Source of the DNA: Arthrobacter sp.
GTDB taxonomy: Bacteria; Actinomycetota; Actinomycetes; Actinomycetales; Micrococcaceae
Direction of reading: 5' to 3'
Assembly: GCA_035466775.1 (NCBI GenBank)
Contig: DATIUQ010000154.1
Location: forward strand, 1,092 to 65,091
DNA length: 64,000 nucleotides
The notes beneath the pieces are model-generated. The model had not been told where the DNA came from. It searched no databases and saw only the letters and a program-made list of their open reading frames with translations. Each line of letters begins with the position of its first letter. The stretch's first letter is position 1. Positions 1-64,000 of this stretch are shown piece by piece. Position numbers and translations under genes: made by a program.

Positions 1-78
1 CACCAGGTCTGTGACCTTGACGACCGAATCCTCGTCGTGGACGGGCTTTGCGGCGGCTGCCGCGCTGGTGGCGCTCAT
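1..78 (-). CDS. livF: ABC transporter ATP-binding protein (LivF-like), 5' end only; runs off the window
   Basis: ATG at 78-76 overlaps the livG stop (ATGA); reads MSATSAAAAAKPVHDEDSVVKVTDLV; position in the liv operon. Confidence 0.65.
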   Translation of the reverse strand, partial: MSATSAAAAAKPVHDEDSVVKVTDLV

Positions 79-1187
79 TCTGTGTCCTTCTCTGTGCGGG
101 TCGGCTCCTCGGCGCTGCGCCGGCCGCGCGCCGGACCGTTGGCGTCCGGGGCCGCGGGCGAGTCCGTTTCACTGGCAACGACGTCGAGCGAGATAATGCC
201 TGCGTTTTCGGTGCCGACAATCGATTCCTCATCGGCGACCAGTTCGGCGGCGAGCTCCTTGATGCCTTCCGAGTCGCCGAGATCCACGTCGTGGTGGGCG
301 CCAAGGTAGGCGTCGATCACGGCCGGGTTCTTCATGACCTCGCCGGGCGGGCCTTCGGCCACGATCTTGCCCTCAGCCATGACCACGACCCAGTCCGCGA
401 TGTGCCGGACCATGTGCATGTCGTGCTCGACGAACAGCACGGTCATGCCCTCGGCCTTGAGGTTCTTGATGTGGTCCAGCAAGGACTGCGTCAGGGCCGG
501 GTTGACGCCTGCCATCGGCTCGTCGAGCATGACCAGCTTGGGCCGCACCATAAGGGAGCGTGCCATTTCCAGGAGCTTGCGCTGGCCGCCGGAGAGGGAC
601 GCCGCGTAGTCGTCCTTCTTGGCATCCAGCTTGAACTTCTGCAGCAGCACATTGGCTTCTTCGGTGATCTTCTTTTCCTGGCCGCCCCAGATGCCCTTGA
701 AGAGGGCCTTGGACAGCCGCTCGCCGGACTGTGCGGAGGCGCCGAGGCGCATGTTCTCCATCACCGTGAGCTTGCCCATGACCTTGGTCAGCTGGAACGT
801 GCGGACCATGCCCATGCGGGCAACCTTGTACGAGGAGACACCGGCAATGCTCTGGCCCTCGAACTGCCACTTGCCCGTGTTCGGAGTGTCGAAGCCGGTC
901 AGCAGGTTGAACAGGGTGGTCTTGCCGGCGCCGTTGGGGCCGATCAGCGCGGTGATCTTGTGCCTCGGGATTTCGAGGTACTCGACGTCGACGGCGTTGA
1001 TGCCGCCGAAGCTGCGGGTGACGTTCTCCGCCACCACGATCGGATCGCGCTTCTTGCAGCCGGGGACAGCCTCGCCCACGGCGATCGGACGTGAGTCCGT
1101 CATGTAGTTGATGTTGTCAGGGTTGTCCCGGTTTCCCGGGTCTCCCACATTTCCAGACGGACGGGGTTCTTCGCTCTGCGTGCTCAT
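75..1187 (-). CDS. livG: Branched-chain amino acid ABC transporter ATP-binding protein (LivG-like)
   Basis: Walker A GPNGAGKTT, signature LSGGQ, Walker B VMLDEP, H-loop VEHDM. Confidence 0.9.
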   Translation of the reverse strand: MSTQSEEPRPSGNVGDPGNRDNPDNINYMTDSRPIAVGEAVPGCKKRDPIVVAENVTRSFGGINAVDVEYLEIPRHKITALIGPNGAGKTTLFNLLTGFDTPNTGKWQFEGQSIAGVSSYKVARMGMVRTFQLTKVMGKLTVMENMRLGASAQSGERLSKALFKGIWGGQEKKITEEANVLLQKFKLDAKKDDYAASLSGGQRKLLEMARSLMVRPKLVMLDEPMAGVNPALTQSLLDHIKNLKAEGMTVLFVEHDMHMVRHIADWVVVMAEGKIVAEGPPGEVMKNPAVIDAYLGAHHDVDLGDSEGIKELAAELVADEESIVGTENAGIISLDVVASETDSPAAPDANGPARGRRSAEEPTRTEKDTE

Positions 1188-2152
1188 GCGAACGCCAGCT
1201 CCTTCTTATTGCCGAGGACACCCTGGGGCCTGAAGATCATCAGTAGCATCAGCGCGACACCCACGAGGATGTACCGCAGCTGGCCGGCCTGGACAGTGTT
1301 CAGCCAGGTGATGGCGCCGGATTCGATCAGGCCGTACAGGATGCCTTGAGTGAGGGACAGCACCACCCAGAAGATCATGGCGCCGATGACCGGTCCCAGC
1401 ACCGTGCCCAGGCCGCCAAGCAGCAGGCAGGTGTAGAGGAAGAACGTCAGCTCGGTGCCATAGTTGGCCGGCTGGACCGCGCCGCGGGGGAGGGTGAAGA
1501 TCATGCCTGCGAGGGCGCCGAGGACGCCACCGATGATCAGGGCCTGCATCTTGTACGCGTACACGTTCTTGCCGAGCGAGCGGACGGCGTTTTCGTCCTC
1601 GCGGATGCCCTTGAGGACACGTCCCCAGGGGCTGCGCATCAGCAGCCACACCAGGATGCAGCACAGGGCAACGAGGGCCCAGGCAACCACGCGGATGAAG
1701 AAGTCCCGGTTGTTCATGCCCATGTAGGAGCCTTCGGGGAAGGGGTTCATTGCATAGAACCCGCCTTCGAAGGCGGCCAGGCCGTTGGCGGAACCGGTGA
1801 TGGCGGTCAGCTGGTTGGTCGTGACGATATAGCGCACGATTTCCGCCGCCGCGATCGTCACGATAGCCAGGTAGTCGGCCCGCAGCCGGAGGGTGGGTAT
1901 ACCCAGCAGCAAAGCAAAGATGGCCGAACAGACCACCGCGATCAGCAGACCGATGAAGAACGGGACGCCGAACGTCAGGGTGGAGATGGCGAAGCCGTAG
2001 GCCCCCACCGCCATGAAGCCTGCCTGGCCAAAGTTCAGCAGGCCCGAGTAGCCGAAGTGAACCGCGAGGCCGAGCGTGGCAAGGGCGTATGCCGCCGTCG
2101 TCGGGCTGAACAGTTCGCCGGCAGCGCTGGAAAATATGAATCCGAAATCCAT
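1184..2152 (-). CDS. livM: Branched-chain amino acid ABC transporter permease (LivM-like)
   Basis: GYSGLLNFGQAGF, LRLRADYLAI, IREDENAVRSLG motifs; multiple TM helices. Confidence 0.9.
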   Translation of the reverse strand: MDFGFIFSSAAGELFSPTTAAYALATLGLAVHFGYSGLLNFGQAGFMAVGAYGFAISTLTFGVPFFIGLLIAVVCSAIFALLLGIPTLRLRADYLAIVTIAAAEIVRYIVTTNQLTAITGSANGLAAFEGGFYAMNPFPEGSYMGMNNRDFFIRVVAWALVALCCILVWLLMRSPWGRVLKGIREDENAVRSLGKNVYAYKMQALIIGGVLGALAGMIFTLPRGAVQPANYGTELTFFLYTCLLLGGLGTVLGPVIGAMIFWVVLSLTQGILYGLIESGAITWLNTVQAGQLRYILVGVALMLLMIFRPQGVLGNKKELAFA

Positions 2153-2161
2153 GTCTGTCTC

Positions 2162-3502
2162 CTAACCCACGCGCTCGCGCCGGCCCAAGATGCCTTGGGG
2201 CCGGATCAGAAGGACAATAATCATGATGAACAGTGCTCCCACGTATTTGAGGTCGGCGGCGAGGCCGAACACGGTGGTCAGCTCCACGAAGATACCGACG
2301 ATGATGGATCCGATCAGGGCACCCCACACCGTGCCGAGGCCGCCCAGGGTGACGCCGGCGAAGATGAGCAGCAGGATCTGCGAACCCATGTCGAACGTGA
2401 CACCTGGCCGGTAGTACGCCCACAGGATGCCGCCGAGGGAGGCGAGCATGCCGCCGGTGACCCAGACAATCCGGATGACGGAGTCGACGTCGATGCCTGA
2501 GGCTGCCGCCAGCGCCGGGTTGTCGGCCACCGCGCGGGTGGCCTTTCCGAGCCGGGTCTTGAGCAGGATGATGCCGAGGAGGGCAATGACCACGGCGCTG
2601 ATCACGAGGGACCAAAGGTTGTTGGGGGAGATGGAGATCAGGCCAAGCTGGATCTCCGCGCTCTGTGCGTACGGCAGCTGCTGGGTGGCGCCGCCGAAGA
2701 AGAACTGGATCACGTACCGGACGGCCAGGGCGAGGCCGATGCTCACGATCATCATCGGAACCAGGCCGGTGCCGCGGCGCCGCAGCGGCTTCCACAGGCC
2801 TGCGTCCTGGGCGTAGCCGAATAGGCCGCCGCCGAGCAGGGCAAGCAGGATGGCCAGCCAGAACGGGAGGTTCATGGCGTTAAACGCGAAGACCAGGACG
2901 GCGCCGAGGGTGACCATTTCACCGTGGGCGAAGTTGGTCAACCCGGTGGTGCCGAAGATCAGCGAGAGCCCCACGGAGGCGAGGGCCAGCAGAAGCCCGA
3001 AGCTCAGGCCCGCCACGAGGCGGTTGATCAGGTTCTGGCCGAAGTCCTGCTGCTGCACAACGATGCCTTCACCGAAGGCGAAGATCACCGAGAGGTTGGA
3101 GGTCTGGCTGAAAGTGACCTTGCGGGGGTTTTCCTGGCCCTCAGCGAGCTTGATGCCTTCCGGGAGTGTGGATTCATCCAGCTCGACTTCGTAGGTTCCC
3201 TGGGTGGGCACGCCGATGGTCCAGGCGCCGTTGGCACCCGACTTGGCCGTTCCGGTGAAGTCGCCGTTCTTGGCGGTGATGGTGACGTCGGCGATCGGCG
3301 CACGGTCGTCGCCGCGCAGGAAGCCGCTGATGCTGTTCTGGAACGTGGTTGCCGACGGGGATGGTGTCGGAGAGGGGCTCGTGGCCTGTGATGCCGGCGC
3401 GACGATCAGCAGTAGCGCGGCCACGGCGGCAAATACAGCCCCCACAACTTTCAGCAGTCTGCCGCGCCGTCTCTGCGACAGGCCTCTCGGTGTGCTTCTC
3501 AA
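2162..3502 (-). CDS. livH: Branched-chain amino acid ABC permease (LivH-like) with N-terminal signal peptide and extracytoplasmic beta-domain
   Basis: GLTNFAHGEMV and RAVADNPALAAASGI motifs; start placed at TTG 3502, 8 nt after a GGAGG SD (ORF track extends to 3625). Confidence 0.85.
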   Translation of the reverse strand: MRSTPRGLSQRRRGRLLKVVGAVFAAVAALLLIVAPASQATSPSPTPSPSATTFQNSISGFLRGDDRAPIADVTITAKNGDFTGTAKSGANGAWTIGVPTQGTYEVELDESTLPEGIKLAEGQENPRKVTFSQTSNLSVIFAFGEGIVVQQQDFGQNLINRLVAGLSFGLLLALASVGLSLIFGTTGLTNFAHGEMVTLGAVLVFAFNAMNLPFWLAILLALLGGGLFGYAQDAGLWKPLRRRGTGLVPMMIVSIGLALAVRYVIQFFFGGATQQLPYAQSAEIQLGLISISPNNLWSLVISAVVIALLGIILLKTRLGKATRAVADNPALAAASGIDVDSVIRIVWVTGGMLASLGGILWAYYRPGVTFDMGSQILLLIFAGVTLGGLGTVWGALIGSIIVGIFVELTTVFGLAADLKYVGALFIMIIVLLIRPQGILGRRERVG

Positions 3503-3610
3503 AATGAAAACCTCCACATGGGGGTGGTGTGGGTTGCGCCATTGCAACCGCTGCGAACAGTCAGGGTGACGGGGGTGGTGCGTGGTGCGATGCGTTGGAG
3601 CATTAGGGCT

Positions 3611-3626
3611 TGTGATATCCGTCACC
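3611..3626. promoter_or_regulatory. CRP/GlxR-like operator TGTGA-N6-TCAC
   Basis: TGTGAtatccgTCACC just downstream of a candidate minus-strand -10 TAACAT (3638-3643) for the liv operon. Confidence 0.5.
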
Positions 3627-3978
3627 CTATTTGGCCCATGTTACAGCCCGTTCGGGGCAAAGAATGTCGTCGCGAGCAGGCAGAACGTCGCGATCGGGTA
3701 ACAACCGTGAAGCCCCGGGGGTGGGGTGGTTTACCGGTCCTAAAGTAAACTTTTGTTGTTCAGGAGTATGCCTAAACAGTCGGTCCCAGCGCGGCGGTGA
3801 AGCACTGCGGGGACACGGCCCAGAGGTCACGGTTGGGTTGCGGCAGAGGCGCCCCGGGAACTAACACTGCACGCCGGCTGTTGAAATTGGTAGCGTGTTG
3901 TAACCGAGCAGTTTGTAACCTAGCGCTGACGGTTCACCACCGGACCATCATTCACCCCCTATTTGGAGGACACCCGCA

Positions 3979-4902
3979 ATGGCACTTGGCGGAAACCCAG
4001 TCTTCAACGGAAAGAACTTCCGTGGAGCAACCCAGGCACCGCCTGCCCCGCAGGCTTATGGACAGGGCCCGTACGGCCAGAACGCCTACGGACAGGGCCA
4101 GTTCGGCCAGGCCCAGTATGGCCAGACCCAGGCCGGGTGGAACCCGGCCCAGCAGGGCATGGCCCAGGACCAGCTCCAGGACATGTACAACCGTCCTGCC
4201 GCCGGACCCGCCGATACGGGCCGCATGACCTACGACGATGTCATCATGAAGACCGCGGCCTGCCTCGCCGCAGTCGTCGCCGGTGCTGCCGTCACCCTGG
4301 TGGTCGCCGAGGGCCTGGCCTACATGCTGATGATTGTCGGCGCACTGGGCGGTTTCGTCCTCGCGCTCGTCAACACCTTCAAGAAGCAGCCCTCCCCGGC
4401 GCTGATCCTGGCCTACGCGGCACTCGAGGGCCTTTTCCTCGGCGGGCTGACGCGGATCCTCGACGGCATGTTCCCCGGTGTCGGCCTGCAGGCCGTGATC
4501 GGCACGCTGTCCGTGTTCGCAGTGACCCTGGTGCTCTTCCGGAGCGGCAAGGTCCGGGCCACACCGAAGGCCATGCGCTTCTTTATGATCGCCATGATCG
4601 GCTACGCCGTCTTCGCGCTCATCAACATGGTGATGATGTGGACCGGGGCCGTCGATTCCCCGTTCGGCCTGCGCAGCGAAGTGGAGATCATGGGCATCCC
4701 GCTGGGTGTCTTCATCGGTGTGCTGGCGATCGGCCTCGCCGCGTTCTCCCTGATCATGGACTTCACCAGCATCGAAGCCGGCGTCCGCAGCGGCGCCCCG
4801 CAGCGCTTCTCCTGGACCGCGGCCTTCGGCCTCACGGTGACGCTGGTGTGGCTCTACGTTGAGATCATCCGCCTGCTGGCCATCCTCCGTGGCGACGAGT
4901 AA
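3979..4902 (+). CDS. Bax inhibitor-1/YccA family membrane protein
   Basis: GGAGG SD; Gln/Gly-rich N-terminus, ~7 TM helices, C-terminal LVWLYVEIIRLL. Confidence 0.85.
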   Translation: MALGGNPVFNGKNFRGATQAPPAPQAYGQGPYGQNAYGQGQFGQAQYGQTQAGWNPAQQGMAQDQLQDMYNRPAAGPADTGRMTYDDVIMKTAACLAAVVAGAAVTLVVAEGLAYMLMIVGALGGFVLALVNTFKKQPSPALILAYAALEGLFLGGLTRILDGMFPGVGLQAVIGTLSVFAVTLVLFRSGKVRATPKAMRFFMIAMIGYAVFALINMVMMWTGAVDSPFGLRSEVEIMGIPLGVFIGVLAIGLAAFSLIMDFTSIEAGVRSGAPQRFSWTAAFGLTVTLVWLYVEIIRLLAILRGDE

Positions 4903-4937
4903 CAGCGTCGCTCACAGCCGGTAGCTGAAGCCTAACC

Positions 4938-4971
4938 AAGAGGAGCCCCGCCGCAAGGCGGGGCTCCTCTT
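4938..4971. terminator. Bidirectional intrinsic terminator hairpin
   Basis: AAGAGGAGCCCCGCC-GCAA-GGCGGGGCTCCTCTT (15-bp stem) between convergent genes. Confidence 0.8.
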
Positions 4972-5004
4972 GCGTCTGCCCGCTGTGCCGCGGCGGGTGC
5001 CGGC

Positions 5005-6243
5005 TCAGCTCAGCCGCTCCAGCACCACGGCCATGCCCTGGCCGCCGCCGACGCACAGCGTCGCCAGCCCAAGGGTCGCATCGCGTTCGCGGAGGCCGTT
5101 GAGGAGGGTGGTGGTCATCCGGGCGCCGGTCATGCCGAAGGGGTGCCCCAGCGCGATCGCGCCGCCGTGGACGTTGAGCTTGTCATGATCGATCCCGAGT
5201 TCCCTGGCGCTGGCGACGACCTGCACCGCGAAGGCCTCGTTGAGTTCCACAAGGTCGATGTCCTGGATCCCCAGCCCGGCAAGCTCCAGCGCCCGGCGGC
5301 TCGCCTCCACCGGACCCATGCCCATGAGCTCGGGGGAGAGGGCGCTGACGCCGGTCGAGACAATCCGTGCCAGCGGTTCCAGCCCGAGTTCGCGGGCCCG
5401 GATATCACTCATCACGACGACGGCGGCCGCTCCGTCGTTCAGCGGGCAGGCGTTGCCGGCGGTGACGGTGCCCCCGGCGCGGAAGACGGGCTGCAGGGCG
5501 CTGACCGCTTCGAGGGTGACGCCGGCCCGCGGGGAGTCGTCCCGGCTGATCACGGTGCCGTCCTTACGGGTGTAGGGCGTGATCTCGCGGGCATAGAATC
5601 CGGAAGCGGCAGCTGCTTCGGCGCGGTTCTGGCTCAGCACCGCCCAGGCGTCCTGGTCCGCCCGGCTGATGCCGAAGCTGGTGGCGACGTTCTCGGCGGT
5701 CTGGCCCATGGCGATGTAGACATCCGGCATGCGGCCGCCCAGCCGAGGATCCGTCCACGGCGTATTGGACCCGGCCCGGGCGGCCGTGCGCTGCCGGGCG
5801 GCGTCAAAGAGCGGGTTGTGTGTGCTTGCGTCCGTCTCTCCCGCGCCCGCCCAGTCGCGGTAGCGGGACACGGCCTCCACCCCGGCCGCGACGAACGCGT
5901 GCCCTTCGCCGGCCTTGATGGCGTGGAAGGCCATCCGGAGGGTCTGCAGGCTGGAGGCGCAGAATCGGTTGATGGTGGCGCCCGGGACATTGTCCAGCCC
6001 GGCCAGGATGGTGACCACCCGGGCCATGTTGGAACCGGCTTCGCCGCTGGGCTCGGCGCAGCCCAGGTAGAGGTCATCCAGGCCCCGTCCGGTGGCGTCC
6101 GCCGCGTCGAAGGACGGAATCCGGGCCAGGGCCGCGGCCACCATGGCGGCGGCGAGGTCGTCGGGGCGTTCATCCTTCAGCGAGCCCTTGAAGGCCCGTC
6201 CGATCGGGCTTCTGGCAGTGGAAACAATGACCGCTTCTGGCAT
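5005..6243 (-). CDS. Acetyl-CoA C-acyltransferase (thiolase)
   Basis: INRFCASS (catalytic Cys), NEAF, GHPFGMTG and CVGGGQG motifs; leaderless TAGGCT-N6-ATG. Confidence 0.92.
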   Translation of the reverse strand: MPEAVIVSTARSPIGRAFKGSLKDERPDDLAAAMVAAALARIPSFDAADATGRGLDDLYLGCAEPSGEAGSNMARVVTILAGLDNVPGATINRFCASSLQTLRMAFHAIKAGEGHAFVAAGVEAVSRYRDWAGAGETDASTHNPLFDAARQRTAARAGSNTPWTDPRLGGRMPDVYIAMGQTAENVATSFGISRADQDAWAVLSQNRAEAAAASGFYAREITPYTRKDGTVISRDDSPRAGVTLEAVSALQPVFRAGGTVTAGNACPLNDGAAAVVVMSDIRARELGLEPLARIVSTGVSALSPELMGMGPVEASRRALELAGLGIQDIDLVELNEAFAVQVVASARELGIDHDKLNVHGGAIALGHPFGMTGARMTTTLLNGLRERDATLGLATLCVGGGQGMAVVLERLS

Positions 6244-6263
6244 GCGCCCAGCCTACGCTCCGC

Positions 6264-7424
6264 CTAGGCCAGGCGCATCGCCCCGGCCGCGGGGCGGACG
6301 GTAAAGATGTCCGGCGCGGTGTACCCGGCCCCCGCGAAGGCCCGTCCGACGGCGGCGCGCACCTCCTGCTCCGCCGCCGCCGGGGTGAGCGCGATCGCGG
6401 AGCCGCCGAAACCGCCCCCGGTCATCCGGGCGCCGATCGCCCCGGCGGCACGGGCGGTCCCGACTGCGACGTCCAGTTCGGCGCAGGAAATCTCGAAGTC
6501 GTCCCGCATGGACGCGTGGGAGGCATCCAGTAGCGGGCCGATCGCCTCCGGCCCGGTGCTTTCAAGAACCCCGACCGTCTGCAGGACCCGCTCATTCTCC
6601 GTCACCACGTGCCGGACCCGGCGGAAGGTGACGGGGTCCAGCAGGCGGCCGGCCTCGTCCAGGTCCTCCAGCCCGACGTCGCGCAGGGCCCGCACGCCGA
6701 GCACCTCGGCACCGAGTTCGCAGGAGGCGCGCCGCTCGGCGTAGCCGCCGCCGGCGTGGGAATGCGACACCCTCGTGTCGATCACCAGCGTGACCAGCCC
6801 GGCGCTTTCGGCGTCGAACGGCACCAGCCGGATGCCCTGGTCGCGGCAGTCGAGGAAGAGGGCATGCCCGGCCGCCCCGCGGAGGGACGCCGACTGGTCC
6901 ATGATGCCGGTGGGGGCGCCGACGAAGTCGTTCTCCGCGCGCTGGGTGGCCAGGACCATGTCCCCGGCGTCCATACCCGCCCCGGCGAGCTCGTTGACCG
7001 CTGTGATGACGGCGCATTCAATGGCGTGGGACGACGACAGCCCGGCGCCGCGGGGAACATCGGAGTCCAGCAACAGGTCCAGGCCGCCGGCGTCGAATCC
7101 GCGCTGCTGCAGCGCCCACAGGACACCCAGCGGATACTTGGTCCATCCCCTCGCCGTGCCGCGGCTCAGCGCACCGGCATCCACCGTGGTCAGCCCCTGG
7201 TTGCCGAAGGTGGACAGCAGCCGGATTGTGGAATCCGACCGCAGGCGGACCGCCACCCGGGCTGTCCTGTCGATCGCAAACGGCAGCACGAACCCCTCGT
7301 TGTAGTCCGTATGCTCGCCGATCAGGTTGACGCGGCCCGGGGCCTGCCACACCCCGTCCGGCGCCGCGCCGAAGACGGACTCGAACCTCCCGGCCAGACG
7401 GGCGGCGTCGAGGGGGGCCGTCAT
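6264..7424 (-). CDS. galK: Galactokinase
   Basis: APGRVNLIGEHTDYNEG, PRGAGLSSS and GARMTGGGFGG GHMP motifs; start placed at ATG 7424. Confidence 0.92.
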   Translation of the reverse strand: MTAPLDAARLAGRFESVFGAAPDGVWQAPGRVNLIGEHTDYNEGFVLPFAIDRTARVAVRLRSDSTIRLLSTFGNQGLTTVDAGALSRGTARGWTKYPLGVLWALQQRGFDAGGLDLLLDSDVPRGAGLSSSHAIECAVITAVNELAGAGMDAGDMVLATQRAENDFVGAPTGIMDQSASLRGAAGHALFLDCRDQGIRLVPFDAESAGLVTLVIDTRVSHSHAGGGYAERRASCELGAEVLGVRALRDVGLEDLDEAGRLLDPVTFRRVRHVVTENERVLQTVGVLESTGPEAIGPLLDASHASMRDDFEISCAELDVAVGTARAAGAIGARMTGGGFGGSAIALTPAAAEQEVRAAVGRAFAGAGYTAPDIFTVRPAAGAMRLA

Positions 7425-7465
7425 GCGGTCTCGGCTGCGGGGGCGGTCCTGGATAAGCGCGTCAT
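7421..7465 (-). CDS. Candidate 14-aa leaderless upstream ORF (MTRLSRTAPAAETA) coupled to galK
   Basis: TACCGT-N6-ATG at 7465; its TGA overlaps the galK ATG (ATGA). Confidence 0.4.
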   Translation of the reverse strand: MTRLSRTAPAAETA

Positions 7466-7512
7466 GCGTCCACGGTATACGCCGCGGCGTGAGGCTGGGT
7501 ACGGTGGTGACC

Positions 7513-8496
7513 ATGGACGTGCAGACCCCCGCTTTCCCGGACTCCCCTTACAGCGACAGCCCCACCGATGGCACCGGCCCGGACGCATCGGCCCGGCGCT
7601 ACGCCACGGGCCGGCAGTACGAGCTGCGGCGCGGCGACGCGCTCGCCGTCGTCACGGAACTGGCCGCCGGGCTCCGGCTGTACAGCCGCGGCGGCACGGC
7701 GCTGACGGAAAGCTATGGGGACGGCGTGATTTCGCCCGGCGCCGCCGGGATTACGCTGGCGCCCTGGGCGAACCGCGTCGAGGACGGCGTCTGGTACCTG
7801 AACGGCAAGAAGCAGCAACTGGACATCACCGAGGTGTCCCGCAACAATGCCAGCCACGGACTGCTGCGCAACGCCTCCTATGAACTCGTCGACGAATCCG
7901 AATTTTCGGTCACACTCGAAGCAGCCGTGTTCCCGCAGCATGGCTATCCCTTCCTGCTGCGCCACCGCGTGCGCTACGAACTGGCCGCGGACCTTGGCCT
8001 TGTGGTCCGCCAGCTGCTCATCAACGACTCCCAGGAACCGGCCCCGTTCGTCCTCGGCGCCCACCCCTACCTCCGGCTGGGGGAGCTGCCGAGTGAGGAG
8101 CTCACCGTCACGGTCCGCGCCGGCACGAGGCTCGTGACGGACCAGCGGCTGATCCCGCGCGGCACGGAACCCGTGAGCGGCGACTTTGACCTCCGGGCCG
8201 GGCGGCTGGTCGGTGAACTGGCCCTCGATTCCGCCTACACGGACCTGGAGTTCGACGCCGGCATCGCCCGCCACACGCTGAGCGCGGCCGACGGGCGCAG
8301 CGTGAGCCTCTGGCAGGACGCGAACTGCAGCTACGTCCATGTCTTTGTCACCACGGAGTTCCCGGGCAGGGCCAAGGCGGTGGCGATCGAGCCGATGACC
8401 GGTCCCGCCAACGCGTTCAACAGCGGCGACGGGCTCCGCTGGCTGCCCCCGGGGGAGCGGTTCGCCATGACATGGGGGATCAGCGCCTCCCTCTGA
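7513..8496 (+). CDS. Aldose 1-epimerase family protein
   Basis: LAPWANRV, NASHGLL, GAHPYL and VAIEPMT motifs; TACGGT-N7-ATG at 7513. Confidence 0.85.
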   Translation: MDVQTPAFPDSPYSDSPTDGTGPDASARRYATGRQYELRRGDALAVVTELAAGLRLYSRGGTALTESYGDGVISPGAAGITLAPWANRVEDGVWYLNGKKQQLDITEVSRNNASHGLLRNASYELVDESEFSVTLEAAVFPQHGYPFLLRHRVRYELAADLGLVVRQLLINDSQEPAPFVLGAHPYLRLGELPSEELTVTVRAGTRLVTDQRLIPRGTEPVSGDFDLRAGRLVGELALDSAYTDLEFDAGIARHTLSAADGRSVSLWQDANCSYVHVFVTTEFPGRAKAVAIEPMTGPANAFNSGDGLRWLPPGERFAMTWGISASL

Positions 8497-8511
8497 GCCG
8501 TGGGCGGGGCA

Positions 8512-8550
8512 GGGTTTCCTATCCGGGTTTCCTATCCGGGTTTCCCATCC
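8512..8550 (+). repeat. 3 x 13-bp tandem repeat GGGTTTCC(T/C)ATCC
   Basis: Copies at 8512, 8525 and 8538. Confidence 0.9.
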
Positions 8551-8577
8551 GGGGGAGCGCTGGTGAATCATGGGGCT

Positions 8578-9819
8578 ATGACGCCAGCTGACGATCCCGC
8601 CCCGCGAGAAAACCCCGGCGCGGCCTCCTCCGCCGCAAACAGCGCCTCTGCCGGTGCGTCCGCCGGCGTCCCGGCACAGGTGCGAATTGTCACGGACCGG
8701 GAAATCGACCAGGACATCCCGTACGGCGTCAGGATCGCCGCGTCCTGGTCCTGGCGCCTCGGACTCATCATTCTCGTGGCGGGTGCCCTCGTGTGGCTGC
8801 TCAGCAGGGTCAGCTTCCTGCTGATCCCCGTGATGGTTGCCGCGCTGCTGGCCGGGCTGCTGGCGCCGGTGAAGAACTGGCTGAAAAGGAACGGGGTCCC
8901 CAACGGGCTCGCGGTCGCGATGACCGTCGTCGGGTTCATCGGCCTGATCGGCGGCGCCCTGGCCCTGGTGGGGCGGCAGCTCGTCGCCGGCTTCGCCGAG
9001 CTGTGGAGCGAGGCGCTGACCGGGGTCCAGAAAATCCAGGTCTGGCTCGCCGACGGGCCGTTGCACCTCTCCGCGGCCCAGATCGACCAGTACCTCAAGG
9101 AGGGGACCGCGGCGCTGCAGAACAACAGCAGCAGCATCCTCAGCGGAGCACTCTCTTTCGGCAGCACCGCCGGGCACTTCGCCGCCGGAATGATCCTGGC
9201 CCTCTTCATCCTCATTTTCTTCCTGCTGGAAGGCGAACGCATCTGGTCCTTCCTCGTGCGGCTGCTGCCCCGGACGGCCCGCGCCGCCACCGACGGCGCC
9301 GGCCGGGTGGGCTGGTCCTCGATGGTGAGCTACGCCCGGATCCAGATGTTCGTCGCATTCGTGGACGCCGTCGGGATCGGGGTCGGCGCGGCAATCATCG
9401 GGGTGCCCCTGGCCCTGCCGCTGGGCGTGCTCGTGTTCCTGGGTTCCTTCATCCCGATCGTCGGCGCCCTCGTCACCGGCGCCGTCGCCGTCCTGCTGGC
9501 CCTGGTAGCCAACGGATGGGTCAACGCCCTGATCATGCTGGGGATCGTCCTGCTGGTCCAGCAATTGGAGAGCCACATCCTCCAGCCGCTGGTCATGGGC
9601 AAGGCCGTTTCCCTGCACCCGGTGGCCGTCATTCTGGCCGTCGCCGCCGGTTCCTACCTCGCCGGAATTCCCGGAGCCCTGTTCTCCGTTCCCATCCTCG
9701 CCGTAGCAAACTCGTCGATTCGCTACATTGCCGGCAGAACGTGGGAACATGAAAGTGCGCTGGCAACCACGGGCCGCCAGGACACCCTGGATCCTGCGTC
9801 CGGCGCCGAAAACCCGTGA
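8578..9819 (+). CDS. AI-2E (PerM/UPF0118) family transporter
   Basis: Multiple TM helices, FIPIVGA and QQLESHILQPLVMGKAVSLHP motifs; start uncertain. Confidence 0.85.
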   Translation: MTPADDPAPRENPGAASSAANSASAGASAGVPAQVRIVTDREIDQDIPYGVRIAASWSWRLGLIILVAGALVWLLSRVSFLLIPVMVAALLAGLLAPVKNWLKRNGVPNGLAVAMTVVGFIGLIGGALALVGRQLVAGFAELWSEALTGVQKIQVWLADGPLHLSAAQIDQYLKEGTAALQNNSSSILSGALSFGSTAGHFAAGMILALFILIFFLLEGERIWSFLVRLLPRTARAATDGAGRVGWSSMVSYARIQMFVAFVDAVGIGVGAAIIGVPLALPLGVLVFLGSFIPIVGALVTGAVAVLLALVANGWVNALIMLGIVLLVQQLESHILQPLVMGKAVSLHPVAVILAVAAGSYLAGIPGALFSVPILAVANSSIRYIAGRTWEHESALATTGRQDTLDPASGAENP

Positions 9820-9953
9820 GGGGGGCCCGCCTGCCGGGCGCAACCTCCGGCCGAAGCGATGGTGCCGCACCCGACAACGGTTCCCCAGGCAGCGATGCCG
9901 GACGGGGCACCTGAGCCGGATCCACACCCTGATCCGAAGAAGGAGACTAGTTC

Positions 9954-11192
9954 GTGAATACCTTTGAGAGCCTGCCCGTCACGCTGGACGATGTCCTGGA
10001 GGCGCAGAAGCTGCTCGACGGGATTATTACGCGGACGCCGGTTGAATCCTCCCGGGCCCTGGGCAGCATGGTCGGTGGCGAAGTCTTCCTCAAATGCGAG
10101 AACCTGCAGCGGGCCGGATCCTTCAAGGTCCGCGGCGCCTACGTCCGCATGGCCAAACTCTCCCCGGAGGAGAAGAAACGGGGAGTTGTGGCGGCCTCCG
10201 CCGGCAACCACGCCCAGGGTGTGGCCGTCGCTGCCAAGAGCCTGGGCATCAAAGCCCGCATCTACATGCCGCTGGGCGTCGCCCTGCCCAAACTCGCCGC
10301 CACCCGCAGCCACGGGGCCGAGGTGGTCCTGCACGGCCACAACGTCGATGAGGCGCTCGCCGAAGCGAAGCGCTACGCGGACGAGACCGGCGCCGTCTTC
10401 GTGCACCCCTTCGACGACGTCGACGTCGTCGCCGGCCAGGGCACCGTGGGACTGGAGATCCTGGAACAGGTCCCTTACGTCGACACCATCCTGATGGGTG
10501 TCGGCGGTGGCGGGCTCCTCGCCGGCGTCGCCGTGGCCGTGAAGGCCCGGGCCAAGGAACTGGGCCGGGAGATCCGGATCATCGGCGTCCAGGCCGAAAA
10601 CGCCGCCGCCTACCCGCCCTCACTTGCCGCGGACGCCCTGGTCCCGCTCAAACGCGTCTCCACCATGGCGGACGGCATCGCCGTCGGCCGGCCCGGCCAG
10701 CTGCCTTTCAGCATCATCCGGGAACTGGTCGACGACGTCGTCACGGTCAGCGAGGACGCCCTGGCGAGGGCGCTCATTTTCCTGCTGGAACGCGCCAAGA
10801 TGGTCGTTGAGCCTGCCGGGGCGGTGGGCGTCGCGGCGCTGATGGAAGGCAAGATCGAGAACCCGGGCACCGTCGCCGTGGTGCTCTCCGGCGGCAACAT
10901 CGACCCGATGCTGATGCTCAAAGTCATCCAGCGCGGCCTCTCCGCCGCGGGCAGGTACATGACCGTGCGCATGATGCTGGACGACCGGCCCGGCTCGCTG
11001 GCGACCATCGCCCGGATCATCGCCGAGAACGACGCCAACGTGACAGGGCTGGACCACACACGGGTGGGGGGCTCTATCAGCATGGGGGACGTGTCCATTA
11101 CGGTGAACCTGGAGACCAAGGGCCACGAACACTGCGAGAAGGTCCTCGCGGCGCTCCGGGCCGAAGGCTTCCAGCCGATCGTGGTGCATTAA
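9954..11192 (+). CDS. ilvA: Threonine ammonia-lyase with C-terminal ACT domain
   Basis: SFKVRGA (PLP Lys), ASAGNHAQG, GGGGLL and SGGNID motifs; AAGGAG SD before GTG. Confidence 0.92.
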   Translation: MNTFESLPVTLDDVLEAQKLLDGIITRTPVESSRALGSMVGGEVFLKCENLQRAGSFKVRGAYVRMAKLSPEEKKRGVVAASAGNHAQGVAVAAKSLGIKARIYMPLGVALPKLAATRSHGAEVVLHGHNVDEALAEAKRYADETGAVFVHPFDDVDVVAGQGTVGLEILEQVPYVDTILMGVGGGGLLAGVAVAVKARAKELGREIRIIGVQAENAAAYPPSLAADALVPLKRVSTMADGIAVGRPGQLPFSIIRELVDDVVTVSEDALARALIFLLERAKMVVEPAGAVGVAALMEGKIENPGTVAVVLSGGNIDPMLMLKVIQRGLSAAGRYMTVRMMLDDRPGSLATIARIIAENDANVTGLDHTRVGGSISMGDVSITVNLETKGHEHCEKVLAALRAEGFQPIVVH

Positions 11193-11201
11193 GGGGACCT
11201 A

Positions 11202-11825
11202 ATGCTCGATCCGACCCGTAACGGCAGGCCGCGCGCCGTCGATACCGCCGCGGTGCGCGCCCGCAAGGGACTGCTGGTGGTCGGATCGTTCGTCCTGGTC
11301 CTGTATGTCATTGAGATCATCAACGCCCTTATGCTCCGTTCGCTCAACGGCACATTCGGGCTGCGCCCACGCAGCCTCGACGGGCTCCTGGACATCCTGA
11401 CGTTCCCGCTGCTGCACGCCAACCTGGCGCACCTGTTCTCCAACACGCTGCCGCTGGTCATCTTCGGCTTCCTGGTGCTGCTGTCCGGGCGGAGGGTGTT
11501 CTTCACCACCTTGGCCCTGAGCTGGCTGGTCTCCGGGGCCGTCGTGTGGCTGATCGGCGGCTTCAACGTCACGGTCGGGGCGTCCGGCCTGGTCTTCGGC
11601 CTCTTCGCGTTCCTGCTGGTGCGCGGCTTCTTTAACCGCAACTGGTGGCAGATCCTGCTCTCGGTGGTGCTGTTCCTGACGTACGGCGGGATCCTGTTCG
11701 GCATCCTGCCCACGGTCGCGGGCTACGTGTCCTGGCAGGCGCACCTCGGCGGGGCCATCGGCGGGGTGATTGCGGCCCTCCTCCTGAGCGCGCCGCGGGC
11801 CGGAATGTTGCGGACCGGGCAGTAA
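11202..11825 (+). CDS. Rhomboid family intramembrane serine protease
   Basis: HLFSN, GASG (catalytic Ser) and AHLGG (catalytic His). Confidence 0.88.
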   Translation: MLDPTRNGRPRAVDTAAVRARKGLLVVGSFVLVLYVIEIINALMLRSLNGTFGLRPRSLDGLLDILTFPLLHANLAHLFSNTLPLVIFGFLVLLSGRRVFFTTLALSWLVSGAVVWLIGGFNVTVGASGLVFGLFAFLLVRGFFNRNWWQILLSVVLFLTYGGILFGILPTVAGYVSWQAHLGGAIGGVIAALLLSAPRAGMLRTGQ

Positions 11826-11858
11826 AGCACCGGGCAGTAAGGCACCCGGCAGGAGGGC
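11814..11858 (+). repeat. 3 x 15-bp degenerate tandem repeat ACCGGGCAGTAAAGC
   Basis: Copies at 11814, 11829 and 11844; the first contains the rhomboid stop codon. Confidence 0.75.
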
Positions 11859-11880
11859 CGCGCGGCGCCGGCAGCAGTGC

Positions 11881-12543
11881 TCAGACGACTCGGTCGCGCC
11901 GGGCGAAGGCCAGGTGGATGACCCCGCTGGGTGAGGGCGCTGCCTCGATGTGGAAGCGTTGCTCGAGTCCTTCGAGGGAGTCCCAGAGCCGTTCGCCGCG
12001 GCCGAGAAATATCGGGACAAGAACGATGTGCATCTGGTCGATCAGGTCGGCCTCGAGGAACCGGCGGACGGTGGAGACGCCGCCGCCGATGCGCACGTCG
12101 AGGTCGCCGGCGAGGGCCCGTGCCTGCTCAAGCGCCTCTGCGGGTTCGGCATCCACGAAGTGGAAGGTGGTGCCGCCGTTCATGGCCAGCGGCGGACGTG
12201 GGTGGTGGGTGAGGACGATCACCGGCGTGTGGAAGGGCGGGTTGTCGCCCCACCAGCCTTGCCACTCCTCGTCGGCCCACGGGCCGCGCTGGGGCCCGAA
12301 CTTGTTGCGGCCCATGATCTCCACGCCGATGCCGGAGGCCCACCGGCTTGCGAAGATTTCGTCGATTCCGTTGGAGCCCTCCTCCTCGCCATGAAAGCCC
12401 AACTGCTGGAAAGTGCGCGTCGGGATGGCCCACTCGAGCAAGCGCGTCCCGGCGTGCCCGAAGGGAGCGTCGAGCTGTTGCCCCTCACCTGTACCGAATC
12501 CGTCGACCGAGACGGAGAAGTTGTGAACGCGAACGAGTGACAT
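11881..12543 (-). CDS. Dihydrofolate reductase-like (RibD C-terminal domain) protein
   Basis: FSVSVDGFG, IMGRNKF, VRIGGG and LVPIFLGRGERL motifs; AAGGAG SD. Confidence 0.85.
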   Translation of the reverse strand: MSLVRVHNFSVSVDGFGTGEGQQLDAPFGHAGTRLLEWAIPTRTFQQLGFHGEEEGSNGIDEIFASRWASGIGVEIMGRNKFGPQRGPWADEEWQGWWGDNPPFHTPVIVLTHHPRPPLAMNGGTTFHFVDAEPAEALEQARALAGDLDVRIGGGVSTVRRFLEADLIDQMHIVLVPIFLGRGERLWDSLEGLEQRFHIEAAPSPSGVIHLAFARRDRVV

Positions 12544-12720
12544 GGGGCTCCTTGCTCGTGGCCGCGGGTCGGAGGGCGCCGCGCAGAACGGTCAGCCGCG
12601 ACCGCTGGCAGTCTGCAATCACTGCGACGACCGTAGCCCAGGCCGCGGGAACCTGCAAGCAATTCGGGGAGGTGCAAAGCACCGCCAAAAAGCTCCGAGA
12701 TCCACGCTGCGACACAAAGA

Positions 12721-12759
12721 ACGACGCCGGCCCTCCCGCAAGGGGAGGTCCGGCGTCGT
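12721..12759 (-). terminator. Intrinsic terminator downstream of greA
   Basis: ACGACGCCGG..CTCCC-GCAA-GGGGAG..CCGGCGTCGT hairpin followed by a T-rich tract on the minus strand. Confidence 0.7.
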
Positions 12760-12786
12760 GCGGTTGCGCTGCAGTGAGCGGAAGGA

Positions 12787-13281
12787 CTAGCCGGCGTACG
12801 GCTTGGCGGACATGATCTCCACCGTGATGTCCTTGCCGTTCGGGGCGGTGTAGCTGAGCTTGTCGCCCTCCTTGTGGCCGACGATGGCAGCACCCAGCGG
12901 TGACTTCTCACTGAAGACATCGAGATCCGAGTCGCCGGCGATTTCGCGGGAGCCGAGCAGGAAAGTTTCCTCATCGCCGGCGATCTTGGCGACGACGATC
13001 ATCCCGGGTTCGACAATTCCGTCGTCGGCCGGTGACTCGCCCACGTGGGCGTCCCGGAGCAGCGCAGTCAGCTGGCGGATGCGGGCTTCGATCTTGCCCT
13101 GTTCCTCTTTGGCTGCGTGGTAGCCGCCGTTCTCCTTGAGGTCGCCTTCCTGGCGCGCGGCCTCGATCTTCTGGACGATTTCCGCCCGGCCGGGGCCGGA
13201 GAGGTGGTCCAGCTCTGCCTTCAGGCGGTCAAAAGCTTCCTGGGTAAGCCAAGCTGCAGTTGCGCTGTTGGTGGTAGACAC
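12787..13281 (-). CDS. greA: Transcription elongation factor GreA
   Basis: GDLKENGGYHAAKEEQG and SEKSPLGAAI motifs; AAGGAG SD before GTG 13281. Confidence 0.95.
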   Translation of the reverse strand: MSTTNSATAAWLTQEAFDRLKAELDHLSGPGRAEIVQKIEAARQEGDLKENGGYHAAKEEQGKIEARIRQLTALLRDAHVGESPADDGIVEPGMIVVAKIAGDEETFLLGSREIAGDSDLDVFSEKSPLGAAIVGHKEGDKLSYTAPNGKDITVEIMSAKPYAG

Positions 13282-13376
13282 GGACTTCTCCTTTATGGTC
13301 AAACAAGCAAAGACCCCGCCACGGTGGCCACTTTTGGGACTCAGCAACCAGCTCAGCGGGGGAAAGGTATTGGTCC

Positions 13377-13425
13377 ATTGTAGTCAATCCTGTGGATAAA
13401 CCAAAGAACCCTGCGGTGTGGATCA
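13377..13425 (-). promoter_or_regulatory. greA promoter (-10 TACAAT) with a perfect DnaA box TTATCCACA and a 1-mismatch box TGATCCACA
   Basis: Plus strand: attgta 13377-13382, tgtggataa 13391-13399, tgtggatca 13417-13425. Confidence 0.5.
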
Positions 13426-13486
13426 CACCGTGTTACTGCCGCCCGGCGGACACCTTGCCGACTCCGGCCGGCCCACCGCCGCGACG

Positions 13487-13945
13487 CTATTTGCCGGCGT
13501 CGGGAATCCAGCAGCTGTCGACGACGCCGGACACGGCCTGGGATTCGGTGCGGACGGTCGCCCGGTGGGCAGTGGTGCGCCCGCCGTCGGAGCCGGCGTC
13601 GGCGGCGTTGGAGGGGATATCGACGACCTTCCAGCCGACGACGGCGAACTTGGAATCCAGCGCTTTGACCGAACACTTGGCCGCGGTGGCCGGTTCCTTG
13701 GTGACTTGAAAATCGATTTCGGCCAAGGTGGCATCCGGAGTGCTGTAGCCGATGTCTTTGAAAGTGACGCTCCCCGTCGCGTTCGACGTCGAGATCCAGG
13801 CCATAAAGGCCATTCCGGCCGCGAGGGCGACGACCAGGATGATGCGTTTGGCTTTGCCGCTCAGCGTTCGCTTTTGGCCGCCGTAACGATTGGCTAGGCT
13901 GGGAGATGCCGGGGCGGGCGCGGCAGGCTGATCCTTGGAAGTCAC
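13487..13945 (-). CDS. DUF4307-like membrane-anchored protein
   Basis: One TM helix, C-x-VKALD..FAVVG pattern; sits between greA and mca as in other actinobacteria; TAAACT-N6-GTG. Confidence 0.7.
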   Translation of the reverse strand: MTSKDQPAAPAPASPSLANRYGGQKRTLSGKAKRIILVVALAAGMAFMAWISTSNATGSVTFKDIGYSTPDATLAEIDFQVTKEPATAAKCSVKALDSKFAVVGWKVVDIPSNAADAGSDGGRTTAHRATVRTESQAVSGVVDSCWIPDAGK

Positions 13946-14029
13946 CAGTCCAGTTTAGTGTGGATCGGGAGGGGGTGCCCGCCGCGCCGCCGGCCGGGGC
14001 CGATACACCCGCCTGAGATCCGCATCAGT

Positions 14030-14065
14030 AGATGTAAACCACAGATGAAAACCACAGATGAAAGA
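14030..14065 (+). repeat. 13-bp period repeat AGATG(T/A)AAACCAC, 2.7 copies
   Basis: Copies at 14030, 14043 and 14056 (partial), abutting the mca SD. Confidence 0.8.
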
Positions 14066-14079
14066 GGAGCCGTCCCACG

Positions 14080-14985
14080 ATGACAGCGTCCACCAGCCCG
14101 TCAGCGCCGCTTCGACTGTTGGCTGTCCATGCTCATCCCGACGACGAATCCAGCAAGGGCGCCGCAACGATGGCCAGCTACGCCGCTGCCGGCGTCGAGG
14201 TCCTGGTGGCCACGTGCACGGACGGCTCCCGCGGCGACATCCAGAACCCGGCGGTGGAGGGCCTGCCGCACCCCAAACGCGACATGGCCGGCGCGCGCAG
14301 GCTGGAGATGGAGCACGCCGCCAAGGTCCTCGGCGTCCGCCAGCAGTGGCTCGGCTTTGTCGACTCGGGGCTGCCGGAAGGCGATCCGCTGCCGCCGTTG
14401 CCGGCCGGCTCCTTCGCAACACTGCCGCTGGAACGGGCGGCCGCCCCGCTGGTCCGGCTGGTCCGGCGCTTCAAGCCCCAGGTCATCCTGAGCTACGACG
14501 AGAACGGCGGCTATCCGCACCCGGACCACATCATGGCCCACCGCGTCGCCGTGGAGGCCTTCGAAGCCGCCGGGGACCCGGCCCGCTATCCGGGCACCGG
14601 CGATGCCTGGGCGCCGAGCAAGCTGTATTACGACCGCGCCTTCAGCCCCGAACGGTTCCGTGCCCTGCATTTTGCCCTGGAGGAATCGGGCCTGCAGTCG
14701 CCCTACGCCGAACGGCTCGCCGCCTGGCTGGAAGCCGACGCTGAAGGCCACACCCCGCCGGCGCCGACCCACCCGACCACCACCCAGATCGAATGCGGTG
14801 ATTTCTTCGAGGCACGCGATGACGCGCTGCGGGCGCACCGCACCCAGGTGGACCCCGAGGGCTTCTTCTTCGCCGTCTCGCCGGCGATGCAGCGGCGTGT
14901 GTGGCCGTGGGAGGACTATTCGCTGATCCAGTCCCGGGTTCCTTCGGAGCTGCCGGAAAAGGACTTCTTCGCCGGGCTAAGATAG
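14080..14985 (+). CDS. mca: Mycothiol S-conjugate amidase
   Basis: VHAHPDDESSKG and GGYPHPDH (PIG-L/LmbE metal ligands); next to greA. Confidence 0.92.
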   Translation: MTASTSPSAPLRLLAVHAHPDDESSKGAATMASYAAAGVEVLVATCTDGSRGDIQNPAVEGLPHPKRDMAGARRLEMEHAAKVLGVRQQWLGFVDSGLPEGDPLPPLPAGSFATLPLERAAAPLVRLVRRFKPQVILSYDENGGYPHPDHIMAHRVAVEAFEAAGDPARYPGTGDAWAPSKLYYDRAFSPERFRALHFALEESGLQSPYAERLAAWLEADAEGHTPPAPTHPTTTQIECGDFFEARDDALRAHRTQVDPEGFFFAVSPAMQRRVWPWEDYSLIQSRVPSELPEKDFFAGLR

Positions 14986-15094
14986 ACCCAAAGCCATTTC
15001 TATGACGCGTAGAAGACGTTGTGGAAACAGTTCAGCGCAGCTCCGCGGCCAGCCCCCGTGGGGCCGCCATCCAGCCCCATAGAAGGTCCTTACC

Positions 15095-15427
15095 GTGCAT
15101 TCCTTGCTTATCGCCCTGGCAACCACCCCGGCGCCCGCCCCGTCGCCGTCGCTGCGCGAGGGACTGTCCCAGGACCAAGTGACGCCCGGCCTGCTGGGCT
15201 TCCTGCTGACCGCGTTCATCGTGGTGCTGACGGCCCTCCTGATCGTCGACATGGTGCGCCGCATCCGCCGCGTCCGCTACCGTGCCCAGGTGGAGGAGGA
15301 ACGCGCGGCCGCCGCCGAGGCTTCGGTCAACGACGGCGCCCCGCAGACCACCGGTGCCGGGGATCCCGCGGGCCAGGCCGGCAACCGTCCCGAAGCCAAC
15401 GGTGATGCAGGGCCCGGAAGCCGCTGA
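15095..15427 (+). CDS. Small single-TM hypothetical protein
   Basis: VTPGLLGF..TM..DMVRRIRRVRYR; lies between mca and the yyaL-like gene. Confidence 0.65.
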   Translation: MHSLLIALATTPAPAPSPSLREGLSQDQVTPGLLGFLLTAFIVVLTALLIVDMVRRIRRVRYRAQVEEERAAAAEASVNDGAPQTTGAGDPAGQAGNRPEANGDAGPGSR

Positions 15428-17594
15428 CAGCGGCACGTCTCCGCACGTTCCCGGGTCCGCCAACGCCCTGGGCGGAGAACCCTCCGCCTACCTCCGGCAG
15501 CACGCCGGAAACCCCGTCCACTGGCGGCCATTCGGTGCCGAGGCATTCGCGTCCGCCACGGCCCGCGACGTGCCCGTATTCCTCTCGATCGGCTACGCCG
15601 CGTGCCACTGGTGCCACGTCATGGCCCATGAATCCTTCGAGGACCAGGACACCGCGGACTTCCTGAACGCCAACTTCGTGGCCGTAAAGGTGGACCGTGA
15701 GGAGCGCCCCGACGTCGACTCCGCCTACATGGCCGCGACCCAGGCGCTCAGCGGCGAAGGCGGCTGGCCCATGTCCGTCTTCCTGCTGCCCGACGGACGG
15801 GCCTTTCACGCCGGCACCTACTATCCGCCCCGGCCGCTGCCGGGCAGGCCTTCCTTCCGCCAGGTGCTCGAGGCCGTGGTCGACGCGTGGCGGGAGCGCC
15901 GCGACGCCGTGGAACAGAACGCCGACACCCTGACCCGCGGCCTCGCCGCTGCGCAGCCCGGCGCCGCCGTTCACCTGGACAGCGTGCCGGAACCGCTCGA
16001 CCCGTCGCTGCCCGGGGAAGCCGTGTACGCGCTGGCAACCGCTGAGGACACTGCGTATGGCGGCTTCGGCGGTGCCCCGAAGTTCCCGCCGTCGGCCGTC
16101 CTGGAATTCCTGATCCGGCACGCTGCGGTTCCCTCACCGGGGGACGCCGGGACGCCGGCGCTGGCCCGCGACCTGGCGGGCCGGACACTCGCGGCGATGG
16201 CCCGCTCGGCCCTGTTCGACCAGCTCGACGGCGGTTTCGCCCGCTATTCCGTGACCCGCGACTGGTCGGTGCCACACTTCGAGAAAATGCTGTACGACAA
16301 CGCCCAGCTGCTGCGCGTCTACGTCCATTGGGTCCGGCTGGGCGGCACGTCCGGGTTCCCTGCCGCTGAGGCAGCCGACGTCGCCGGCCGCACCGCCGGC
16401 TGGCTGCTCGCAGCGCTGGGCCTGGGAACTTCCGACGCCGGGAACGGGCAGCTGCCCGAGGCACTGGCATCGTCGCTCGACGCCGATACTGTCGTGGACG
16501 GCGTCCCCGCGGAGGGTGCCAGCTACCTGTGGACGCCGGCAGCCCTCGCGTCCGTGCTGGGACCCGCCGATGGTGCCGCCGTCGCCCGCCTGATGAACGT
16601 CCGCCCCCGCGGCACCGTGTCCGCGGACGGCTCCCCGCTGCACCCGGGCCGGGCGCTCAGCGCCGGCGAAGCGGAACTGTGGCTGCGGGTCCGGCCGGTG
16701 CTCCTCGCCGCGCGCACGCTGCGGCCGCAGCCTGCCCGGGACGACAAGGTGGTGGCCGGCTGGAACGGCCTGGCTGTCGCCGCCCTGGCCGAGGCCGGCG
16801 CGGTCCTGGGCCAGCCCCGGCTCGTGGCCGCGGCCGGGCGCATCGCGGAATACCTCGCGCGGGTGCACTGGAGGCCCGGTGCCGGCGGCGGCCCCGGCAC
16901 GCTGATGCGGGTCTCCCACGACGGCGTGGCCCGGGGGATCGGCGGGCTCCTGGAGGACTATGCCTTCTGCGCCGAGGGCCTGATCGCGCTCTACGCCGCC
17001 TCCGGCCTGACCCGCTGGTACCGGCTCGCAGAGGACGTCCTGGCGGCGGCCTGCGCGCGGTTCGCCGCGGACGGCGCGCTCCGCGACACCACGGGGGAGT
17101 CGGAACAGGTTGCCAACGCCCAGGGCGGGCAGGCGTCGCTGGATCCGTTCGACAACGCCACACCCAGCGGAGCGGCCGCCTTCGCCGGGGCGCTGCTGTC
17201 CTGCGCGGCCCTGTCCGGATCACACGACTACCGCGCCCTCGCCGGCAACATCCTCGCCCTGCTGCCACCGCTGGCCACCCGCGCGCCGCGGGCGGCAGGC
17301 TGGCTCCTAGCGACGGCGCAGGCCGCACTCGCGGGCCCGGTGGAGGCCGCCGTCGTCGGGCCCGACACGCCGGAGCGGGCGGCGCTGCACCACGAGCTGC
17401 TGCGCTCTCCGAGCCCCGGGCTGGTGATCGCCGTGCAGCCGGATGCGGACGAGCAGGGCCCGCCCCTGCTGCACGGCCGGGACGCGGCCCCGGACGGCTC
17501 GCCGCTGGTCTTCCTGTGCCGCGGGATGGTCTGCGGGCTTCCCGTGGGTTCCGCCGCTGAGGTGCGGGAGCGCCTCCGTGGCATGGCGGGATGA
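15405..17594 (+). CDS. YyaL/DUF255-type thioredoxin-domain plus (alpha/alpha)6 barrel protein
   Basis: SAYLRQHAGNPVHW, CHWCH, KVDREERPDVD, PHFEKMLYDNAQL and RDDKVVAGWNGL motifs; start approximate. Confidence 0.85.
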   Translation: MQGPEAADSGTSPHVPGSANALGGEPSAYLRQHAGNPVHWRPFGAEAFASATARDVPVFLSIGYAACHWCHVMAHESFEDQDTADFLNANFVAVKVDREERPDVDSAYMAATQALSGEGGWPMSVFLLPDGRAFHAGTYYPPRPLPGRPSFRQVLEAVVDAWRERRDAVEQNADTLTRGLAAAQPGAAVHLDSVPEPLDPSLPGEAVYALATAEDTAYGGFGGAPKFPPSAVLEFLIRHAAVPSPGDAGTPALARDLAGRTLAAMARSALFDQLDGGFARYSVTRDWSVPHFEKMLYDNAQLLRVYVHWVRLGGTSGFPAAEAADVAGRTAGWLLAALGLGTSDAGNGQLPEALASSLDADTVVDGVPAEGASYLWTPAALASVLGPADGAAVARLMNVRPRGTVSADGSPLHPGRALSAGEAELWLRVRPVLLAARTLRPQPARDDKVVAGWNGLAVAALAEAGAVLGQPRLVAAAGRIAEYLARVHWRPGAGGGPGTLMRVSHDGVARGIGGLLEDYAFCAEGLIALYAASGLTRWYRLAEDVLAAACARFAADGALRDTTGESEQVANAQGGQASLDPFDNATPSGAAAFAGALLSCAALSGSHDYRALAGNILALLPPLATRAPRAAGWLLATAQAALAGPVEAAVVGPDTPERAALHHELLRSPSPGLVIAVQPDADEQGPPLLHGRDAAPDGSPLVFLCRGMVCGLPVGSAAEVRERLRGMAG

Positions 17595-17663
17595 ACGGGG
17601 CGACCGGGCCCGCGCACGCACCGACGGGCCGCAATGAAGGACGGTTCAGTCAGGTCGAAGTCA

Positions 17664-18233
17664 TCAGGGCAGGGACCTGGCACTGGTACCGATCGCCTTT
17701 GCCACGTCGCTCAGATCGTTGTTCAGTTGGTGATCGCGGCCGGGCAGCCGGTGCACCAGCGCCTGCGGGATCGCCTCGGCATACAGGTCCGCGTGCGACG
17801 GCGGGACCGTCCCGTCCCGGAGACCGTGGAACACGTGAACCCGCACACCGTGCGGAAGCCTCGTTCCAAGGTTCTTCGGCAACTCGAACTCATCGCCGGG
17901 CCAGCCGCCCTCGCCGACGAAGGGGGCGGCGATCAGCACTATCGCCGCCAGCGCACACCCCGGGGACTGCCCTGCGAGCGCATTGATGAGGAGTGTCGCA
18001 CCCACCGAATGGCCGACCACGACGGCGCCGTCCGCCAAGGCCGCCAGCTCACGTCGGATGGCCGCGCTCCACGCAGCCTGGCCCGGGTTGTCTTCGTCGG
18101 GCATCCGCGGATACCGGACCTCGTACCCCTCTCCAAGCGCCCGCAACAGGCTTTCAACCAGCTTGTTGTCCCAGTCATCGTGCGTGCCCGCGCCACCACC
18201 CTGGATGAACAGGACCTGCCGGGCCGTCGTCAT
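17664..18233 (-). CDS. Alpha/beta hydrolase (RBBP9/YdeN-like)
   Basis: GHSVG nucleophile elbow, FHGLRDGTVP, GRDHQL; AAGGAGG SD. Confidence 0.8.
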   Translation of the reverse strand: MTTARQVLFIQGGGAGTHDDWDNKLVESLLRALGEGYEVRYPRMPDEDNPGQAAWSAAIRRELAALADGAVVVGHSVGATLLINALAGQSPGCALAAIVLIAAPFVGEGGWPGDEFELPKNLGTRLPHGVRVHVFHGLRDGTVPPSHADLYAEAIPQALVHRLPGRDHQLNNDLSDVAKAIGTSARSLP

Positions 18234-18357
18234 GGCGGTCCTCCTTCGCGCTGTGCCGCCGGGTGTAGTTCCATCCCAACACCCAAACTGGCCGCCCTCA
18301 ACCCCCGCGGGCGGGGCATCCCCACGAGATGCGGGAACGGCTGGCTACACTGGCGGA

Positions 18358-19017
18358 ATGACTCCCCACCCGTTCGAACTCGTGGTTTTCGACTGCGACG
18401 GCGTCCTGGTCGACTCCGAGGTCATCTCAGTGCGGGTGGACCAAAGGGTCCTCGCCGACCTCGGGTGGGAACTGGAACTGGACGAAATTGTGGAGCGCTT
18501 CGTCGGCAGGAGCGAGGCCCACTTCATCGCCACGCTCGAAGAGCGGCTGGGAACGGAACTCGGGGAGGGCTGGGACCGGAAGTACGAGCCCTGGTACCGG
18601 ACCGCGTTCGAGCGCGAACTCGTGGCGGTCGACGGCGTCGTGGAGGCGCTCGATGAGCTCCGGCTGCCGCACTGCGTGGCATCCAGCGGGAGCCATGCCA
18701 AGATGCGGCGGACGCTGGGGCAGACCGGGCTGTGGCACCGCTTTGAGGGCCGGATCTTCAGCGCCACGGAAGTCGCCAACGGCAAACCCGCCCCGGATTT
18801 GTTCCTGCACGCCGCCGGGACGCTCGGCGCCGCACCCGAGCGGTGCGCCGTCGTCGAAGACAGCGCCCACGGCGTCCAGGCCGCCCGGTCGGCCGGGATG
18901 CATGTTTTCGCCTACGCCGGCGGCGTGACCCCGGCGGAGCGGCTGGAAGGACCCGGCACCACGGTGTTCTCCGACATGCGGCAGCTGCCGGCACTCATTG
19001 AGGCCGGGCGGCCCTGA
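18358..19017 (+). CDS. HAD family hydrolase
   Basis: FDCDGVLVDSE, ASS, GKPAPDLF and VVEDS motifs; TACACT-N6-ATG. Confidence 0.9.
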   Translation: MTPHPFELVVFDCDGVLVDSEVISVRVDQRVLADLGWELELDEIVERFVGRSEAHFIATLEERLGTELGEGWDRKYEPWYRTAFERELVAVDGVVEALDELRLPHCVASSGSHAKMRRTLGQTGLWHRFEGRIFSATEVANGKPAPDLFLHAAGTLGAAPERCAVVEDSAHGVQAARSAGMHVFAYAGGVTPAERLEGPGTTVFSDMRQLPALIEAGRP

Positions 19018-19041
19018 CGGTTCAGCCGGGGTGTTGCGGAC

Positions 19042-19764
19042 TCAGCCCAGGACGGCGATGGCAATCGCGATGTAATGCGCGGCGAAGGCGAAGACCGTCA
19101 GGGCGTGGAACAGCTCATGGAATCCGAAGTGCGAGTAGCTGATGTTCGGCTTCTTCAGGGCGTAGAAGACGGCGCCGGTGATGTAGAGGGCGCCGCCGAC
19201 GCAGATCAGCACCGCCGAGGCCACATTGGCGGCGAAGAACTCCGGCAGGTAGAACAACGCGCCGCAGCCCAGGGCGATGTAGATCGGCACATAGAGCCAG
19301 CGCGGGGCGTCGGTCCACAGCAGCCGGAACAGCACGCCGAGGATCGCCCCGGACCAGATCACCCACAGCAGCAGCTCGGCCTTTGGCCGGTCCAGGAGGG
19401 CCCAGGCCAGCGGGGTGTAGCTTCCCGCGATCACCAGCATGATGTTGGTGTGGTCCAGGCGCTTGAGCACGATCTTGACACGCGGGGACCAGTTCCCGCG
19501 GTGGTAAATGGCGCTGATGCCGAACAGCAGCACCCCGGTCAGGGCATAGACGGCGCACGCGATCTTCAGGTCCGGCGTCGGGGCCAGCAGCACCAGCACC
19601 AGGCCGGCGGCCAGCGCCAGCGGGGCCGTCACCGTGTGGATCCAGCCCCGCCACTTCGGCTTGATCATCAGGAGCTCGGCCAGCCGGACCGCGGCGTCAT
19701 CGATCGGGCCGGTCCTGCGGTCCTCAGGCTGCTCCGGCCCCGGCACGGGGGTGTTGCTTTCCAT
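19042..19764 (-). CDS. Hemolysin III/PAQR family membrane protein
   Basis: SAIYH, RLDHTNI..IAGSYTP and FGFHELFH motifs; 7 TM. Confidence 0.9.
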   Translation of the reverse strand: MESNTPVPGPEQPEDRRTGPIDDAAVRLAELLMIKPKWRGWIHTVTAPLALAAGLVLVLLAPTPDLKIACAVYALTGVLLFGISAIYHRGNWSPRVKIVLKRLDHTNIMLVIAGSYTPLAWALLDRPKAELLLWVIWSGAILGVLFRLLWTDAPRWLYVPIYIALGCGALFYLPEFFAANVASAVLICVGGALYITGAVFYALKKPNISYSHFGFHELFHALTVFAFAAHYIAIAIAVLG

Positions 19765-19904
19765 GCCGCCAATAATAACCTACGGTCCAGTAAGTTACCC
19801 GCTGGTAACAACGTCCCGCGGGCAAATTCGTACTGTCCTTGCGCCTTGGCATGTCCTCCGGCGGGTAGCCTAGGATGTGCACTGCAGTCGTACAAGGAAG
19901 CCAG

Positions 19905-20678
19905 GTGAATCTCCGGATGGAAATGCCCGGGTTCCTCTATGGCTTCTACGAGCGCAAGCTCCAGCGGTCCCTGGACCCGGAGCGCATCCCGCGGCACATC
20001 GGCGTCATGGTGGACGGCAACCGGCGCTGGGCCCGGCAGTTCAACGCGCCGACCAGCCAGGGCCACCAGGCAGGGGCCGACAAGATCCACGAGTTCCTGG
20101 GCTGGTGCCAGGAACTCGGCGTCAAAGTGGTCACCCTGTACATGCTTTCGACGGACAACATGAACCGCTCGGGCGAAGAGCTCGACCTGCTCATGGGCAT
20201 CATCGCCAACACCCTGGACCGGCTGGACGAGGACGCCGACATCTCGGTCCATGCCATGGGCGCCCCGGAACTGCTGCCGGACTACCTGGCCGCACGGCTC
20301 AACCGGCTCACGGCCCGCACACCGGCGCGTGAGAAACTGCACGTCAACGTCGCCGTCGGCTACGGCGGCCGCCGCGAAATCGTCGACGCCGTCCGCGAAC
20401 TGCTGCACGACGCCGTCGCCCGCGATGCGGACATCGGGAAACTGGCCGATGAGCTGAGCGTCGACGACATCTCACGCTTCCTCTATACCCGCGGCCAGCC
20501 CGATCCTGACCTCGTGATCCGCACGTCCGGGGAACAGCGGCTCTCCGGATTCCTGATGTGGCAAAGCGCGTACAGCGAGTTCTATTTCTGCGAGGCTTTG
20601 TGGCCTGCGTTCCGGAAAGTGGACTTCCTCCGGGCGCTCCGCGACTACGCCGGCAGGCAGCGCCGCTACGGCTCCTGA
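19905..20678 (+). CDS. cis-isoprenyl diphosphate synthase (UPP synthase family; probably the short-chain Z type)
   Basis: HIGVMVDGNRRWA and DPDLVIRTSGEQRLSGFLMWQ; divergent from hlyIII, as for M. tuberculosis Rv1086/Rv1085c. Confidence 0.9.
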   Translation: MNLRMEMPGFLYGFYERKLQRSLDPERIPRHIGVMVDGNRRWARQFNAPTSQGHQAGADKIHEFLGWCQELGVKVVTLYMLSTDNMNRSGEELDLLMGIIANTLDRLDEDADISVHAMGAPELLPDYLAARLNRLTARTPAREKLHVNVAVGYGGRREIVDAVRELLHDAVARDADIGKLADELSVDDISRFLYTRGQPDPDLVIRTSGEQRLSGFLMWQSAYSEFYFCEALWPAFRKVDFLRALRDYAGRQRRYGS

Positions 20679-20803
20679 ACCGTTAATTGATGTTCACGCG
20701 ATGGCAACAAGAATCGCCGAAAAATTGGCGCGGAAACGACACACCGCGGACGTACGTTAATCCCAACAGCAGGCAACCGCCGGCTGATCGGGGAGGCCAG
20801 TAC

Positions 20804-20875
20804 ATGGAGCGGAAGTTCGCACCGGGTGTATGGGAGGCCGCGTCCGGCCTCCAGGCCGAGCCGCCTCACCAATAA
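20804..20875 (+). CDS. Candidate 23-aa upstream peptide [23 protein letters not shown]
   Basis: GGAGG at 20792-20796, 7 nt before ATG 20804; stops 35 nt before the phoH start. Confidence 0.35.
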
Positions 20876-20910
20876 CAATTCCGGGCGTGCGTCCCGGGGC
20901 TGGAGTCGAT

Positions 20911-22353
20911 GTGGCTATTTCTGAACAACTGCCCGACGTCGTGACCGACCAGGGACAGAAAGCTACCTCTCGCGCCAAGCGAGCCACCTCAAAGACCGGT
21001 GCAGCGTCCAGTGACACTGCGGCCGGTCTTGCTGTTTCCGGGGAAGGGACAGCAAGCAAGGAACCGGCCCGGAGCTTCGTGATCGACACCTCGGTGCTGC
21101 TCTCGGACCCGCGGGCCCTGTTGCGGTTCGCGGAGCATGAAGTCATCCTGCCGATCGTCGTCATCACCGAACTCGAAGGCAAGCGGCACGACCCCGAGCT
21201 CGGCTATTTCGCCCGCAAGGCGCTCCGGCTCCTGGATGACCTGCGGGTGGAACACAACGGACTGGACCGGCCCATCCCGCTCGGCCACGACGGCGGCACC
21301 CTCATGGTGGAGCTGAACCACATCTCCGCCGAGGTGCTCCCGGCCGGCTTCCGCGGCGGGGACAACGACAGCCGGATCCTCGCCGTCGCCAAAAACCTCG
21401 CCAACGAGGGCCGCGACGTCACGGTGGTGTCCAAGGACCTCCCGATGCGCGTCAAGGCCTCGGCCATGGGCCTCCAGGCCGACGAGTACCGCAACGAACT
21501 CGTCAAGGACTCGGGCTGGACCGGCGTCGCGGAAATCGAGGCGAGCGAGGAGGAAGTCTCCACGCTCTACGGCCACGAGCCGGTCTTCATCCCGGAGGCT
21601 GCCGAGCTGCCGACGAACACCGGCCTGGTCATCCTCTCCCAGCGGGGATCCGCCCTGGGCCGGGTGGGCGCCGACAAGCAGGTCCGCCTCGTCAAGGGTG
21701 ACCGCGACGTGTTCGGGCTGCACGGGCGTTCGGCCGAGCAGCGGCTGGCGATCGACCTGCTGATGGACCCCTCCGTGGGGATCGTGTCCCTCGGCGGGCG
21801 TGCGGGCACGGGGAAGTCCGCCCTGGCCCTCTGCGCGGGCCTGGAGGCCGTCCTGGAACGACGGGAACACCGCAAGGTGATCGTCTTCCGGCCGCTCTAC
21901 GCCGTGGGCGGCCAGGAACTCGGCTACCTGCCCGGCTCCGAGGCGGAGAAAATGAACCCGTGGGCGCAGGCCGTCTTCGACACCCTCGGCGCCCTGGTCA
22001 GCCAGGAAGTCGTGGAGGAGGTCATGGACCGCGGCATGCTCGAGGTGATGCCGCTGACCCACATCCGTGGCCGTTCCCTGCACGACGCCTTCGTGATCGT
22101 GGACGAGGCCCAGTCGCTCGAGAAGAACGTCCTTCTCACGGTCATGAGCCGGATCGGGCAGAACTCCAAGATCGTCCTCACCCACGACGTCGCCCAGCGC
22201 GACAACCTCCGGGTCGGCCGGCACGACGGCGTTGCCGCCGTCGTCGAGACGCTCAAGGGCCACCCGCTCTTCGGCCACGTCACCCTGACGCGGTCGGAGC
22301 GCTCGCCGATTGCGGCTTTGGTGACGGATCTGCTGGAGGGGGCGGAGATCTAG
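20911..22353 (+). CDS. phoH: PhoH2-type protein (PIN RNase domain plus PhoH ATPase/helicase)
   Basis: [14 protein letters not shown] and VSKD PIN motifs; GRAGTGKS Walker A, RGRSL, IVDEAQ; GGAG SD before GTG 20911. Confidence 0.9.
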
Positions 22354-22383
22354 GCGCTTTTGCAGTTCGGTCGTCTTTTCGAG

Positions 22384-22510
22384 GGGCCGTGGCCGGGTTC
22401 GCATGGCCACGGCTCCTTCGCCGTCGTGCCGTGGTCGGGTTTGCCGGGCCGCGGGCCCTTCGGTGCGGGGCGTGGTTGGGTTCGCCGGGCCGCGGGCCCT
22501 TCGCCGTCGC
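22384..22510 (+). repeat. 3 x ~41-42 bp degenerate tandem repeat
   Basis: Units begin at 22384, 22426 and 22467; consensus (G/C)CGTGG..GGGTT(C/T)GC.GGGCC.CGG(G/C)(C/T)CCTTCG. Confidence 0.75.
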
Positions 22511-22656
22511 TTAGACACGTCCCGTCGGCCCCGCCGGTCGCTGGGCGACCTTTGGGGCCGACGTGCCGCGATGCGCTCCTACGCGAAGAACCCGCGGACC
22601 GGCTGGTTCTCGACTCACCTGCGCGGTGCCGTCGCCCCGCTTAGGGGCCGATGTTG

Positions 22657-23307
22657 CTACTGGTGGATGCCCAGGAATTTCGCTGTGGCTTCGTGGCCTT
22701 CGACCTGCAGTTGCCAGTCGGGGCGCTTGAAGGTCGCCGGGGTGAGGCGGACTTTCTGGGCGTCCTGGCGCTGGCCGCCCCAGTTCGTGCGGGTGGTGCC
22801 GTTAAGTTCGTAGCCGAGGGAACGGGAGACGCCGAGGGACTGCTGGTTCCAGGCGGCCGCCTCGGATTCCGCGACTTCGGCGCCGAGCCAGTCGAAGGCG
22901 TAGAGGGCGACGGCGGCGCGCATCTCCTTGCCGAATCCACGGCCGTGCACGCTCTGCCGGAGCCAGGAACCCGTGCCGACCGTCTTCAGGGTGGCGAAGT
23001 CCTTGGCCTCGACGTCCTGGCAGCCGATGAAGTCGCCGTCGTGCCAGATGCCCAGCAGCAGCGTCCATTCCTCCGGCGACATGGTCCCGCGGCACCGCCA
23101 GTACCACTGCGCCATATTGGAGCCGAGCTCTTCGGCCGGGGCCTCCGCCCACGGTTTGCTGAAGGGGCTGCGGCCGGGTTCGTGGATGCCGCTCAGGGCC
23201 GCCTGCACGGCTGCCGGGATCTCCTCGTCGCGGATGGGCCGCAGCACCAGGCGGGGGGTGGTCAGGGTCAGGCCGAAGGGTGGCCAGTAGCGGGCGGGCT
23301 CAGTCAT
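22657..23307 (-). CDS. GNAT acetyltransferase (RimJ/RimL-like)
   Basis: TPRLVLRP, TGSWLRQSVHGRGFGKEM and NQQSLGVSRSLGY motifs; TAGGCT-N6-ATG. Confidence 0.85.
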   Translation of the reverse strand: MTEPARYWPPFGLTLTTPRLVLRPIRDEEIPAAVQAALSGIHEPGRSPFSKPWAEAPAEELGSNMAQWYWRCRGTMSPEEWTLLLGIWHDGDFIGCQDVEAKDFATLKTVGTGSWLRQSVHGRGFGKEMRAAVALYAFDWLGAEVAESEAAAWNQQSLGVSRSLGYELNGTTRTNWGGQRQDAQKVRLTPATFKRPDWQLQVEGHEATAKFLGIHQ

Positions 23308-23355
23308 CCGGGAAGCCTAGCCCAGCGTGGAACAGTCAGCGAGTCACACGCGCGC

Positions 23356-24183
23356 TCAGCCTGCCGGGAGTTCCCAGCTGATGTGCCGGCGGACATCCGT
23401 CAGATTCATGGACTCGGCGAGGAACAGGTCATCGAGCATGTATTCGTCCACCCCCAGGATCCGGAGCCAGTGCCCGTATTCCTCGGGCCCGTCCCCGTCC
23501 TGTCCGCCGTCCAGCCAGCGGCTCGCGACACAGACGCCCGTGCCGGCGTCGACCCTCACCAGGGTGCGGCCGGGCCGGCACAGCGGCGAAGCCGGGTCGC
23601 TGGGGCGGTACCCGGGGTTCGGGGTGACGGTGACTTCCAGCGCGGGGCGGCCCTCGTGGAGGACTTCGGTAATAGTGCCCAGCTCCACGGCATTGGAGTT
23701 GGGGAATTCGAGCGGCACGGGGGCGTTGCCTGCCAGTTCCACGGGGTCCAGCGCGGCGGCAAAGCGGCCGTTGCCGAAGCCGGGCTCGCCGTAGGCTGCT
23801 TCGGGCCGGCGCCGGACCAGGCCGCGGTCGTCGTAGACCGGGGTGACGAGGTGGGGCGGCAGCAGCCAGGTCTTCCTGGTGGAGCGGGTGTAGAAAACGT
23901 CGCGGGAATCATTGATCCCGGTGGTGCTTTGCAGGACCAGCCCGTCCGCGGTCTCCAGCCGCAGGGCACCGGGACGGCGCAGCCACGCGCGGACCAGGTC
24001 CGGAGCCGCTGCTGCTTCAGGGGTGCCCGGATCGGCGGCAAGGGGCCGGTCCAGGTACTCAAAGCGCAGGGAATGCCACTTCCACGGAGAGGAACGGCAC
24101 AGGTTCCGGAAGGCGGCCGCCTGCTCCGAGGCATCCCCGGGCGGGCGCGGCTCGCGCCGGTTCGAGTTGTCCCATGCGGCCAT
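23356..24183 (-). CDS. Hypothetical protein (possible LolA-like fold)
   Basis: Long ORF filling the gap, TAAACT-N6-ATG at 24183; no family recognised with certainty. Confidence 0.7.
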   Translation of the reverse strand: MAAWDNSNRREPRPPGDASEQAAAFRNLCRSSPWKWHSLRFEYLDRPLAADPGTPEAAAAPDLVRAWLRRPGALRLETADGLVLQSTTGINDSRDVFYTRSTRKTWLLPPHLVTPVYDDRGLVRRRPEAAYGEPGFGNGRFAAALDPVELAGNAPVPLEFPNSNAVELGTITEVLHEGRPALEVTVTPNPGYRPSDPASPLCRPGRTLVRVDAGTGVCVASRWLDGGQDGDGPEEYGHWLRILGVDEYMLDDLFLAESMNLTDVRRHISWELPAG

Positions 24184-24242
24184 ATCCACAGTTTACGCGC
24201 GGGCCCGGCCCTGTCAGCCGGAATTTCCAGTAGCATCCGAGG

Positions 24243-24806
24243 GTGATCCAACGACTCGGCGGACTGGGGGAAGCGACCCCGCTGGCCTTCTGGCTGGTGC
24301 TGATGGCGTGCGCCTATCTGGCCGTCGCGGCCGTCCGACTCACGGTCATTGACGTCCGCCACCATCTGCTGCCGGACCGGATCGTCTTTCCGGCCTATGC
24401 CGTCGCCGGGGTGCTGCTGCTGGGCGCAGCGGCGGTTCACGCGGCGTCGGGCGCCGCTGCCTCGGCGGTAGTACCCGACGGCGGCGCCGGGCTGTTTGGC
24501 GTGCCCGGGCTCCGCATTGTGGCCGGCGGAGCAGCATTGTGGCTGTTCTATTTCCTGCTGCGGGCCGTCTACCCGCCGGGGATGGGGTTTGGCGACGTCA
24601 AGCTGGCGGGCGTCCTCGGGATGTATCTGGGGTTCCTTGGCTGGCCGCACGTCTTTGCCGGGACCTTCGCTGCGTTTCTCTTCGGCGGCCTGTGGAGCCT
24701 GGCCCTGCTGGTCTCGCGGCGCGGCAGCCTGAAGTCGAGCATTCCCTTTGGGCCGTTCATGCTGGCCGGCACCGCCGCGGCCATGGCCCTGCTGCCGGCG
24801 GCCTGA
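24243..24806 (+). CDS. Prepilin peptidase (A24 family)
   Basis: IDVRHHLLPD and GMGFGDVKLA aspartate motifs, IPFGPFM; TAGCAT-N6-GTG. Confidence 0.85.
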   Translation: MIQRLGGLGEATPLAFWLVLMACAYLAVAAVRLTVIDVRHHLLPDRIVFPAYAVAGVLLLGAAAVHAASGAAASAVVPDGGAGLFGVPGLRIVAGGAALWLFYFLLRAVYPPGMGFGDVKLAGVLGMYLGFLGWPHVFAGTFAAFLFGGLWSLALLVSRRGSLKSSIPFGPFMLAGTAAAMALLPAA

Positions 24807-24848
24807 GGCACGGTTCGGCGCCCCGCGTACTTTGGCTAGGCTGGCGGG

Positions 24849-25319
24849 ATGGCTACCCCCGACTTCATCCTCAAGCTCCGCGCAAAGATTGGCCACGAGA
24901 CCCTCTGGATTCCCGGCGCCCGGGCCGTGGTGTTCGACGACGCCGGCAGGGTCCTTCTTGGCCAGCGGGCCGACAACGGCCAGTGGGGTCTGATCACCGG
25001 AATCCTGGAGCCCGGTGAAGAGCCGGCGGCGGGCATGCTGCGGGAAGTCCTGGAGGAGACCGGCGTCGTGGCCGCCGCAGAACGGCTCGTTTCGGTGGAC
25101 GCCGTCGGGCCCACCACGTATCCGAACGGGGACGTCTGCCACTTCCTTACCCTCGTCTTCAAGTGCCGCTACGTCTCCGGGGAGGCGCGCGTCAACGACG
25201 ACGAATCCCTCGCCGTGGGCTGGTTCTTCCCGGAGGAGTTTCCTGCGCTGATGCCCGGGCATTTGGAGAGCATCGACCGCGCGGCGCAGCCGGACGGTGC
25301 CGCCCACTTCCGGCGCTGA
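24849..25319 (+). CDS. NUDIX hydrolase
   Basis: Nudix box GILEPGEEPAAGMLREVLEETG; TAGGCT-N6-ATG. Confidence 0.9.
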   Translation: MATPDFILKLRAKIGHETLWIPGARAVVFDDAGRVLLGQRADNGQWGLITGILEPGEEPAAGMLREVLEETGVVAAAERLVSVDAVGPTTYPNGDVCHFLTLVFKCRYVSGEARVNDDESLAVGWFFPEEFPALMPGHLESIDRAAQPDGAAHFRR

Positions 25320-25435
25320 CGCCTGAGGGATTCGGTGGTTCCTCTTTTTGTCGGTGCCCCGCAGTAGCCTGCTCCTGTCCAGCCAGACGCTGGGGAGAGC
25401 AGGTCCGGGTGCGCCCGGACCGGAAATGGGGAAGC

Positions 25436-26107
25436 ATGACCGACGCCGCACTGACTCACGTGTACGTTCTCCTGGACCGATCGGGGTCCATGAGTGCCAT
25501 TGCCGACGACACGGTGGGCGGGTTCGCGGCGTTCGTTCGTGACCAGCAGTCCGTGGCCGGCCGCTGCCGGCTCTCCCTTGCTCAGTTCGACGACAGCTAC
25601 GAGCGGGTCTATGCCGCCGTCGACATCCGGGACGTTCCGCCGCTGGACCTCCAGCCGCGCGGAAGCACGGCCCTGCACGATGCCATGATCCGGCTGATCG
25701 GCGAGGCCGGAGCGGAGCTAGCCGCCCTGCCTGAGGACCAGCGGCCCGGGACGGTGCTCGTGGCCGTCCTGACCGACGGCCACGAGAACTCCTCGCGGGA
25801 GGCCACGGGCGCCATGGTCAAGGAGCTGGTCGAGCGGCAGCAGGCCCAGTGGGGCTGGCAGTTCACCTATCTGGGCGCCAACCAGGACGCCGTGCTGACC
25901 GCTCACGGGCTCGGCATCCGGGCCGAGGACGCCCTCACCTACGCCGCGGGAAACGTGGATGCTGCCTTCTCGGTCCAGTCGGCCAAGACGCGGCGGCTTA
26001 GGGAGGCGAGGGCCGGCGGGGCGAGCCTGGCCGACGCTGCTGCCGCGGCGGCCTACACGGCGGACGAGCGGCAGGCGGCCGGCGGAAGAGGAATGCCGCT
26101 GCCCTAA
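25436..26107 (+). CDS. Stand-alone von Willebrand factor A domain protein
   Basis: MIDAS residues LLDRSGSM, GSTAL and LTDGHEN; start at ATG 25436. Confidence 0.8.
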   Translation: MTDAALTHVYVLLDRSGSMSAIADDTVGGFAAFVRDQQSVAGRCRLSLAQFDDSYERVYAAVDIRDVPPLDLQPRGSTALHDAMIRLIGEAGAELAALPEDQRPGTVLVAVLTDGHENSSREATGAMVKELVERQQAQWGWQFTYLGANQDAVLTAHGLGIRAEDALTYAAGNVDAAFSVQSAKTRRLREARAGGASLADAAAAAAYTADERQAAGGRGMPLP

Positions 26108-26132
26108 ACGTCCTGCGCGGGCAGCACGCACA

Positions 26133-26174
26133 ACGGCGGCCGGCGCCTTTCGCAGGAAAGGTGCCGGCCGCCGT
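26133..26174. terminator. Hairpin between convergent vWA gene and fumC
   Basis: ACGGCGGCCGGCGCCTTTC-GCAG-GAAAGGTGCCGGCCGCCGT. Confidence 0.75.
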
Positions 26175-26217
26175 CGGACGCTGCCGCCCGGACGGGCGCG
26201 GCAGCAGGGCGTGGGTG

Positions 26218-27654
26218 CTAGGCCTTGTGCGGCGGACGGGTCATGGACATGACGTCCAGTGCGGTGTCCAGCTGCTCCTCGGTCAGTTCGCCGCGCTCCA
26301 GGAAGCCCATGGCCACGACAGTTTCGCGGATGGTCAGGCCCTCGGCCACGGACTTCTTCGCGATCTTCGCGGCGTTCTCGTAGCCGATGAACTTGTTCAG
26401 CGGGGTGACGATGGACGGGGACGCCTCGGCGAGGAAGCGGGCGCGCTCGACGTTGGCGGTGATGCCGTCGATCATCTTGTCCGCCATGACGCGGCTGGTG
26501 TTGGCCAGCAGGCGCACGGACTCGAGCAGGTTTGCGGCCATCACGGGGATGCCGACGTTGAGCTCGAACGCGCCGTTGGTGCCGGACCACGCGATGGCGG
26601 TGTCGTTGCCGATGACCTGGGCGCAGACCATGATGGAGGCTTCGCAGATGACCGGGTTGACCTTGCCCGGCATGATCGAGGAGCCCGGCTGTAGGTCCGG
26701 GATCGCGATTTCGCCGAGGCCGGTGTTGGGGCCGGAGCCCATCCAGCGCAGGTCGTTGTTGATCTTCATGAAGGAGATCGCGATGTTGCGCAGCTGGCTG
26801 GAGGCCTCGATGAGGCCGTCACGGTTGGCCTGGGCCTCGAAGTGGTCGCGCGCCTCGGTCAGCGGCAGGCCGGTGTCGGCGGAGAGCAGTTCGATGACAC
26901 GCTCCGGGAAACCGGCGGGGGTGTTGATGCCGGTGCCGACGGCGGTGCCGCCGAGCGGAACTTCGGCGACGCGGGGGAGGGAAGCATTGATGCGTTCGAT
27001 GCCGTAGCGGACCTGCGCGGCGTAGCCGCCGAACTCCTGGCCGAGTGTCACCGGGGTGGCATCCATGAGGTGCGTGCGGCCGGACTTCACGACGTCCTTG
27101 AACTCGACGGCCTTGCGCTCCAGGGACTCCGCAAGGTAGCCCAGCGCCGGGATCAGGTCGTTGATCAGGGCGGAGGTGGCCGCCACGTGGACCGAGGTGG
27201 GGAAGACGTCGTTGGAGGACTGCGAGGCGTTGACGTGGTCGTTCGGGTGGACCACCTTGTCGCTGCCGCCCGCCTTGAGCGCGCGGGTGGCAAGCTCGGC
27301 CAGGACCTCGTTGGTGTTCATGTTCGACGACGTGCCCGAGCCGGTCTGGAACACGTCAATCGGGAAGTCGCCGTCGTACTTGCCGGTGGCAACCTCATCA
27401 GCGGCGTCCGCGATGGCCTGTGCGAGCTCGCCGTCGAGCACTCCCAGTTCTGCGTTGGCCTGGGCAGCGGCCTTCTTGACCCGGGCGAGGGCTTCGATGT
27501 GGGCGCGCTCGAGGGTCTTGCCGGAGATTGGGAAGTTTTCGACGGCGCGCTGCGTCTGGGCGCGGTACAACGCGTTCACGGGGACGCGGACTTCGCCCAT
27601 CGTGTCGTGTTCAATGCGGAACTCTTCAGTGTTCAAATCTGCTGTGGAAGTCAT
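26218..27654 (-). CDS. fumC: Class II fumarate hydratase
   Basis: [11 protein letters not shown] signature, [21 protein letters not shown]. Confidence 0.95.
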
Positions 27655-27740
27655 GGGGCTAGCTTATTGGGCGGAGGCGTCCCACCGAAAACCATGAACT
27701 GCCTGCTCCCGGCAGCCCGCAGCGCCGCAGCGGGAGGATC

Positions 27741-28355
27741 TCAGATCTCGCCGATTCCGGAAACGATGTCCGCCCGGCCGTCGGCCAGGCTGTAGGCGAG
27801 GCCGATCACCGCTGCTCGGCCGCCCTCGACTGCACCGGAAATCACCCGCGAGCTGTCCACCAGCCGCTGCGACGTCTGTTTCACGTTCTCGACCACCATG
27901 TCGTTGACGTCGTTCTGGTTGTTGCGCAGCGAGGTCAGCACCGACGGCGTGATGCGCTCAACGAGGCTGCGCATAAAGCCCACTGGCATCTGCCCGGTTT
28001 CCACCGCAGCTTTGGTGGCCGTGACCGCTCCGCAGCTGTCGTGCCCGAGGACCACGATCAGCGGCACGCCAAGGACGCTGACGCTGTATTCGAGGGATCC
28101 GAGCACGGCGTCGTCGATCACCTGGCCCGCGGTGCGGACCACAAAGGCGTCCCCCAGGCCAAGATCGAAGATGATTTCGGCGGCCAGGCGGGAATCCGAG
28201 CAACCGAAGATCACCGCGAAGGGGTGCTGGTTCTCCACGAGGGAGGAACGGCGCGACGCGTCCTGGTTGGGATGGGACGATTCGCCGGAGACAAAGCGCT
28301 CGTTGCCTTCGCGGAGTCGGCGCCAGGCAAGTGCGGGGGTGAGATAAGTGGCCAC
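27741..28355 (-). CDS. Beta-class carbonic anhydrase
   Basis: CSDSR and HDSCGA zinc ligands. Confidence 0.92.
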   Translation of the reverse strand: MATYLTPALAWRRLREGNERFVSGESSHPNQDASRRSSLVENQHPFAVIFGCSDSRLAAEIIFDLGLGDAFVVRTAGQVIDDAVLGSLEYSVSVLGVPLIVVLGHDSCGAVTATKAAVETGQMPVGFMRSLVERITPSVLTSLRNNQNDVNDMVVENVKQTSQRLVDSSRVISGAVEGGRAAVIGLAYSLADGRADIVSGIGEI

Positions 28356-28364
28356 GGCCTTACC

Positions 28365-29090
28365 TTACGGCGAAGGAACGGGGGAGGGCGAAACTGTTGC
28401 ATCGGCGGTGCTGCCGGGTGACGCACTGCCGGCGGCGGCGTTGCCTTCGAGCGCCTTGACCACCGCGGATGCCAGAACCGTGAATTCTTCCAGCTGGGCG
28501 GATCCGGTCAGGATAACGGTGGTCCCCCCGGCGTCGCGAAGCACCATGCTCTTCTCGCCCTTGCCGGTGTCGCGGAGTTCCCAGTCCCGGCCCCCTGCGC
28601 TGCGGGTGCCGGTGACGGGTGCGCTCTTGACCTGCTGCAGCAGCCACGTGGGGTTGGACTGCCGCGTCTGCACCAGGCCGATAAAGGACTCCTTGGGGGT
28701 GAGGTAGCCGACCTCCCACGTGGGGACGCCACTGCCCGTTCCGGATTCCCAGCGGGCGTAGTTCGCGCGGAATGTGTCGCCGGTTTCCGGGGCCGCGGGT
28801 GTGAATCCCGCCACATCCGCCGCGTTCCGCGCCACGGCACTGACGTTGATGTCCGGGCGGTAGCCGTCGGACTTCGGCGACGGGTTCATCAGGACGATCG
28901 GCAGGAACGTGGCAATGCTCAGGACCAGCGCGATGACCATGCCGATCACGGAGGCGTTCGCGCGTTTCGCCGCTCCCGCGGTCAGGACGGGCTTGACGGG
29001 CGGCTGGCCGGCCGCGCCGGGCGTTTCCTGGCCGACAGTGCCGGCGGGGGAAGCTGGGGCTGCGGGGGGTGTTTCCTGCAATTCACTCAC
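28365..29090 (-). CDS. DUF4245-like membrane-anchored protein
   Basis: One TM helix, W(E)VGYLTP..FIGLVQ; divergent from glpX as in other actinobacteria; start GTG 29090. Confidence 0.7.
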   Translation of the reverse strand: MSELQETPPAAPASPAGTVGQETPGAAGQPPVKPVLTAGAAKRANASVIGMVIALVLSIATFLPIVLMNPSPKSDGYRPDINVSAVARNAADVAGFTPAAPETGDTFRANYARWESGTGSGVPTWEVGYLTPKESFIGLVQTRQSNPTWLLQQVKSAPVTGTRSAGGRDWELRDTGKGEKSMVLRDAGGTTVILTGSAQLEEFTVLASAVVKALEGNAAAGSASPGSTADATVSPSPVPSP

Positions 29091-29299
29091 CCCTCTATAG
29101 TCGCCCATTTTTGGCCGATCTCACATTCGGTGATGCCGGGCGGGGCAGGGGCCTCCGCTTCACAGATTGGTCATTCCAAGACGCAGCTTTTCGCCGCGAC
29201 TATGATCAGTTACAGACGAGATCACTAACCAACGAATCACCGCGACGGATCGACCTGGCCGTGCGGCTTCAATGATCGCCACTCGAAGAAGAGGTTCAC

Positions 29300-30337
29300 G
29301 TGACACCAGCGCCAATGACCCAGAAGTACTCCACGCTTTCGCCGTCCCTCGCCGTCGGCATCGACGAGCCGGACCGCAACCTTGCTCTGGAACTGGTCCG
29401 CGTCACCGAAGCTGCCGCCATCGCCGGCGGCCACTGGGTCGGGTTCGGGGACAAGAACAAGGCCGACGGCGCCGCCGTCGACGCCATGCGCTCGTTCCTC
29501 CAGACCGTCCACTTCAACGGCGTTGTCGTCATCGGCGAAGGTGAAAAGGACGAAGCCCCGATGCTCTTCAACGGAGAGCGTGTCGGCGACGGCACCGGGC
29601 CCGAGTGCGATGTCGCCGTCGACCCGATCGACGGAACCCGGCTGACCGCCCTGGGCATCAACAACGCCCTGGCCGTCCTCGCCGTCGCCGAGCGCGGCTC
29701 CATGTTCGATCCCTCCGCGGTCTTCTACATGGAGAAGCTCGTGACCGGCCCGGAAGCCGCCGACATGGTTGACCTGCGCCTGCCGGTCAAGCAGAACCTG
29801 CACTTGATCGCCAAGGCCAAGGGTGTCAAGGTCAACCAGCTCAACGTGATGATCCTCGACCGCGACCGGCACCGCCCGCTCGTGGAGGAGATCCGCGAGG
29901 CGGGTGCGCGCACCAAGTTCATCATGGACGGCGACGTCGCCGGCGCCATCGCCGCAGCCCGCTCGGGCACCGGCGTGGACGCCCTGATGGGCATCGGCGG
30001 AACGCCGGAAGGCATCGTCGCCGCCTGCGCGATCAAGTCCCTCGGCGGCGTGATCCAGGGCCGCCTGTGGCCCACCAGCGACGACGAGAAGCAGAAGGCG
30101 ATCGACGCCGGCCACGACCTGGACCGGGTGCTCTCCACCAACGATCTGGTCTCCAGCGACAACTGCTACTTCGCCGCAACGGGCATCACCGACGGCGACC
30201 TGCTCAAGGGCGTGCGCTACTCCAAGGACAAGGTCCTCACCCAGTCCATCGTGATGCGCTCCAAGTCCGGCACCATCCGCTTCGTGGATGGCGAGCACCA
30301 GGCCAGCAAGTGGGAAGGCTACGCGCGCAAGGGCTAG
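29300..30337 (+). CDS. glpX: Class II fructose-1,6-bisphosphatase
   Basis: VIGEGEKDEAPML, DPIDGT, DGDVAG and GGTPEG motifs. Confidence 0.95.
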   Translation: MTPAPMTQKYSTLSPSLAVGIDEPDRNLALELVRVTEAAAIAGGHWVGFGDKNKADGAAVDAMRSFLQTVHFNGVVVIGEGEKDEAPMLFNGERVGDGTGPECDVAVDPIDGTRLTALGINNALAVLAVAERGSMFDPSAVFYMEKLVTGPEAADMVDLRLPVKQNLHLIAKAKGVKVNQLNVMILDRDRHRPLVEEIREAGARTKFIMDGDVAGAIAAARSGTGVDALMGIGGTPEGIVAACAIKSLGGVIQGRLWPTSDDEKQKAIDAGHDLDRVLSTNDLVSSDNCYFAATGITDGDLLKGVRYSKDKVLTQSIVMRSKSGTIRFVDGEHQASKWEGYARKG

Positions 30338-30361
30338 CACCTGCCGCACCAAGCAGAACAC

Positions 30362-30398
30362 CCGGAACCCGGGGCGCCATTCGCGCCCCGGGTTCCGG
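30362..30398 (+). terminator. Hairpin after glpX
   Basis: CCGGAACCCGGGGCG-N7-CGCCCCGGGTTCCGG; no strong U tract. Confidence 0.55.
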
Positions 30399-30438
30399 CG
30401 TTTCCGGAGGGCCCGGCGGCATTGGGTAGGGTGGAACC

Positions 30439-31413
30439 ATGACATGGCTCGTAACAGGTGGCGCAGGATATATCGGTTCGCACGTGGTCTCCGCTTTGCG
30501 AGGAGCAGGCATCCAGGCGGTGGTGATTGACTCGCTCTCCAGCGGACACCGCGAGTTCGTCCCGGAGGACGTGCCCTTCGTCCACGGCACCATCCTCGAC
30601 TCGGAGCTCGTGGCCCGGACCATGCTGGACCACGGCGTGACCGGCGTGATCCACCTTGCCGGCTTCAAATACGCCGGGGTTTCCGTGCAGGAGCCGCTGC
30701 TCACGTATGAGCAGAACGTCACCGGCACGGCCGAACTGCTGAAGGCAATGGAGCTCGCCGAGGTGGACAAGCTGGTCTTCTCCTCCTCGGCCGCCACCTA
30801 CGGCACGCCCACCGGGGACGTCGTCACGGAAGCGACCCCGACGAATCCCGAATCCCCCTACGGGGAGAGCAAGCTGATCGGCGAATGGCTGATCCGTGAC
30901 CAGGGCGTGGCGCGTGGGCTGAAGCACACCTCGCTGCGCTATTTCAACGTCGTTGGCTCCGGCTCGCCCGAACTCTACGACACGAGCCCGCACAACCTCT
31001 TCCCGATCGTGCTCCGCGCGCTGACCGCTGGCAAGACCCCGCGTATCAACGGCACCGACTACAACACGGCCGACGGCACCTGCGTGCGGGACTACGTGCA
31101 CGTCGCCGACCTGGCCACCTCGCACGTTGCGGCGGCCCAGGCCCTCGCCGCCGGTAAGCCGCTGGAACGCATCTACAACCTCGGGTCCGGCGACGGCCTC
31201 TCCGTCCGGCAGATCATGACGGCGATGGCCAACGTCACCGGAATCGACTTCGAGCCGGAGATTGGCCCGCGCCGCGCCGGGGACCCGGACCGGATCGTGG
31301 CCGACGGCACGCTGGCCGCCCGCGACCTGGACTGGAAGATGCGGCACTCCGTCGAGGACATGGTCGCCAGCGCCTACGAAGCGCAGAAGAAAGCAGCCTC
31401 CGCCGGAAACTAG
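30439..31413 (+). CDS. galE: UDP-glucose 4-epimerase
   Basis: TGGAGYIGSH, YGESK (YxxxK), LRYFNV and CVRDYVHVADLA motifs; TAGGGT-N6-ATG. Confidence 0.93.
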   Translation: MTWLVTGGAGYIGSHVVSALRGAGIQAVVIDSLSSGHREFVPEDVPFVHGTILDSELVARTMLDHGVTGVIHLAGFKYAGVSVQEPLLTYEQNVTGTAELLKAMELAEVDKLVFSSSAATYGTPTGDVVTEATPTNPESPYGESKLIGEWLIRDQGVARGLKHTSLRYFNVVGSGSPELYDTSPHNLFPIVLRALTAGKTPRINGTDYNTADGTCVRDYVHVADLATSHVAAAQALAAGKPLERIYNLGSGDGLSVRQIMTAMANVTGIDFEPEIGPRRAGDPDRIVADGTLAARDLDWKMRHSVEDMVASAYEAQKKAASAGN

Positions 31414-31436
31414 GGCCCCGGGCGCCATGCCCCCCC

Positions 31437-31963
31437 CGGGGGACATGCCCAGTGCTCACGCTCACGAATGGACTTAGTGGCTTTCTGTCCGTCCGTCACG
31501 GCAGCGGCGGGGCATGTCCAGCGCTGAGGCCGAGCTTTGGCTGCGCCACAGGGGGCATGTCCAGAGCAGCAGTTTCGGTTTGTGCTGCGTTCCAAAGGAC
31601 ATGTCCAGTTTTCGGCCCTGACGACGCCGTGTCCCGGGGGGACATGCCCAGCGGTCACGCCCAGGGACGGACATAGTGGGCTTATGTCCATCCGCTGGGG
31701 GTGCCGCGGGGCATGTCCGGCGGTTGTCCAGGCCGGTGCTGCCTCCGGCGGGACATGTCCAGTTCTCAGCCCGGACGACGCCGAGCCGCAGGGGACATGC
31801 CCAGCGGTCACGCCCACGTGCGGGCTGCCCTGAAGGGACATGCCCAGCGCTCACGCCCACGTACGGGCTGCCCCGAGGGGACATGCCCAGTGGTCACGAC
31901 CAAGAGTGGACAGAGTGGGCTTGTGTCCGTCCGTCACGGTGAGCGGGGGGCATGTCCAGCGGG
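31437..31963. repeat. Array of 11 regularly spaced near-palindromic 12-mers GG(A/G)CATG(C/T)CC(A/G)G
   Basis: Cores start at 31441, 31510, 31553, 31597, 31640, 31709, 31751, 31793, 31836, 31879 and 31948; spacings 69,43,44,43,69,42,42,43,43,69. Confidence 0.92.
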
Positions 31964-31997
31964 GGAGACGGCTTGGCCCACCCCGGGAAACGGAGGC

Positions 31998-32990
31998 TCA
32001 GCGGCGGAGCGCGCCGCGCAGCCGGGTTGGCACGGCCCGGGCCCCCTGGACGCCGCGGCGGGCGGCTTGCGCGCCCTTCCGTGCCAGCTGGTATCCGTTG
32101 TAGCGCATCTTCTTCACCGGCAGATCCCAGGTTCCGGGGTACGTGACCTCGCGCCCGCCGAACGACTTCTTGAATGCCGTGAAACCGGCCCATTTGTGGT
32201 CGGGCTGGTCCGCGGGGGCGACGCCCCAGAGGTCCACATGCTTCAGGCCCTTGTCCTTGGCATCTGCCATCAGGGTGACCAGCAGCGGAATCCCGGCGCT
32301 GAGCTTCCGGTGCGTATCGTCCAACGCGGCGTGGGCATAGGTGCGGGTATCCGCGGAGTCGTAGGCCAGCGCGGCAGCGATGGGCTCGCCCTCGAGCTCG
32401 GCGACGAAAAGCGTCGCGGCACCCGCCGGCATCAGTGAGCGCGCAACCCGGGTCAGGTACTCATCGCTCTGCGGCTTGAACCCGTTGCGCGCCGCCGTCA
32501 TGTGCAGGAACGCCAACAGTACCGAGATCTCCTCGGGGTCCTGGCTGGAGCGGAACGTCACGCCCTTCTTGTGGATGTTCCGGTACAGGTTCCGGTTCAC
32601 CGGCTTCATGTCCGCGAGGACGTCCTTGAAGTCCCGGTCCAGGTCCACGACCCAGCTCAGTTCGGGCTGCTGGTTGGCCGGGGCGGGCCGGAGGCCGCGC
32701 GTGCGCAGGACGGCGTCGGCGTCGGCAGCGGTGAAGCCGGCATCGACCGGTTCAATCCGGACGAACACCGCCCCGCAGCTGCGGGCCAGATCCCTCAGTG
32801 CCGCCAGGGCGGCGTCGAACGCGGCCAGGGAATCCGCCACCGGGCCGTAGGGTGCGTAGAGGAGTTTCCCGGCCGGGTTGCTCTCCTCGATGGCCAGGAA
32901 GCTCCAGCCCGGGCCCGAGTGCTGGTGCACGGTCCGTCCCAGGCTGCGCTGGAAACCGGCCCACTGGGGGCTCTGCAGGAAGTGGTCCAC
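31998..32990 (-). CDS. FemAB/FemX-family peptidoglycan aminoacyl-tRNA transferase
   Basis: HFLQSPQWA, YAPYGP, FVRIEP, VDLWGV and GFTAFKKSFGG motifs. Confidence 0.85.
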   Translation of the reverse strand: MDHFLQSPQWAGFQRSLGRTVHQHSGPGWSFLAIEESNPAGKLLYAPYGPVADSLAAFDAALAALRDLARSCGAVFVRIEPVDAGFTAADADAVLRTRGLRPAPANQQPELSWVVDLDRDFKDVLADMKPVNRNLYRNIHKKGVTFRSSQDPEEISVLLAFLHMTAARNGFKPQSDEYLTRVARSLMPAGAATLFVAELEGEPIAAALAYDSADTRTYAHAALDDTHRKLSAGIPLLVTLMADAKDKGLKHVDLWGVAPADQPDHKWAGFTAFKKSFGGREVTYPGTWDLPVKKMRYNGYQLARKGAQAARRGVQGARAVPTRLRGALRR

Positions 32991-32994
32991 GGTC

Positions 32995-34281
32995 TCAGGC
33001 TTTCAGTGCGGTCGTGACGGCAAAGGCAAGGGCTGTTCCGGTGGCGCCGGACATGGCGTGGGCATTGACCGGTGCCTCGGCTGCGGGCAGGAACGCGCTC
33101 GCGCCGCGGTCCAGCCGCAGCTCGCCCTTGGGGGAGTCGAGGAGCACGGTTCCGGACACGACGATGATGACGGCGGCCCCCGACTGAGCCAGCGGGACGG
33201 GTTCCGCGCCGGGCTCCAGCTCGATGCGCTGCAGCTGGAATTCACGGAACGGCGGCCGGAAGACCTCCTGGCCCAGCATCGTCGTCTCGGGGCTGAGCAT
33301 CGGGATACCGACGGCTTCGAACGCGACGGTACGGAGCAGTTCCGGCACGTCCACGAACTTGGGGGTCAGCCCGCCGCGCAGCACGTTGTCGGAGGAGGCC
33401 ATGACCTCGATGCCGAGGCCGTGCAGGTAGGCGTGGACGTTGCCGGCCGGAAGGTAGACAGCCTCGCCCGGCGCCAGCGAGACCCGGTTGAGCAGCAGCG
33501 AGATCAGGACTCCCGGATCGCCCGGGTACTGTGCGTTGAGCGTGACGACGGTGGAGAGCTCCGCCTGGTGCGGCGCCGTCGGGGCGCCGGAGACCAGGGC
33601 CGCCACAATCGCGGCCGTCGCTTCGGCGACTTCCTCGCCGCCGGCGATCAGCCGCTCGAAGGCCGAGCGCAGGGCAGCCGGCTCCTCGGGCTGCGCCAGA
33701 TCCTCCAGCAGCAGCAGAACGAGCGGGGGAAGGTCGAGGCCGGCGAGTTCAAAATCCGCCACCAGCAGCTCGAAGACGGCACGCGCTTCCGACGCCGGCC
33801 GGAAGCCGCACAGCGCCTCGAACGGTGTCAGCGCGAAGATCATCTCCGGCTTGTGGAAGGCGTCCTTGTAATTGCGTTCCGTCGCGCCGCGGTCGACTCC
33901 GGCAGCCTCCTCCCGGGCGAACCCTTCCCTTGCCTGCTCGAGAGTGGGGTGCACCTGGAGCGAGAGGGGGCTGTCGGCGGCCAGGACCTTGAGCAGGAAC
34001 GGAAGCCGCGGGCCGAATTCGGCCACGCTGTCGCTGCCCAGATGGTGCTCCGGGTCTTCCCCGATCAGCGCATCCAGTGCCCGGCGGCCGCCGTGGCCTT
34101 CGACCGCCGCGTGGGCTCCGGCGGAGCCGGCAGGGCTAAGCGCCACCGACGGTGAGTCCGGGTGTGCGCCGATCCAGAGTTCCGCCTCAGGGCCGCCGGA
34201 GGCGGGCCTGCCAAGCAGCCCGGCGATGGCCGTTGTGGAGCCCCAGGCATAGGGCCGGAGGACATTCTCGAGTTCGTACAC
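32995..34281 (-). CDS. manA: Mannose-6-phosphate isomerase, class I
   Basis: YAWGS, AELWIGAHP, LSLQVHP, HKPEMI, HAYLHG..IEVMASSDNVLRGGLT. Confidence 0.95.
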   Translation of the reverse strand: MYELENVLRPYAWGSTTAIAGLLGRPASGGPEAELWIGAHPDSPSVALSPAGSAGAHAAVEGHGGRRALDALIGEDPEHHLGSDSVAEFGPRLPFLLKVLAADSPLSLQVHPTLEQAREGFAREEAAGVDRGATERNYKDAFHKPEMIFALTPFEALCGFRPASEARAVFELLVADFELAGLDLPPLVLLLLEDLAQPEEPAALRSAFERLIAGGEEVAEATAAIVAALVSGAPTAPHQAELSTVVTLNAQYPGDPGVLISLLLNRVSLAPGEAVYLPAGNVHAYLHGLGIEVMASSDNVLRGGLTPKFVDVPELLRTVAFEAVGIPMLSPETTMLGQEVFRPPFREFQLQRIELEPGAEPVPLAQSGAAVIIVVSGTVLLDSPKGELRLDRGASAFLPAAEAPVNAHAMSGATGTALAFAVTTALKA

Positions 34282-34337
34282 TGCCTGGGTGTCCCAATCT
34301 GTTGCGGAAGGCTGCTAAGGAAGGTGTGGCCGCGGAT

Positions 34338-35984
34338 CTAGAGCGGCGCGCACTGGCCGTTCGTGGCGACCAGGTTGCGGATCGACTGCTCGTCGCCGTT
34401 GAGCTTGAACTGGTTCAGCATCTCTTCGGTGATCGGCTCGCCGTCCGGCGTTGTGGTCACCGGAGTGAAGTCCGACGGCGGCGGCGCGGGCTGGGTGCCG
34501 GGCTGCGCGGCCGGCACCGCTCCGGCTGCCGAGAGCGGTCCGGGCGCCGGGTGCGGCACGCGGATGCCGTCGTCGGCGGCGCCGGCCTCGGGGGCGGGGG
34601 CGAGGAGTGCATCGACCTTCTGGTGGATCTGGTCGAAGTCCGGGACGGTCGAGAAGGAAGCGTCGAAGTCGGGCGGCCCGATGGTCAGCCGGCTCATTTC
34701 CTGTCCCTTCGCCTTCATGGCGAGGTCCACGAAACTCCCGAGCTGGCTGGAGGAAATGTTGGAGTCGACCACCTTGGTGCCCGCCTTGACGATGTCCTCG
34801 AACTTGGCCAGCAGGGTTGCCGGATCCAGCTGCTTGAGCATGGCCTGCTGGACGCACTGCTGGCGGGCGATGCGGGAGTAGTCGTCCACGAATTCCCGTG
34901 ATCGGCCGTACCAGAGGGCGTGGTAGCCGTCCAGGGTATTGTCGCCGGCCGGGATCCAGCCCAGCGGCATGCCGTGGATTCCGCTGGCTTCGTCAATGGT
35001 CTCGCCGCTGATCGGGACCCAGCCGCCGGCCTTGATCCGGATGCCACCCATGGCATCAATGAGCCTGGCGAAGCCGTCCATGTCCACCAGGACATAGGCC
35101 TGGACCTTGATGCCCAGGCTCCCGGAGACCGCTTCCAGGGTGGCCTGCGCGCCGGGGTCTTCCACCCCGGGGTACAGGTCCTTGTGTTCGTTGGTGACCT
35201 CGGTGTTGATGGCGTTGATGAGGCATTCGTTGCCGCAGTCGTAGCCGTCGGGATAGACCGTGCGCATGGGCGAGTCCTCGCTGAACTGCGCATTCTGCAG
35301 ATTGCGGGGCACCGAGATGATGGCGGTCTCGCCGGTCTTGGCATCGACACTGATGACCGAGAGGCTGTCCGGCCGGCGGCCGGTGCGGTCGGATCCGGCG
35401 TCGCCGCCCATCATCAGGAAGTTGTAGCGGCCTTCGGAGGGTTCCATCGCGGGTCCGGCGGAGAAGATATTGGAAATGGCGTCGCGGCTGACGTTGAGCA
35501 GGTACGCGGCGTAGCCCAGCGATCCGCTGCTGAGGATCATCGCCAGCACCAGGGCGACCACGACGGCGGGGCGCGTCTTGGGGGTCAGCAGCACGGGCCG
35601 GATCAGCCGCAGGGTGTTGATGAACAGCGCGGCCCAGCCAACGGCCAGCGCCACCAGGCAGATGATGAGCAGCAACGAGGCAAGGGAGTTGGTGAACAGG
35701 CTGATCAGCGTCGACCGGGATGCGACGAGGAGCACTGCCGCCACGACGGCCAGCACCCAGACGGTGAGGGTGACGCGAAGCGCGATCCGCCCCAACCGCC
35801 GGTCCCCGGCAACGGTCTGGGCGCTGCCGGGCACCAGAAGCGTCATCAGGATCAGCAGGAACGCACGCTTGGTCAGGACCGACGCAGACGCCCCGGCGGG
35901 ATAGCGGACCGGATCCGTGAGGGACGGGGCGGACGCACGGTTGCGTGGCGCCGGCTGACGGGAGGGGGCATAACTGTTGGTCAT
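34338..35984 (-). CDS. LCP (LytR-CpsA-Psr) family glycopolymer-peptidoglycan ligase
   Basis: Three N-terminal TM helices, RPDSL..ISVPRN and GRSR..DDYSRIARQQ motifs. Confidence 0.88.
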   Translation of the reverse strand: MTNSYAPSRQPAPRNRASAPSLTDPVRYPAGASASVLTKRAFLLILMTLLVPGSAQTVAGDRRLGRIALRVTLTVWVLAVVAAVLLVASRSTLISLFTNSLASLLLIICLVALAVGWAALFINTLRLIRPVLLTPKTRPAVVVALVLAMILSSGSLGYAAYLLNVSRDAISNIFSAGPAMEPSEGRYNFLMMGGDAGSDRTGRRPDSLSVISVDAKTGETAIISVPRNLQNAQFSEDSPMRTVYPDGYDCGNECLINAINTEVTNEHKDLYPGVEDPGAQATLEAVSGSLGIKVQAYVLVDMDGFARLIDAMGGIRIKAGGWVPISGETIDEASGIHGMPLGWIPAGDNTLDGYHALWYGRSREFVDDYSRIARQQCVQQAMLKQLDPATLLAKFEDIVKAGTKVVDSNISSSQLGSFVDLAMKAKGQEMSRLTIGPPDFDASFSTVPDFDQIHQKVDALLAPAPEAGAADDGIRVPHPAPGPLSAAGAVPAAQPGTQPAPPPSDFTPVTTTPDGEPITEEMLNQFKLNGDEQSIRNLVATNGQCAPL

Positions 35985-35994
35985 CTGGTGATCC

Positions 35995-36612
35995 TTAACG
36001 GCTGCCCCGGGCGACGGCGTTTGCGTCGGCGAACACTTCGCTCACCTTCTGCCGCAGGTTCGCGCCCTTCCGGGTGGCGGCGTCGTTGAGTTCCTGGGCG
36101 AAGTCGACCAGGGCGGCGCGGAGCTGTCCGGCCAGGGGATCCGTGCCCGAGGCCAGCATGCGCACAGCCAGCAGGCCGGCGTTCCGGGCCCCGCCGATGG
36201 AGACGGTCGCCACCGGGACCCCGGCGGGCATCTGGACGATGGAGAGCAGGGAATCCATGCCGTCGAGGGTTTTGAGCGGGACGGGTACGCCGATGACCGG
36301 CAAGGGCGTGACGGAGGCGAGCATGCCCGGCAGGTGGGCGGCGCCGCCGGCGCCGGCAATGATGACGCGGAGGCCGCGTTCATGGGCCGTCTGGCCGTAG
36401 CGGATCATTTCGAGCGGCATGCGGTGTGCGGAGACCACATCGGCCTCAAAGGGGATGCCGAACTCGGCGAGGGCCTCGGCCGCGGCCTCCATCACCGGCC
36501 AGTCGGAGTCCGAGCCCATAACGAGCCCGACAAGGGGGCCCTCGGCTTCCGCAACTGCCGGGAAATCGGCGCCGCCGGGCCGGGCCGGGCTGCTGCTGTT
36601 GCTGGGGCTCAT
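35995..36612 (-). CDS. purE: N5-CAIR mutase
   Basis: [21 protein letters not shown] and [11 protein letters not shown]; ATG 36612 overlaps the purK stop. Confidence 0.95.
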
Positions 36613-37805
36613 GCGTTCTCCTCGTGGGCTTCCGCAGCGGCGCGGGTCTGGGCCCTTCCGTTCCGGATGATGTTGGCGACCATGGTGGCGCGTTCGCGCA
36701 CGGAGTCGACGTCGGCCACGGAACCGCCGACGAGGTTGACGTGGCCGATCTTGCGGCCCGGCCGGACGGCCTTGCCGTAGCAATGGACCTTCGCCGCGGG
36801 TTCGCTGGCCAGGGCCGCGGGGTAGGCGGAGAACAGATTCTGGTTCTCGCCGCCCAGGAAGTTCTTCATCACCACGACGGGGCCGAGCAGGTCGGTGGCG
36901 CCGAGCGGCAGATTGAGGATTGCCCGGAGGTGCTGTTCGAACTGGCTCGTCACCGAGCCGTCCTGGGTCCAGTGGCCGGTGTTGTGCGGGCGCATGGCGA
37001 GTTCGTTGATCAGGAAGCCGGCTCCCACACCGGGCGTCTCGAAGAGCTCCACCGCCATAACACCGGTGACGCCGAGTTCGCTGGCGATCCGGAGGGCGGC
37101 GTTCTCCGCGGCGGCGGCGACCTCCAGCGGGATGTCCAGGGCCGGGGCGATGACTTCATCGCAGACGCCGTCGACCTGGATCGTGTGCACCACGGGCCAG
37201 GCCCGCGCCTCACCGTCGGGGGTGCGGGCCACCAGGGCCGAGAGTTCGCGGCTGAATTCCACCTTCGCCTCCGCGAGCAGCGGTGACATGGCCTCAAACC
37301 AGTCGGCGGTGTCCGCCGCATCTGCCGCGGAGTCCACGATCCGCACGCCCTTGCCGTCGTAGCCGCCGCGCGGGGTTTTCAGGACGACCGGCCAGCCGGT
37401 TTCGTCGCCGAACGCGATCAGCGCGGCGACGTCGGCGACGGAGGCCCACCGGGGGTTGGGCAGCTCCAGCCGGTCGATGGCGGCCCGCATCACGAGCTTG
37501 TCCTGGGCGTTGACCAGGGCATCCGGTCCGGGGTGCACGTTGACGCCGGCGCGCTGCAGGGAACGCAGGTGCTCCGTGGGGACGTGCTCATGGTCGAAGG
37601 TCAGGACGTCCAGGCCCCGGGAGAACTCCAGGAGATGGTCCAGATCGGTGTAGTCACCGACCGGGGCGTTGGCCACGGCCGAGACGGCCGAGACGTCCTC
37701 GCCTTCGGCAAGGACGCGGAGCTCGAAGCCCAGGGCTGTGGCCGCCGGGGCCATCATTCGGGCGAGCTGGCCGCCGCCAACCACACCGATCACAGGAAAA
37801 GTCAC
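36609..37805 (-). CDS. purK: N5-CAIR synthetase
   Basis: [27 protein letters not shown] and RPGRKIGH; TAGGCT-N7-GTG 37805. Confidence 0.95.
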
Positions 37806-37977
37806 AAGTCCCAGCCTACCGAAAGCCTCGCCATATCCCGGCTTTTTGAATTTCCCGTGCGGGTGCCGCCGGGGATTTGGCCGCATTCAGGCAGAGGACG
37901 GGCCGGGCTCCCGGCTTTCGGCGCTAAAATGGGCCGTTGGGCCAATGGCCGACAGTTCAAGACGGCCACGGAGGGTC

Positions 37978-38541
37978 ATGATTACTACACTTACGGAGCG
38001 CTTGCGCGGGCTCGCCTCGCTCTTCTGGCGCGAAGTGGCCAAGTTCGGTGCGGTGGGCGGTGTTGCGTTCATCATTGACAACGGACTCACGTATTACCTG
38101 ATGCACGGCCCCATGACGGACAGCGAGGCCAAGGCCCGCTTCGTCGGCGCCAGCATCGCGACCGTCTTCTCCTGGATCGCGAACCGCTTCTGGACCTTCC
38201 GGCACCGCCGCCAGGACAATGTGGTCCGCGAATTCCTCATGTTCATCCTGATCAACGGCATCGGCATCGCCATCTCCACCGGTTTCACCGCCCTGGCCAA
38301 GTACGGCTTCGGCATCACGGACAAAAACACGCTGTTCGCCGCCGGCGTCGTTGGCATCCTGGTGGCTACCGTGGTGCGCTTCTTCGCGTACCGGTTCCTG
38401 GTCTTCAACAAGGAACTCGACGAAGAGCCGGAGTTCTCCCACGACCACGAGATCATCGAACGGCACCCCCACACCAAGCCGGAGGCCCGCGTCGAGGGTG
38501 TGGCCGTCAAGGACCCGGAGTTGCCCGGCCCGCAGGTCTAG
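37978..38541 (+). CDS. GtrA family lipid-linked sugar flippase
   Basis: KFGAVGG..D, NRFWTFR and four TM helices; start ATG 37978. Confidence 0.85.
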   Translation: MITTLTERLRGLASLFWREVAKFGAVGGVAFIIDNGLTYYLMHGPMTDSEAKARFVGASIATVFSWIANRFWTFRHRRQDNVVREFLMFILINGIGIAISTGFTALAKYGFGITDKNTLFAAGVVGILVATVVRFFAYRFLVFNKELDEEPEFSHDHEIIERHPHTKPEARVEGVAVKDPELPGPQV

Positions 38542-38598
38542 GCGGAGCGCGGGCAGTGCAGGCGCTACTGGCGCCGCAGGCCGCTCAGCGCGGACTGC

Positions 38599-39303
38599 TC
38601 AGCTGCCGTTGACGCGCTCGTCCGCGAGCAGCTTTTCCGTCACCACGACGTCGGGGTGCACCAGCACCACCGAGCCGTCGCCGCGCCAGGCGCCCAGGGA
38701 CTGGGCCAGCGCGGACTCCAGGCCGTCGCCGGCGGGCACCAGCAGCCGCACGCCGCCGTCGTGCGCGGCCGCGAAGCCGTCCAGCAGGTCACCGTGGGTG
38801 TGGGCCGTCCCGGTGGCGGCCAGCACTGCACGGCGCGTCGCTTCCGGATCCACGTGCGCCATAAAAACGTCCCCGTGGGAACGCACCTCGGCGGCATAAT
38901 CCACGACGCCGGTGGGCAGCTCGCCGGGCCACCGCATGGCCAGCGCCGGCAGCGCCACTGCCACGACGGCGTCGAACGCCCCCTGCGCCGCACCGGAGGC
39001 CGGGTCGGCGGTCGCCAGCAGCTCGGCCTCGGCATCGCCGAAGACGACCTCCATGCCGAGCTGCCAGGCGGCCAGGGCCAGGATCACGGACTTCCAGTGG
39101 GCCGGCAGGTCCAGCCGCAGCCGCGTGCCGGGTTCGGCGTCGAGCTCGTCCTGCAGGAGGTTGCTCGTCTTCGCCACCCAGTTATCCAGCACCCGGCCGG
39201 ACAGCTCGACGCGCTCGGCGTCGGGGCCGTACCAGGTGAGCCGGGGTGAGGTGGACTGGCCGGAACGCAGGGCTGTCATCAGTTCGATTGCCGGGATGCT
39301 CAT
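38599..39303 (-). CDS. TIGR03089-like acyl-CoA-synthetase-related protein
   Basis: ERVELSG..LDNWVAKTSNLL and LPAHWKS..LAAW; usual neighbour of LCP and whiB. Confidence 0.75.
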   Translation of the reverse strand: MSIPAIELMTALRSGQSTSPRLTWYGPDAERVELSGRVLDNWVAKTSNLLQDELDAEPGTRLRLDLPAHWKSVILALAAWQLGMEVVFGDAEAELLATADPASGAAQGAFDAVVAVALPALAMRWPGELPTGVVDYAAEVRSHGDVFMAHVDPEATRRAVLAATGTAHTHGDLLDGFAAAHDGGVRLLVPAGDGLESALAQSLGAWRGDGSVVLVHPDVVVTEKLLADERVNGS

Positions 39304-39331
39304 GGCTTCATCTTGCCACGGCGGAAGCCGC

Positions 39332-39347
39332 TGTGATCTCCGTCACG
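39332..39347. promoter_or_regulatory. CRP/GlxR-like operator
   Basis: TGTGAtctccgTCACG in the divergent TIGR03089/whiB intergenic region. Confidence 0.5.
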
Positions 39348-39652
39348 CGCGGCGGGAGGCCGCAGGCCGGCGCATCTGGGCCGCCCTGGGAAGTTTCCCG
39401 GAAATTCAACAAAATCCCGCCAAAGTGCTCAGCACCCTGATTATTCCGCGGGTTCTCAGGGACTGGCCTCAAAAAACGCGGGCGTGGCGTGCCCCGGATT
39501 TAGATCTCAAGTTGATTATTATCTCCGCCGTGGCTTGACTCCCGGATACTTACACGCGTGTAATTAGGTATCGAAAGCCAATGCGCAGAACCGGCACACA
39601 ACCGAGTGTCCAAGGGTCAGTCATGGGCTGCAAAATCAGAGAGGGAACGCCA

Positions 39653-40195
39653 ATGGGGCTAGCAGAGCGTATCCATGAAGAGGCCGTCGTTGCTGGACAG
39701 GCCACGGCCAAATACCGTTCACGCGGGGTGCCGAGTGACTGGTATGTAGATCCGGCCGATCCGGACGCCGCAGACCGGTACAACGAACACACCAACGACT
39801 CGCTTCAGGACCAGGCAACGGCCTTCCTCGCAGCGCACGACGAACTTGTGGCCGGTCCGGACCAGGACAACGATCTGCACGATCCGCCGATGGAGCTTCA
39901 GACCCTTCATTCAGGCACCACCGCGCAGCCGGTATGGATCGGACTGCCCTTCCAGCAGGACTTCGACGATGAAGGCGAACTGGGCTGGCAGACGGACGCG
40001 CTGTGCGCACAGACCGACCCGGAGGCGTTCTTCCCCGAGAAGGGCGGTTCCACCCGCGACGCCAAGAAGGTCTGCGGCGCGTGCAACGTCCGCTCGCAGT
40101 GCCTCGAATACGCCCTCTCCAACGACGAGCGTTTCGGAATCTGGGGTGGCCTCTCCGAGCGCGAGCGGCGCCGGCTTAGGAAGCGAGCGATCTAA
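39653..40195 (+). CDS. whiB: WhiB family Fe-S transcriptional regulator (WhiB2-like context) with long acidic N-terminus
   Basis: C-x14..C-x2-C-x5-C and GIWGGLSERERR; start approximate (ATG 39653). Confidence 0.9.
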   Translation: MGLAERIHEEAVVAGQATAKYRSRGVPSDWYVDPADPDAADRYNEHTNDSLQDQATAFLAAHDELVAGPDQDNDLHDPPMELQTLHSGTTAQPVWIGLPFQQDFDDEGELGWQTDALCAQTDPEAFFPEKGGSTRDAKKVCGACNVRSQCLEYALSNDERFGIWGGLSERERRRLRKRAI

Positions 40196-43100
40196 TTCTT
40201 CAGGAAGTACGAGTCACCGCCGTCGTGGTTTCCCACGACGGCGGCGACTTTCTCCCCAGGACCCTCGCGGCGCTGGCGGCCCAGACCCGGCCCGCGGACA
40301 CCTGCATCGGGGTAGATACCGGTTCCCGCGACCATTCCGCGGCCCTCCTCGAACAGGCCTTCGGCAAAGCCAACGTCACCGTCTTCAACCAGCCCCGCAG
40401 CGGCATGGGCGCCGCGGTGCAGGCCGGCCTCAGCGCTCTGGCCCCCGGAGGTGACGGCGGCGCGTCCGGCAGGCGGACCGGCGCCGGTACTGGTGCCGGT
40501 TCGGCAACCGAATGGATCTGGCTGCTGCATGACGACGCGGCCCCCGCCCCCGAAGCCCTTGCCGAGCTTCTCCACGCCGTGGAACGCGCGCCGTCCGTCA
40601 CCGTGGCCGGCTGCAAGCAACTGGACTGGCACTCCGAGCGCCGGCTGATCGACGTCGGGCTCTCGACCAGCCGCTGGGCGGAACGGCTGACCCTCATCGA
40701 CGCCGACGAACTCGACCAGGGACAGTACGACGGCCGCAGTGACACCTTTGCCGTCAACTCCGCCGGCATGCTGGTCCGCCGCGACGTCTGGGAGGACCTT
40801 CGCGGTTTCGACCCCGCCCTGCCGGGCACCGGCGACGACGTCGACTTCTGCTGGCGGAACCGACTGGCCGGACACCGGGTGGTGGTGGTCCCCAGCGCCC
40901 GGATGCTCCATGTCTCGCACCGTCCGAACGCCCTGGGCAACGCGGCGGCGGCCCGGAAGGCCCAAGTGCACTTGCGGCTCAAGCACGCAGCCGCCTGGAA
41001 GGTGCCGCTGCACGCGGCCGGCGCCCTGCTCGGGAGCCTCTTCAAGCTGGTCCTGAGCATTGCCGTTAAGGACCCGGGCCACGGCTTCTCGCAGCTCCTG
41101 GCCACGTTCGGCGCACTCGGCCGGCCCGCGGCCGTGGTCCGGGGCCGGCGCAACGCTGCCCGGACCCGCCGCATCCGGCGTTCCGTCATCAAAGGGCTGC
41201 AGACTCCGCGGCGGGAGGTCTGGGCCCACCGCCGCTCCCTGATGGAAGCCCTCGGAGCGGACGACTCCGGGGACGGCCTGGCCGGGAACGACCCGCTGGC
41301 CGAACAACCGACCGGCGATTCCGCCGACGACTTCGCCGCCCTCACCACCTCCGAACGGGGCTGGGTGGGCAACGGCGCGCTGCTCGCCGTCCTTGTCACC
41401 ACCGCGGCCTCCCTGGTCGGCCTGCTGAGTCTGTTCCGGGCCGAGGCAGTCTCCGGCGGTGCGGTGATTCCCGTTTCGCCGCGGCTGGGCGAGATCTGGA
41501 ACCACGCCTCCGGCTGGTGGATCACCCTCGGCGCAGGACTTCCGGGCCATGGCGATCCTTTCGGGTACGTGCTGTGGGTCCTCGGCGTCCTCGGCGCCGG
41601 CAACGCCAACAGCGCGCTCGGCTGGCTGCTGATGCTGGCCATGCCGCTCTCCGCCCTCGGTGCCTGGTTCGCCGCCGGCGCCCTGACCCAGCGCCGCCGC
41701 CTGCGCCTGGCCGCCGCCCTTGTCTGGGCAGGCGCTCCTGCCCTTCAGGTGGCACTTAACCAGGGCCGCGTCGGAGCCCTGCTCGTCCACGTCATGATGC
41801 CGCTGCTGGTGCTCGCCCTGCTGCGGGCCACCGGCTCCGCAGCCGGACGCGGCCGCTACGCCGTTCCGGCCCCCGGGGAGCGGCGCTTCACCGAATCGCC
41901 CCCGGCCAAGCCCGGAATCAACGGCACGCCGTCCTGGACCGCCGCCGCCGCAGCCGGCCTGGCGCTGGCCGTCGTCACCGCGGCAGCCCCCTCGCTGCTG
42001 CTGCCCGCCGTCGTCCTCGTGGCACTCTGCGGCACGCTCCTGGGCCGCCGCGGCCGCACCGTGTGGTGGGCGCTGCTGCCCAGCCTTGCGCTGTTCATGC
42101 CGTTCCTGGCCTCCACTCTTGACCGTCCCCGCGCCGTGCTCGCGGACCCGGGCATGCCGCTGGCCTTCGACGCCGCACCGCTCTGGCAGCAGGCCCTGGG
42201 CCAGCCGCTGCGCTTCGCCTCCGGGGGAGGCCTCGCCGGCCTCCCCGTGTTTGGCCCGGACTCCGCCGTGCCGTGGGCGCTCCTGCTGGCGCTGCTGATC
42301 GGCCTGCCCGCCCTGTTCCTGGCCGCCGCCGCACTGTTCCTCCCGGGCCGGCCGCCGCGGATTGCCCGCGCCCTCTGGGCCGCATCCCTCCTGCTGCTCG
42401 CCGGCGGTTGGGTCACCAGCCAGGTCGCCACCGGAGCCAGCGCCAACGTCATGGTTACTGCCTTCACCGGACCGGCTGTGTCGGCCGCAGCCTTCGCCAT
42501 CCTCGGGGCAGCACTGATCGGCGCGGCGGGCCTGCTGGACTCCGCCGACCGTGCCGCCGCCGCAACGACGGGCCGCAGGATCCTGCTCCGCACCACCGCC
42601 GTCACCGCCATGGTCCTCCTCCTGGCCGGACCGCTCGCGGGCCTCACAGTGTGGGCGGCGCAGAACGTCCTGGCGCCGGCCTCGCCGGCCGCCGAACCGT
42701 CCGCCGCGTCGCAGGGAGCCGACGGCGCCGGCCCGCTCGGCACCCGCAGACTCGTGCAGCCGGCCGAGTCCCGGACCCTCCCGGCCACGGCCATCGACCG
42801 CGGCGAGGGGCCGGAACAATCCCGCACGCTCCTCATCTCCACCGGCGAAAACGGAACGTTTGACGCCACGCTCATGCGCGGGGCCGGGACCACCCTCGAC
42901 GCCCTGTCCGCGATTGCCGCCGCCCGGCCGATCATGGGGGAGCCGGGGCAGGAGACGGTCCGTGACGACGACGCCGTCGCGGCCTCGCTCCGCAACGTCG
43001 TGGCCACCATCGTGGCCGGCCAGGGCGTCGATCCGCGGGAGGAGCTCGAACAGCTCGGCGTCGGCTTCGTGGTGCTGCGGGCCGCCGACACCGCGGCCCA

Positions 43101-43614
43101 GCTGACCGCGAGCCGGATGGACGCCGTCCCCGGGCTTGTCGCCGTCGGCAAGACCGACGTCGGCTGGCTCTGGCGCATCAGCCCCCTGAACCAGCCGGTG
43201 ATCCAGGCCGCCGACGTAGCGCACCGGGTGCGGATCGTCGACGGCGCGGGAGCCACCGTCGGGCTGGTCCCGTCCGGGACGGTGTCAGCCGACGCCGCGG
43301 TTCCCGCCGGGCCGGAGGGCAGGCTCGTGGTGCTGGCCGAACGCGCCGATCCCGGCTGGAGCGCCTGGCTCGACGGCCGCCGCCTCACGGCCACCACATC
43401 CGGCTGGTCGCAGGCCTTCACCCTGCCCGCACAGGGCGGGCAGCTCAGCCTCCGCTACGAAGCGCCCTGGGCCGTCTGGGCGGGCGTGGCCCAGGCCGTC
43501 ATCATCGGCCTGACCGCCCTCCTTGCCATTCCCATGCCTGCCCGCCGGCCGAACACCGGCCTCTCCAGGGACGAAGGCTCCCTGCGTAAGGAACACCACC
43601 ATGCCCAGGGATGA
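40195..43614 (+). CDS. Large GT2 glycosyltransferase fused to a polytopic membrane and extracytoplasmic region
   Basis: VTAVVVSHDG, LLHDDA and DDVDFCWR; many TM helices; start probably ATT 40195 (first canonical start is GTG 40225). Confidence 0.85.
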   Translation: MLQEVRVTAVVVSHDGGDFLPRTLAALAAQTRPADTCIGVDTGSRDHSAALLEQAFGKANVTVFNQPRSGMGAAVQAGLSALAPGGDGGASGRRTGAGTGAGSATEWIWLLHDDAAPAPEALAELLHAVERAPSVTVAGCKQLDWHSERRLIDVGLSTSRWAERLTLIDADELDQGQYDGRSDTFAVNSAGMLVRRDVWEDLRGFDPALPGTGDDVDFCWRNRLAGHRVVVVPSARMLHVSHRPNALGNAAAARKAQVHLRLKHAAAWKVPLHAAGALLGSLFKLVLSIAVKDPGHGFSQLLATFGALGRPAAVVRGRRNAARTRRIRRSVIKGLQTPRREVWAHRRSLMEALGADDSGDGLAGNDPLAEQPTGDSADDFAALTTSERGWVGNGALLAVLVTTAASLVGLLSLFRAEAVSGGAVIPVSPRLGEIWNHASGWWITLGAGLPGHGDPFGYVLWVLGVLGAGNANSALGWLLMLAMPLSALGAWFAAGALTQRRRLRLAAALVWAGAPALQVALNQGRVGALLVHVMMPLLVLALLRATGSAAGRGRYAVPAPGERRFTESPPAKPGINGTPSWTAAAAAGLALAVVTAAAPSLLLPAVVLVALCGTLLGRRGRTVWWALLPSLALFMPFLASTLDRPRAVLADPGMPLAFDAAPLWQQALGQPLRFASGGGLAGLPVFGPDSAVPWALLLALLIGLPALFLAAAALFLPGRPPRIARALWAASLLLLAGGWVTSQVATGASANVMVTAFTGPAVSAAAFAILGAALIGAAGLLDSADRAAAATTGRRILLRTTAVTAMVLLLAGPLAGLTVWAAQNVLAPASPAAEPSAASQGADGAGPLGTRRLVQPAESRTLPATAIDRGEGPEQSRTLLISTGENGTFDATLMRGAGTTLDALSAIAAARPIMGEPGQETVRDDDAVAASLRNVVATIVAGQGVDPREELEQLGVGFVVLRAADTAAQLTASRMDAVPGLVAVGKTDVGWLWRISPLNQPVIQAADVAHRVRIVDGAGATVGLVPSGTVSADAAVPAGPEGRLVVLAERADPGWSAWLDGRRLTATTSGWSQAFTLPAQGGQLSLRYEAPWAVWAGVAQAVIIGLTALLAIPMPARRPNTGLSRDEGSLRKEHHHAQG

Positions 43615-45361
43615 CACCCCCGCGACCGACGCCCCAGAAACCCCGGAAACCCCCGACGACGCCGGGACGCCGGACACGGCCGGCAACACCGACGGCCCGA
43701 CGGCGGAGCGGTCCGGCGGGTCCAAGCGCCGGGCCGCCGCGCCGCTGCGGCAGCGCTGGAAGGCGCTGCCGCACGCCGGGCGGCTGGGCGGGGTCCTCTC
43801 CGCCGTCGCCCTCGTCGCCGCCGGAGGAGGACTCATCTCCGCCACGGCACTCTCGCCCCAAGGTCCCGGCAGCAGCCGCCCGGTCCAGGCCCCGCTGGCG
43901 GCAGTCCCCGCGGGCAGCAGCGTCGGCGTCTGCCCCGGACCGGCGCGGCTGCTCGAGGGTGCCCCCGTCGGCACCGATCCGCAGTTCAGCCCGGAGTCCG
44001 CGACCGCCAAGAGCGACGTGAATGCCGTGGTGCTCGGCTCCAGTGCCGGGGTCCTTCCCGGCAGCCGCCTCGCCTCGCTCACGGGCAGCACCCTGGTTGA
44101 ACTCGCCAAGGCCACCCCGGCGTCCGCAAGCCCCTCGGCACCCGCCACCAGGCCCGCGAACGGCACCCCCGTCCCGCTGGCCGGCGTGGTGTCCCAGCAG
44201 GGCGTCGACGGGGTGAGTGTCCTGAGCGCTGATTCACAGGCAGGCCGGCAGGCTTCCGCCGGAGCGGTCATGCGCTATGCCGCCGAGGACGGTGACCTCC
44301 GCGGTTCGGCGGCCGCGGCGTGCCAGCAGCCCGCCAACGATCTCTGGCTCGTCGGCGCGAACACCTCGCTCGGCCGGACGGCCGTGCTGAACCTCACCAA
44401 CACGTCCGGCAGCCCGGCCACGGTCAGCCTCGATCTCTTCGGAGCCAAGGACCAGATCCAGGCGCCGGGCAGCCGCGGACTCCTCGTGGCCCCGGGCACC
44501 ACCCGCTCCGTTATCCTGGCCGGGCTCGCGCCGGGACAGGAGCGGCTCAGCGTCCGGGTCCGCAGCGCCGGCGGACCGGTGGCCGCGGTTATCCAGCAGA
44601 GCGTGCTGCGGGGGCTCACACCCGGCGGAGTCGAGTACATCGCCCCGGCCACGGCACCGGCCCTCCGGCAGGTGATCTCCGGCGTCGACATCCAGGATCC
44701 GGCCGGGCTCGCGGACCTCACGGGCAAACCCGGCTACGGGGATGCCGGACCGGCCCTGCAGATCGCGGTGCCAGGGTCCGCCGACGCGGTGGTGGCGATC
44801 AAACTGTTCGGGCGGGACGGCCAAAAGGCTTTGCCCGGCGGCGGTGTGGTCACGGCCAAGGCCGGAGCCGTCACCGAGGTCCCGCTCTCCGGAGTGCCGG
44901 CCGGGTCCTACACGGTGGCGGTCAGTTCGGACGTCTCCTTCACCGCTGCCGCCCGCGTCACCAGGGGCCTGGATGCCGAGGAGGCCTCCGACTTCGCCTG
45001 GTCGCCGGCCTCGACGAGACTGGGCAGCCAACACGTCGTGCCGGTGCCCGCCGCGGGCGACCGCTACCTAGTCTTCGGCGCTCCCGAGGGCCGATCGACA
45101 ATTTCCTACACGCCGGTGACGGCGGACGGGAAGATCCGCGAGGCCGCGGCCGCCGACATCGCCGGCGGCACCACAGCCTCCATCAAGGTCCCCGCCGACG
45201 TCGGGGGCTCACCGGTCGTCGGGTACCTCGTGTCCGCCGCGGGAGATCCCGCCTTCGGTGCCGTCCTGCTGCAACAGGACGGCCGGCCGGACATCTCCAC
45301 TATCGCGATTGCGCCCGGAGCAGCGGGCCAGGAACAAGTCCCGGTCACCCTCGGCTACTGA
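43601..45361 (+). CDS. DUF5719-like secreted/membrane-anchored protein
   Basis: One TM helix, C-PGP, GDLRG.AAAACQQP..W.VGA..LNLTN; AAGGA SD; overlaps the GT2 stop. Confidence 0.7.
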   Translation: MPRDDTPATDAPETPETPDDAGTPDTAGNTDGPTAERSGGSKRRAAAPLRQRWKALPHAGRLGGVLSAVALVAAGGGLISATALSPQGPGSSRPVQAPLAAVPAGSSVGVCPGPARLLEGAPVGTDPQFSPESATAKSDVNAVVLGSSAGVLPGSRLASLTGSTLVELAKATPASASPSAPATRPANGTPVPLAGVVSQQGVDGVSVLSADSQAGRQASAGAVMRYAAEDGDLRGSAAAACQQPANDLWLVGANTSLGRTAVLNLTNTSGSPATVSLDLFGAKDQIQAPGSRGLLVAPGTTRSVILAGLAPGQERLSVRVRSAGGPVAAVIQQSVLRGLTPGGVEYIAPATAPALRQVISGVDIQDPAGLADLTGKPGYGDAGPALQIAVPGSADAVVAIKLFGRDGQKALPGGGVVTAKAGAVTEVPLSGVPAGSYTVAVSSDVSFTAAARVTRGLDAEEASDFAWSPASTRLGSQHVVPVPAAGDRYLVFGAPEGRSTISYTPVTADGKIREAAAADIAGGTTASIKVPADVGGSPVVGYLVSAAGDPAFGAVLLQQDGRPDISTIAIAPGAAGQEQVPVTLGY

Positions 45362-45420
45362 CCGTTCGACGCCGTCTGGCTCCAGCGCCGTCTGGCTCCA
45401 ACGCCGTTCCGGCGAGGCGC

Positions 45421-45957
45421 TTAATAGCGCCGGCGGTAGACCGGGTCCAGGGACTCGGGCGGCACGCCGAGCATCTCCGCCGTGTACTCCACGACGACGT
45501 CATGGACAAGGTCCTGGAGCTCCTCGCGGGTGCCGCAGGCCTGCTCCACCACCCGGCGGTAGAGGGTGATCACGGGGCCCTCCTCCGACGTCGCGGGGGA
45601 GTAGGCGCCCATCGGGGCGGGGGCGCGGTCCGCCACGAGCTGCTCGAGCCCGGGGGGAATCTCGTCGACGGCGAAGCGGACGCCGTCCAGCGGCTTGCCC
45701 CAAATGTCGTGCAGCCGCTCGGCCGAGTCCAGGACGAAGTCGTCGAAACGGTCCGAACGGGTGCGGTAGCCGGGCAGGGTTGGCAGCATGATCTCGCCGC
45801 GGAGCCCGCGGCCGTGCCGGTTCCTCCGCCGTTGCCGGAAGCCCCTCGGCGTCGCGGTGCGTCCGGTGCCGGATGGTGCGGAACCGGCGTCGTGGGGTCC
45901 GGCGTCGGTTTCAGCCAAGCGGACCGTAAACCCCGGATCGTGGTGCGATGACTGCAT
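45421..45957 (-). CDS. Zincin-like metallopeptidase family protein
   Basis: RRRNRHGRGLRG, ITLYRR and DVVVEYTAEMLG (HExxH degenerate); TAGAGT-N6-ATG. Confidence 0.75.
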   Translation of the reverse strand: MQSSHHDPGFTVRLAETDAGPHDAGSAPSGTGRTATPRGFRQRRRNRHGRGLRGEIMLPTLPGYRTRSDRFDDFVLDSAERLHDIWGKPLDGVRFAVDEIPPGLEQLVADRAPAPMGAYSPATSEEGPVITLYRRVVEQACGTREELQDLVHDVVVEYTAEMLGVPPESLDPVYRRRY

Positions 45958-46063
45958 ATATCGACTCTAAACCCGGCGAATGGTTTACGCGATACGGCCC
46001 GCCCGACCCGCCGTCAGCGCGTCGGACGGCGTCCGGCGGCCCGGGGGAGTAGTCTGTGATGTC

Positions 46064-46453
46064 GTGGGTGCAATTCGTCTTTGTTCAAGGTCAGCCTGCC
46101 GCAATTCGGCGGTGGCGACTTTGACGTACGTCTATGCCGATTCCACCGCGGTCCTGGGGCCCCTGGCAACCTACGCCGAACCGCACTGTTACGACTTGTG
46201 TGAACAGCACGCCGGATCGCTGACTGTGCCGCGCGGCTGGGAAGTCCTGAGGCTGGCGATGCCCGCCACCCCTGCCGGCCCCGGCCCCGACGACCTCCTG
46301 GCCCTCGCCAACGCGGTCCGGGAGGCGGCCTCCCGGCCCGCCGCGCCGGAATCCGGCCCCGGCCAGCGCGGTGTCCACGCGGCCCTTGAAGCCCCGGCCC
46401 CGGCCGAGGGCACCCGCCGGGGGCACCTGCGCGTCCTGCGCGAGCCTTCCTAG
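46064..46453 (+). CDS. DUF3499 family protein
   Basis: CSRSAC..AVATLTYVYADSTAVLGPL..EPHCYDLC..H..VPRGW. Confidence 0.85.
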   Translation: MGAIRLCSRSACRNSAVATLTYVYADSTAVLGPLATYAEPHCYDLCEQHAGSLTVPRGWEVLRLAMPATPAGPGPDDLLALANAVREAASRPAAPESGPGQRGVHAALEAPAPAEGTRRGHLRVLREPS

Positions 46454-46535
46454 GCGGCAACTGGCGGTAGGCTGGGTACTGAAAAATCCGTCAGCCGCCG
46501 GCGCCTGCTGCGGCGCCCACCAGGGAGCGTTCACC

Positions 46536-46766
46536 ATGCCGAAGATCAGTCCCGAACTGTTGTCTGTCCTGCGATGCCCCGTGACCGGTTCCCCGCTGCT
46601 GCAGGAGGGCGAGGAACTCGTGACCACTGCGCCCGGCCCCTCCGGTGAGAAGCTGCGCTACGCGATCGAGGACGGCATCCCGCTGCTCCTGCCGCCGGAA
46701 CTCCTCCCCGCCGCCGCCGCCGCGCCCGCTTTCCAGCACGACGCCGGCCGGCCCGCCGCGGGCTAG
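46536..46766 (+). CDS. Trm112-like protein
   Basis: LLSVLRCPVTG..YAIEDGIPLLL; GGAG SD. Confidence 0.8.
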   Translation: MPKISPELLSVLRCPVTGSPLLQEGEELVTTAPGPSGEKLRYAIEDGIPLLLPPELLPAAAAAPAFQHDAGRPAAG

Positions 46767-46880
46767 GCAGCCGGCCCATCGCTGCGCCTTTCGGCACCGA
46801 AGTACTTCCCAGCCACCGATAAACACGTTCCCAGGCAGCCAGGTTCCGGACCGGCGCGCCGGCCCCAACGAAGGAAACAC

Positions 46881-48368
<1,488 letters not shown>

Positions 48369-48418
48369 GAGCCGCGCCGCGCGGCGGCCGCCGCCCGCGT
48401 ACCGCCCTTTCCTTCTTG

Positions 48419-48451
48419 ATGGAGCCCCGGACCGCGTGTCCGGGGCTCCAT
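48419..48451 (+). terminator. Intrinsic terminator after ahcY
   Basis: ATGGAGCCCCGGAC-CGCGT-GTCCGGGGCTCCAT followed by TTGTG. Confidence 0.7.
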
Positions 48452-48574
48452 TTGTGACCTGATCGTGGTGCAGGCGAGGCCTGCCCGCCGTGCAGCGTCG
48501 CTTATGCTGGCATAGGGAGAATCGTGAGCTCTGATGTGGGCTGGTACGCATAATGCAGTGGGGGAACACAGGAA

Positions 48575-49843
48575 GTGGCCATGACTGAAGACAGCGGGCG
48601 TCGACGCCGGCAGCCGGGACACCGTCCCCGCAACACCGGGAAAATGCTGGCCGTCCTTGCCATCTGCGCAGCTGTCGGGGCCGGCGGCATCGGCGTCGCC
48701 ACCTCTCCCGGCTGGGCCCATGCCGACATGCCCTCGGAAGCTTCGACGCCGATGCGGAACGTGTCCGGACTCGCCGCTCCCGTGGTGAAGCTCGTGGAGC
48801 TCGGCGTAACCCCCACCGACGGCGCCAAAGGCGTCAACCCGGCCGCCGCACCCTCGGTCAAGGCAGTCAACGGCGTCGTGAAAGACGTCGTGCTGGTACC
48901 CGCAGCCGGAGGCGACCCCGTTCCGGGGACCACGAGCGCGGACGGCTCGACCTGGACCGCCGAGGATCCGCTGGAATTCGACACGAAATACAAGTACGGC
49001 TTCACCATCGTGGACCAGGCCGGCCGCGAAACGAAAAAGGCACAGACCTTCGCCACCGTGGCCACGGCCAACGAGGCGGACGCCGCGGTCTACCCGCTCA
49101 ACGGCACCACAGTAGGCTCCGGCCAGCCCATCGAAATCGTCTTCAGCGAGCCCGTGCTGAACAAGGAGGCCATGGAAAAGGCCGTCACCGTCACGGCATC
49201 CTCCGGCCAGCCCGTGGCGTGGCGCTGGTACTCGGACCGCCGCGTCCGGATCAGGCCCGAGGCGTTCTGGGCCGCCAACAGCGAAATCACCGTGGACCTG
49301 AAGCTCTTCGGCGTCGATTTCGGCAACAAGATGATCGGCAACTCAGACACCAAGGTGGCCTTCAAGGTCGGACCGCAGCGGCTCGCCGTCGTTGACGACA
49401 TCACCAAGACCATGAAGGTCTACTTCGACGGCCAGCTGGTCAAGACCGCACCGGTCACACTGGGAGACGCCGATTGGCTCTCACCAACCGGTTTCGCCGT
49501 CATCATGGAGCAGGAACGCAGCTCCAAGTTCAACGCCGGCAGCATCGGGCTGAAGCCCGGCGACAAGGGCTACTACCCGCCCCTGACGGTGGAATACGCC
49601 AACCGCCTCACGAGCTCCGGTGTCTACGTCCACCAGGCCCTGGAATCCGCCTGGGGTGCGGTGGGCAGGTCCAACGTCTCGCACGGCTGCGTCGGGCTGC
49701 TCCCCGCGGACGCCGCCTGGTTCTTCAACAACATGAAGACCGGCGACGTCGTCCAGACCCTCAACACCGGAGCCCCGGCCGTGGAGCCGCTCGAAGGCTT
49801 CGGTGACTGGAACATCCCCTGGGCGCAGTACGCCAAGCGCTGA
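48575..49843 (+). CDS. L,D-transpeptidase with Ig-like domains
   Basis: Signal peptide, RPEAFW, catalytic GVYVH..SHGCV. Confidence 0.9.
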   Translation: MAMTEDSGRRRRQPGHRPRNTGKMLAVLAICAAVGAGGIGVATSPGWAHADMPSEASTPMRNVSGLAAPVVKLVELGVTPTDGAKGVNPAAAPSVKAVNGVVKDVVLVPAAGGDPVPGTTSADGSTWTAEDPLEFDTKYKYGFTIVDQAGRETKKAQTFATVATANEADAAVYPLNGTTVGSGQPIEIVFSEPVLNKEAMEKAVTVTASSGQPVAWRWYSDRRVRIRPEAFWAANSEITVDLKLFGVDFGNKMIGNSDTKVAFKVGPQRLAVVDDITKTMKVYFDGQLVKTAPVTLGDADWLSPTGFAVIMEQERSSKFNAGSIGLKPGDKGYYPPLTVEYANRLTSSGVYVHQALESAWGAVGRSNVSHGCVGLLPADAAWFFNNMKTGDVVQTLNTGAPAVEPLEGFGDWNIPWAQYAKR

Positions 49844-50001
49844 CCACTTGGGACGAAGCCCGAAAACCGGCCGTTGAATCCCCGTCCTCCACGGGGTGGC
49901 ACCTCGTCCCCGGCGAGGCTGTGGCGGTAGGCTCGGAAGCAGATATGTAGCGTTGCCGGGCCCCGGCCGGTGGCGCGGACGCCTACGGAAGCGAAGCAGC
50001 A

Positions 50002-51378
50002 GTGACTGACTCAAGTCCCACCCCTCCGAATCGACAAGATCCGCACCTGGATCCGGCCGATGACGCTGACGAACCCGCGTTCGAATGGATGAAGCCGAGC
50101 CCCGCGGACAAGCGCTCCGCCCCGGCGCCTGCCAGCGCAGCAGGAACGGATGCCGGCGCCGGAACCAGTGCTGGTGCCGGTCCGGACCCCGCGGCCGCGC
50201 CGGCCACCACGACGCCGGCCTGGCGCCAGGCCGGAAGCCGCGCCGACCGGAAGGCCGCGGAAGCCGCCGTCGAGCCGGCACCCAAGGGCAATGGTGCGCA
50301 CTTCAGTGAGCCGTTGCCCACCTCCGCGCTGCAGGTCCGCCCGCCGGAGGAGGAAGTTCAACGCCGGAATGCCGAACGTGAACACGCGGCGAACGCCAAA
50401 CCCGTGGCGCCGCGCGTGATGCAGGTCCTGCTCGCCGTGTGCTTCCCGGTCATCCTGCTGGTGCTGGCCGTCCGGGCCGTCGCCAGCCCCCTGTTCCTCT
50501 GGGTGGAATACAACCGTCCGGGTTTCCCGGGCGACGGCTACGGCTTCAGCAGTGACGACCGCATGACCTACGGCTCGTATGCCGTGGACTACCTCAGCAA
50601 CTGGTCGGGACCGCGCTACCTCGGCGAACTCGTCAACCGCAGCGGTGACAAACTGTTCGGGGACGGCGAAGTCAGCCACATGGCCGACGTCAAGCTCGTC
50701 ATCCTGTCCGCCTTCGGCGCCGGCGCCCTGCTGATCCTGCTGAGCCTGATCGCCGTGATCTACCTGCGCCGCCGCAGCCCCGGGGGCGTCCGGCGCGGCC
50801 TGTTCGCGGGGTCCATCGTCACCCTCGTTATCATCATCGGCCTCGGCGTGCTGGCCGCGCTTGGCTGGGAACAGTTCTTCGCCCAGTTCCACAGCGTCTT
50901 CTTCGCGAGCGGCACCTGGACATTCTCGCTGCAGGACACGCTCATCCGGCTCTTCCCGGGCCAGTTCTGGGTCGACGGCGGGATCGTTGTCGCCGGCCTG
51001 GTGCTGATCGCCTCCCTCGTCACGCTCATCCTCACCTGGCCGACGCGCAAGCGCCGCGGGCTGCCGAAAAAGGGTGCGGCGGAAGTGGATCCGGCCGGGG
51101 ACGAACCCGCCGAGGCCGAACCCGCCGGGGGCGATCCCTCTGACGCTGTGCCCGCCAAGCGGTCGCGCTTCCGGCGGGACAGGGCCGGCAAGTCCGGAGG
51201 ATCAACCGCCGGTGCAACGGCGGACGTGTCCGCCACCGACGAAACGGCTGCTGAAACTACCGCCCCGGAGGCTGCTCCGGTTCGCCCGGGCCCAACCTCC
51301 TCAGGGGGAGGGGCTGCGGGCGCCGGAGACTCCGGGACGCGCGACACCCCGATGCGGGGACATTCCAGCACCGTCTGA
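50002..51378 (+). CDS. TIGR01906/DUF1461-like membrane protein with low-complexity termini
   Basis: EVSHMADVK, FHSVFF..GTWTF and LIRLFP..FW motifs. Confidence 0.75.
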   Translation: MTDSSPTPPNRQDPHLDPADDADEPAFEWMKPSPADKRSAPAPASAAGTDAGAGTSAGAGPDPAAAPATTTPAWRQAGSRADRKAAEAAVEPAPKGNGAHFSEPLPTSALQVRPPEEEVQRRNAEREHAANAKPVAPRVMQVLLAVCFPVILLVLAVRAVASPLFLWVEYNRPGFPGDGYGFSSDDRMTYGSYAVDYLSNWSGPRYLGELVNRSGDKLFGDGEVSHMADVKLVILSAFGAGALLILLSLIAVIYLRRRSPGGVRRGLFAGSIVTLVIIIGLGVLAALGWEQFFAQFHSVFFASGTWTFSLQDTLIRLFPGQFWVDGGIVVAGLVLIASLVTLILTWPTRKRRGLPKKGAAEVDPAGDEPAEAEPAGGDPSDAVPAKRSRFRRDRAGKSGGSTAGATADVSATDETAAETTAPEAAPVRPGPTSSGGGAAGAGDSGTRDTPMRGHSSTV

Positions 51379-51403
51379 CACCGGACCCGGTCCGGCGGGC
51401 AGA

Positions 51404-51439
51404 AAGAAGCGGACGGCACCAAGGTGCCGTCCGCTTCTT
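51404..51439. terminator. Bidirectional terminator
   Basis: AAGAAGCGGACGGCAC-CAAG-GTGCCGTCCGCTTCTT between convergent genes. Confidence 0.8.
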
Positions 51440-51476
51440 CGTCTCCGTGTAGTCGTGCCCCTGTGGTGGAGGGGCG

Positions 51477-53306
51477 TCAGCCGTAGATGCGGTTGATCTG
51501 GGCCGCGAAGTCACGCACGACGGCGGCGCGCTTGAGTTTGAGGGAAGGCGTCAGGTGTCCTGATTCCTCGGTGAAGTCGGCATCCAGCACAACGAAGCTG
51601 CGGATGGACTCGGCCTGGGAGACCAGGGCGTTGGCCTCGTCCACGGCGCGCTGCAGGGCAACGCGGACCAGATCGCTGGATTTGGCCTCGGCGGGGCTCA
51701 TCACGGGCACCTTGTGCACGGCACACCAGTTTTCCAGTCCCTCCGGGTCCAGGTTGATCAGGGCGGACACGAAGGGCCTGCCGTCCCCGATCACCACGGC
51801 CTGCAGGACCAGTTCGTGTTCGCGGATCTTTTCCTCCAGCGGCCCGGGAGCGACGTTCTTGCCGCCGGCGGTGACCAGCAGGTCCTTCTTCCGCCCGGTG
51901 ATGGTCAGGAAACCGTCCTCGTCAAGGGACCCGAGGTCGCCGGTGCGGAAAAACCCGTCTTCGAACGCCTCCGCATTGGCGGCGGCGTTGTTGTGGTACC
52001 CCTTGAAGACGCCGATGCCCTTGACCAGGATCTCGCCGTCCTCGGCGACCCGGATGGTGGTTCCGGGCACCGGAATGCCGACAGTGCCCACCTTGGTCCG
52101 CGTCGGCGTGTTGGCCGTGCACGGTGCCGTGGTTTCGGTGAGGCCGTAGCCTTCGAGGACGGGGATGCCGGCACCGCGGAAGAAGTGCGCGTCGTGGGGG
52201 CTCAGCGGGCTGGCCCCGGAGACGGTGTAGTGGAGCTGGCCGCCGAAAGCCTGGCGCAGCTTGGGGTACAGCAGCCGGTCGAAGAGGGTGTGCTTGGCAC
52301 GGGTCACCAGGCCGGGGCCGGTGCCCTCGCCGCGCGCGGCGGCGTCGAGGGCCTTCGAATAGTCGATGGCGACGGCGGCGGCCGACTCGAACAGGCGTTC
52401 CTTCCCCGCGAGGGCCGCCTTGTGGGCGGCGCCGGCATAGACCTTCTCGAAGATCCGGGGCACGACCAGCAGGAAGGTGGGCTTGAAGGTGGCCAGGTCC
52501 TCCAGCAGTTCCTTGGCCGTGGCGGTGTGGCCCAGGGTTGTCCCGGCGCTCAGGCAGATCACCTGGACAGCGCGGGCCAGGACGTGGGCCAGCGGGAGGA
52601 ACATCAGGGTCCGGGTGCGGGGCTGCAGCAGGATCTCCGGCAGGAACAGCACGATGTTCCGCGCGACCAGGGCAAAATTCCCATGCGTGATTTCGCAGCC
52701 CTTGGGCCGGCCCGTGGTGCCGGACGTGTAGACAAGAGAGGCAACGTCCGCGAGCCGGGCCGCTGACCGGTGCCGTTCCAGCTCGGCGTCGCCGACTCCG
52801 GTGCCTGCCGCGGCCAGGCTCGCGAGGTTGGGCGCGTCGCCGTCGTAGTCCATCCGCACGACGGGCAGAATCGTGCCGCCCAGCAGGCCGGAGCTGTCCA
52901 CTACCCCTTGGACGAGGCCGGCCTTTGCCTCGTCTTGCGCGAAGATGCGCCGGGCTCCTGAGTCGTGCAGGATCCATTCGATCTGGCTGGCCGAGGATGT
53001 TTCATAGATCGGAACGGTGACGCCGCCGGCGAACCAGATGGCAAAGTCCACCACAGTCCATTCGTAACGGGTGGCCGACATGACCGCCACGGTTTCCCCG
53101 GGGGTGATGCCGCCGGCTATCAGGCCCTTGGCGAGTGCCCGGACCTGGTCCAGGAACTGCTGTGCGGTGACATCGGCCCAGCCGGCCGGTCCTTTGCGGG
53201 AGTAGAGGGCGTGCACCGGATCCTTGGCGTGCTGCTCCAGGAGCAGGTCCGTCACGTTGCTGCCCGGGTCGAGCTCGACGAGCAGTCCGGTGCTTGCTTC
53301 TCTCAC
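51477..53306 (-). CDS. Long-chain fatty acid-CoA ligase (AMP-dependent synthetase)
   Basis: YTSGTTGRPKG, EGYGLTE, FRTGDLG and GRKKDL; start GTG 53306. Confidence 0.92.
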   Translation of the reverse strand: MREASTGLLVELDPGSNVTDLLLEQHAKDPVHALYSRKGPAGWADVTAQQFLDQVRALAKGLIAGGITPGETVAVMSATRYEWTVVDFAIWFAGGVTVPIYETSSASQIEWILHDSGARRIFAQDEAKAGLVQGVVDSSGLLGGTILPVVRMDYDGDAPNLASLAAAGTGVGDAELERHRSAARLADVASLVYTSGTTGRPKGCEITHGNFALVARNIVLFLPEILLQPRTRTLMFLPLAHVLARAVQVICLSAGTTLGHTATAKELLEDLATFKPTFLLVVPRIFEKVYAGAAHKAALAGKERLFESAAAVAIDYSKALDAAARGEGTGPGLVTRAKHTLFDRLLYPKLRQAFGGQLHYTVSGASPLSPHDAHFFRGAGIPVLEGYGLTETTAPCTANTPTRTKVGTVGIPVPGTTIRVAEDGEILVKGIGVFKGYHNNAAANAEAFEDGFFRTGDLGSLDEDGFLTITGRKKDLLVTAGGKNVAPGPLEEKIREHELVLQAVVIGDGRPFVSALINLDPEGLENWCAVHKVPVMSPAEAKSSDLVRVALQRAVDEANALVSQAESIRSFVVLDADFTEESGHLTPSLKLKRAAVVRDFAAQINRIYG

Positions 53307-53361
53307 AGCGTCTCCATTCCGGGTCCGCCTCGTGCCGGCGGACGCCCCCTGCAATCCTGCC

Positions 53362-55074
53362 CTAGATCCAGGACGGCATCCACATTCGGAACCGCCAATC
53401 CTGGTAGGTGATGGTCTCGGCGGTCCACACCGGATAGAAGAACGCCGAGACGACCACGGCCGTGACCACAAAGAGCGCCACGAGGAAAAGCCCGGAACGC
53501 CGCCGCCACGGCGGGTCCGTGCGCTGCCCCAGGACGAGGCCCAGGCAGTAGACCAGGGCCAGCACCAGGAAGGGTTCGAAGGACACGGCGTAGAAGAAGA
53601 ACATGGTGCGTTCCGGGTAAAGGAACCAGGGCAGGTAACCGGCCGCCACGGCCGCCAGGACGGCACCCGCACGCCAGTCGCGGCGCCCGGCCCACCAGAA
53701 GAGCAGCACGCCCAGGCAGACGGCGGCGCCCCACCAGATCAACGGGTTGCCGACGGACAGGATCGCGGTCGTGCAGCTGGCCGTATCGCACCCCGGGCTG
53801 CCCTGCTTGGGGGACTCGTAGAAGAACGAAGTGGGCCGGCCAAGCACCAGCCAGCTCCAGGCGCTGGCCTCGTACGGGTGGTCCGAGCTGAGCCCCTGGT
53901 GGAACTTGTAGGCTTCCAGATGGTAGTGCGCGAGGGACCTGACGGCGTTCGGCAGCCAGCCCCATTCCGCCGAGGGGACCGTCTCGGCCCATTTCCGGAA
54001 ATACGCGTCCGTGGACCGGAACCAGCCGGTCCAGCTGGCGGCGTACACCAGGGCGGCCACCGGGACGATGCTGAGGAAGGCGGGAATGCCGTCCTTAAGG
54101 ATTCCGCCGCTGATCCAGCCATGGATTCCGGCGATCCGGCGCGCGCTCAGGTCCCAGAAGACGGTCAGCAGCCCGAAGCCGGCCAGGAAAAACAGCGCGG
54201 ACCATTTCGTGCCGACGGCCAGTCCCAGGCACACCCCGGCCGCGAGCCGCCACCAGCGGATGCCCAGCCACGGGCCGGACGCCAGCTGGAGCAGGCCGGG
54301 CCGTCCGTCCGGGGAGGCTGCGGCCTGCCGGCCCAGCCGTTCGGCAAGCCGGCGGCGGCCGTCGTCGCGGTCCATCAGCAGGGCGCCAAACGCGGCAAGT
54401 ACCCAGAACATCAGGAAGATATCCAGCAGGGAGGTCCGGGACATCACCAGATGGTGGCCGTCCACGGCCAGCAGCACCCCGGCCACCGCCCCCAAGGTCA
54501 GCGAGCGGAAGAGTTTCTGGGCGATCAGGGCGAGCAGGAAGATGGACAGTGTGCCCGTCAGGGCCGCCCCGAACCGCCAGCCAAAGGGATTGTCCGGGCC
54601 GAAGAGCCACATTCCGCCGGCGATCATCCATTTTCCGACCGGCGGGTGGACGACGTACTCGGGGCCAGCCAGCAGCACACCGGGATTCCCGGCGATGAAG
54701 GCATCGTTGGCCTTGTCCGGCCACGCCCGTTCATAGCCGCTGACCAGGAACGAGTAGCCGTCCTTGACGTAGTAGGTCTCGTCGAAGACCAGGTTGCGGG
54801 GAGAATCCAGCCGGACGAAGCGCAGGACTCCGCCGAGGGCCGCGGTGATGGCCGGTATGAGCCAGAACCACAGCCGGAGCGGGGGCGGGTAGTCCCGCCA
54901 GCTCCGGATGTTGCCGATCAGGCGGTCTTTCAGGGCCTCGGGGGTGAATGCTTCCGCCGGGCGGCCGACCCAGCGGTGCCCCTCCAGGTTGCGTCCGGGG
55001 CTGGTGGCTGGGGGCGCCGATCCGGTGGAACCGGCGTCGACAGGCCGGGTGGGGGTCTGCGTCACGATGCCCAT
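53362..55074 (-). CDS. pmt: Polyprenol-phosphate-mannose:protein O-mannosyltransferase
   Basis: FDETYY, VHPPVGKW, SRTSLLD, KWS and HPYEA.AWSW; start may be GTG 55065. Confidence 0.9.
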   Translation of the reverse strand: MGIVTQTPTRPVDAGSTGSAPPATSPGRNLEGHRWVGRPAEAFTPEALKDRLIGNIRSWRDYPPPLRLWFWLIPAITAALGGVLRFVRLDSPRNLVFDETYYVKDGYSFLVSGYERAWPDKANDAFIAGNPGVLLAGPEYVVHPPVGKWMIAGGMWLFGPDNPFGWRFGAALTGTLSIFLLALIAQKLFRSLTLGAVAGVLLAVDGHHLVMSRTSLLDIFLMFWVLAAFGALLMDRDDGRRRLAERLGRQAAASPDGRPGLLQLASGPWLGIRWWRLAAGVCLGLAVGTKWSALFFLAGFGLLTVFWDLSARRIAGIHGWISGGILKDGIPAFLSIVPVAALVYAASWTGWFRSTDAYFRKWAETVPSAEWGWLPNAVRSLAHYHLEAYKFHQGLSSDHPYEASAWSWLVLGRPTSFFYESPKQGSPGCDTASCTTAILSVGNPLIWWGAAVCLGVLLFWWAGRRDWRAGAVLAAVAAGYLPWFLYPERTMFFFYAVSFEPFLVLALVYCLGLVLGQRTDPPWRRRSGLFLVALFVVTAVVVSAFFYPVWTAETITYQDWRFRMWMPSWI

Positions 55075-55159
55075 GCTACCTTTCGCGGCTGTGGTCGTTG
55101 GCCCGGTTCCCCGCCCCGGGCCGTCAGCCCGCCCCGGGTGCCGGCAGTAGGCTGGTCAT

Positions 55160-56116
55160 GTGGACCCTCAACTCAGCACCTCCCCGAATCCTTCCGGCGA
55201 CGACCTGGGCCCGGCGGACGACGTCGGGGATGGTGCCGGTCCCGGCGAAAGCCCCGGGGCGGTGCCGGCGGCCCAGGGCGGCGGTCCCGGACGGATTGTG
55301 CTGGCGGCGACCCCGATCGGCAACGTCGGCGACGCCACCTACCGGTTGATTGAACTGCTGACGACGGCGGACATCGTCGCCGCCGAGGACACCCGGCGGC
55401 TGCACCGCCTGGTGCAGAACCTGGGCGTCACCGTGGCAGGCCGGATCATCAGCTACCACGAGCACAACGAGGCGGCCAAGACCGGCGAACTGCTGGACCA
55501 GGTGCGGGCCGGCAAGACCCTGGTGATGGTGACCGACGCCGGCATGCCGTCCGTGTCCGACCCGGGCTTCCGCCTGGTCGAAGGGGCGGTGGCCGCCGGG
55601 CTGACGGTCACCGCGGCCCCCGGACCGTCGGCGGTGCTCACCGCCCTCGCGCTCTCCGGCCTGCCGACCGACCGCTTCTGCTTCGAGGGGTTCCTGCCCC
55701 GCAAGGCCGGAGAAAGGTCCTCCCGGCTCGCGGATCTCGACGCCGAGCGCCGCACCATGGTCTTTTTCGAGGCGCCGCACCGCCTGGAACCGATGCTGCG
55801 TGCCCTGCGTGAACGGTTCGGCGCGGACCGGCGTGCCGCTGTCTGCCGGGAACTGACGAAGACCTACGAAGAGGTCATCCGCGGCACCGTGCGCGAACTG
55901 CTGGAGTGGGCCGAATCCAACGAGGTGCGCGGCGAGATCGCCGTCGTCGTGGGCGGCGCGCCGGAACGGGAGCCGGGCAAGCCGGAAGACCACGTGGCGG
56001 ATGTCAACGCGCTGATTGCACAGGGGATCCGGCTCAAGGAGGCCGTTGCTGCCGTGGCGGAGGACGCCAGGATCAGCAAACGGGAACTCTACGCCGCCGT
56101 GCTAGCAGCCCGGTAG
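55160..56116 (+). CDS. rsmI: 16S rRNA (cytidine1402-2'-O)-methyltransferase
   Basis: ATPIGNVGD, AAEDTR, DAGMPSVSDPG, FEGFLP and RELTK.YEE. Confidence 0.93.
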   Translation: MDPQLSTSPNPSGDDLGPADDVGDGAGPGESPGAVPAAQGGGPGRIVLAATPIGNVGDATYRLIELLTTADIVAAEDTRRLHRLVQNLGVTVAGRIISYHEHNEAAKTGELLDQVRAGKTLVMVTDAGMPSVSDPGFRLVEGAVAAGLTVTAAPGPSAVLTALALSGLPTDRFCFEGFLPRKAGERSSRLADLDAERRTMVFFEAPHRLEPMLRALRERFGADRRAAVCRELTKTYEEVIRGTVRELLEWAESNEVRGEIAVVVGGAPEREPGKPEDHVADVNALIAQGIRLKEAVAAVAEDARISKRELYAAVLAAR

Positions 56117-56142
56117 CCGGGCCGGCCCGCAGCCGGAACGGC

Positions 56143-56162
56143 CGCTGTGCAGCTGCACAGCG
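56143..56162. promoter_or_regulatory. Perfect 20-bp palindrome upstream of gabD
   Basis: CGCTGTGCAGCTGCACAGCG. Confidence 0.45.
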
Positions 56163-56308
56163 AACCACTCCCGACGTAGTGCGGGGATGCGTAGACAGCC
56201 CGGAGAATACGGCAGTACCGTGACAGTAAATCCAGCGCGTCTGAAGGGTCATTCGGACAGCGCTGAATCCCATCCCGTTCACCCCAACCGCTGACGAGGG
56301 AGTCAACC

Positions 56309-57808
56309 GTGACTGCAACTGCCCAGCCCATTGTTACCGCGGAGCGCGAGAGCGCCCTGCTGGCCTCTGTACCTACAGGTCTGCTCATCGACGGCCAGTG
56401 GCGTCCGGCCGCGTCCGGAAAGACCTTCGACGTGGAGGATCCCTCGACCGGCAAGGTCCTGCTCAGCCTCGCCGACGCCGGGCCGGAAGACGGGGCGGCG
56501 GCACTGGACGCCGCGGCCGCCGCGCAGGAGTCCTGGGCGAAGGTTCCCCCGCGTGAGCGCGGCGAGATCCTGCGCCGGGCCTTCGAGCTCGTCACTGAAC
56601 GCGCCGAGGACTTCGCGCTGCTGATGACGCTGGAGATGGGCAAGCCCCTGGCCGAGGCCCGCGGCGAGGTCGCCTACGGTGCGGAGTTCCTGCGCTGGTT
56701 CTCCGAGGAAGCCGTCCGCGCCTTCGGCCGGTACTCGGTGTCCCCGGACGGGAAGTCCCGGCTGCTGGTGACGAAGAAGCCGGTGGGCCCGTGCCTGCTC
56801 ATCACGCCGTGGAACTTCCCGCTGGCCATGGCCACCCGCAAGGTCGCCCCCGCGGTCGCCGCGGGCTGCACCATGGTGCTGAAGTCCGCGAACCTGACCC
56901 CGCTGACGTCCCAGCTGTTCGCCGCCGTCATGCTGGAAGCCGGGCTGCCCGCGGGCGTGCTCAACGTGATCCCGACCTCCACCGCCGGCGCGACCACGGG
57001 CCCGCTGATCAAGGACTCCCGGCTCCGCAAGCTCTCCTTCACCGGTTCCACCGAGGTCGGCCGCCGGCTGCTCTCGGACGCGTCCGAAACCGTGCTGCGG
57101 ACCTCGATGGAACTCGGCGGCAACGCCCCGTTTGTGGTCTTCGAGGACGCCGACGTCGACGCCGCCGTCGCGGGGGCGATGCTGGCGAAGCTGCGGAACA
57201 TGGGCGAGGCCTGCACCGCGGCGAACCGGTTCATCGTGCACGAGTCCGTCGCGGATGAGTTCGCGGAGAAGTTCGCCGCGAAGATGGCGGGCATGACCAC
57301 CGCCCGCGGCACCGAGGCCGAGTCCAAGGTCGGGCCGCTGATCGACGCCAAGAGCCGGGACAAGGTCCACGAGCTCGTCTCCGATGCCGTGTCCGCCGGA
57401 GCCGTGGCCGTGATCGGCGGCGCCGCGGTCGAGGGCCCGGGCTACTTCTACCAGCCCACGATCCTCAAGGGCGTCACCGAGGGCACCAGGATCCTGTCCG
57501 AGGAGATCTTCGGACCCGTCGCGCCGATCATCACCTTCGATTCCGAGGACGAGGCCATCCGGCTGGCGAACAACACCGAGTACGGCCTGGTGGCCTACGT
57601 TTTCACGCGGGACCTGAACCGCGGCATCCGGATGGGCGAACGCCTCGAGACCGGCATGCTGGGCCTGAACGCCGGCGTGGTCTCCAACGCGGCGGCACCG
57701 TTCGGCGGGGTCAAGCAGTCCGGCCTGGGCCGCGAAGGCGGCCTCGAGGGCATCGAGGAATACCTCTACACCCAGTACATCGGCATCGCCGACCCCTACG
57801 CCGGCTAG
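56309..57808 (+). CDS. gabD: NAD(P)-dependent succinate-semialdehyde dehydrogenase family protein
   Basis: ITPWNFP, FTGST, MELGGNAP, GEACTA, EEIFGP and PFGGVKQSGLGREG; substrate inferred. Confidence 0.85.
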   Translation: MTATAQPIVTAERESALLASVPTGLLIDGQWRPAASGKTFDVEDPSTGKVLLSLADAGPEDGAAALDAAAAAQESWAKVPPRERGEILRRAFELVTERAEDFALLMTLEMGKPLAEARGEVAYGAEFLRWFSEEAVRAFGRYSVSPDGKSRLLVTKKPVGPCLLITPWNFPLAMATRKVAPAVAAGCTMVLKSANLTPLTSQLFAAVMLEAGLPAGVLNVIPTSTAGATTGPLIKDSRLRKLSFTGSTEVGRRLLSDASETVLRTSMELGGNAPFVVFEDADVDAAVAGAMLAKLRNMGEACTAANRFIVHESVADEFAEKFAAKMAGMTTARGTEAESKVGPLIDAKSRDKVHELVSDAVSAGAVAVIGGAAVEGPGYFYQPTILKGVTEGTRILSEEIFGPVAPIITFDSEDEAIRLANNTEYGLVAYVFTRDLNRGIRMGERLETGMLGLNAGVVSNAAAPFGGVKQSGLGREGGLEGIEEYLYTQYIGIADPYAG

Positions 57809-57835
57809 GAACTGTCCCGGCTGCCGGAAAGCCTT

Positions 57836-60376
57836 TCAGCTCCGGCGCAGCCAGCGCACCCGGCGCACCGCCCCGCGGGTCCTTGACCAGGCCCGCGCCA
57901 GGCCGCGCCGGGTGCGCTGTGCTGTGCGGCGGGCGGCGTGGAACGGCGCCGTGGCGGCCCGCCGCCAGACGGCCATGATAGAGGGCGGAAGCCACGCCGC
58001 CCGGAACCGCACGAGCGGACTGGCGTGGTCGCGCAGCGCGGCGCGGACCGCCGCGATCCGGCTGGCGCCCGATGTTTCCGGGACGCTGGTATCACCGCTG
58101 GCGGCGCCGGGTCCGGACGGCGGACGCCCGTATTGCCGGCGTTCAAAGTCCGCCGTGAGGGACGTGACAGCCTGGTGGCTGTCCGCGCCCGGGCCTTCCG
58201 GCCCTCCGAGGACCCCCGCGGAGCGCAGTCTTTCGGAGAAATGGCGTGGCGTCTCACTGGTCCGTGGGGCCAGGCCGTAATCCATGGCGAGGTCGCGCAG
58301 TTCTGCCCAGGCCTGCACCGCTGCCGCGCCCTCTCCCCGGGCACCGTTCAGCCGGCGGCGCCGGCGTGCGGTCCGCGCCAGGTGCGGGGACGCCAGCAGC
58401 AGGCCGAGGAGCAGCAGCGCCCCGGCGGCATAGAGTACGGGGAGCATCCGTCCCACCGGGTCCGCCTGGGTGGCAGCGCCGGGGAGCGGCAGCGGCGCCA
58501 CGGTGGGCAGCGGTGTGGGGTTGGGGGTGCTGCCAGGGAAGAGGCCGTCGTTGTTTTCGTTCGTGCTGGCGCCGCTGGGCGCCTGCGCTTCCGTGGCGTA
58601 GGACGGAACCACACCGCGCGACGGGGTCGGCTCGAACGGGACCCAGCCCAGTCCCTGGAAATACAGCTCCGGCCACGCGTGGGCGTCACGGGCATCGACC
58701 TCATACTCCGGCAGGGCACCCTGGCCGCCGATAGAGACCGTGGCGCCGGTCGACCGCCCGGGGGCATAGCCGACGGCGATGCGGCTCGGGATGCCTTCCA
58801 GCCTGGCCATCACGGCCATGGCTGACGCGAAATGGATGCAATAGCCGCTCTTCTGGTTCAGGAAGTCCGCCAGCACGGACAGCCCGTTGCCGTCATAGCC
58901 CCCTTGCACCGGGGACTGCAGGGAGTACGTGAAATCGACGGAGCGCAGGTACCGCTGGATGGCCATGGCCTTTGCATAGGCAGTGGCGCTTCCCGCGGTC
59001 ACGGCCTCGGCGGTGGTGCGCACGATCTCGGGGACGTTCTCGGGCGGCCGGATGAACTGCTCGGGGACGCCCTGCACCGGACCCGTGGCCTGGGCCAGCA
59101 GGTCCGGGGTGAGCTGCGGGGCGACGGAGAGCACCACGTACTGCTGGTCGCGCGTGTTCGCGTCGACCCCCTTGATGCTCAGGGTGGCGGGATCCCAGCT
59201 CCAGCGGCCGGTAAGGCCGTTGACGGCCTCGGGGGCGTAGGGCGCCGGCAGGTAGGGGCTGGTGAACTGGCCGGTGTTGACCGCTGTGACCACACGGACC
59301 TCCGTGGCGATGGACTCGAAGCCCGAGTCCATCCGCCCCGTGCCCATCCGGCGCGTGTCGTCGCGGTCATCCGGCGCCCAGTTGTCGCCGTTGAAACTGT
59401 CCACGGTCACGGAGCGCAGGTACGGGGTGCTGGGCGCGTTGGTGGCAAAGGTGATGCGGCCGTCGCCGGTGGGGCTGCGCAGGCTGTTGCCGAGGCTGAT
59501 CATCGGGTTGAGCCCCGACGCGCTGCCGAAGGGATTCAGCCGCGAGCCTTGCGGGAACGTCCCCTGGTCGAACCCCGGGATCACCAGTTGGAGCAGCAGG
59601 GTGACCGTCAGCGCCACGGCGCCGGTCAGGGCTCCGCGCCGGAACTGGCCCGGGTTCGGGGCGGTGTCGGCGCCGGTCCGAGGGTCGGGCGCGAACCAGT
59701 GGCTGCAGCCGAGGATCAGGAGGTAGCCGGCGGCGGCGACGGCGAAGCCCAACGCGCCGACGCTCTGCGGCTTGATCATCGCGGGAACGATCAGGATGGC
59801 GAGGATCCCGAGGCCGCTCGTGGCCGGCAGGGCCAGGGGATAGGCGAGGGCATCGACCAGGATGACCAGCAGCCCCAGGGCGGCGCAGACCAGCAGGACG
59901 ATCCCGGCATTGGGGGCCACCGGCGCACTTTCCCCGAGGACCGTCTCACTGGCCCGGCGCAGGTACCGTCCCAGTTGTGTCATTGTGGCGCCGGACGGAA
60001 TGAAGCCCAGGATGCTGTGCGGGCGGAAAAAGGTGAACGTCAGGATCAGCACGAGCGCCGCGAAGGCCCCGGCCGTCACGAACACACTGGGCCACCGGAG
60101 CGCACGGAGCCCGGCCATCGTGAAGGCCACCGTGAGGACCGTCGAGAGGACAGGGGAGTACCAGGCCCATCCCCGCAGCACCCCATTCAGGCTCAGCGCC
60201 GCGCCCGCGACGGCGATTGCCACGGCGAGTGCCATGAGCCAGGGCTGTGCGCCGACCTTCGCCCGGGCTGTCCGTGTCCCCGGGAAGGAACCCGGCCCCA
60301 CAGGGGGGCCGCCGCCCGCGGACGCCCCGGACTGGCCGGGGTGCGCGCCCGTGCTGCGCTGTGGTGTCAGTGTCAT
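57836..60376 (-). CDS. Membrane transglutaminase-like protein (DUF3488/TgpA type)
   Basis: N-terminal TM bundle; GYCIHFASAM, AHAWPELYF and WVPFEPTP; ATG 60376 overlaps the DUF58 stop. Confidence 0.88.
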   Translation of the reverse strand: MTLTPQRSTGAHPGQSGASAGGGPPVGPGSFPGTRTARAKVGAQPWLMALAVAIAVAGAALSLNGVLRGWAWYSPVLSTVLTVAFTMAGLRALRWPSVFVTAGAFAALVLILTFTFFRPHSILGFIPSGATMTQLGRYLRRASETVLGESAPVAPNAGIVLLVCAALGLLVILVDALAYPLALPATSGLGILAILIVPAMIKPQSVGALGFAVAAAGYLLILGCSHWFAPDPRTGADTAPNPGQFRRGALTGAVALTVTLLLQLVIPGFDQGTFPQGSRLNPFGSASGLNPMISLGNSLRSPTGDGRITFATNAPSTPYLRSVTVDSFNGDNWAPDDRDDTRRMGTGRMDSGFESIATEVRVVTAVNTGQFTSPYLPAPYAPEAVNGLTGRWSWDPATLSIKGVDANTRDQQYVVLSVAPQLTPDLLAQATGPVQGVPEQFIRPPENVPEIVRTTAEAVTAGSATAYAKAMAIQRYLRSVDFTYSLQSPVQGGYDGNGLSVLADFLNQKSGYCIHFASAMAVMARLEGIPSRIAVGYAPGRSTGATVSIGGQGALPEYEVDARDAHAWPELYFQGLGWVPFEPTPSRGVVPSYATEAQAPSGASTNENNDGLFPGSTPNPTPLPTVAPLPLPGAATQADPVGRMLPVLYAAGALLLLGLLLASPHLARTARRRRRLNGARGEGAAAVQAWAELRDLAMDYGLAPRTSETPRHFSERLRSAGVLGGPEGPGADSHQAVTSLTADFERRQYGRPPSGPGAASGDTSVPETSGASRIAAVRAALRDHASPLVRFRAAWLPPSIMAVWRRAATAPFHAARRTAQRTRRGLARAWSRTRGAVRRVRWLRRS

Positions 60377-61884
60377 GGCCGGGCCCTCGATCCGCGCCGC
60401 ACATCGGTTGCCGCTGCCATCGTGTCGGCCCCGCCCTGGTCGAAGGCCGTCCACGCGGCGGGCAACGACGTCGAGGGGGTCACGGCGACCGCCCGCCAGC
60501 CGCCGAGCCGGAGGGTTTCGAGCACGTCGTCGAGTTCCCGGCCGCGCTCTGTGATGACCAGTGCAAACGCGTTCGCGGCAAAGCCGGCCGCCGGGGACAA
60601 CGCGCGGGCCTCGGTTGGCGTGATGTTTCCCAGGATCGCCAGCACCGGCCCCCGCATCCGGTGGGCGGCCAGTTTGTCCATGAGACGGTCGTCGAACGGC
60701 TGCGGGCCGGCCTCGGCCCCTGCGGGGTGGCGGCCGCGCGCCAGGGGGGAGCCGGCATCCCTGGTGTCCCTGCGGTGGTGGGGCCCGGTCAGCTGGATCG
60801 CTGCCAGGCTCTCGGCGACGGACTGCAGCCCGGCGGCGCCGATGTACTCTTCGGACTCCGGTTCGGGGGCTGACGGTGAATGCTGGAATGCGGGCTCGCC
60901 GGCGGCGTCGAGGAAGCGCAGGGCGTAGTTCCGTTCCGCCAGATGGGCGCCGATGGACATCGCGGCCGTCACAGCCCACTCGAAGGTGTCGCTGGTGATG
61001 AGCTCGTGGCCGTCAGGGGCTCCGGCGCCGCCACGCTGGTCGGTTCCCCGGTGGTCCGTCCCGCGCGGGCCGGCGCCGAACGGGTGGAGGGCGCGCGCAG
61101 TCGAGCCGGCCGAGAACGCGCCGCGGGTAAAGGCCGTGAGCCGCTGGTCCAGGATGATGGTCGCCTCCGGAGTGGTGACGGACTCCTCCTGGCGGACCAT
61201 CAGTTCCCCGTGCCGTGCCGTCGCTGCCCAATGCACGCGGCGCATCGGATCACCATGGCGGTACTCCCGGGTCATGACGTCATCGTCGCTCGGGTTGGCC
61301 CGGACGCGTGTGGCGGTGACGCCGTCGTGCCCCCTGGCGCCGGCCAGCCCGGTGACGGGAAGTTCGACGGCGGCGGGCGTGACGGTGAGGATGTCGCCGT
61401 CGTCGATGGCGTGGCGGTGCAGGGACAGCCCGAAGGGGTCGCTGAACTCGGCGGTGACCGGCCCGATCACGAACTGGCCGCGTTTCCCGGAGCGCAAATG
61501 GTATTCGTACCGGCTGGTCCCGCCCGCGGCCGACCTTGCCGGGAACCGGAATACCGGGGACTCCCCGAACCGGGCGGGCAGGCGCTCCTCCATGAGGGCG
61601 TGGCCGGAGCCAATTCCGGTCCGGGCGACGGCCAGCCGGACCGTCGTTGTGGCCGCCGTTTCGACGCTTGCGGGGCTGAACTCCCGGTAGACCTGGAAGT
61701 TCGGCTTGAGCACCCGGGTTCCGGCCAGCGAGAGCACCGGCAGGACAAACAGCAGGATCGCCAGTGCCAGCAGGTCGCGGCGTCCCATCACCTGGGCCGC
61801 GAGCAGGAAAACCGCGCCCGCGCCCAGCAGTCCCCAGCCGCGGGTTGTGAAGATGTGACTCGGGAACCGGTCGATCAGCGCCAC
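60373..61884 (-). CDS. DUF58 domain protein
   Basis: DPFGL, REYRHGDPMRRVHWAATAR..LMVRQEE and ILDQR. Confidence 0.88.
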   Translation of the reverse strand: MALIDRFPSHIFTTRGWGLLGAGAVFLLAAQVMGRRDLLALAILLFVLPVLSLAGTRVLKPNFQVYREFSPASVETAATTTVRLAVARTGIGSGHALMEERLPARFGESPVFRFPARSAAGGTSRYEYHLRSGKRGQFVIGPVTAEFSDPFGLSLHRHAIDDGDILTVTPAAVELPVTGLAGARGHDGVTATRVRANPSDDDVMTREYRHGDPMRRVHWAATARHGELMVRQEESVTTPEATIILDQRLTAFTRGAFSAGSTARALHPFGAGPRGTDHRGTDQRGGAGAPDGHELITSDTFEWAVTAAMSIGAHLAERNYALRFLDAAGEPAFQHSPSAPEPESEEYIGAAGLQSVAESLAAIQLTGPHHRRDTRDAGSPLARGRHPAGAEAGPQPFDDRLMDKLAAHRMRGPVLAILGNITPTEARALSPAAGFAANAFALVITERGRELDDVLETLRLGGWRAVAVTPSTSLPAAWTAFDQGGADTMAAATDVRRGSRARP

Positions 61885-61895
61885 GGCAGGGCCAC

Positions 61896-63053
61896 CTAGC
61901 GGCGGTGCGGCAAGGTGGCCGCCGCAGCGGCCGCTACGGGGTCGGCCTTGCCACGGGCGGCACGGCCGGCGGAGGCGGGCGCCGCCGCAGCCATTTCGGG
62001 GCTGACCGGGAGCTTCGCCAGGACGGCACGGATGACGCTTTGGGCCGTCTCGCCGGAGCTCGCCGCTTTGCGGTCCAAAATGATCCGGTGGGCCAGGACG
62101 GATTCGGCAACACTGACGACGTCGTCCGGCAGCACGAAGTCCCGGCCCTCCAGAGCCGCCGTGGCCTTGGCCGCACGCAGCAGCTGGAGCATGGAACGGG
62201 GGCTGGCGCCGAGCCGGAGCATCCCGCTTTCCCTCGTCGCGCGGCCCAGGGACACGGTGTATTCCTTGATCGACTGGGAGACATAGACCTGCTGCACCGT
62301 GGCGATCATGGACGCGACCTCGCCGGCGGTGACGACGGCGGTGACCTTGGTCAGCGGGGACGTCGACTGGTGGGTTTCCAGCATTTCCATCTCGGCGTCC
62401 TTGTCCGGGTACCCCATGGAGATGCGTGCCATGAAACGGTCCCGCTGCGCCTCCGGGAGCGGGTAGGTTCCCTCCATTTCAATGGGGTTCTGCGTGGCCA
62501 CCACCATAAAGGGCTCATCGAGCTTGTAGGACTTGCCGTCCACGGTGACCTGGTGCTCCTCCATGCATTCCAGCAGGGCCGACTGCGTCTTCGCCGAGGC
62601 GCGGTTGATTTCGTCGCCGATGACGATGTTGGCGAACACCGCACCGGGCCGGAACTCAAAGGACCGGGAGGCCTGGTTGTAGATGGACACGCCCGTCACA
62701 TCCGAGGGGAGCAGATCGGGGGTGAACTGGATGCGGCTCACTGAACAGTCGATCGTGCGGGCCAGTGTCTTCGCCAGCAGGGTCTTGCCGACGCCCGGGA
62801 CGTCCTCAAGGAGCAGATGGCCCTGGGCCAGCAGCACCGTCAGGGCCAGTTTGGCCGCTTCCGCCTTGCCATCGATCACGGTGTTGATCGCGGTCAGGAT
62901 GCGCTCGCTGGCGGAGCTGAAAGCTTCCGCGTCCATGGCCACAGGCAGCTGGGCCGGACGCCGGCTACCCGGGCGTCCAGTCACGGCAGGGTCTTCCCTG
63001 ATGCCCTGGCCCTCAGGGAGGACTTCGTCTAGGGAGATGCGGTGGTAGTCCAT
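61896..63053 (-). CDS. moxR: MoxR family AAA+ ATPase
   Basis: EDVPGVGKT, QFTPDLLPSD, DEINRA, ATQNP and YPLPEAQRDRF; start approximate. Confidence 0.92.
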   Translation of the reverse strand: MDYHRISLDEVLPEGQGIREDPAVTGRPGSRRPAQLPVAMDAEAFSSASERILTAINTVIDGKAEAAKLALTVLLAQGHLLLEDVPGVGKTLLAKTLARTIDCSVSRIQFTPDLLPSDVTGVSIYNQASRSFEFRPGAVFANIVIGDEINRASAKTQSALLECMEEHQVTVDGKSYKLDEPFMVVATQNPIEMEGTYPLPEAQRDRFMARISMGYPDKDAEMEMLETHQSTSPLTKVTAVVTAGEVASMIATVQQVYVSQSIKEYTVSLGRATRESGMLRLGASPRSMLQLLRAAKATAALEGRDFVLPDDVVSVAESVLAHRIILDRKAASSGETAQSVIRAVLAKLPVSPEMAAAAPASAGRAARGKADPVAAAAAATLPHRR

Positions 63054-63128
63054 CGGTAGCCTTTCAGCCCTGGTGGTTTCCCGGGACGGATCGGCATGGA
63101 GCATGCCGGGCCACTCGTCGGGTGGTTG

Positions 63129-63190
63129 CCTGTGTTCCTGACCGTCTGTTTCCTAGCCGTCTGTTCTCTGACCTGTGTTTCTTGCCCGTT
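63129..63190. repeat. 4 degenerate 13-15 bp direct repeats upstream of moxR
   Basis: cctgtgttcctgac / cgtctgtttcctagc / cgtctgttctctgac / ctgtgtttcttgc. Confidence 0.65.
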
Positions 63191-63389
63191 GCAATAGCCA
63201 CTGTTTATAACAGAGTACTAACACAACTGCCGGGCCTGACAGAGAGTTCCGGGGAAATATCTGCCGGCCCTGCCGGGGACTTGGCGCGGGCAATTGGCGC
63301 GGCAAGCGGCGCGCGAAATGGCGCAGGCGGGTTAACTCGCGGCGCGGGCCGGGTGCGTCCGGGCCAGGGACCGCCGATAGGGTAGAAAC

Positions 63390-64000
63390 ATGAGCAATCC
63401 CCTGACGCCCGTCCCGTTCCGTGCGCCCGACAGTGACGGCACCGGCAGGCAGGGATACCCGCCGGCGCCGGAGCCCCTTCCGGTTCCGGTCATGGACAAC
63501 CACACGCATCTGGATTTCCCCACAGAGGGACTGAAGGTCAGCATCGGCGACGCCCTGGATGCCGCCGAAGCCGTCGGGGTCCGCGGCGCCGTGCAGGTGG
63601 GCTGCGACCTTGAATCGTCCCGGTTTACCGTGCGGGCAGTGGAGCTGGATGCGCGCCTCCTGGGCGCCGTCGCCCTGCACCCCAATGATGCCCCGGAGTA
63701 CGCCGCCCGCGGCGAACTGGAGGAGGCCCTGGCCGAGATCGAGGCCCTCGCGGCGCACCCGCGGATCCGGGCCATCGGCGAGACCGGGCTGGATTTCTTC
63801 CGCACGGAGGGCGAGGGGCTGGCCCACCAGCGCTATTCCTTCCGCCGCCACATCGATATTGCCAAGCGCCTCGGGCTGACGCTGCAAATCCACGACCGTG
63901 ACGCCCACGACGACGTCGTCCAGGTGCTGCGGGAGGAGGGCGCCCCCGAGCGGGTGGTGTTCCACTGTTTTTCCGGCGGGGACGAGCTGGCCCGGATCTG
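63390..64000 (+). CDS. tatD: TatD family hydrolase, 5' part; runs off the window
   Basis: MDNHTHLD, ALHPN, IGETGLDFF, QIHDRDAH and VFHCFSG; TAGGGT-N6-ATG. Confidence 0.9.
   Translation, partial: MSNPLTPVPFRAPDSDGTGRQGYPPAPEPLPVPVMDNHTHLDFPTEGLKVSIGDALDAAEAVGVRGAVQVGCDLESSRFTVRAVELDARLLGAVALHPNDAPEYAARGELEEALAEIEALAAHPRIRAIGETGLDFFRTEGEGLAHQRYSFRRHIDIAKRLGLTLQIHDRDAHDDVVQVLREEGAPERVVFHCFSGGDELARI

Follow-up and report, generated by a model that had tools for sequence, protein, structure and literature searches.

A box-bounded tandem array between galE and a FemAB-family gene of Arthrobacter sp. is probably a locally amplified cluster of a REP-like dispersed repeat family

Introduction

What kind of element is represented by one short palindrome that recurs eleven times, at a few fixed distances, in the gap between two convergent genes? 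This question is raised by a locus of Arthrobacter sp. (GCA_035466775.1), located in the 64,000-nt window analysed here (DATIUQ010000154.1:1092-65091). The original prediction described the locus as an array of regularly interspaced palindromes and offered four readings of it: a phased protein-binding or nucleoid-organising array, an RCATGY methylation or decoy array, a processed ncRNA array, and a modular interspersed repeat family.

Several families of short palindromic repeats are known in bacteria. Bacterial interspersed mosaic elements (BIMEs) are composed of REP/PU sequences in Escherichia coli and its relatives, and the BOX elements of Streptococcus pneumoniae have the arrangement boxA-boxB(n)-boxC. 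Catalogues of REP-like repeats are poor for high-GC Gram-positive bacteria.

Results

Eleven boxes delimit ten head-to-tail modules

A motif scan of the window revealed eleven exact GGRCATGYCC cores between 31441 and 31957, each a 10-bp palindrome referred to as the box. The spacings between the cores (69, 43, 44, 43, 69, 42, 42, 43, 43 and 69 bp), the order of their three variants (A-B-B-C-A-B-C-A-A-A-B) and their location in the convergent galE-femX gap were all as originally predicted. The twelfth match in the window, at 6860, is unrelated, and dinucleotide shuffles of the window contained a mean of 0.70 and a maximum of 4 matches per window. AG is present directly 3' of 10 of the 11 cores and GG after the remaining one, in agreement with the predicted polarity, and the class-specific tails were also recovered, namely YGSTCACG behind all five A boxes and TT..C.GCCC.GACGACGCCG behind both C boxes that precede an A. 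The array, consisting of long (L) and short (S) modules, occupies approximately 90% of the 584-nt gap. The features of the locus are as follows, in window coordinates; those within the gap have no assigned strand.

30439-31413, plus strand: GalE, UDP-glucose 4-epimerase-like, the left neighbour (Epimerase PF01370, 5e-55); its stop lies 27 nt before the first box
31423-31432: degenerate 12th box CGCCATGCCC, with 2 mismatches, 18 nt 5' of the first intact box
31437-31963: whole array, with 11 boxes that delimit 10 modules arranged head to tail, all in the same orientation, L-S-S-S-L-S-S-S-S-L
31441-31519: L module 1, a 79-nt dyad composed, in order, of box A, an arm of 19 nt, GGACTTA-N7-TCTGTCC, another arm of 19 nt and box B; repeat family D1
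31510-31649: three S modules with steps of 43, 44 and 43 nt, having boxes in common at 31510, 31553, 31597 and 31640
31640-31718: L module 2, a 79-nt dyad with the best-kept long hairpin of the three; repeat families D1 and I2
31709-31888: four S modules with steps of 42, 42, 43 and 43 nt; repeat families D2 and D4
31879-31957: L module 3, a 79-nt dyad unit; repeat family D1
31998-32990, minus strand: FemAB-family peptidyltransferase gene, the right neighbour, convergent with GalE (FemAB PF02388, 3e-24); its stop lies 40 nt after the last box

Each module closes with the box that opens the next one, and all three L modules score in the same (reverse) orientation against the family profile described below. 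The original prediction held that the spacers keep their length and are unlike in sequence. The second half of this claim did not hold, since the linkers are mutually homologous modules, 64-91% alike: the 79-nt units are 64-71% alike in their arms, and the 43-nt units up to 91%. The seven steps of 42-44 nt are related to one another and to the left part of the 79-nt unit. A 154-nt-spaced duplication inside the array is 78% alike, a 43-nt tandem repeat is found at 31792-31902 (2.6 copies, 89% identity), and an 18-nt tandem at 31416-31450 covers the region of the degenerate box. No gene was called in the array and the module steps are not multiples of three, consistent with the earlier statement that this is not a protein repeat. 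A scan of the galE-femX gap for intrinsic terminators and promoters gave none within the array, and no partition or regulator gene is found among the adjoining genes.

The regular interspacing of a short palindrome, and the presence of RCATGY within its core, speak for a CRISPR-like array, a processed small-RNA array or an RCATGY methylation or decoy array. We nevertheless regard this group of explanations as scarcely credible. The common core is only 10 bp long and occurs in three variants, as compared with the near-identical repeats of about 23-55 nt in CRISPR arrays, and the linkers show the homology given above. A distant-mode search of a phage collection gave no match to the array, and Cas1 (PF01867) was without a match in the 96%-complete source genome, in line with the absence of cas genes noted at the outset. 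RCATGY is present at 2420 sites genome-wide, with an observed/expected ratio of 1.08, indicating that the motif is neither avoided nor concentrated in the array; this disfavours the methylation or decoy reading. An Rfam scan of positions 30800-32600 gave no match at E up to 1, and a processed ncRNA array is further contradicted by the lack of orientation bias and of copy-specific base-pair compensation described in the following sections.

The array belongs to a dispersed, lineage-specific repeat family

The source genome (G000; 3.69 Mb in 289 contigs, 67.8% G+C) contains 224 boxes at 132 loci, of which 33 have two or more boxes and are nearly all intergenic, and the 69-nt step recurs among them. 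Roughly 60 singleton boxes, most of them inside genes, are taken as background, because 72 boxes are present in the 4.4 Mb of a congener that lacks the element. The family unit is a 79-nt dyad with the arrangement box GGRCATGYCC, 19 nt, GGACATA-N7-TATGYCC, 19 nt and box, in which the central dyad corresponds to the box's own half-sites pulled apart. The ends of the unit are terminal inverted repeats, GGACATGCCC ... GGGCATGTCC, and the oriented consensus of 197 units opens with GGACATG and has no GTAG head. Exact 79-nt units number 36 in the source genome. These counts of cores, multi-box loci and exact units bear out the fourth of the initial readings, a modular interspersed repeat family. It had also been proposed that many scattered copies with random spacing would point to an ordinary REP family; the copies are indeed scattered, but their spacing is not random, being modular at 29-34, 42-44 and 69 nt.

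A comparison with the arrays of four other genomes (G068, G004, G018 and G043) showed that the S module of 42-44 nt corresponds to an L module without the central dyad, that is, a left arm and a shortened right arm. Steps at other loci measure 29-34 nt (modules of one arm), 35, 46, 55-56 and 64-66 nt. In the source genome, the 42-44-nt steps are confined to the galE-femX array; in other genomes S modules are found at further loci, with 61 modules in 27 of the loci examined.

Of 61 genomes sampled from the genus, 23, counting the source genome, contained 79-nt units, and the 16 genomes examined from the order's other families contained none. In a scan of one genome per species, the hosts by name were almost all Arthrobacter or Pseudarthrobacter, including humicola, oryzae, bambusae and oxydans. 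A few isolated matches to the unit outside these two genera are attributable to chance. Literature on the core sequence consisted only of papers on p53 response elements, a coincidental similarity, and nothing relevant was found on Arthrobacter repeats or on DUF559/AbiEi proteins in connection with repeats. In the RepRanger paper, an Arthrobacter genome appears only in a table.

With regard to gene context, the multi-box loci of the source genome lie in 20 tandem, 6 convergent and 1 divergent gaps and 2 genic positions, as compared with a proportion of 20% divergent among all gaps; the gene calls were made by a crude ORF/GC3 heuristic giving 82% of the genome as coding, and these location statistics are approximate. 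The units usually begin 20-130 nt past a stop codon. Their orientation showed no bias relative to transcription in tandem gaps (13 versus 12), which speaks against an oriented RNA function. Within the galE-femX array and related arrays, all modules have the same orientation, with AG after the box and CGCG or GGGG before it.

Taken together, we consider it likely, with a probability of about 0.7, that the array arose by local amplification within a lineage-specific, REP-like dispersed family of Arthrobacter/Pseudarthrobacter and represents a BIME-like cluster of that family.

Arrays change locally at sites that are inherited

The contents of the same gap were compared among relatives, with the following results.

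G068: 14 boxes, L and S modules
G000: 11 boxes, L-S-S-S-L-S-S-S-S-L
G022: at least 10 boxes, the contig ending within the array
G004: 6 boxes, L-S-S-S-L
G043: 5 boxes, 35-nt linkers
G055: 4 boxes, L units and a 46-nt linker
G010: 2 boxes, a single L
G019, G003, G057 and G011: 0 boxes, short ordinary hairpin sequences

The range from 0 to 14 boxes indicates that the array expands and contracts via tandem duplication. The flanking genes retain 80-88% DNA identity among the nearest relatives, and the gap sequences do not align. Copies at one locus are up to 96% identical, as compared with 80% at most in the arms of copies at different loci. Since near-identical copies are absent from different loci, there is no sign of recent dispersal. 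Among the 40 element-adjacent genes of the source genome, 34 are also found in element-bearing loci of other species, and such sharing of element sites indicates that the family is old and its sites inherited. We infer that the arrays now change by gaining or losing modules in place, the junctions falling at the boxes, which is exactly the result expected from unequal recombination or slippage between boxes.

These data also bear on the view that the boxes are the terminal inverted repeats of a MITE, mobilised by a transposase encoded elsewhere, and that insertions, nested or side by side, gave rise to the array. The mutually inverted terminal boxes and the dispersed, intergenic distribution of the family are in favour of such an origin, which we nevertheless hold to be very unlikely. 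The sites are orthologous between species rather than polymorphic, the arms of copies at different loci have diverged as described above, and adjacent modules have one box in common, unlike the outcome of nested insertion. The RAYT/Y1 transposase (PF01797), the sole transposase family searched, had no match in the source genome, and controls matched in 6 of 14 genomes. No conserved target-site duplication was seen in the element flanks viewed, among which no filled/empty pair was close enough to align.

Another explanation is that the array is a locus-specific, phased binding platform with a nucleoid-organising, centromere-like or regulatory role. The sopC centromere of plasmid F contains a palindromic SopB site in each of its twelve repeats of 43 bp, and the 43-bp period and short palindromic core of the present array resemble it. 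The recurrence of a palindromic core in runs at steps of 42-44 bp, and the conservation of the boxes, which far exceeds that of the linkers, are also consistent with a platform of this kind. The original prediction of sites placed on one DNA face by a 42-44-bp period holds within the runs of short modules, but the helical phase is lost at the 69-bp steps (6.6 helical turns). Moreover, these boxes are found at other spacings in 33 multi-box loci, linkers of 35, 46 and 55-56 nt are used elsewhere, and the number of boxes in this gap varies among related species that have the same flanking genes. In contrast to sopC, the Arthrobacter family is chromosomal, occupies dozens of loci with mixed spacings and is accompanied by no adjacent partition genes. 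A phased platform at this locus therefore appears highly improbable, and no locus-specific function of the array is indicated.

Boxes and central dyad are conserved without compensatory pairing

When the modules of the array were folded as DNA, L module 2 formed a 79-nt hairpin with almost perfect pairing (-35.4 kcal/mol, z -7.3). L module 1 folded weakly (-18.7 kcal/mol, z -2.1) and L module 3 similarly (-18.6 kcal/mol, z -2.3), these two pairing through little beyond their boxes, and the A-A modules did not fold (z -0.2). Pairing was further assessed with 197 distinct units from many genomes. The arms were no more complementary within a copy (7.45 of 19 positions) than between copies (8.18 of 19), showing no compensation; all-pairs covariation and mutual information over the unit columns revealed no helix; and real units folded no better than left/right chimeras (-39.4 versus -38.9 kcal/mol, p 0.53). 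These three null results indicate that the hairpin potential is a property of the family consensus and is not kept copy by copy.

Sequence conservation was markedly uneven along the unit. In the orthologous L modules of the galE-femX gap from five species, the arms were 0.58 identical, as compared with 0.92-0.93 for the boxes and central dyad. Between loci within the source genome, the corresponding values were 0.48 for the arms (with a maximum of 80% and a shuffled expectation of 28%) and 0.88 for the boxes and dyad. It can be inferred from this pattern that the boxes and dyad are preserved by something that reads their sequence rather than by pairing.

The results on folding bear on a further alternative, in which the repeats are orphan REP-like sequences: an old, immobile, selfish or neutral family whose boxes are kept because hairpins at 3' ends are useful as terminators or mRNA stabilisers, whose arrays vary by slippage alone, and in which the nuclease gene described below happens to lie in a repeat-rich hot spot. 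This alternative accords with the lack of near-identical copies at different loci, the position of the units behind genes and their rarity in divergent gaps, the family-level hairpin potential of about -39 kcal/mol per 79 nt, and the ordinary hairpins carried in the galE-femX gap by relatives without units. However, in view of the absence of compensatory arm pairing, selection on structure cannot account for a conservation that is limited to the boxes and dyad, and the unfolded A-A modules and the equal folding of units and chimeras are likewise contrary to it.

A nuclease gene framed by boxes is a candidate partner of the family

RAYTs were recognised through repeat clusters that frame their genes. 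We looked for genes framed by box clusters in the source genome and found the following candidate.

G000:C160:5665-6576, minus strand: candidate partner gene, AbiEi_4 winged helix and REase_MTES_1575/DUF559-type nuclease domain

Of 2870 predicted genes, just this single-copy gene and one other have two or more boxes within 200 nt on each side, and the bracket of the candidate gene (5 + 5 boxes) is the densest in the genome. The other doubly framed gene, encoding an alpha-amylase/pullulanase, was judged incidental, as was an inositol-monophosphatase-like gene between two clusters on contig C180. The C160 protein has 269 residues and, in Pfam, matched AbiEi_4 with 29.7 bits (above the cut-off) and MTES_1575 with 30.6 bits (below the cut-off). 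A sequence search of the PDB with the nuclease profile gave no match. In Foldseek searches with the AlphaFold model (pLDDT 89.4), the N-terminal 190 residues matched the AbiEi antitoxin 6y8q (E 4e-5), and the C-terminal domain matched Vsr (1vsr), the DUF559 protein NGO0050 (3hrl) and the homing endonuclease I-Bth0305I (3r3p), each with a probability of 0.99. The E/D/H motif residues of the nuclease are invariant in 17 sequences.

Orthologs with at least 64% identity were found in 20 of the 61 genomes of the genus, all 20 of them repeat-positive. The 38 repeat-negative genomes have no ortholog and contain only homologs of about 50% or 35% identity. Shared descent confounds this co-occurrence, since the positive genomes probably form one clade. 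In all 20 ortholog-bearing genomes (17 loci and 3 more), boxes are present on both sides of the gene. Among 16 ortholog loci viewed, most have a box within a few nt after the annotated gene end, and about half have a box directly before a DnaA-box-like motif (TTTTGCACATAGC and variants), approximately 75 nt 5' of the ATG. The gene is present and framed in G009 and G062, which contain only 2-3 exact 79-nt units genome-wide, and a lineage-specific 78-nt unit variant of G071, GGGCATAAC..GTTATGCCC, also lies beside that genome's own copy of the gene. The homologs of about 50% identity in a sister clade are located in the syntenic position, between copies of a related palindrome, GCGCAGGGACWGYCCCTGCGCA, which is unamplified there. 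Units without a C160 ortholog were found in G042, a complete genome with 5 exact units and 136 boxes, and in G024, which has 24 units and is only 86% complete.

We also examined the flanks of other members of the nuclease family in the source genome, defined by matches to AbiEi_4, DUF559 or MTES_1575, several of them below the curated cut-offs. Repeats with at least three distant loci were represented in a flank of 8 of these 13 loosely defined members, as compared with 35 of 300 control genes, and only 3 of the 300 control genes had repeats represented in both flanks. The repeats at individual members were as follows.

C33:13727-14564: flanked on each side by identical direct repeats of 28-34 nt, with 14 copies in the genome
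C74:10561-11503: flanked on each side by a 59-nt hairpin, which has at least 12 other loci
C4:16876-17721: flanked on each side by a 71-nt hairpin
C193 and a pseudogene on C26: adjoining hairpins of about 100 nt, GCTCCTGCCCAGTTAC...GTAACTGGGCAGGAGC

The units of G042 would be expected if the repeats were orphans and the nuclease gene a bystander. The two-sided framing in every ortholog-bearing genome and the excess of other family members adjoining other repeats are, on the other hand, hard to call chance, and we consider the orphan explanation unlikely as a whole. The repeats are best regarded as an undescribed REP-like family without a RAYT, for which the box-framed winged-helix/Vsr-like nuclease is a plausible candidate partner.

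Discussion

The array between galE and femX is by itself ordinary, being an amplified dispersed intergenic repeat and neither a cas-less CRISPR nor a special binding platform, and it cautions against inferring function from regular spacing. Its closest resemblance to BIMEs lies in clusters made up of a short imperfect palindrome and a handful of constant-length linker motifs, represented here by the steps of 29-34, 42-44 and 69 nt, and in the extragenic location of the clusters, mostly behind genes, at many loci of one lineage and with up to about a dozen units per locus. In contrast to BIMEs, whose units alternate in orientation, the Arthrobacter units are arranged head to tail with a common box; their sequence is unrelated, they contain a second, split palindrome, and the host is a high-GC actinobacterium. 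BOX elements are similarly modular, intergenic and hairpin-forming, with an internal module of about 45 nt in variable number between end modules. They differ in sequence and host, and the Arthrobacter modules are all bounded by the same 10-bp palindrome and have a candidate partner gene.

The resemblance to REP/REPIN-RAYT systems is of particular interest with regard to the nuclease gene. Both comprise short extragenic palindromes that are lineage-specific and present in tens to hundreds of copies; both associate a dispersed hairpin-forming repeat with a single-copy gene for a DNA-acting enzyme framed by that repeat, the enzyme being a candidate in the present case; and several distinct gene-repeat pairs are found in one genome. 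The differences are that the source genome has no Y1/HUH transposase (PF01797), that the Arthrobacter repeat has no GTAG/CGTC head, and that the candidate partner, an AbiEi-type winged helix joined to a Vsr-like PD-(D/E)xK nuclease, has an unrelated fold.

Within the preferred reading of a locally amplified REP-like family, arrays would lengthen and shorten by unequal recombination or replication slippage between boxes, and the boxes would be kept intact by a reader of their sequence. The most likely reader would be the C160 AbiEi-type winged-helix/Vsr-like PD-(D/E)xK nuclease, whose own gene is framed by boxes. Through its winged-helix domain the protein would bind to the palindrome, at a minimum as the operator of its own gene, and the nuclease domain might nick or cut at boxes, leading to conversion and duplication between them. 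At the galE-femX locus, the cluster probably stands in for an ordinary bidirectional terminator hairpin and may serve as hairpins of transcript ends. We offer only tentatively the more specific proposal that GGRCATGYCC represents the recognition sites of the nuclease, and that binding together with nicking or cutting keeps the copies alike and drives their duplication into arrays. Conservation of the box could equally reflect another protein or a constraint on DNA structure. Slippage between 10-bp boxes requires no nuclease.

If it is true that the enzyme reads and acts on its repeat, bacteria or selfish genes would have evolved, independently, a second way of maintaining palindromic repeat families, and the pair would be the actinobacterial equivalent of the REP/RAYT partnership, based on an unrelated enzyme. 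On a more practical level, the fast-changing natural tandem arrays could be used as strain markers in soil Arthrobacter.

Repeats around Nuclease Paralogs and Homologs

Five sites in the genome carrying the window (G000), all outside the window, hold genes or a pseudogene with domain matches of the kinds seen in the C160 gene, the box-framed candidate partner with AbiEi_4 winged-helix and Vsr/DUF559-like nuclease domains:

G000:C33:13600-14700, AbiEi_4/DUF559 paralog region
G000:C193:1-1300 and G000:C26:6070-6810, ~100-nt hairpin repeat family
G000:C74:10440-11575 and G000:C4:16700-17840, two more MTES_1575-type genes

The C33 paralog, which shares ~35% identity with the C160 gene, lies between identical direct repeats of 28-34 nt, GCGGCGTGTCCGTGTCAATGTGCCCCC, present in 14 copies in the genome, and a DnaA-box-like TTGTCCACATAGC lies upstream of it. 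A second hairpin family of ~100 nt, GCTCCTGCCCAGTTAC...GTAACTGGGCAGGAGC, with ~42 half-sites, occurs in tandem on C193, where it adjoins another DUF559 paralog, and on C26, where it adjoins an AbiEi_4 pseudogene containing an in-frame TGA. The genes on C74 and C4 each have their own hairpin repeat on either side, one of 59 nt, CGACTGCTCCGTAACTGCCG...CGGCAGTTACGGAGCAGTCG, found at at least 12 other loci, and the other of 71 nt, TTTCGACGGTCC...GGAACCGTCGAA.

Congeners lacking exact copies of the dispersed 79-nt unit encode a ~50% homolog of the nuclease:

L161-L168 (G014, G006, G061, G072, G076, G005, G001, G013), ~50% nuclease homolog loci

At these loci, the homolog is framed by the palindrome GCGCAGGGACWGYCCCTGCGCA, which has GGAC..GTCC half-sites in common with the Arthrobacter box and only a few copies per genome. 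Upstream of the homolog lie a gene that ends in ...NRARAKA and a hairpin, AGAATGCCACCGG-N-CCGGTGGCATTCT, which is perfect and resembles a terminator.

In the G071 lineage the unit exists as a 78-nt variant whose boxes are rich in GGGCATGCCC and whose central dyad is GGGCATAAC-N-GTTATGCCC. Since the same variant flanks G071's own nuclease gene (L169), the gene-flanking and dispersed copies may have undergone concerted evolution.

Other Occurrences of the Box

Distant from the array, the window holds a lone GGGCATGCCC match (6860-6869), a count consistent with the background of ~16 boxes per Mb in an element-free congener. A full-text literature search with the box words returned p53 papers only. 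Coincidentally, the Arthrobacter box fits the textbook p53 half-site, RRRCATGYYY.

Follow-up and report, generated by a model that had tools for sequence, protein, structure and literature searches.

A lineage-specific intergenic repeat family of Arthrobacter built on a six-site module of fixed spacing, with a candidate partner nuclease

We report that three 79-bp modules in the window (the whole stretch of Arthrobacter DNA analysed, 64,000 nucleotides long) are probably ordinary copies of a lineage-specific interspersed intergenic repeat of the REP/BIME kind, belonging to one Arthrobacter clade and consisting of duplex protein sites whose spacing is under selection. A sequence-only reading of the window had treated the modules as a feature of one array, whereas we find them to be the unit of a genome-wide family. 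Two traits of this family are unusual. Conservation falls on six 5-bp half-sites laid out as on a ruler, and not on a stem; and only one gene is consistently tied to the repeats, encoding a predicted DNA-binding nuclease. In Proteobacteria, interspersed palindromic repeats are a familiar feature, most of them tied to RAYT transposases, and to our knowledge few descriptions of such families exist for Actinobacteria. Literature searches on Arthrobacter REP/MITE-type repeats, on the core sequence and on DUF559 returned nothing describing a 79-bp module family, which is apparently undescribed; the core string itself led only to papers on p53 response elements, a coincidence.

Within the window, the repeat array (31437..31963) occupies the gap separating two convergent stop codons, one from a GalE-like NAD-dependent epimerase gene (30439..31413, + strand; stop codon 27 nt before the first core) and the other from a FemAB family gene (31998..32990, − strand; stop codon 40 nt past the last core). 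The array holds 11 of the 12 GGRCATGYCC cores in the 64-kb window, where 0.70 are expected and where 12 was reached in 0 of 100 shuffles. Each module follows the plan core-N19-GGRCA-N11-TGYCC-N19-core and thus contains six GGRCA half-sites, always in the same mirror arrangement, with an abutting pair (GGRCA-TGYCC) at each end and a pair split by 11 bp in the middle. All three lie on the + strand: module 1 at 31441..31519 (nhmmer E 1.4e-14), module 2 at 31640..31718 (E 6.5e-15) and module 3 at 31879..31957 (E 2.5e-14). Their A-cores (GGACATGCCC) start at 31441, 31640 and 31879, their B-cores (GGGCATGTCC) start at 31510, 31709 and 31948, and the two core types are exact reverse complements. The inner dyads are GGACT-N11-TGTCC in module 1 (31470..31490), where the left half-site is degenerate, and GGACA-N11-TGTCC in modules 2 (31669..31689) and 3 (31908..31928). 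In 3/3 modules the offsets from outer core to inner dyad are 29 and 29 bp, each inner half-site lying exactly 29 bp from the outer half-site of like orientation; the array coordinates (31441-31957), the shared geometry of the modules and the 29-bp offsets given by the sequence-only reading were thereby reproduced to the base.

The remainder of the array consists of partial units. Between modules 1 and 2 lie two solo cores (31553-31562 and 31597-31606, ~44 bp apart), which are truncated units without an inner dyad, and another solo core, GGACATGTCC (31751..31760), has module 2 on one side and a run of tandem 43-bp units on the other (31792..31902, + strand; 2.6 copies, 89% matches). The 43-bp unit comprises a core and an X-type arm and lacks the central ~36 bp of the module; in module 1 the left arm is of X type (core then AG) and the right arm of Y type. 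Since their pairwise identity is only 77-80% over 91 nt, the window modules are not fresh duplicates.

Across the genome from which the window comes (hereafter the source genome), we counted 224 cores in 132 clusters, with core-to-core spacings falling into classes of 29, 32, 43, 56 and 69, of which 69 is dominant (32 adjacent pairs, plus 4 at 68). The 13-mer GGGRCATGYCCAG has 57 matches, compared with 0 in the control. Searching the source genome for the 79-bp architecture, as the sequence-only reading had suggested, with a profile trained on other genomes only yielded 63 unique module-like matches at ~35 loci. The half-module occurs in 23 of 61 genomes of the genus and in none of the control; in a sample of the family (201 genomes, 38 genera) true modules were limited to this genus and one other, a sister genus, and 24 sampled genomes from other families of the order had no module. 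A scan of 185,579 species gave titled records with the module that are all Arthrobacter or Pseudarthrobacter, the remaining module records being MAGs labelled only Actinomycetota or Micrococcaceae. Cultured carriers include A. humicola and A. oryzae. Copy number among congeners ranges from 0 to >70, and plasmid and phage collections contained no match.

The unit is polar, one arm beginning with A(G/T) and the other with TC, CG or CA, and the better strand gains a mean of 16 bits in profile score. X and Y arms are paired in inverted orientation, with 113 modules in the five commonest X/Y classes versus ~20 in named same-class pairs. Full modules, 43-bp units and solo cores occur together in the arrays, and tandem copies within one array are often ~95% identical or more (e.g., C41, C47 and C166); no near-identical module copy was found at two loci, and dispersed copies are old, with arms ~50% identical.

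The module spacing is kept throughout this family. Anchoring on the inner dyad only, we found outer cores exactly 29 bp away on each side in 26 of 28 cases in the source genome, with no other outer-core offset between 15 and 45 among the 28, and 43 of 52 profile matches in that genome have no net indel. Orthologous loci identified through homology of their flanks contain 45 modules, of which 39 measure exactly 79 bp; their pairwise identities are 0.91 in the cores and 0.50 in the arms, supporting the earlier suggestion that exact spacing despite drift reflects selection on geometry. A neutral legacy, in which the copies descend from one 79-bp ancestor and have had too little time to acquire indels, would suit the young copies seen in tandem; we nevertheless hold it to be very improbable, given that 83-87% of modules keep their exact length with arms half diverged between loci and species, that the cores remain so similar, and that linkers within the same arrays (35-56 nt) vary by as much as 21 nt from one species to another.

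Comparison across species at the window locus also shows that very recent duplication, named by the sequence-only reading as a possible full explanation, is insufficient. The galE/FemAB gap holds 3, 2, 5, 2, 2 and 1 modules in six species, the flanking genes in the five species other than our own being 83-91% identical in 300-nt anchors. In four further species the gap is empty, three of them having 17-22 modules elsewhere and the fourth also being a module carrier. Arrays expand and contract locally through duplication and deletion between cores, a process that yields full modules, truncated 43-bp units and solo cores, with orthologous sites kept across species.

We next consider whether a folded nucleic acid could be what selection maintains, in the form of a transcript hairpin or DNA cruciform that ends or protects the upstream mRNA, the repeat having been recruited to terminate transcription in both directions or to stabilise 3' ends; such a role has been proposed for REP elements. 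The genomic context fits this: 73 of 74 arrays with assignable neighbours sit past at least one gene end (34 convergent, 39 tandem, 1 divergent), the first core lies 4-40 nt beyond stop codons, module orientation relative to transcription is random (11:16), as a symmetric hairpin predicts, and empty orthologous galE/FemAB sites carry an ordinary small hairpin instead (genome G065). The A- and B-cores are reverse complements, the whole array folds as RNA with z -4.75, and module 2 folds as DNA at -35.4 kcal/mol (z -7.4). Module 2 is, however, the sole window module with largely complementary arms (36-nt arms, 75%), modules 1 and 3 folding like shuffles (z -1.6 and -2.0), and none of the three window modules is followed by a T-run, as an intrinsic terminator would be, although actinobacterial terminators may lack a T-run and its absence is compatible with termination. 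A scan of 30000-33500 against Rfam gave no covariance-model match within 31414-31997 at E up to 1; its noise matches all fell on an unrelated hairpin (30351-30450).

More telling is the behaviour of the arms across 211 modules. Arms pair at 9.5 of 19 positions, slightly below the 10.3±0.14 obtained with shuffled partners; in both stems the positions that vary (8/72, 3/77 and 32/48) do so independently (p = 0.22, 0.88 and 0.57); and C·A mismatches number 51 and 35 (17-24%), which is chance frequency. No compensatory change was seen in the 211 modules, mirror-pair covariation being negative in the first 32 as well. We also rejected hairpins local to either half (i+j=40 and i+j=120), for which the X half is complementary at consensus level with no covariation per copy. 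Some copies are near-perfect 79-bp palindromes (e.g., G027:C133), for which hairpin or cruciform forms are physically possible. Overall, we consider the folded form unlikely, all the more so as it is hard to see what purpose two unpaired 19-nt arms of strictly equal length would serve in a terminator, and the long RNA hairpin or cruciform put forward by the sequence-only reading finds no support as the feature under selection.

Because pairing is not conserved, with no compensatory change and C·A mismatches at chance, we read the module as six duplex GGRCA half-sites, and infer that selection holds these half-sites and their spacing rather than base pairing. As judged from these patterns of conservation, the module most likely functions in duplex form, with several molecules of a sequence-specific protein bound to it. 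A difficulty for this view is that a single dimeric protein would struggle to recognise half-sites that abut as well as half-sites 11 bp apart.

Other classes of repeat can be compared with this spaced-site module. If it were a MITE, its halves would be transposon ends, on each of which 29 bp separate a terminal transposase site from a subterminal one, and a DDE or HUH transposase elsewhere would move it. Inverted ends that carry two sites each and differ in their arms (X/Y), dispersal over ~35 loci, the spread of copy numbers among congeners and a galE locus that is occupied in some species and empty in others would all suit such an element, and Correia-type MITEs and mycobacterial MIRUs are likewise small non-coding intergenic units, with inverted ends and with MIRU-like tandem copy variation, respectively. 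MIRUs are not palindromic. Against a MITE, neither a target duplication nor a transposase partner was found: 21 solitary copies showed no 3-6 bp target-site duplication (offsets 0-14), a Y1 transposase is absent from the source genome, and no transposase appeared among recurrent neighbours in a search for an autonomous element that covered the source draft genome and 117 loci of 8 kb. Recurrent neighbours were ABC transporters alone in the source genome and housekeeping orthologues at the 117 loci of other species (rpsA, a Crp-family regulator, ferredoxin and thiolase). The genes found between separated half-modules are ordinary ones, the candidate nuclease gene described below excepted; plasmids and phages gave no matches; the dispersed copies are old, many of their loci being orthologous across species; and head-to-tail arrays with short variable linkers are atypical of MITEs. 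Taken together, we judge a MITE to be improbable.

The short palindromic cores and regular ~43 bp spacing could also recall an orphan CRISPR-like array without cas genes. CRISPR arrays have 23-47 nt repeats with unique spacers, and usually cas genes, whereas the repeat here is merely 10-13 bp, with several spacing classes and ~35 loci per genome, all past gene ends. The would-be spacers are homologous to each other (67-91%) and to those at other loci, and this homology, together with the dispersed distribution, refutes the CRISPR reading, to which we give practically no weight.

A close resemblance is seen to the REP/BIME elements of Enterobacteria and the REPIN-RAYT systems of Pseudomonas, which are short extragenic palindromes present in tens to hundreds of copies past gene ends. 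The Arthrobacter family shares with them short extragenic palindromes in many copies, located past gene ends or between convergent genes; the pairing of two unlike types in inverted orientation (X/Y arms here, Y/Z REPs in BIMEs); lineage-specific mosaic clusters with variable copy number and linkers; and a single-copy gene framed by repeats, the presumed partner. It differs in having no GTAG-type 5' tag, in conserving six 5-bp half-sites at fixed distances where a REP conserves a 20-40-nt hairpin, and in showing no compensatory maintenance of a long hairpin stem as in REPINs. A search for RAYT (Y1 HUH transposase, PF01797) found no match in the source genome, which is 96% complete, and was positive for 6 of 14 known genomes as a control; the candidate enzyme here instead combines a winged helix with a PD-(D/E)XK nuclease domain.

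This candidate, 269 aa long and encoded in the source genome at G000:C160:5668-6474 (− strand), joins an AbiEi-type winged-helix region for DNA binding to a Vsr/DUF559-like (PD-(D/E)XK) nuclease domain, and its position and co-occurrence point to it as the best candidate partner for the module family. The gene is framed by core arrays in 17/17 inspected carriers (16 genomes and, in addition, G242), this framing representing a single orthologous locus rather than many independent events. Of the 23 carrier genomes, 20 have an orthologue at 70% identity or more, as against 0 of 38 non-carriers, a split that is confounded by descent because the carriers appear to form one clade; the complete genome G026 has 5 modules and no candidate orthologue. 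Arrays bracket two other small genes of the source genome as well, one RidA-like and one for an inositol monophosphatase.

Positional orthologues in non-carriers (50-55% identity) are framed by a different palindrome, GCGCAGGGACNGTCCCTGCGC, of which each genome has 1-5 copies and the control 0; in five genomes searched for it at the gene, three had two flanking copies, a fourth had one and in the fifth none matched. A 58% orthologue in genome G107 has GGGCATGYCC arrays on its 5' side. At the candidate gene, a core or degenerate core abuts a conserved promoter-like CACATAG motif in most of the 16 genomes, and there is no AbiEii toxin gene beside it.

Domain and structure searches agree on the protein's two parts. 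Pfam matched AbiEi_4 and MTES_1575/DUF559, the MTES_1575 match being under the Pfam cut-off (30.9 vs 38.2 bits). A sequence search of the PDB with the candidate found nothing and NCBIfam gave no useful name; an AF2 model (pLDDT 89) used with Foldseek matched AbiEi 6y8q (E 1.5e-5) over the N-terminal two-thirds, and the C-terminal domain matched the folds of the DUF559-like NGO0050 (3hrl) and the homing endonuclease I-Bth0305I (3r3p) with a match probability of 0.97-1.0. The nuclease motif D...ExD...H keeps its acidic residues and its histidine unchanged in 24 homologues, and the helix-turn-helix region differs between the two clades of the protein. As a side observation, several AbiEi_4-DUF559 gene copies of Actinobacteria also sit between private inverted repeats.

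A useful precedent is the Ssn GIY-YIG nuclease with its NTS/SRM repeats (Chenal et al. 2025), whose gene is flanked on both sides by a genome-wide repeat, whose link to NTS was inferred from co-occurrence and spatial association, and for which sister species with a diverged Ssn carry a variant repeat, NTSvar (PMC11893778). The candidate gene is similarly flanked by repeats on both sides and co-occurs with them, confounded by descent as above, and its diverged form goes with a variant repeat (here GGGAC-N-GTCCC). The systems differ in fold, GIY-YIG as against AbiEi-like plus Vsr/DUF559-like PD-(D/E)XK, and in the repeat, NTS being a 30-nt hairpin cut as single-stranded DNA by an enzyme whose activity was shown experimentally (PMC11893778), whereas the Arthrobacter unit is a 79-bp six-site module without conserved pairing, its candidate partner known from sequence.

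The two domains of the candidate have relatives of their own. AbiEi antitoxins, which belong to type IV toxin-antitoxin systems, were reportedly found by Hampton et al. (2018) to bind inverted repeats in the promoter that drives their own expression, which fits the core or degenerate core beside CACATAG at the candidate gene; the candidate differs from them in the nuclease fold of its C-terminal domain and in that its presumed sites are amplified genome-wide. With Vsr-like and DUF559 proteins (I-Bth0305I, NGO0050) it shares the C-terminal fold and the invariant motif, and homing endonucleases offer a way of copying DNA through cutting and repair. Unlike these, the candidate has no intron, intein or free-standing homing context, its gene is fixed at one syntenic locus, and the sites rather than the gene would be copied.

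Drawing on these comparisons, we tentatively propose a REPtron-like pair, an account that we regard as possible while expecting that it may well prove wrong. The candidate nuclease would bind duplex GGRCA half-sites and repress its own promoter, and cutting or nicking at the repeats may drive duplication and spread of the six-site module through repair, in a scheme that would resemble REP with RAYT or NTS with Ssn, using an unrelated enzyme. As part of the same account, the module would now mark the 3' ends of dozens of genes in the Arthrobacter clade, and the wider AbiEi_4-DUF559 family would be a large unrecognised class of site-specific nucleases that have genomic sites of their own. Any host benefit, such as transcript ending, would be secondary, a speculative placement, and no movement of the module was observed. 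We know of no earlier link between the AbiEi/Vsr-DUF559 nuclease fold and repeat families. If the link is true, it would give a function to very common uncharacterised actinobacterial proteins (AbiEi_4 + DUF559), add a third enzyme class, after RAYT and Ssn, that keeps its own genomic sites, and provide a sequence-specific nuclease with a readable target.

Finally, we looked at the window array in metagenome contigs from four soil runs, where it was found nearly identical, in pieces. The sequence-only reading had also raised a recombination or synapse site, which survives as one form of protein recognition site; no site-specific recombination was seen, and no inversion within the array in these contigs, which can reveal the presence of an arrangement and not its absence. 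One low-depth joint omits 94 nt, about two of the 43-bp units of 31792..31902, and some loose contig ends suggest recombinants between cores. Module arrays break short-read assemblies, and they therefore matter for assembling and comparing soil Arthrobacter genomes. At one locus, arrays coincide with a loss of synteny.

The GGRCATGYCC near-palindrome (hereafter the core) occurs 12 times in the G+C-rich 64-kb window vs. 0.7 times expected by chance, with 11 of these copies located within a single intergenic gap (31414-31997) between two convergent genes, a GalE-type NAD-dependent epimerase gene (30439-31413, + strand) and a FemAB-family gene (31998-32990, - strand), in a genome of 67.8% G+C. 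The sequence-only reading had described three 79-bp modules of identical geometry in this array, and both its coordinates (31441-31519, 31640-31718 and 31879-31957) and its spacing proved exact: each module runs from outer core through 19 nt, GGAC(A/T), 11 nt, TGTCC and 19 nt to a second outer core, with offsets of 29 bp between outer core and inner half-site on both sides in all three. Identity among the modules is 77-80%, and the stretches between them contain solo cores and 2.6 tandem 43-bp units, i.e., truncated modules. Just 5' of the epimerase gene lies an imperfect 35-nt inverted repeat (30343-30417; 74% complementary, 5-nt loop), probably a terminator serving the gene before it, for which Rfam returned sub-threshold noise only (Pxr and miRNA models).

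Searching for this architecture genome-wide, by spacing and by profile, revealed that the window array is one locus among many. The 3.69-Mb assembly (289 contigs) contains 224 cores in 132 clusters, and the distance between adjacent cores is by far most commonly 69 bp (32 pairs, plus 4 at 68), the spacing that corresponds to the 79-bp module; the 13-mer GGGRCATGYCCAG occurs 57 times vs. 0 for its reversed control. A profile built solely from modules of other genomes recovered 35 loci with 63 non-overlapping module-like matches, and 43 of the 52 matches spanning the full module had no net indel. We hold this description of a genome-wide module family with high confidence. Copies also lie at the ends of several contigs, as expected because repeats break short-read assemblies, and many draft contigs of carrier genomes (those with the module) stop within the repeats (G000:C35:52, C39:60 and C166:15, where G000 is the genome of the window; G027:C51:6 and C133:14; G022:C228:70). 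One such copy, G027:C133:14-92, is perfectly palindromic over 79 bp in all but the central 7 nt, so fully symmetric copies exist, and tight arrays in which cores repeat every 29 or 32 bp without inner dyads were seen in the metagenome-assembled genome (MAG) MFD09848.bin.4.36 (L127:3994-4170) and in the own genome (C237:8275-8349 and C7:30297-30367).

We then asked how far geometry is kept relative to sequence. Anchoring on the inner dyad alone and allowing at most one mismatch in the outer cores, we found outer cores exactly 29 bp away on both sides of 26 of the 28 inner dyads in the own genome, and none at any other offset from 15 to 45 bp. So as not to ascertain modules by an exact pattern, we also used flank homology to retrieve three orthologous loci from at least 5 other species and ran the profile over them. 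Length was exactly 79 bp in 39 of 45 full modules, pairwise identity was 0.91 for cores vs. 0.50 for arms (the 19-nt stretches between core and inner half-site), and linkers between modules of the same arrays ranged from 35 to 56 nt. Indels are thus common beside modules and rare within them, and from their rarity alongside near-saturated arm substitution we infer that module length is probably under selection, in line with the selected geometry suggested by the sequence-only reading.

Among the bases it proposed for such selection, a long RNA hairpin and a cruciform are conceivable on paper, since the A- and B-cores are mutually reverse complementary, as are the two inner half-sites, and the module could fold back on itself. 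The pairing evidence supported neither. Across 211 distinct modules the 19-nt arms had a mean of 9.5 paired positions vs. 10.3 ± 0.14 when partners were shuffled among modules, indicating no compensation and even slight avoidance. Polymorphic positions of both putative stems (core R/Y, at 8/72, 3/77 and 32/48) varied independently (p = 0.22, 0.88 and 0.57), C·A mismatches occurred in 24% and 17% of modules, and local hairpins inside each half showed complementarity at the consensus level alone. Of the window modules, module 2 is alone in giving a long hairpin on folding (-35.4 kcal/mol, z -7.4), with modules 1 and 3 folding as shuffled sequence does (z -1.6 and -2.0). On these comparisons base pairing is not the conserved feature, and because it is not, we read the module as six duplex GGRCA half-sites, starting at positions 1, 6 (inverted), 30, 46 (inverted), 70 and 75 (inverted); a protein site, of which the recombination or synapse site originally raised would be one form, is then the best reading.

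Modules also have a direction. Their two arms are unlike: next to the core, one opens with A(G/T) and its counterpart with TC, CG or CA, and the five commonest mixed arm classes comprise 113 modules vs. about 20 for the same-class pairs listed. In the profile the better strand outscores the other by 16 bits on average, and modules of one array share direction in 33 of 33 arrays, with array orientation random relative to transcription of the neighboring gene (11:16). Among assignable neighbors, arrays were found in 34 convergent, 39 co-directional and 1 divergent settings, and many loci are orthologous between species, 3' of housekeeping genes such as rpsA and those for a Crp-family regulator and a ferredoxin. 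At one locus (G000:C39:22226-22304 = L010:1502-1580; orthologues L179-L183), six species share the downstream gene to whose 3' end the array is attached, and in each of the five besides the own genome the gene on the far side of the array is not the one found in the own genome; arrays may therefore be markers or causes of gene-order breaks.

The galE/FemAB gap itself varies across species, with 3 modules in the own genome, 2 each in genomes G004, G027 and G063, 5 in G076 and 1 in G010 (one arm 1 nt shorter). It is empty in G003, G019, G065 and G011, with stop codons 0-81 nt apart as extrapolated from aligned flanks, and these genomes carry modules elsewhere (17-22 in G003, G019 and G011). The array thus entered the gap in one sub-lineage and later grew and shrank there. 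Contigs from four soil metagenomes carry the same strain's array nearly unchanged; they showed no inversion, for which the sequence-only reading had proposed a test, and one low-depth contig omits 94 nt (about two 43-bp units; 31783-31878). Loose metagenome ends additionally join sequence normally preceding the core at 31553 (31552) to the core at 31709 (31708), which hints at recombination between cores in natural populations. We found no target-site duplication around modules, no RAYT (the Y1 HUH transposase partner of REP/REPIN repeats) or IS200-type gene in the own genome, no transposase among array neighbors and no long element between separated module halves. Dispersed copies are old and young copies are tandem neighbors alone; the process demonstrated here is local duplication and deletion between cores.

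Within the genus, 23 of 61 genomes carried the half-module pattern (1 to >70 copies per strand; controls 0), and none of the 24 genomes sampled from the order's other families did. In a family-level sample (201 genomes, 38 genera), true modules were confined to the genus and one more (G107), and two additional genera gave single matches that have no inner dyad and that we read as chance. With one genome searched for each of 185,579 species, at least 117 stretches matched; among the matches listed, every titled record is Arthrobacter or Pseudarthrobacter (including A. oryzae, A. humicola, A. bambusae and P. oxydans), the untitled rest being MAGs labelled merely Actinomycetota or Micrococcaceae. 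Plasmid and phage collections gave zero module matches, and our literature search found no paper describing a 79-bp Arthrobacter repeat family. The family resembles REP/BIME or REPIN families in where it sits, in the mosaic make-up of its arrays, in the pairing of unlike halves and in framing a single-copy gene, but differs in having no RAYT, no tag and no maintained hairpin, the features that define membership. Nor is it a CRISPR array or, on the available tests, a MITE.

The framed gene emerged from the search for split halves, as a 268-aa gene flanked by two arrays in the MAG noted above (L127), whose product combines an AbiEi_4 winged helix with a nuclease domain of the DUF559/MTES_1575 type. 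Its own-genome orthologue (C160:5668-6474, - strand) sits between two arrays, and this single orthologous locus is flanked by 1-9 cores on each side within ~540 bp in 16 of 16 genomes inspected, as well as in G242; two more small genes in the own genome are bracketed by arrays too. A core begins 7 nt past the nuclease stop codon in five species, and in most of the 16 genomes a conserved CACATAG motif ~60 nt 5' of the start codon directly adjoins a core or degenerate core. In carrier and non-carrier clades alike (5' flanks L185-L208), this position holds TT(C/T)TCCACATAG or TGCACATAG, probably a promoter or operator, directly preceded by a core or degenerate core in most carriers. Orthologues of ≥70% identity occur in 20 of 23 carriers vs. 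0 of 38 non-carriers; since the carriers seem to form a single clade, descent confounds this co-occurrence. Of the three carriers lacking such an orthologue, two are incomplete assemblies and the third is a complete genome that has just 5 modules. Nuclease-motif residues E172, D199, E209, D211 and H216 are invariant in the alignment, and the two clades differ in the helix-turn-helix region. A fold search with an AlphaFold model (pLDDT 89) matched the protein to the AbiEi antitoxin 6y8q (E 1.5e-5) and its C-terminal domain to DUF559-like 3hrl and the homing endonuclease I-Bth0305I. We tentatively propose this nuclease as the partner of the module family, a pairing we rate slightly below even, and consider the family description and partner combined to be reasonably probable. 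The nearest published parallel in logic is the GIY-YIG nuclease Ssn with its NTS repeats, a system inferred from the same kind of evidence (PMC11893778) whose enzyme fold and repeat type differ.

Non-carrier species have a positional nuclease orthologue of 50-55% identity with another framing palindrome, GCGCAGGGACNGTCCCTGCGC, which has no more than 1-5 copies in each genome and 0 in controls, and of five genomes searched, three had two flanking copies, a fourth had one and the fifth had no match at the gene. This rare 21-bp palindrome frames the orthologue in most of loci L197-L204 (G001, G005, G006, G084, G014, G080, G069 and G013), most of which also hold a perfect 14-15-bp hairpin, AGAATGCCACCGG(T/C), between the upstream neighbor and the nuclease gene. 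The 58% orthologue of the other carrier genus (G107) has GGGCATGYCC arrays on its 5' side. Private framing repeats may be usual for AbiEi_4-DUF559 genes at large. Nuclease paralogues of 33-38% identity, 1-5 or more per genome, seemingly lie between private inverted repeats of their own, such as a G018 paralogue with 27-nt arms at 78% (L212:1412-1438 / 2473-2499), and the motif GGGGGCAC flanks another in G000 and G004 (L209 and L211).
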